Below, in pieces: positions 1 to 20,000 of a stretch of DNA of 20,000 nucleotides; positions within the stretch are counted from its first letter, which is position 1; each line of letters starts with the position of its first letter. The stretch covers positions 49,995 to 69,994 of the forward strand of contig UYFQ01000093.1 of NCBI GenBank assembly GCA_900617105.1, in the 5' to 3' direction. This DNA is from Hydrurus foetidus (taxonomy: Eukaryota). The notes beneath the pieces were generated by a model. The model was not told the DNA's origin. It saw only the letters and a list, made by a program, of their open reading frames with translations, and ran no database searches. A program made the position numbers and the translations under genes.

Positions 1-212
1 GAAGAGACAGAAAGCATCAAGACTATTGCAGAAATCATGGGGATTTCTAACCGAAGCAGCTGAGTCGCCGCTGCTGGTCGGTATGATTCCAGAGAGACTA
101 CAATGTCATGGTGATTTTGTCGCCACAGAAATCGAACAATAATTCGGAGGTGTAATTTTGATAGGAGAAGTCGTTGAATGCTCTACCAAAAGCATCGAAT
201 ACCAAGTCTGTG

Positions 213-542
213 TGTTGGAGATATCTTAGTTTATGACACGAACACAATCTGTGTACTTATGCATTCGTACGGACGTACGGATTAGTGTGTGTGTGTGTGT
301 GCGTGCATGCGTGACGACGATGTGTGGACCCGTGCTTCGGCTCGGTACTTCAAGAAGTAGTGTAGGATGTCTTTTGTTGTTGCGTTGAAAGGGACTCGGG
401 GACTTCAGCAGGGATGAAGCACAGTCAATTAACAAGTGATTACTGACAACCCAAAGCTTATTTCACGAGCCTTGACCGAGCGTTCTTCAACCGCTGTACA
501 CTCACCCACGTACGTGTCGGCTGAACCGAAGATCCGTCAACA
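213..542 (+). repeat. Copia 5' LTR (330 bp), includes (GT)8 microsatellite at 285-300
   Basis: Matches 5498-5827 at offset 5285. Terminal inverted repeat TGTTG/CAACA. Confidence 0.97.
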
Positions 543-552
543 TAATTGACTG
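543..552 (+). promoter_or_regulatory. Non-tRNA primer-binding site TAATTGACTG (putative self-priming)
   Basis: Directly abuts the 5' LTR and lacks the usual TGG start. It is the exact reverse complement of CAGTCAATTA at 422-431 inside the LTR. Confidence 0.7.
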
Positions 553-566
553 GAGCAGGCATTCCA

Positions 567-1751
567 ATGCCTCCCAAACGCGCCGCAGAAGCTTTCAAAA
601 GTACAGAGGAGTGTACGCTTCAATACGGCAAACACAACAACATCATAAGATGGAGAGAACACATGCAGACGGTAGTAACCGAGCTATACGGGATAGTGGG
701 CATGTTCTTCTCCACCAACGTGAGATATGAGCTCCCGAGAATTTCATACAGGGATTACCCTGCGGATTCGTCGTCGGAGAGCTCCAGCTCGGATGAGGAC
801 GACGACGACGGGGGCGACGATCAACCACAGCCAGCACCTGACCCAGAGGCCGTAGCGTACGCTGCTGCGAAACCTGCTCGTGTCGCCGCCAGACTGGCGA
901 GAAACGAGAGAAGACGAAAAGCGTCGGAACGTTCGAGAGCGAAGTTTAAGGAGGATGATTATATTCAGAGGAAGAGAGATGTCAAAACGCAACGTGAGAA
1001 CGAACGTACAATGTACCCCATGATGTGGAAGCGTATGTCGCTACTATCGCAGAGTAGGGTGAGGGAGGAGGAAGAGTTCAAGACCGCGTATGACACCCTG
1101 GATTGTGTTCTGCTGTGGACACTCATCAGAAGAACCCACCTCACACACATGTACGGTGGAGACGAGTCACTGCAAGAGTACAACCAACACGAACAGGAGA
1201 GTAAGTACGGGTCAATGAGGCAAGGTGAGAGGGAACATATCGTCACCTTCAAGAACAGATTTGATGAACAGGTAACAGCGAACGCAGCCGTGGGGATCGC
1301 CGCAGTGTCGGAGTCAAAGCGAGCATTGGACTTCCTAGGGAAACTCGACACCCGTCGGTACAAGGTCATGTTGGACGATATGAAGCACGACGCGCTACGG
1401 CGCAAACCGGGTGCGTTCCCCACCACGCTCGCCCTAGCATTCCACATCTCGTCAGAGTGGAATGACCGAGTGCCCGTCCATACACCCACTCCGACACCTG
1501 CGGGTGCGAACGCGGCGTACGTTGCCGAAGGTGCACATGTCACTATGACCAAGGACCCGGCCGAGAAGAAAGCGGGGAAAGCCGGAGGGGGCAGTAAGAA
1601 ATCAATAGCGGATGTGGAGTGTTACAAGTGTGAAACTAAAGGGCACTACGCAAGGGATTGCCCACAAAAGAAATCGTCATCGGAAAAAGTCCACGTCACG
1701 ACGGGGAGTCGGACGAGGAGTACGAAGGTGAATCGAGCGAGTGGGGAGTAG
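567..1751 (+). CDS. gag: Copia Gag (probably fused to Pol; frame break near 1703)
   Basis: First ATG at 567 (MPPKRAAE...). CCHC zinc knuckle CYKCETKGHYARDC at about 1620-1661. MRQGERE..F..RF gag-like motif. Confidence 0.9.
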   Translation: MPPKRAAEAFKSTEECTLQYGKHNNIIRWREHMQTVVTELYGIVGMFFSTNVRYELPRISYRDYPADSSSESSSSDEDDDDGGDDQPQPAPDPEAVAYAAAKPARVAARLARNERRRKASERSRAKFKEDDYIQRKRDVKTQRENERTMYPMMWKRMSLLSQSRVREEEEFKTAYDTLDCVLLWTLIRRTHLTHMYGGDESLQEYNQHEQESKYGSMRQGEREHIVTFKNRFDEQVTANAAVGIAAVSESKRALDFLGKLDTRRYKVMLDDMKHDALRRKPGAFPTTLALAFHISSEWNDRVPVHTPTPTPAGANAAYVAEGAHVTMTKDPAEKKAGKAGGGSKKSIADVECYKCETKGHYARDCPQKKSSSEKVHVTTGSRTRSTKVNRASGE

Positions 1752-4700
1752 CACTTGTGGCTGCAGACGAAGTGTGCTGCTTCTCGCGATTTGACGTGCT
1801 ACTAGACAACGAGGCGTCACTAAATATATTCAGCAATCCTGATTTGCTTACCGACGTTAGAAAGTCCGAGAGAACAATAAAAGTGAGCGGAATTCAACAG
1901 GGAGCGGGAGTGTCAGTCGATCGGGAAGGAGAGTTCGGCGAATTTGGGACGGTGTACTACAGCGGTTCAGCCTCAGCAAATATTCTGTCATTTGCTTCCC
2001 AAGTCGACTCAGGGGCGTCGATTCGGTACGACCACCTGAGCGACTGCTTCACTCTCCAGCCGAAGGGAAGCACGAGGATCTATCGCTTCGGAAGAAAGCG
2101 TGTCGTTGGGAGCGAGGGAAGATTCTATTCCTGTGATTGGAGAGAGATGGAGTGCGGGAGCGCACTTGTCACGACAGTAGTCGAGAATTTAAAGGCATTT
2201 ACGAAACGCGAAATAGAGCAGGGCAGGCGTGCCCGCGAGCTACTGGCCAGAATGGGATTCCCGACGGTAGAACAGGCGATGTCAATCGTCAATAGCGGGA
2301 GCAATTTTGACGTGACAGCAAGAGACTTCCAGATCGCAGACGCGATATGGGGGAAGGACATCGCATCGCTGAAGGGTAAAACAACGAAGAGAGCTACAGC
2401 CGTCGCCGATATAACCGTGAGCACAAAAATCTTACAACGGGATCAGGTGTTATCGATTGACATTATGTTTATAGAGAAATTAGCTATTCTAGTTGGGGTG
2501 GCTACTCCGTTAGGACTAACTATCGCATACAGTCTTAACACAGCTGATCTAAAGAAGCCGGCGAGGACAGCAGGGCAAGTCAAGATCGGCATCAACCATT
2601 TCCTCGGTGTCCTCGCGTCTCAAAACTTTCGGACGTCCATCATCATGAGCGACGGAGAGGGGGCGGTCACCAGCCTTGTCGACGAGTTGGGAAAACTCGG
2701 AGTTGAAGTCGACGTGAGCGGAGCTGGGGGTCACGTGGCTAGAATCGAGAGAAGAATAAGAGTTATTAAAGAAAGGGTACGGGCTCACGTAGCGTACCAC
2801 CTGCCGTTCACCCTGTCGACCGTGGGTATAGCCATGTGTGTACTGTACTGTATATCTAGGCTGAACTACGAACCGGCCGGTTTACGGGGATACGGCCCAA
2901 GTCCCCGCGAGGCGTTTATAGGAAGGAAGCCAGATGGTAAGCGAGATTTTCGTTGTTCGTTTGGCGACTACGCGCAGTGTACCGTACCAAACACAGATGC
3001 AGGACTAGGGAGTCGCACAGAAGACTGCGTGGTGATGCTCCCGCTTGGCAACCGTACAGGGTCCGTGAGAATGCTCTCTCTGAGTACTGGACGACTGGTG
3101 AATAGAGACCAATTTAGAATATTACCGATGCCAGAATCGGTAATCAAGAGGCTTAACGAACTTGCGCTAGCAGACGGGCGTGTGAAAGGTAAAGGTGAGC
3201 TGTACGAGCGACCGTTGTCGTACAAACAGGACGGAGACTCTAGGGGGAATCTACCAGACACGATCGAGCCTACGGTGAACGACGGTGTAGACCCATCCAT
3301 ATTACCGCTAGACGGAGATGAGCATGGGGAAGCGATAGACGAGAGACCGGACAGTGGGGGTGAACCGGTTGAAAACGGGGGTGACTACCGGGATCAGCAG
3401 TACGATAGCGGTGAGACACTGTACGAGCCGAATCAGCTAGACGTAAGCGAGCATCATAGTGAACCAACACATCATGCACACGATACTGAGTCCGACCACG
3501 CAATGGACGACCTGATAGCCAGCATGAACGGCATGCGAGCGGGACCGCATGACGACCACACAAATGAATCTGGAATTGTCGATGAGAGAGGAGTACCGGT
3601 AGACTATGCAGCGGCAAGCGGCGAGTGGGACGACCACACTGATTCGAGGGATGCACTGAGTGGTGCGAATGAGTCACAACCGGCGTATGCGAGTCCTCAA
3701 CGGTACGGACTGAACAAGCATGCAGTGATAGATTTCTTCAGGAACGGAAAAGGGACAGCGCTGCTGACGCGCAACTACGACGGAGACGGTACGGACTGGG
3801 GCGACTACGTGCTCAATATCTCGGTGAACGAAGCGCTGCGCACAAGGGGTGATGCTGCAGTGAGTGTGATAGAGAAAGAGTTACGACAAATGGTTGACAA
3901 AAAGGTGTGGGAACCGGTCGACGTGAAAGAGCTATCGTCGGACGAGAAGCGGCGTATCATCAGGTCGAGTATGTTCCTTAAGGAGAAGTTCCTCGCGAGT
4001 GGTGAGTTCGAGAAGCTGAAGGCACGCCTCGTCGCGGGAGGCGATCAGCAGGATCGTGACCTGTATGATGACCTATCCGCGCCTACTGTTGCGACGTGTT
4101 CAGTGTTCACTCTGCTAAGCATAGCAGCACACGAGACGAGAAGCATCACTGTGATTGATATCAGCGGTGCTTTCCTGAACGCAGATATGACAACAGGACT
4201 ACCTGTACATATGAGGTTGGACAGAAACATGTCGAACATCATGATCAGACTGTCACCGGGATACTCGCGGTTCACAGACCACAAAGGATGCGTGGTGGTG
4301 CGACTAGATAAAGCGCTGTACGGGTGTGTGGAGTCGGCGGCGCTATGGTACGAGAATCTGAGGGTAAGCCTATCGGAACTAGGGTATGTGCCGAATGCGC
4401 ACGACATATGCGTGTTTAACAAGCATGACGAATACGGGGTGCAGTGCACCATCGCCGTACATGTGGATGACCTACTGGTGACTAGCAAGAATGGTGCGAT
4501 GATTGAGTCAGTGGCTAGTGGGCTGAAAAGAAGGTACGGCGATATCACTAGGAAGGATGGACCTGTAGTAAACTACCTAGGCATGGTGTTCGACCTTACC
4601 ACCACAGGTGTTGCACGCGTGTCGATGACCGGCTACGTGGAGGACATGCTCAAGGAAAGCGAGGCGAAGGGGGGTGCGAGGACGCCGGCGACAGAGGGAC

Positions 4701-5431
4701 TGTTCGAAGTGAGAGAGGATGCAGAGATGGCCACCGAGGAGCAGCGTATCAAGTTCCATCGCCTAGTGGCGAAGATGCTGTACCTCGCGAAGCGTGCAAG
4801 ACCGGACTGTCTGACGGCGGTGGCATATTTGGCGACTCGGGTAACTCGGTGCACATCAGACGACCTCGTGAAGCTGGACAGACTGCTCAAGTATGTGAGC
4901 GCGACGAGGGACAGGGGGCTAGTGTTCGCAGCTGGGAGTAAGGGGATCGTAGTGAGTGTACTTATCGATGCAGCGTATGGGGTGCATGCAGACGGGAAGT
5001 CGCACACCGGGAGCTGTGTGGTAATCGGAGAGCGTGGTGCGGTGCATAGCAAGTCAGCCAAGCAGCAGATCGTGACCAAGTCGAGCACGGAGGCGGAGCT
5101 GGTGGCACTATCTGACTCCACTAACCAAGCATTACACGTCAGACATTTTATCATAGGGCAAGGACACGCGTGCGGACCGGTCACCGTGTACCAAGATAAC
5201 ATGTCATGCATGTCGCTTATCGAAAGAGGACGGTCAGCGGCGGAGCGCACCCGCCACATAGCCATCAAGTACTTCTGGCTTAAGGAGAGAGTGGATCAAG
5301 GGGAAGCGAGAGTGAGACACCTTGGGACCAAGGAAATGTACGCGAATCTTCTGACGAAGCCGCTGCAGGGGACACAATTCAAGTGCGAGAGACAGGGGCT
5401 CACGGGCTGGGACGATGAGGCAGTAGTTTAG
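1658..5431 (+). CDS. pol: Copia Pol: protease, integrase, reverse transcriptase, RNase H
   Basis: PR motif VLLDNEAS. IN DDE motifs IDIMF / SDGEG / IERRIR. RT motifs KARLVAGG, DISGAFL, LYGCVESAALWY, HVDD. RNase H motifs IDAAYG, SSTEAE, YQDN, LTKPL. The ORF-track start at 1658 is not a real start; this is the -1 continuation of gag. Confidence 0.95.
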   Translation: MPTKEIVIGKSPRHDGESDEEYEGESSEWGVALVAADEVCCFSRFDVLLDNEASLNIFSNPDLLTDVRKSERTIKVSGIQQGAGVSVDREGEFGEFGTVYYSGSASANILSFASQVDSGASIRYDHLSDCFTLQPKGSTRIYRFGRKRVVGSEGRFYSCDWREMECGSALVTTVVENLKAFTKREIEQGRRARELLARMGFPTVEQAMSIVNSGSNFDVTARDFQIADAIWGKDIASLKGKTTKRATAVADITVSTKILQRDQVLSIDIMFIEKLAILVGVATPLGLTIAYSLNTADLKKPARTAGQVKIGINHFLGVLASQNFRTSIIMSDGEGAVTSLVDELGKLGVEVDVSGAGGHVARIERRIRVIKERVRAHVAYHLPFTLSTVGIAMCVLYCISRLNYEPAGLRGYGPSPREAFIGRKPDGKRDFRCSFGDYAQCTVPNTDAGLGSRTEDCVVMLPLGNRTGSVRMLSLSTGRLVNRDQFRILPMPESVIKRLNELALADGRVKGKGELYERPLSYKQDGDSRGNLPDTIEPTVNDGVDPSILPLDGDEHGEAIDERPDSGGEPVENGGDYRDQQYDSGETLYEPNQLDVSEHHSEPTHHAHDTESDHAMDDLIASMNGMRAGPHDDHTNESGIVDERGVPVDYAAASGEWDDHTDSRDALSGANESQPAYASPQRYGLNKHAVIDFFRNGKGTALLTRNYDGDGTDWGDYVLNISVNEALRTRGDAAVSVIEKELRQMVDKKVWEPVDVKELSSDEKRRIIRSSMFLKEKFLASGEFEKLKARLVAGGDQQDRDLYDDLSAPTVATCSVFTLLSIAAHETRSITVIDISGAFLNADMTTGLPVHMRLDRNMSNIMIRLSPGYSRFTDHKGCVVVRLDKALYGCVESAALWYENLRVSLSELGYVPNAHDICVFNKHDEYGVQCTIAVHVDDLLVTSKNGAMIESVASGLKRRYGDITRKDGPVVNYLGMVFDLTTTGVARVSMTGYVEDMLKESEAKGGARTPATEGLFEVREDAEMATEEQRIKFHRLVAKMLYLAKRARPDCLTAVAYLATRVTRCTSDDLVKLDRLLKYVSATRDRGLVFAAGSKGIVVSVLIDAAYGVHADGKSHTGSCVVIGERGAVHSKSAKQQIVTKSSTEAELVALSDSTNQALHVRHFIIGQGHACGPVTVYQDNMSCMSLIERGRSAAERTRHIAIKYFWLKERVDQGEARVRHLGTKEMYANLLTKPLQGTQFKCERQGLTGWDDEAVV

Positions 5432-5490
5432 ACATTATCTTGTGAAGAATTATGCGTGATGCGTGAACAGTGATGATTGTGATGTGGCAT

Positions 5491-5497
5491 AGGGGTG
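5491..5497 (+). promoter_or_regulatory. Short polypurine tract of the copia element
   Basis: AGGGGTG lies immediately before the 3' LTR TGTTG. Confidence 0.6.
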
Positions 5498-5827
5498 TGT
5501 TGGAGATATCTTAGTTTATGACACGAACACAATCTGTGTACTTATGCATTCGTACGGACGTACGGATTAGTGTGTGTGTGTGTGTGCGTGCATGCGTGAC
5601 GACGATGTGTGGACCCGTGCTTCGGCTCGGTACTTCAAGAAGTAGTGTAGGATGTCTTTTGTTGTTGCGTTGAAAGGGACTCGGGGACTTCAGCAGGGAT
5701 GAAGCACAGTCAATTAACAAGTGATTACTGACAACCCAAAGCTTATTTCACGAGCCTTGACCGAGCGTTCTTCAACCGCTGTACACTCACCCACGTACGT
5801 GTCGGCTGAACCGAAGATCCGTCAACA
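5498..5827 (+). repeat. Copia 3' LTR (330 bp)
   Basis: Copy of 213-542, followed by TSD CTGTG. Confidence 0.97.
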
Positions 5828-5961
5828 CTGTGCAGTACTGAAATCAAATCAGTCACCAACTTTAACTTGAATTGAATTGCAAATAGCCGCTTGCGAAGCT
5901 CAATCCTCCTCAGAATACTGAGTATCTCGCCGCAGGAGGAGCATCACCAAGCGCTGTCATC

Positions 5962-8900
5962 ATGGTATTATTTGGTCAAATTATTGTAGGGCCTCCAGGA
6001 TGTGGCAAAACAACATACTGTATGGGAATGCAGATGTTCATCGAAGCCGTTGGTAGGAATTGCAAAGTTGTCAATCTAGATTTCGCCAACGACAATCTGC
6101 CATACACTCCAGCCATCGATGTCCGCGAACTCGTATCGTTGGAGGTTCGTCATAAATTAGGAAGACCATAAAGCAATTAGTCACAGTCACAACAAGTTGA
6201 AAGTACTGCTACATATGTTAGCAGTATTCTCTGACAGCTGCTGATGAAACATCTTGTGGAGACTGCTGATCAGAATCGTTAATTCAATGATGCGATGCAA
6301 CTGCTTACCCCGAATCTAAAAGAAAATCTGACAAATCATGCAAATTGCAATCCGAAATCTGATGGTAAAGAACGTCGCTGTGCATCATTAATACACAGAG
6401 AGTAATGGAGGAATTCGAACTGGGTCCTAATGGCGGTCTAGTTTACTGTATGGAGTATCTTCTGGCGAATTTCTCATGGCTGGAGGATCGTCTAAGGGCA
6501 CTGGGAGCACAGTATATTTTATTTGACTGCCCAGGACAAGTAAGTGACGTTTAGATACTAGAGTACTGCAGCTTCAAATACTTCTACGTGAAAGTCTATT
6601 AATTTTCTGTGCTAGAGGATGCGCTGAATTCGATACAGCATTTTTTGTTTTGATTGATGGTTTCAATCGAAGACCTTTCTGGCTGCAGGGCTGGCTATGT
6701 TCGACGAACTGAGACATTCACTGACTTACTGATTGACATACTGACGACTAGAAATAATCTGACTCACCCACTAAATGCATGGCTATGTTCCTCTCTGATT
6801 GGCGCATTGACTGTCTGTCTATCTGTCTATCTATCTGTCTGATGGATAGATAGATAAACACAATGATTAGCTATAGCACGCTGTCTGTTACTGATCACAC
6901 TACATACCTCCCTCACCTCTCTTCCTTTTCAATGTTCCAGGATTATTTATATTTTTATAAGTTAAAACAAGATTTCTAAAGTTAGGTTTCAATCCCAACA
7001 GAATTGCACACTATTTCTATTTCATTCCATGCTATTTCAATTCAATAAAGTTCTTCAATCAATTGATCCATTTCGTTTTATTTTCCATTATTCTATTCCT
7101 AGGTAGAACTGTACACGCACCATACGGTTGTGAAAGATATATTGGATAGATTAAATATTCTCGATTGCCGACTGTGCAGCATACACCTAGTTGACTCATT
7201 CTACTGCTGGTACGTACGTACTTATTGTCCTGACGCACTGTCTTTACTATTTGCTCGTTGATCTGGCTTACGGACATGTTGTTGTGCCGTGCGCTTGCAC
7301 GTACTGATCGACTTAATGATAGCGATAACGCATTTATGGTATGGATGCGATCGATATCAATTGTTCTCAACACTTTCAAAACTCTTGTCCTTCAATGTCC
7401 TGGCAGCAGCACATATTGTCATTTTCTCCTTGATTCCGTTTAACTTTTTAAACACACATTATCAGCACTTGCTATTTTTATCATATTTCCTTTTTCCCGT
7501 CAAATTTCATGTCCCCTCCACAAATGCATTACTGTTCTACTATATCCAGCGAGCCTTCCACTTTCGTCTCTGCCGTTTTGTTGGTGACGTCATCAATGCT
7601 TCGACTCGGACTGCCTCACGTTAACGTTCTTTCGAAAGTACGTATCCGTAACACAATTCTTACGTACCTAACTGATGAAGATAAATGATGGATGAGAAGC
7701 AGCGAGATGACAGCCTGTAGTATCCACAGTCAGTGGTCCAATGACCGTAACTAACCCGTATTGGACAATAAAATGCACATCAAGGTGTTGTTTTTTGGCA
7801 TCAGCATGCACGCTAGCTACTTTCTAGCTGAAGGACTCGTTCTAATGTTTTCAGTTCTCCATTCTCACTCTTTTTTCCTCTGTTTACTGCTGTTATAATT
7901 TACGTATTTCCCACCACTTATCTTTACCGTTTTTTAGATCGATTTACTACCATTATATGGTCCATTACCGTTTAAACTTGATTTTTTTACGGAAATGGTG
8001 GATTTAACAAGATTGGTCAGGTGATTGAATGCACGACTATATTCTCCTAGTACAATGTAACTTCGTAGTTACTTCATCTGTCTTACATTTGATGGAATAG
8101 GATGATTTTTTTATTTACAAATCTGAAGTCGCTATTTTCGAGTTATTTCGTCTTTTTTTCTGTATGTCGCCTATATCGCAAAGCTGTAATTACTGTTTCT
8201 TCATTTACAGAATACAGAACACTTGTCTTTTAAAAGTTATAACATACTTTTAGTGAATTAATGTAATTCAACTTAATACTATGATTGATGTATGTACTGT
8301 ACATGCATGTATCGTTTACGTTACAGGTATATGGATGGCGATATAGGTGCTGAATCTTTGATAGGGGAAGATGATATGTACGATAATAATCACGATGTCG
8401 GTGACGATGATGATAATGAGAATTATTACACCTCAGATAAATACTGTGGTGAAAATGATGATAGTGATAATGATGTGCGTAAGAGTGACAGTGGTAAAGA
8501 CAAAAATATTCATAGCAGCAATACTGACATTTCTAAAAATGGTGATAATGATGACAATAGTGGAAGTGCAGATGTTGGCGACACTGAAATGAAAAATAAA
8601 ATTGATGATACAAGTACCAAAATCGAAAATATAACCCTCAACAAAGATGTGGATCAGAGCATCAAAAACACTGAATTAGCATCTAATATAAAAAAACAAG
8701 CAGTAGTAAAGAGCGCTCAAGAAAGAAGAAAAAAAATGACAGCCGGATTATGCGATGTGCTGAGTGACTATGGGCTCGTTTCTTTTCTTCCCTTGAACAT
8801 CCAGGATGGAGAGGTGATTGATTGATTGAACACGATTTTTGACTTTATCAAATGGACTGTAATCGAGTTAATTGTGTGTGTGTGTGAGGGAGGCAAGTTT

Positions 8901-9551
8901 GAGTCAGACACTGAATTAAAATTCTTCAAATTTGTCTTTATCATTTTCATTTCTCATCCTACCCCCTATTTTTTTGAAACGGTGTCCTATTTATTTTTTC
9001 TTAATTTATCAGACCGTGGGTAGAGTGCTATCAGCTGTCGACAGGGCAAATGGATTCAGGTGCGTACGTGTACACGTACATGCAATATTGACATATTTAC
9101 GCAACAGTTGTTTTCTACTACGCCTTGTATCTTTTTATTTTTTCGCTCGTTTCGGTTCTCCCAACCTGATACGCTCCGATCGCGGACCACATTTTGCCAA
9201 CGAACTCATAGAGAAATTTCGACAATTGAGTTTTTTGCTGTCGATTATTTCGTATTTTGATGTATAACTGGACAGCTTTAGACCGAGCACGTCATTTTAA
9301 AAACGACCCAAACATCTTATTTTTCTCATTTCAGTTTTGCATCAGCTGAGGCACAAGAAATTTTGAAAATCAAAAATCCAACAACTGGATCTCGGAACTC
9401 AAATCACGAATCTAACACTAATTCCGTAAGTCATTTATTTAAGATAGCTTCTCAACAACTCGAAACAACGTATTCAAGAAGTTTGGAAATTTCCGAGAAA
9501 TACGAATCTCTTCCTAAGTATCAGATTTTAACTTCTAAAAAATTTGTTTGA
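5962..9551 (+). CDS. GPN2: GPN-loop GTPase 2, 8 exons: 5962-6144, 6399-6539, 7103-7209, 7550-7637, 7938-8020, 8327-8813, 9013-9059, 9335-9551 (450 aa)
   Basis: Hand-spliced at GT..AG junctions with consistent phases (1353 nt). P-loop [17 protein letters not shown] (GPP form typical of GPN2). GPN loop [13 protein letters not shown]. Further motifs [42 protein letters not shown]. Confidence 0.92.
6811..6857. repeat. TCTR microsatellite followed by inverted GATA units in GPN2 intron 2
   Basis: ctgtctgtctatctgtctatctatctgtct gatggatagatagata. Confidence 0.6.
9136..9219 (+). pseudogene. Relic fragment of a gypsy integrase catalytic core in GPN2 intron 7
   Basis: Translates as [26 protein letters not shown], which aligns with IGRYGAPKFLRSDNGSHFVNKILEEF of the integrase at about 18245-18322. 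Confidence 0.8.
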
Positions 9552-10398
9552 AGAGTCATATAAGTTTTACAGATAACTTCGGATATGAAATAAATATCGG
9601 TATGACAAATACTATTGCACTCCACCACATCTTGATTTTACCGAGCGTTGTCAGGAGCTGTTATCTACGGTACTACCTATTATGGATGACTTCGGTTGAA
9701 ATTATTTTCATCGGAAATATCAGCATTTTATCAGAGGAATCAAATTGAATTCAGGGGCAGGGGGGTACATCGATATGTTTGTGTTCTCATTAAGGACGTA
9801 CCAACTTACAGTAAGTATCATTCGGTCGTTTTGATGTTAGATCAACCTGAAACTCCTCGAAGATAACTCTGCGATTGTATAGGCGCGCTTTCCTATACGC
9901 TCAAAAGTCTCTAGTGGGAGGAGTTTGCGAAACTAGTTTGGACTTACAATTACTTGATAAAGAAATATGAGAGTTGCAGTGGAATACTCTATCTATTTCT
10001 TATGGAATGAAGATGTGCGTTGCACTCATCGTCTAAATCGCACCTGATCGTTTGGATATCCTTCATCCACGTCACGATACATTCAACTGTCCTACGATAG
10101 CCACAATTTGTGGATAGTTGAGATCATCACTTCAACAGGATTCCGTATCCTCCATCCGGTACACTTGTACGTGGGGATACCGTGAATTCGGCGGCGGAGT
10201 ATTATCTAACATAATCGCGTAGCCTCCTCCGGGAAAGTCATCCAGCATCGGAACCCAGCCTCGCGAACCAACATTTTTTTCAAAATCATCTTTCTTCCTT
10301 TGTTTGCCGATTCGATTCGGGATTCGAATCTCTACCAGCTCATAATTAATTGGGTCACAGAAAAAGAAGCACATAACATCATGAAGTCATCTGAGAAC

Positions 10399-10621
10399 TG
10401 TGACGCCGTGATGTTATCGGGAGTTCTGTGGTCGTCTGGGGGACCTTGGTCCCAGTTCCGACCTAGACTACCCAGATTTCGTAGACCTCTGGGTAGGACT
10501 CTGGGTAGGCTTCTAGGTTAGCCACATACACTTATCCTACACCTTCTCCACTCAGTTTCGTAGTAAGCTAACCAGCATTCTCCCTCGCACCATCTTTAGC
10601 CCAGATTCCTTCTAGGCCACA
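10399..10621 (+). repeat. Putative 5' LTR (223 bp) of an older gypsy element
   Basis: Starts TGTGAC and ends TAGGCCACA. Shares TGTGAC, GTAAGCTAACCA, AGCCCAGA and TAGGCCAyA, in the same order, with the 217-bp LTR of the young gypsy. The partner LTR is not in the window. Confidence 0.75.
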
Positions 10622-10720
10622 GTGACGTCACTCAACCGTTTCAATTCCCTCTTTTCGTCTTCTATAACCCTACCCCCTTTGTCATTTTCATCTCCTTGAG
10701 ATAACTGCTCGAATCCCGAC

Positions 10721-11185
10721 GTGGAGGACTTCCAGAAAGTTCCTCTCCTCAGAGATCGTCTTTATCTTGAAGAGCTTCGTCTTATCAACGAAGAACTACA
10801 GTTACGGAGAGATAAAACTCCCGTAGAAGGAGAGGCAGCAGTCGTTTCGACTGGCCAAAATCTCCCAACTTTCGTTGAAACTTCGATTCCTCAACCGAGA
10901 AGTCGTTCCAGAGTCGTAAGACCTGTGCTCCTTCGGGAAGACACGAGTTCATCGCGATTTGCCACCTCTAATCTCCATCCTACTCCTTCCACACGCCAAA
11001 CACAACCCCGATTCAATTCGGCGACTTCAGCTTTTAAGCCTAGGAGACCGACTTCCAAGTCGAGAACACCCTTTCCAGGGCCTCATGCGACTTTAGTCAG
11101 CAGTGAAACAGGGTTTGCAACTCAAACCTTGCGAAATTTGTTGCTGGACAACGATTTCCTGACAGAATTCCCAGTTTCAGTTTGA
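10721..11185 (+). CDS. Unassigned R/S/T/P-rich ORF in the leader of the older element
   Basis: 154-codon open frame with a GTG start and no recognisable motif. Confidence 0.25.
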   Translation: MEDFQKVPLLRDRLYLEELRLINEELQLRRDKTPVEGEAAVVSTGQNLPTFVETSIPQPRSRSRVVRPVLLREDTSSSRFATSNLHPTPSTRQTQPRFNSATSAFKPRRPTSKSRTPFPGPHATLVSSETGFATQTLRNLLLDNDFLTEFPVSV

Positions 11186-11510
11186 GAAACTGCGCCGAGA
11201 AAAAACTCGCACTTTCGTTCGGAGTTAAACTCCAACTTCAGCCTAGGCTCCGCGGGGATTATAAATACATCCGGGGATTATATCCTGTTGAAGCACCTCC
11301 CGCTTCTAACGAGGTGCCGAAAAAGCTCCGAAAATAAATCCTACATTACGAGTAGGAAATCTCGATAGAATTGCTCCTTTGACAAGGAGAAAGTCGAAGA
11401 TAGCCCTCCTCCGTGCTGCAGCGACTCCACTCTCAGCAGTGAGAACACCCTTGACCGGGCCAAAAGTCTTGAAACCCATTTTGAAATTGGTGACAAAATC
11501 ACCCTCCATC

Positions 11511-12109
11511 ATGGAAGACATAGTTGACCAGTTTGGCTCCAGTCCTGGTGACTTTGGCGAAGAGTTAGGTGAGATAGTTGATTCTAACTATGCCGAACTC
11601 TCTGACAACGAACTCGTTGACGAATTTCTCTCCGAGCCCGGTGCTTTACAGCAATCATCGGAGACAAATCCATCGCAAATAGCACTTTTAAGTGCTATAA
11701 CTGATGTGACAATCCAAGTTTTACCTGTGCCTACTATTACTAGAGCACAACAACTCGAGAACCTTTTTTATACACGCATGTCTGGTGGTATTAACTTGTA
11801 TAGTGCACTTGTTGTACTCGATTCATTCTAAATTTCGGGTGAATTAGCCTTGAAATTTCAAACTCAAGCGAATGCTTTTGCAAATAACTTTACTTTAAGT
11901 CAAGTAATAGTTTATCCTGCAACTGAGATCATTCAATTTGCTTTTGCAAGTGATCCCAAATTTACTATTCTTACGAAAGATAAATTTGCGATGTGGCTTG
12001 AACACGTTACAGTCGCTCAGGCTGCCCAAATTGTCACAAAGTTCTTTGGTGCTAAATCCGACATTGGTAGAACACTAGTAGAGAGTTTTTCTCAAATTCC
12101 TATTAGATT
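11511..12109 (+). pseudogene. gag: Older-element gag, 5' part (in-frame TAA at 11829-11831)
   Basis: ORFs 11379 and 11850 are in the same frame, separated by one stop. First ATG at 11511. The frame is cut at the LTR. Confidence 0.65.
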
Positions 12110-12326
12110 TGTGACCCGCACAGCTGTACAGCTGTACGGGTACAGGCGTACGTTCGGTTCGGATCGGGGACGATCCGAGCCATCCGATTCATGACTTGCC
12201 TATCGCTGTGTTTATCTGTAAGCTAACCACATCTCTTTAGCAATAGCACCAGCACACCAGCTGCCTTCCCCTTGCCCACGCGCCCCGTTCCATCAGACCC
12301 ACCGCTGAGCCCAGAGTTAGGCCATA
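12110..12326 (+). repeat. Gypsy 5' LTR (217 bp, TG...TA; 215 bp if read as TG...CA)
   Basis: Matches 19380-19596 at offset 7270. Confidence 0.95.
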
Positions 12327-12875
12327 ATACTAGTATTTGGACCAACTTGGTGCTCTTTTTAGAGACCAGTTCCAAAACGCTTCCCAAAAACATCGCCACG
12401 ACCCGTAAAACGGCGTGCAAACAAGCTAGTAACTTGGCAACAAGTGAAAACAACGTCGAAAGACACTACAAAGGCTACGTCTAACCGACAGCCTCTGAAA
12501 CGCTTTAGTTAAAAAGCTCGAGTCGTCGATATTTTCGCGACAAAATCGTGACGGCTTCAAAACTCGAAGCCTAACGAAGCAAGTAGCTCTGAGTCGAGCA
12601 AAAGCAAGTCCCATCGTTAGAGAAACGAAAGCTGGCCAAAACGCCCGCAGTTTAGCTCCTTGAGAGGTTCAAAACGCCAGGCAACTTTTCGAGCGATTTC
12701 CGACGAAATCGCGCGAAAGTAAACCACCAACAGCTCCGTCAGTTAAAGGATCCTACGATCCCACGACATCATAGCTGCGGGATCACATCCTCAGCTCCAT
12801 AGAGAGCCGCGTCCGAGTTCCGTCGCTGTCCAAGACCCCAAGATCAAGACGTTTCCAACTCAAGACAAAAGTCCC

Positions 12876-15402
12876 ATGACAAGGGCCCAAATAAAGAAGA
12901 AAGCGGCTGCTAACGCAGCCGCCTCTGCTTCTTCAGCTCCAAGCGCTTCGCGCAGTGCTCCTCTCACTGAGAAGGAGAAGCACAAAGCGGAGCAGGCCCT
13001 TGTAAAGCAAAACATCGAGAAATCGATACAGGCTCTGGCCAAAGAAGCAATACATGTTTCGGCTACCCCAACTCGTCTTGAGGACGAACAAATTTTCTTC
13101 CAAAGCGTCTTAGCAGCAACAAAAGAAATGCAAGCAGCTCACAAGCTAGAGCAAGCACAAATAGCTGCTGCACAAGCTGCTGCCGACGCTTTAGAACCCT
13201 CAAACGACGAGCTCCTCGGGTTGGCACCCGAGGAAGCCGAGGGCGAGACAGACTCCCCCTCGATACCCGCGGGTACCTAAAAAGAGGGGGAGAAACCTCG
13301 ATACTCCCTCCGCGACTGCAACAGATCGGTGCAGAGGACGATCTGTTCGAACCATCAGTCGACGCCAAAGTCACAACAAAAAAGGCATCCGACACCGGCA
13401 AGGCCGAGGCCGACGCCGAGTCAGATCCGGAGGCTGACGCCGACGGTGACGACAATGCCAACAACAACGACGACGACAAACCCCCGACGAGTCCGACGAC
13501 GACAACGACAGTAACGTCGACGACGTTAACGACACGGGAGGCGATGGTGGCAACCCCGACAGCTCCTCCGACGAGTCCGACGCAAGTAGTGGCGACGGGG
13601 ACGACGGAGAGGGTGACGGGGACGACGACGGGAACGACAACAGCGACGACGATGAGGCGAAAGCTGAAGTCGAAGTCGAAGACGACGAGGAGGTCGAACC
13701 CGAAAAGTCTAAGCCCAAGGACAAGAAGTCCCTTAAGATAAAACCCCTCGCCAAGAAAAAGTCCCCAAAGGCGGGTCCCAAACCCGCCCCAAAGGACAAA
13801 AAGGTGAAAACCAAAGCCGATGCCAAATCCGGTAAAACACACCGCGCGCAAAAGGCGGAAAACTCGGAAGAGGATTCCCCTCCACAACGCAAAGCGGGTT
13901 TGCAAACCTCCATCATCAACATGAAGGAGGCGTACTACCTCACTCGAGAAAAACTTCTCGACGACGCTGATAAAGCAGCAAGAGCGTTTTACGAACAAGC
14001 ATACCGCCCCGGTATGTTAACCAGTTGGGAAATGCTAATCGAAATGGATGCCATCCAAACGATCCGCGACCAGTTGCTTCGATGCAAAAGCGAGACAGGT
14101 TACAACACCAAGACTTGTCTCGCCTGGCCAACGGTCGAAGGCAAAACGTTAACGTTAAAGAACATTGCAAATGATCTTAAAAAGATCTTTTACAAAAACA
14201 AACGTACGTCTTCCCATTTCGACTTCGAAATGAAGTTGAAGAATTGCAAATTCCGCATCAGCTGGAAAGATCCTTCTGTTGAAGACAGAGCTCTCTCTGA
14301 GTTCCGTGACATCCTACTCGGATTCTGGACGTCATACGACAATATCGATGCCGACATGCAAAATGATATCTGTAAGGCCTTCTACAAGAAGCTGCCAAAG
14401 AACAACAAGTTTACAGACAATTTCATGGCAAAGACAAAACGTAAGACGAAAAAGACCGGGAAAGATACCATCTTCAAAATGCTCACGCGTCTTGTCGTCA
14501 TGCTGGGCGAAGCACGCCAGATGATCAAAGACGCGGAGGACATGGGAGGTCTCGACTTCGTCTTCGAGTCAAAGCTCACGCCAACCGACCAAGACGACGC
14601 TGAGGTCGCACCTCACCGTGACAGCCACTCGGCTAACGCCTACAAGGCAATCCCAAAACGTCAGGTGGACCCTGAGTCGTCCGGCCTCAGCCGGGCGACC
14701 AACTTCTGTCACACCTGTGGCAAAAAGGGACACAACCGTTACGAATGCCAAAACCACATGAACCCTCACTGCAACCGTAGCCATCGCACTTGGTCGCAGT
14801 CTGAGGAGGCAAAGGACTTCAAACGGATTGGTCACGAATTCTTCGTACCAAATGTGTACATCAACGGGGAACTTACCCGGGACACCAACAACCCCGGGGC
14901 AGCTACCTACGTGTACCCATCTGACGATGTGGAGAACGACTTCTCTCCTCCAGGGAGAGCCCAAGACGACCGTCCGACCAAGAAACAAAAGCTGGCCACC
15001 AACAACAACACCAAGTACAACAAGTACAAGAGCAACCAGACTCAACCGGATAGGGACAACGATCGTTCTAACACGAACAAGTTGAGCTCCAACTACAAGG
15101 GAAAAAGTAAGTCACAACTTGCTAACCCAAGTACGGACATAATCGAGTACGCTCGAGAATTACCGTCAATGAAACAACTTCTATCAGCTGTATTAACTGA
15201 AAACATAGATGATTTCTTACAAGTTCACATATCTCTACCACAGATCCGATCGCAAATTTCAAACCAAGTCGCGACCGACCTGACGATCGCAGGGACAACT
15301 CGCACCAGGCGGAGAGCAAGGAGGGGGACAGACACAAATCTTCCTCTCTTCCTCCTCCTCCTCCAACCAATACGTACCAAACTAGAGGCATGGAAGCCCT
15401 AG
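12876..15402 (+). CDS. gag: Gypsy Gag with long acidic/low-complexity N-terminus (two -1 frame breaks at about 13257 and 13483)
   Basis: MTRAQIKKKAAA... continues through D/G-rich and K/P-rich frames into the 13804 ORF. Zinc knuckle CHTCGKKGHNRYEC at about 14707-14748. Confidence 0.8.
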
Positions 15403-15812
15403 CCCAAATCGACACTGGATGTCAAGTCGGGGACGTCATCAACGGTAGAGTCCTTCGGGGCCTCCGTGGCAAAACCCACTTGAGGAAATCCGACTCACCC
15501 ATGTGGATGTGTAGTGGCTTAAATAATCAATGTGTAGAATCTACAAATGTGCTTGATATTGTTGTATCATTTAATAAAGACGATTTAAAACACACTTTTA
15601 GTCTTCCTGTCCGAGTAGCTCCGGAGTCAAAAGTCGACCTAATCTTAGGATTACAGACTATAAAAAATTTAAATTTGGTAAAAATAATACCAGAGTTCTT
15701 CCAGAACCTCGATAAAATAACGCCTAGTGCGATACCAGCTTCACCGCTAAAAAACAAAGGGTGTCGTTCTCGGCTGAGGACGATGCACAAGTACCACACA
15801 CGGTACTCATAG
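15390..15812 (+). CDS. pol: Aspartic protease domain of gypsy Pol
   Basis: ALAQIDTGC catalytic motif and DLILGL motif. Confidence 0.9.
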   Translation: MEALAQIDTGCQVGDVINGRVLRGLRGKTHLRKSDSPMWMCSGLNNQCVESTNVLDIVVSFNKDDLKHTFSLPVRVAPESKVDLILGLQTIKNLNLVKIIPEFFQNLDKITPSAIPASPLKNKGCRSRLRTMHKYHTRYS

Positions 15813-15968
15813 ACACCGAACTACCCCCGAGGTAATATCAGCCGAATCAGCGTCAGCAGACACAATCCAAACGGAAATTCCTTTACCGTTACTAACGGAA
15901 AAGGACACTGTCCAAAAGGAAAGTAAAATAGCTGACCCAGGGTCCCCACTACCTCCTGGCATTTTGTC

Positions 15969-17969
15969 ATGGAGGGCATAAATCCCTCGACTACAGACTT
16001 TCCCCGGCAGGATAACCTGGTAGCTCGAGGTGCTTGTACACACAAGACTTGCAACTCTTCATGCGGGTGTTCTACAAGCTCAGCGACGGCAGTTGCTCAG
16101 CTTGCTTCCGATGAGTCCATACTACGCACCACCAATTTGACAACACTAGTGTTGCCACTTCCGCGTCAGAATGGATCTGGTGTAAAAACCAAAAGGCGTA
16201 AGAGAGTAGCTACTCTTACACCCTCATCCATAACACCAACCGAAACGCGTGGTATTGCGGCAGCTCTACTTAGGGAGGAAGACGAAGACCTCCCTGAGGT
16301 TCGGTCTTTCCGTGATAAGGAAGGGATCGACTACAAGTCGAAGGATACCTTCGCTCCTTTTCAAGACAATCAAAACAACGATTCGATGTACTTAATTGAT
16401 TTAATACATATCGATGGTACACCAACTGAGATTGCCGAAATTAAAGCGATTTGCATAAAACACAAATCGCTTTTCAAAAACGAGCTGGGTCCAGAACCCG
16501 CTCGAATTCCCCCTTTCGATTTCAAAAAGGTAAACATACCTCAATGGAAACACTTCCGTAATCGGGGTGCTCCCAGAGTCGCTTCAACGATGCGACAAGA
16601 GGAAATCAGGAAACAAATCGTAGCAATGCTCAAAAAGGGAATAATAAAACCATCCGATGCCTCATATTACTCCCAAGTAATACTTGCAAATAAACCAGAC
16701 GGTTCACTCCGATTCTGCATAGATTACAGGAACCTCAATGAGGCAACCGAATCTGCAAGTTGGCCGATCCCAAATATAAAACAAATGTTATACAGACTTG
16801 GCGCGCAACGGCCAAACGTATTCGGCGTAATCGACCTTACGGCCGGATACCACCAAGCCCCAATAACACTGGCGGCACAAGTATTTACCGCATTTATAAC
16901 ATTTATGGGTATATACCAATTCACACGACTACCATTCGGTCCCAAGATGGCCCCATCATACTTTCAACAGATGATGGCGTCAATAGTACTACTTGGCCTG
17001 ATATACAGCATCTGTGAAGTCTATTTAGACGACATCATCATATATGCTGATGGACACATCCAATTCTGTGAACGTTTAGAAACATTGTTTCAACGTCTAG
17101 AAGATAAAAACATTTCACTCAAGGCTGCAAAGCTAAGACTTAACGTCAAAGTAGTTGAATATGTTGGTAGACAAATATCTAAGGAAGGTATATCAATGAG
17201 CTCCAAAAAGATAACGGGTGTGACTGACTTTCCGATGCCAAGAAAGACAACTGAACTACGTTCGTTCCTCGGTCTCACCAATTACTTTAGGGATCATGTA
17301 CCAAATCACTCAAATGTGGTAGCACCGCTACACAAAATGATAGATCACGCCGCCAAAAAGCAAACATTGCTTGTCTGGACAGACGAAGCGGCCGACGCGT
17401 TTACGTTAGTCAAAGATCTTATCTCCAAGAGTCCCTTATTATATTTCATCGACGATGTAGCACCTATTACCCTCATGACAGATGCGTCTGACTACGGTAT
17501 AGGTGGTTATTTATATCAAGAAGTCGACGGAGTCAAACAACTCGTCGCTCTCGTAAGCAAATCTCTTACCAAGACCCAGTTGAAATGGTCCGTAATACAA
17601 AAAGAGGCTTACGCCCTTTACTTTTGCTGTGACTATCTCGACGCCCTGCTACGAGATCGTAAGTTTACTATCCTGACCGATCACAAAAATCTTACTTTCC
17701 TGCACAAGGATAAAAATGAGATGGTCGGAAGATGGCGCTGTGCGCTACAGGAATTAGATTTTACGATAGGGTATATCCCTGGGAAAAATAATGAAGTCGC
17801 TGACGCAATGTCACGCCTATGTAAAAACAAGATGCCGAAACACATCATAACAGCAATCCTAACTTGCAAACCGCTTGCAGCGGAAATATATGCATACTTA
17901 ATGCGTGTCCACAACTCTACCGTTGGGCACGGAGGATTCAATCGCACTTTGCGAAACCTAAAAAAATAG
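15969..17969 (+). CDS. pol: Reverse transcriptase + RNase H of gypsy Pol
   Basis: RT motifs LRFCIDYRNLN, IDLTAGYHQ, RLPFG, YLDD. RH motifs TDASDYGIGG, KEAYA, TDHKNL, NEVADAMSR. Confidence 0.96.
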   Translation: MEGINPSTTDFPRQDNLVARGACTHKTCNSSCGCSTSSATAVAQLASDESILRTTNLTTLVLPLPRQNGSGVKTKRRKRVATLTPSSITPTETRGIAAALLREEDEDLPEVRSFRDKEGIDYKSKDTFAPFQDNQNNDSMYLIDLIHIDGTPTEIAEIKAICIKHKSLFKNELGPEPARIPPFDFKKVNIPQWKHFRNRGAPRVASTMRQEEIRKQIVAMLKKGIIKPSDASYYSQVILANKPDGSLRFCIDYRNLNEATESASWPIPNIKQMLYRLGAQRPNVFGVIDLTAGYHQAPITLAAQVFTAFITFMGIYQFTRLPFGPKMAPSYFQQMMASIVLLGLIYSICEVYLDDIIIYADGHIQFCERLETLFQRLEDKNISLKAAKLRLNVKVVEYVGRQISKEGISMSSKKITGVTDFPMPRKTTELRSFLGLTNYFRDHVPNHSNVVAPLHKMIDHAAKKQTLLVWTDEAADAFTLVKDLISKSPLLYFIDDVAPITLMTDASDYGIGGYLYQEVDGVKQLVALVSKSLTKTQLKWSVIQKEAYALYFCCDYLDALLRDRKFTILTDHKNLTFLHKDKNEMVGRWRCALQELDFTIGYIPGKNNEVADAMSRLCKNKMPKHIITAILTCKPLAAEIYAYLMRVHNSTVGHGGFNRTLRNLKK

Positions 17970-19174
17970 GGAAAGTATGGGAAGGCATGAGACACGATAT
18001 AAGAGCATACATTAAACAATGCCCGTGTTGCCAAAAGATGTCTGCTGACAAACAAAAACCCGTCACCCATCGTTTCACAACATCAACATATGCACCTATG
18101 GAATGCATAAACATAGACTTTATTGGTCCATTCCCGGATAAAGGATACATCCTTGTTATGGTAGACACCTTCACAAGGTTTGTCGAACTATCAGCCACAA
18201 CTGATAATACTGCAAAATCAGCCGTAACAGGCCTAATAGAACACATCGGTCGCTACGGAGCTCCCAAATTCCTGCGATCCGATAACGGTTCCCATTTCGT
18301 AAACAAAATCCTCGAGGAATTTGTAAAAGTTGCCGGTACAACACACAACCTTATTCTACCATACTCTTCGCAAGAAAACTCGATAGTAGAGCGTATGAAT
18401 AAGGAAATTAACCGACACATCACGGCATTTACATTTGACCGTGCAACTACGGAAAACTACCGAGAAATTTTACCATTCGTACAACGAATTATAAATACGA
18501 CATTCAACGTACGGACACAGTCAACAGCAGCAAAGCTTATATACGGCAATGCTATTGACCTTGATGCCAACATCCTTCTCCCTCGAGATGAGATAAACTT
18601 AGACATGGCTCATGTCACCCATTCTACTGAGAAAATTATGCAGATGCAAGATGAACTCATCAGAATCACTGCTGAACTACTCAAAGAAGCGGACGAGAAA
18701 CGAAAAGCAGGCGGTTCCACCGACTACACAACGTTCGAAATCGACTCGTTGGTACTGGTTACCCACCGCACATCAAAACCAACACGCATGCACACTTTAT
18801 GGAAAGGTCCCATGCAAGTGGTCGCAAACGATCTCGACGAGTATACACTACTCGATCTTATTACCAACCGCGAAAAAAGATACCATGTATCAAATATTAA
18901 ACAATTTGAGTTTGACCCTACAAAGGTCAACCCAACCGATATCGCCCGACGAGATTATCTCGAATTCTTTATCGAAGATATCCTAGCAATGGAAGGGAAC
19001 ATCCGAGTGGTGGGAACATTAAAGTTTCACGTCAAGTGGCTAAATTATCCCCACGACAGAAACACTTGGGAACCGTGGAAAAACATGCGTGACGCTGAAA
19101 AAGTCCACGAGTTCTTAATTGCTAAAAACCTAAAACACTTGATTCCAAGTAAATTTGCTGCAAATTATCGTTAA
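17864..19174 (+). CDS. pol: Integrase with GPY/F-like motif and C-terminal chromodomain (real frame from about 17966)
   Basis: HHCC motif split by the frame break (HNSTVGH...CPCC). DDE motifs IDFIGP, SDNG, ENSIVER. LWKGPMQV. Chromodomain FFIEDIL...FHVKWLNYPHDRNTWEP at about 18962-19120. Confidence 0.95.
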   Translation: MQTACSGNICILNACPQLYRWARRIQSHFAKPKKIGKVWEGMRHDIRAYIKQCPCCQKMSADKQKPVTHRFTTSTYAPMECINIDFIGPFPDKGYILVMVDTFTRFVELSATTDNTAKSAVTGLIEHIGRYGAPKFLRSDNGSHFVNKILEEFVKVAGTTHNLILPYSSQENSIVERMNKEINRHITAFTFDRATTENYREILPFVQRIINTTFNVRTQSTAAKLIYGNAIDLDANILLPRDEINLDMAHVTHSTEKIMQMQDELIRITAELLKEADEKRKAGGSTDYTTFEIDSLVLVTHRTSKPTRMHTLWKGPMQVVANDLDEYTLLDLITNREKRYHVSNIKQFEFDPTKVNPTDIARRDYLEFFIEDILAMEGNIRVVGTLKFHVKWLNYPHDRNTWEPWKNMRDAEKVHEFLIAKNLKHLIPSKFAANYR

Positions 19175-19364
19175 CCGATACACAGTATAAAACACAAAGG
19201 TTTACAAAAAAAAACACTAAATCAAAAAGATTACTCCCAATTTTCATCCTAACAGATTTTAGGGAGGTTTACTCAGTACGAACTTTATGTTTTAATTCTG
19301 AGATAGTACAGTATTTAGACATAGATAAGTTTGTTAATGAAAAATTTAGTACACCTTTTCTTCC

Positions 19365-19375
19365 AAAGAGAGGGG
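19365..19375 (+). promoter_or_regulatory. Polypurine tract of the gypsy element
   Basis: AAAGAGAGGGG, 4 nt before the 3' LTR. Confidence 0.85.
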
Positions 19376-19379
19376 CCAT

Positions 19380-19596
19380 TGTGACCCGCACAGCTGTACA
19401 GCTGTACGGGTACAGGCGTACGTTCGGTTCGGATCGGGGACGATCCGAGCCATCCGATTCATGACTTGCCTATCGCTGTGTTTATCTGTAAGCTAACCAC
19501 ATCTCTTTAGCAATAGCACCAGCACACCAGCTGCCTTCCCCTTGCCCACGCGCCCCGTTCCATCAGACCCACCGCTGAGCCCAGAGTTAGGCCATA
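19380..19596 (+). repeat. Gypsy 3' LTR
   Basis: Copy of 12110-12326, followed by GATT. Confidence 0.95.
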
Positions 19597-19943
19597 GATT
19601 CAACTTCTCTCATCGAGCACTTGAAAGAGAAACATTCGTCGCGATGAAATCGTTAACACCCGATTACTCCATCGTTGAACCAATCACTCAGGCACAGCAT
19701 GCTGCCTTTATAGTTACGATTGAGAAAAAGTTAAAACCGTATAGTCAATTGAGAACTGATTATTTCGAGAGAAAGAAAGCAAATCCTACTCAAGGTGAAA
19801 CTTGGAAGGATGCTTACACACGCTTTGTAAAGTGCATTGCGTCCGTTCGCGAACTAAACGAGCATATTGCACGATATGGCAGTATGACCTCAGACAATGA
19901 ACTTGCTCTGAGGTCCTTGTCAGTCCAGCATATTCATGCATGA
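19597..19943 (+). pseudogene. gag: Older-element gag, 3' part
   Basis: RFNFSHRALERE...IEKKLKPYSQL...YTRFVKCIASVRELNEHIARYG aligns by eye with young Gag FRISWKDPSVEDR...FYKKLPKNNKF...LTRLVVMLGEARQMIKDAEDMG. It stops before any zinc knuckle. Confidence 0.7.
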
Positions 19944-20000
19944 TCTGTTAGCATAGTTTCATCTGTAGATTAGCATTCACATGTCACAAGTAGTGTAGCG

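Follow-up and report, generated by a model that had tools for sequence, protein, structure and literature searches.

A Ty1/copia retrotransposon lies upstream of a GPN-loop GTPase gene

The window, by which we mean the whole stretch of 20,000 nucleotides analysed here, carries a complete Ty1/copia LTR element at 213-5827, flanked by a 5-bp target-site duplication, CTGTG. The two LTRs (213-542 and 5498-5827) have the same sequence throughout their 330 nt, with the ends TGTTG...CAACA. The features of the element are listed below, with reference to a sister copy, L012, that is described further on.

208..212 (+), target-site duplication CTGTG, 5 bp, with the second copy at 5828-5832
213..542 (+), 5' LTR, 330 nt, identical to the 3' LTR
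422..431 (+), predicted self-primer, exact complement of 543-552, unchanged in L012
432..542 (+), predicted rest of R-U5, a 111-nt loop from primer to primer site, 89 of 111 nt identical to L012
543..552 (+), predicted primer-binding site, complementary to the element's own LTR
557..572 (+), short hairpin with the gag start codon (ATG at 567), from RNA folds, retained in L012
567..1751 (+), gag frame with a CCHC zinc knuckle (PF00098, E 3.5e-6)
1703..1706 (+), G run with a one-base gag/pol frame offset in this copy, judged against family contigs and relatives
1640..5431 (+), pol frame in copia order, from Pfam, motifs and alignment to relatives
1799 (+), protease motif in the pol frame
about 2200-2900 (+), integrase region lacking an HHCC finger, placed by alignment to a relative and by motif order
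4961-5350 (+), RNase H motifs in the pol frame, activity predicted
5488..5497 (+), putative PPT, a short purine-rich tract before the 3' LTR, its function suggested by position
5498..5827 (+), 3' LTR, 330 nt

The identity of the LTRs, together with the duplication CTGTG, indicates that the insertion was recent, and 213-5827 is, as judged from its sequence, a recently inserted Ty1/copia retrotransposon. Depth on element contigs free of differences is 6-10 times that on flank contigs, a ratio that is not itself a copy number, and about 1,400-1,600 contigs per run fall on the stretch, which together point to a multi-copy family. The U3 region carries a run of TG dinucleotides at 275-301 that is longer in L012. 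On the same strand, an intron-containing gene for a GPN-loop GTPase begins 134 bp past the 3' LTR (5962-6144 onward), and the element has likely inserted in the promoter region of this gene. The best named match of the GTPase is from the ochrophyte Ochromonadaceae sp. CCMP2298 (68%), with a brown alga and a fungus at 65-67%, and the host is probably an ochrophyte alga.

A second LTR element, at 12110-19595, is a gypsy element with a chromodomain, identical LTRs and the duplication AGATT. Directly past its 5' LTR lies a perfect 12-nt palindrome, AATACTAGTATT, at 12326-12337, followed by a TGG located 13 nt from the LTR edge. No complement of 6 nt or longer to this palindrome was found in the element's own LTR, and it is reminiscent of the palindromic site in GalEa elements of fungi. 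The LTR itself starts with a 28-nt near-palindrome that is 93% self-complementary (12114-12141 and 19384-19411).

Coding region and classification

A Pfam scan of the copia element protein identified a reverse transcriptase (RT) of the copia type (RVT_2, PF07727, E 2.7e-24) and returned no integrase or chromodomain match. The region before the RT aligns (E 6e-19) to a stretch of the relative P0214 that matches rve, itself a weak match (E 3e-4) obtained for one of the 15 proteins scanned, and a motif search placed PR, IN, RT and RH motifs in copia order. With the integrase placed through P0214, the predicted domain order is consistent with the PR-IN-RT-RH arrangement of Ty1/copia, and the paired LTRs, the TG..CA ends, the target-site duplication and RVT_2 are likewise those of this group. 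Membership of the Tf1/sushi group was considered and rejected on the basis of RVT_2, the integrase region before the RT and the lack of a chromodomain match in that scan.

The N-terminal region of the integrase (about 2200-2450) lacks an HHCC zinc finger, as do the relatives: among the 74 full-length relatives in which the integrase anchor motif was located, none has a CxxC within 55 residues after the anchor motif and three have a His just before it. The spacing from the second Asp to the Glu of the presumed catalytic triad is 31 residues. Zinc knuckles were the sole matches in a PDB search, and a single-sequence fold of the integrase region reached a pLDDT of 35.

Between gag and pol the reading frame shifts by one base at the G run near 1703. 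Close relatives read through this point in one frame, and single ORFs of more than 1400 aa are present in 74 of the 120 relatives listed (70 of these with the knuckle), and on this ground programmed frameshifting between gag and pol was set aside as the likely explanation. One extra G behind 1702 accounts for 909 of 1194 depth units in run X1 and 1249 of 1354 in X2, and is found in none of X3. Given the one-frame relatives and the dominance of extra-G contigs in X1 and X2, the offset most likely reflects either damage to this copy or a mistake in the assembly.

The 5' LTR edge adjoins an exact complement of an internal LTR segment

The first 10 nt past the 5' LTR (543-552, TAATTGACTG) are the exact reverse complement of 422-431 (CAGTCAATTA) within the LTR. 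This pairing had been picked out in an initial, sequence-only reading of the window, and sequence comparison confirmed both the complement and its precise end at the LTR edge, as the match begins at the first base past the LTR and extends no further on either side. The LTR 10-mer occurs in the window only at 422 and 5707, and among the variants listed in host-family contigs there is no change at 422-431 or 543-552, the nearby indels lying at 554 and 561. The chance of such a match had been estimated at 3e-4, with which two controls agree: shuffling the bases of the LTR 20,000 times produced the 10-mer in 3 cases, and when a pseudo-edge was moved through 21,350 positions in this element, the host flank, the gypsy element nearby and the relative L002, a complement of at least 10 nt was present in the 330 nt before it at 11 positions (about 5e-4) and one of at least 12 nt at none. 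In its position and extent, 543-552 agrees with the accessible description of predicted self-priming sites in PMC6317226, which asks for at least 10 bp of complementarity 0-5 nt from the LTR.

The complementarity is retained with different letters in relatives

Relatives were gathered by gag alignment, which yielded 11 metagenome loci and the stray contig L012 in a bacterial assembly. Five of these 12 loci (L002, L005, L006, L010 and L012) were testable, meaning that they include an LTR edge and enough upstream sequence. The loci left out were L003, which has no LTR (128 nt upstream, no match, with homology to L006 beginning at the edge), L008 (36 nt upstream), L001 (which begins at the primer site), and L004, L007, L009 and L011, in which no LTR edge was recognised. 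Searches of prokaryote genomes for further stray contigs (19, 401 and 401 genomes, and one genome) gave no additional testable LTR, L021, L022 and L017 being without a usable 5' end, and no relatives were found in viral contigs. The bacterial metagenome assembly G001 contains L012, L014 and L018, of which two reach 99% protein identity and the third 62%; these are evidently stray eukaryotic DNA.

An edge-anchored complement was found in every testable locus, being exact over 10-13 nt in four of the five and matching at 11 of 12 nt in the fifth. The sister copy L012 is 99% identical in gag and about 85% identical in the LTR, and both 10-mers are unchanged in it and stand at the same 121-nt distance, with 22 of the 111 intervening bases differing. 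The three bases right past the primer site all differ in L012, such that the TGG found there in the window is lost (TGC). Conservation in L012 also extends to the bases surrounding the primer and to the final 20 nt of the LTR, so that this copy alone is modest evidence.

The remaining testable loci are distant, with gag 24-28% identical and RT-RNase H 47-49% identical where sequence is present, and they fall on another branch of a FastTree tree (65 unnamed rows, a subsample of 267) in which deep branches are weak. A cluster look-up covering 10 of 150 representatives yielded no informative names. The nearest labelled look-alikes of the window's copia element are from diatoms (Bacillariophyta), Atlas labels that rest on 1-3 members per cluster. 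In the distant loci, the LTR edges were placed by the TG..CA ends together with a purine tract upstream, rather than by LTR pairs, and the primer sites are A+T-rich and differ in their letters from that of the window. In L002, an exact 13-nt complement lies 77 nt upstream; in L005 and L006, an exact 12-nt complement lies 79 nt upstream; and in L010, a decayed copy, 11 of 12 nt are complementary. The frequencies of these complements in shuffles are 5e-5 to 3e-4. The pairing is specific to each lineage, as the primer site of the window matches L002-type LTRs over 5 nt at most, while their sites match the window LTR over fewer than 4 nt. A comparison of L002 with L006 (about 68% identical in coding DNA) revealed a one-base indel in the primer that is matched by one in the primer site. 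L002 is related to the L005, L006 and L010 family, as seen in an 11-nt cross match, and as L005, L006 and L010 are one family, the sample comprises two deep lineages and three sequence versions rather than five independent cases. The initial reading had proposed a check on whether primer site and LTR 10-mer co-vary among related families, and in L002, L005 and L006 the letters are indeed different and the pairing is kept. The complementarity, its position at the LTR edge and its persistence with other letters in relatives are established.

It is very improbable that the LTR match is due to chance. Many windows were scanned, and an event of 5e-4 could have arisen by selection among them; against this, the relatives were tested after the window was picked, four of the five are exact, each with a shuffle frequency of 3e-4 or lower, and a complement of at least 12 nt occurs at none of the 21,350 control positions. 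The chance reading is thus largely refuted by L002, L005 and L006.

A different role for the pairing is less easily dismissed and we regard it as unlikely: the duplex could be a conserved RNA structure that serves packaging, dimerisation or control of gag translation, or the 10-mer could be internal to the transcript, with something else acting as primer, for instance a protein, a small RNA or a piece cut at both ends from within the RNA. The gag ATG is located 14 nt past the site, inside a conserved hairpin, and copia elements of the GalEa type, which are without a tRNA site, bear a hairpin of unknown use according to the accessible text of PMC5445492. However, in the window and all five testable loci the first paired base is the one next to the LTR edge, where the end of the cDNA is fixed, and the pairing is exact Watson-Crick pairing in five of the six sequences, whereas structural helices tolerate G-U pairs and shifts.

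No conserved tRNA-compatible site abuts the LTR

A mature tRNA primer requires a TGG near the LTR edge. The initial observation that no such site abuts this LTR holds, the first TGG being at 551-553, 8 nt off, and none of the six sequences (the window and the five testable loci) has a TGG within 5 nt of the edge. Priming by a half-tRNA follows a register rule of pyrimidine 32, U33, purine 37 and stem pairing. When the sequences were scanned on this rule, two registers 4-5 nt from the edge fitted loosely in the window; L012 had none, and the distant loci had a single short one that is uninformative. ARAGORN found no tRNA in the window, and an Rfam scan of 150-700 returned no match.

Another reading is that 543-552, or the TGG at 551, binds a host tRNA or half-tRNA as primer and that the LTR match is incidental or a by-product; we consider this improbable. 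The two half-tRNA registers loosely fit a Trp anticodon loop in the window, and 551-560 resembles, with two bases missing, the GalEa tRNA-Met site quoted in the accessible text of PMC5445492. The tRNA-Met-like reading of 551-560 was rejected because it is lost in L012, where the TGG, already 8 nt off the edge in the window, is replaced by TGC and the half-tRNA registers are likewise absent. Moreover, a tRNA primer would not give differing primer sites that each match their own LTR.

RNA folding

By fold computation, the 10-bp duplex has an energy of -10.5 kcal/mol. For window RNA starting at base 422, the predicted probability of the duplex is 0.97-1.0 with RNA up to 33 nt past the LTR, 0.15-0.19 at +45 and +60, 0.58 at +100 and 0 at +200, and a local hairpin at 422-445 (-3.9) competes with the duplex in this copy. 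For L012, the probability is at least 0.95 to +100 and 0 at +200, and for L002, L005 and L006, folded from their inferred starts, it is 0.78-1.0 at every length tried. Candidates for additional helices of the Tf1 type are just 5-8 bp long, with none common to the window and L012. As modelled, these results weaken the structural case for this copy and leave the covariation intact.

A proposed self-priming mechanism

Taken together, the covariation in relatives and the lack of a conserved tRNA-compatible site support self-priming, and we consider it probable that the element primes reverse transcription in a Tf1-like manner with the 5' end of its own RNA. The self-priming proposed in the sequence-only reading is thus backed on these two grounds, and that reading as a whole is partly supported. 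Transcription would start at 422 or 423: the first base of the complement in the distant loci is an A that follows a C, an initiator-like arrangement, and as the counterpart of this A in the window is A423, the RNA may start at either base. Upstream of 422, no TATA-like element can be seen. Once made, the RNA would pair through its first 9-10 nt with 543-552 across the 111-nt loop. A nick by the element's RNase H where the duplex ends would leave a 3'-OH at one base's distance from the LTR edge, and RT could extend this 3'-OH through U5-R to produce a strong-stop DNA of about 110-120 nt. Plus-strand synthesis would copy the primer into the new primer site and so pass on changes at the LTR start. 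This copying, part of the general LTR cycle, would explain both the exact match and its covariation.

Relation to known self-priming elements

The self-priming mechanism of Tf1 has been described (PMC7175516, PMC10085805), and the accessible text of PMC10085805 reports that it needs a three-helix 'pretzel'. Tf1 and Tf2 of Schizosaccharomyces pombe and the Tf1/sushi chromoviruses (Tj1, Tosmo, Tcn1) are Ty3/gypsy elements with a chromodomain, whereas the present element is a copia element in which only the central helix of the pretzel is evident, and its duplex is 10 bp long as opposed to 11 in Tf1.

That self-priming might already have been predicted for plant copia lineages was suspected from the outset, and such a prediction exists for the TAR lineage. 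In the accessible text of Neumann 2019 (PMC6317226), self-priming is predicted for 12% of the plant elements surveyed, including the gypsy lineage Tcn1 (83% of 1500) and the copia lineage TAR (89% of 203), and for TAR is termed predicted or proposed. A self-priming copia element is consequently not new as a prediction. As described there, TAR (Houba, Osr-1) resembles the present element in being copia, in having no tRNA site and in its LTR complementarity. Compared by description, TAR is known from plants, while the present element has diatom look-alikes and an integrase without HHCC, and we infer an origin independent of TAR.

The CoDi copia elements of diatoms (Maumus 2009, PMC2806351) are alike, again by description, in coming from stramenopile algae, in size, in LTR length range and in their TG..CA ends; the terms 'primer binding' and 'tRNA' do not occur in the main text of that paper. 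GalEa elements (FunEa1), fungal copia with a Conserved Hairpin Site, are also without a tRNA primer site, but as far as the accessible text of PMC5445492 goes, their site is a palindrome that pairs downstream and has no LTR complement, in contrast to the present non-palindromic site, which pairs with the LTR. We found no report of self-priming in algal or stramenopile copia in the literature searched, a body of work that most subscription papers fall outside.

These comparisons bear on a broader reading towards which we lean slightly, namely that an algal and protist copia radiation with an integrase lacking HHCC, spanning diatoms to chrysophyte-like hosts, dropped tRNA priming in favour of single-helix self-priming that arose independently of Tf1/sushi and of TAR. 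If true, few self-priming lineages would be as wide, and it would follow that a copia RNase H is able to cut its own primer. As the mechanism itself is already known, the gain would be one of range and convergence rather than of a new principle. Self-priming has been worked out for Tf1-type gypsy elements, and for copia we found predictions alone; a young multi-copy family with identical LTRs allows a direct test of primer cutting by a copia RT/RNase H. For the element, self-priming would remove the dependence on host tRNA supply and bind replication to an exact transcription start site, and algal elements of this sort would be recorded as having no tRNA site by annotation pipelines in which one is required.

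What the first reader, a model, noticed from the sequence alone, without database searches (positions are those of the whole stretch)
12326..12337. Perfect 12-bp palindrome occupies the PBS position of the young chromodomain gypsy
Seen: the last LTR base plus the next 11 nt read AATACTAGTATT, a perfect palindrome, extendable to CCA[T]AATACTAGTATTTGG with one bulge. There is no tRNA-like PBS and no complement elsewhere in the LTR. The related older element has a different perfect 12-mer at the equivalent position (10621-10632), so symmetry is conserved while sequence is not. The chance is about 4^-6 per site. Inference: tRNA-independent priming in which the PBS pairs with itself, by fold-back or between the two packaged genomes, possibly coupling dimerisation to priming. 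This differs from the Tf1 5'-end mechanism. From memory, palindromic self-priming has been proposed computationally for a few gypsy groups; I know of no mechanistic work.
Basis: partly seen in the sequence, partly recalled or inferred. Interest (0 to 1): 0.85.

Follow-up and report, generated by a model that had tools for sequence, protein, structure and literature searches.

The report
Self-pairing primer site in algal retrotransposons
This jumping gene and dozens of related families carry a short self-complementary sequence, different from family to family, exactly where such elements normally bind a host tRNA to start copying themselves, so two copies of the element's own RNA likely pair there and prime each other, a route that is still untested in the lab.

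Summary
Confirmed and general. The 12-mer at 12326-12337 starts at the last base of the 5' LTR of a chromodomain Ty3/gypsy element (identical 217-nt LTRs) in a probably chrysophyte genome. Of 14 circular relatives, 10 show a 12-bp palindrome in a fixed window (0.26 expected). Of 30 relatives read from LTR into gag, 27 have a perfect 10-16-bp one and 3 (one family) break only the outer pair. Across 56 families there are 31 different palindromes, no TGG site and no Tf1-type complement. The two innermost pairs, which a hairpin could not form, changed about 29 times and stayed complementary. This favours pairing between two RNAs over fold-back. Best reading (0.55): the RNA dimer is cut at the duplex edge and one RNA primes the other. 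Cleavage and priming are inferred. The older element shares only LTR motifs, not proteins. A similar site is in print for fungal GalEa copia elements (PMC5445492) without a mechanism. This scan found the feature before in at least eight reports on other genomes.

The parts
12326..12337 (+). 12-bp perfect palindrome at the primer-binding-site position; its first base is the last LTR base
   Evidence: sequence; same register in relatives
12110..12326 (+). 5' LTR of the young gypsy element, 217 nt, TGTG...CATA
19380..19596 (+). 3' LTR, identical to the 5' LTR; its end marks where minus-strand DNA began, give or take end trimming
   Evidence: meaning follows from the standard LTR replication scheme
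12106..12109 (+). target-site duplication GATT, left copy
   Evidence: empty site read in other runs
19597..19600 (+). target-site duplication GATT, right copy
19365..19375 (+). polypurine tract, 4 nt before the 3' LTR
   Evidence: sequence
12338..12378 (+). leader stretch predicted to fold on itself or, alternatively, onto the end of the LTR; not conserved in relatives
13450..15402 (+). gag-like frame with a weak zinc-knuckle match
   Evidence: PF13917, E 0.0023, below cut-off
15213..15812 (+). frame with a DTG motif, likely the protease; ends in a stop
   Evidence: no Pfam match; role inferred from motif and place
15936..17969 (+). reverse transcriptase and RNase H; YLDD and the RNase H acidic motifs are present
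   Evidence: best solved relatives are Ty3 proteins 7q5b and 4ol8
17825..19174 (+). integrase with C-terminal chromodomain, in another frame than RT
   Evidence: PF00665, PF00385
10399..10621 (+). likely 5' LTR of the older element into which the young one inserted, 223 nt, TGTG...CACA
   Evidence: motifs shared with the young LTR; read depth rises near 10400; no second copy in the window
10621..10632 (+). second, different 12-bp palindrome in the same register
10700..12109 (+). broken orphan reading frame of the older element; continues at 19601 after the insertion
   Evidence: P0260 runs across the insertion point

Best explanation
The element belongs to a clade of chromodomain Ty3/gypsy retrotransposons in which a 10-16-base palindrome starting at the last LTR base stands where the tRNA site should be, and two packaged copies of the RNA likely pair through it so that one, once cut, would prime DNA synthesis on the other. 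Shown: position, symmetry, turnover of sequence, absence of TGG and Tf1-type sites. Inferred steps: (1) the two genomic RNAs anneal antiparallel over the palindrome, probably helped by the Gag zinc knuckle; (2) one strand is cut near the 3' edge of the duplex, most simply by the element's RNase H as reported for Tf1; (3) the new 3' end lies next to the partner's LTR end and RT copies U5 and R from there; (4) the primer is trimmed on its 5' side or plus-strand synthesis stops after the palindrome. Because one DNA strand of the site is copied from the template and the other from the primer, a mutation would be mirrored to the other arm in one cycle, which would explain why changes come in complementary pairs and lengths change by even numbers.
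For: 10 of 14 exact circles have a 12-mer starting with A after a pyrimidine 120-520 nt past the LTR start, 0.26 expected from shuffles. 27 of 30 LTR-to-gag junctions chosen without regard to palindromes have a perfect one. LTR ends fixed by divergence of two copies fall at the first A in the window, L052, L067/L068 and L086, and at a contig end in L070. 31 distinct palindromes, 12 distinct central 4-mers, lengths 10, 12, 14, 16 only, in 56 families. 43 two-sided changes at the five inner pairs on the integrase tree, 29 of them at the two innermost. The duplex stops at the LTR end: the next pair out is complementary in 12 of 56. Alone, 20 of 21 12-mers form no hairpin but all form self-duplexes of -5.6 to -19.3 kcal/mol. 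Two distant relatives outside the clade have TGG-type sites (L146, L020). RNase H cleavage of an RNA duplex in Tf1: title of Levin 1996 seen in a reference list.
Against: No experiment or RNA data; no run holding the stretch is on record as RNA. All-AU duplexes are weak (-5.6 to -7.4 kcal/mol). No fold-back relic of an untrimmed primer: the longest perfect symmetry at 61 junctions is 18 bp, so step 4 has no trace. No within-family mirror variants were seen; the call that could show them did not complete. Two families break the outer pair (L021 family, L024). 29 of the 59 fetched junctions were picked for having a palindrome, so the pair counts lean towards symmetry. A dimer signal alone would give the same covariation.
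Confidence: 0.55

Rival explanations
1. The palindrome is only a dimerisation or packaging signal, like a retroviral dimer initiation site, and the primer is something else (a host small RNA, a tRNA fragment binding elsewhere, or a protein).
For: Full symmetry including the centre is what a dimer signal needs. Palindromes are proposed to mediate Ty1 and Ty3 dimers (PMC4974528, PMC5371799 passages).
Against: The site is pinned to the LTR's last base whatever its length, which priming needs and dimerisation does not. Retroviral dimer sites come in addition to a PBS and sit in a loop (PMC5445492 section 11). No other primer site is seen: TGG within +1..+6 in 0 of 56.
Confidence: 0.17
2. The primer is a free short RNA of the same 10-16 bases cut out of another copy of the element's RNA, by the element or by host RNA processing, not one arm of a packaged dimer.
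For: Fits every sequence result above and needs no stop signal for plus-strand synthesis, which fits the lack of fold-back relics.
Against: Needs two cuts and packaging of a very short, weakly binding RNA (duplex energies). No small-RNA data.
Confidence: 0.12
3. One RNA folds back on itself at the palindrome, is cut after it, and primes on its own U5.
For: The 61-nt stretch 12300-12360 folds as one long hairpin capped by the palindrome centre (-17.8 kcal/mol, z -2.67). LTR-end/leader pairing reaches p<=0.05 in 9 of 54 families, 2.7 expected.
Against: Loop bases need not be complementary, yet the central four are in 56 of 56 families, and 0 of 14 circles have an outer-pairs-only site in place of a full palindrome. 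The 96-nt fold prefers another structure and the older element has no long stem; the young element's own p is 0.09.
Confidence: 0.09
4. A host tRNA, whole or halved, primes here after all.
For: TGG follows the palindrome in the young element (12338). The host's tRNA set could not be searched (no genome).
Against: Priming at 12338 would carry the palindrome into the 3' LTR, which ends at 19596. TGG directly after the palindrome in 3 of 54 families. 31 different sites cannot all match one conserved tRNA segment.
Confidence: 0.05
5. The palindromes are chance or an assembly artefact.
For: The relatives come from short-read assemblies in which LTRs are collapsed.
Against: 10 of 14 against 0.26 expected; two sites in the window itself; 3' LTR copies followed by host DNA show no palindrome (L052, L067, L068, L086).
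Confidence: 0.02

Closest known systems
Conserved Hairpin Site of fungal GalEa Ty1/copia elements (PMC5445492; sections 10 and first part of 11 read)
   Same: No tRNA site; a 10-bp palindrome that includes the last A of the 5' LTR; proposed to act as the PBS, mechanism unknown.
   Different: Copia, not gypsy. Two sequences cover 85% of families there, against 31 sequences in 56 families here. The downstream complement CHSeq2 is absent here (2 of 56 reach 8 of 9, as for other families' leaders).
Tf1/Tf2/Tj1 and Tf1-sushi self-priming chromoviruses (PMC4600332, PMC6317226; passages read)
   Same: Chromodomain Ty3/gypsy elements without a tRNA site; the element's own RNA is the primer.
   Different: There the PBS pairs with the 5' end of the same RNA inside the LTR and is not palindromic. 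Here the longest complement in the own LTR is no longer than in other families' LTRs.
Repbase notes on Thalassiosira pseudonana Gypsy families (recalled, not seen in any call)
   Same: As I recall, they describe self-priming by a 12-bp palindrome at the start of the internal portion.
   Different: Could not be checked: not found by searches, and the diatom paper PMC2806351 has no 'palindrom' in its main text (supplement not readable). I recall no clade-wide covariation or mechanism.
Skipper elements of dictyostelids (PMC5006619; passages read)
   Same: Chromodomain gypsy elements with neither TGG site nor LTR complement; a novel self-priming is suspected.
   Different: Their site is a polypyrimidine stretch, not a palindrome.
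Retroviral dimer initiation sites and Ty1 PAL sequences (PMC4974528, PMC5445492; passages read)
   Same: Palindromes that pair between two packaged RNAs.
   Different: They exist beside a tRNA site and away from the LTR end.

Membership tests
Ty3/gypsy LTR retrotransposon with chromodomain | pol order RT, RNase H, integrase | tested here: met
   Ty3 proteins are the best solved relatives
Ty3/gypsy LTR retrotransposon with chromodomain | two LTRs, target-site duplication, polypurine tract | tested here: met
   ends are TG...TA rather than TG...CA, as in 9 of 56 families
Ty3/gypsy LTR retrotransposon with chromodomain | chromodomain at the integrase C-terminus | tested here: met
   PF00385, E 1.5e-09
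Named chromovirus clades (Tf1/sushi, Tcn1, GyDi, Skipper) | placement in an RT tree with named references | not testable with these tools
   no reference sequences of these clades were on hand; the trees hold only unnamed relatives
Tf1-type self-priming | PBS complementary over about 10 or more bases to a stretch of the own 5' LTR | tested here: not met
   0 of 51 families reach 10; best 9 in one family; same spread as against other LTRs; 4 nt in the young element
Tf1-type self-priming | primer released by RNase H cleavage | not testable with these tools
   needs biochemistry; the RNase H motifs are present
tRNA-primed LTR elements | TGG within a few bases of the LTR end | tested here: not met
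   0 of 56 families
tRNA-primed LTR elements | match to an internal part of a host tRNA (half-tRNA priming) | not testable with these tools
   no host genome; no tRNA gene in the window
GalEa Conserved Hairpin Site | palindrome that includes the last A of the 5' LTR | tested here: met
   54 of 56 families perfect, 2 with the outer pair broken
GalEa Conserved Hairpin Site | second complementary 9-mer 12-41 nt downstream | tested here: not met
   2 of 56 reach 8 of 9, against 64 of 3080 cross-family comparisons
GalEa Conserved Hairpin Site | Ty1/copia domain order | tested here: not met

The most novel reading that the evidence does not exclude
A third way to start reverse transcription in LTR elements, beside tRNA priming and Tf1-type cis priming: the two packaged genomes prime each other through a palindrome, so that dimerisation and priming are one step, and the copying itself mirrors each mutation to the other arm. 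It would serve a large protist gypsy clade and may have arisen separately in GalEa copia elements.
Probability: 0.45. Interest if true: 0.85.

Novelty: new variant of a known kind. Interest (0 to 1): 0.62.

Why it matters
How LTR elements without a tRNA site start reverse transcription is open outside the Tf1 group; papers on GalEa and Skipper say that no model fits. Here 56 natural variants fix the position, length range and edge preferences of the site and separate two-molecule pairing from fold-back. They give a simple genetic test by co-packaging two complementary mutants. If true, such elements would not depend on host tRNA, would escape control by tRNA fragments, and would be missed by annotation tools that require a tRNA site.

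Tried and rejected
No whole genome was held, so no survey of families or tRNAs in this host. A single-protein scan of viral contigs found nothing. A DNA motif shared by the two LTR ends gave 17 matches in viral contigs, none followed by a palindrome and all taken as chance. No RNA holder was listed; this is no evidence on expression. Variants inside the palindrome were not among the 40 of 165 differences shown, and the closer look did not complete. Rfam gave two matches far below cut-off in 10300-12800. The Helenus paper PMC10886601 (first sixth of the text and passages) has no mention of palindromes or self-priming. The dimer fold pairs the palindrome centre between molecules in 48 of 58 windows against 27 of 118 controls, but this follows largely from the symmetry itself and is not counted as support. 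Candidate palindromes in distant loci L158, L161, L165 have no fixed LTR end and were left out of the counts. The older element's protein has only near-identical database relatives and no Atlas hit. Searches found no paper that describes palindromic priming in gypsy elements; the library lacks most subscription journals and Repbase.

Full report
Observation. Both palindromes are in the sequence at the stated places. The young element has identical 217-nt LTRs at 12110-12326 and 19380-19596, a purine tract before the 3' LTR and a GATT duplication. Pfam finds RT, RNase H, integrase and a chromodomain in gypsy order, and Ty3 proteins are the best solved relatives. Pol is split by stops and a frame change. 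Other runs show the empty site, so the insertion is recent or polymorphic. The neighbouring host gene is a GPN-loop GTPase; among hits that name an organism the best are chrysophytes (Mallomonas, Ochromonadaceae), so the host is probably a golden alga. The window alone allows two LTR ends, 12324 or 12326. Relatives decide for 12326 (below).

Relatives. Scans with alignments of RT and integrase homologs gave 148 loci (the metagenome scan returned the best 80 of 250 confirmed and covered 28 of 64 parts of the collection). Two sets were chosen without looking at palindromes. First, 14 contigs are exact circles and must hold the LTR-to-leader junction. In a fixed window 120-520 nt after the automatically chosen LTR start, 10 of 14 have a perfect 12-mer that starts with A after a pyrimidine, against 0.26 expected from dinucleotide shuffles. 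Of the four misses, L039 has one outside a mis-chosen window, L070 has a 10-mer, and L021 and L073 break only the outer pair. The 14 are 12 families. Second, of 62 loci with at least 450 nt after integrase, 30 run on into a gag-like frame. Of these, 27 have a perfect palindrome (25 of 12 bp or more; two lay just outside that script's window and are) and 3 are the L021 family. Of the other 32, twelve without a curated site were read by eye: two turned out to be junctions (L024, L082), three seem to run into host DNA and seven end early or are unclear.

Register. The LTR end was fixed without the palindrome in five cases: the window, L052, L067 with L068, L086 (copies diverge there) and L070 (contig ends there). 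In each the palindrome begins at the last LTR base. In the other families the end is inferred from the palindrome and a CA or TA before it. Two distant loci with their own LTR pairs, L146 and L020, have TGG-type sites and lie outside the 56-row group that holds all curated sites with an integrase (SH-aLRT 99, quick tree with long-branch warnings).

Variation. The curated set has 61 junctions in 56 families: 42 of 12 bp, 6 of 10, 4 of 14, 2 of 16, and 2 with a broken outer pair; 31 distinct sequences; 12 distinct central 4-mers. Of the 59 fetched junctions 29 were picked because they had a palindrome, so these counts describe diversity, not frequency. On the integrase tree, 45 rows in the 12-bp register need 43 two-sided changes at the five inner pairs, 29 of them at the two innermost, and 2 one-sided changes at the outer pair; length changes 10 times, always by an even number. 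The edges are constrained: AAT or AGT starts 50 of 56. The pair just outside is complementary in 12 of 56, about chance.

Other primer types. TGG lies within six bases of the LTR end in 0 of 56 families. The TGG at 12338 cannot be the site, because priming there would put the palindrome into the 3' LTR. No family has a Tf1-type complement of 10 bases in its own LTR (0 of 51). The GalEa downstream complement is absent. Half-tRNA priming could not be tested without the host's tRNAs, but 31 sequences do not fit one tRNA segment.

Mechanism. A hairpin needs a loop of at least three unpaired bases, so it gives no reason for the centre to stay complementary. A duplex of two molecules does. Alone, 20 of 21 12-mers form no hairpin but all form self-duplexes. 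The duplex ends exactly at the LTR end, where minus-strand synthesis must start. I therefore read the site as a primer site served by a second copy of the RNA. The 3' end would come from a cut near the duplex edge; RNase H is the simplest candidate by analogy with Tf1 (known to me from the literature; only titles seen). The two families with a broken outer pair keep the inner ten bases and have extra pairs further out, which would fit a primer ending at +10. Since the two DNA strands of the site are copied from template and primer, a mutation would appear on both arms of a heteroduplex and could be fixed as a new palindrome in one step. All of this is inference. Against it: no RNA data, weak all-AU duplexes, no fold-back relics (longest symmetry 18 bp at 61 junctions), and a long hairpin is possible in the young element, with mild excess of LTR-end/leader pairing in the clade (9 of 54).

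The older element. Its likely LTR shares length, ends and two motifs with the young LTR. Its reading frame matches no fetched locus, has two near-identical database relatives without Pfam families and no Atlas hit. It may be a non-autonomous partner of the clade; this is untested, as its far end lies outside the window.

What is known. PMC5445492 (sections 10 and first part of 11 read) describes a palindrome that includes the last LTR A in fungal GalEa copia elements and says that no model fits. PMC4600332, PMC6317226, PMC5006619, PMC4974528, PMC5371799, PMC6934838, PMC3601003, PMC4558846 and PMC2806351 were seen as passages; none of these passages describes palindromic priming in gypsy elements. 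I recall Repbase notes proposing it for T. pseudonana Gypsy families; no call confirms this, and the supplement of PMC2806351 could not be read. Nine paper searches found nothing closer. Earlier reports of this scan describe the same feature in other genomes; I did not check them and do not count them as support.

Verdict. Real, clade-wide and not explained by known priming routes. The element is an ordinary chromodomain gypsy; the site is a new variant of self-priming with precedent at the level of description. Interest 0.62.

Noticed in passing
window 543-552 and 422-431: The copia element at 213-5827 (identical LTRs, duplication CTGTG) has no TGG next to its LTR; the ten bases after the 5' LTR are the exact complement of 422-431 in its own LTR. 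This is a candidate Tf1-type self-primer in a copia element.
   Followed up: partly
window 10399-12109 and 19601-20000: The older element encodes an orphan protein with no Pfam or Atlas match behind an LTR like the gypsy's; possibly a non-autonomous partner carrying a cargo gene.
   Followed up: partly
window 12323-12326 and relatives: 9 of 56 families end the LTR in TA instead of CA; assembly pieces suggest both forms in the young family.
   Followed up: partly
window 12114-12181: The start of the young LTR holds a 28-nt near-perfect inverted repeat and a second hairpin; many relatives also have palindromes near the LTR start.
   Followed up: no
window 15810-15935 and about 17960: Pol of the young element has stops and a frame change despite identical LTRs; real damage or sequencing error was not resolved.
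   Followed up: no
window 5962-9070: Host GPN-loop GTPase gene in several exons, starting about 135 nt after the copia 3' LTR and ending before the nested elements.
   Followed up: partly
L101-L165: 65 loci of this eukaryotic retrotransposon clade and more distant relatives lie in records titled as bacterial or archaeal genomes from metagenomes, which points to eukaryotic contamination of those bins.
   Followed up: no
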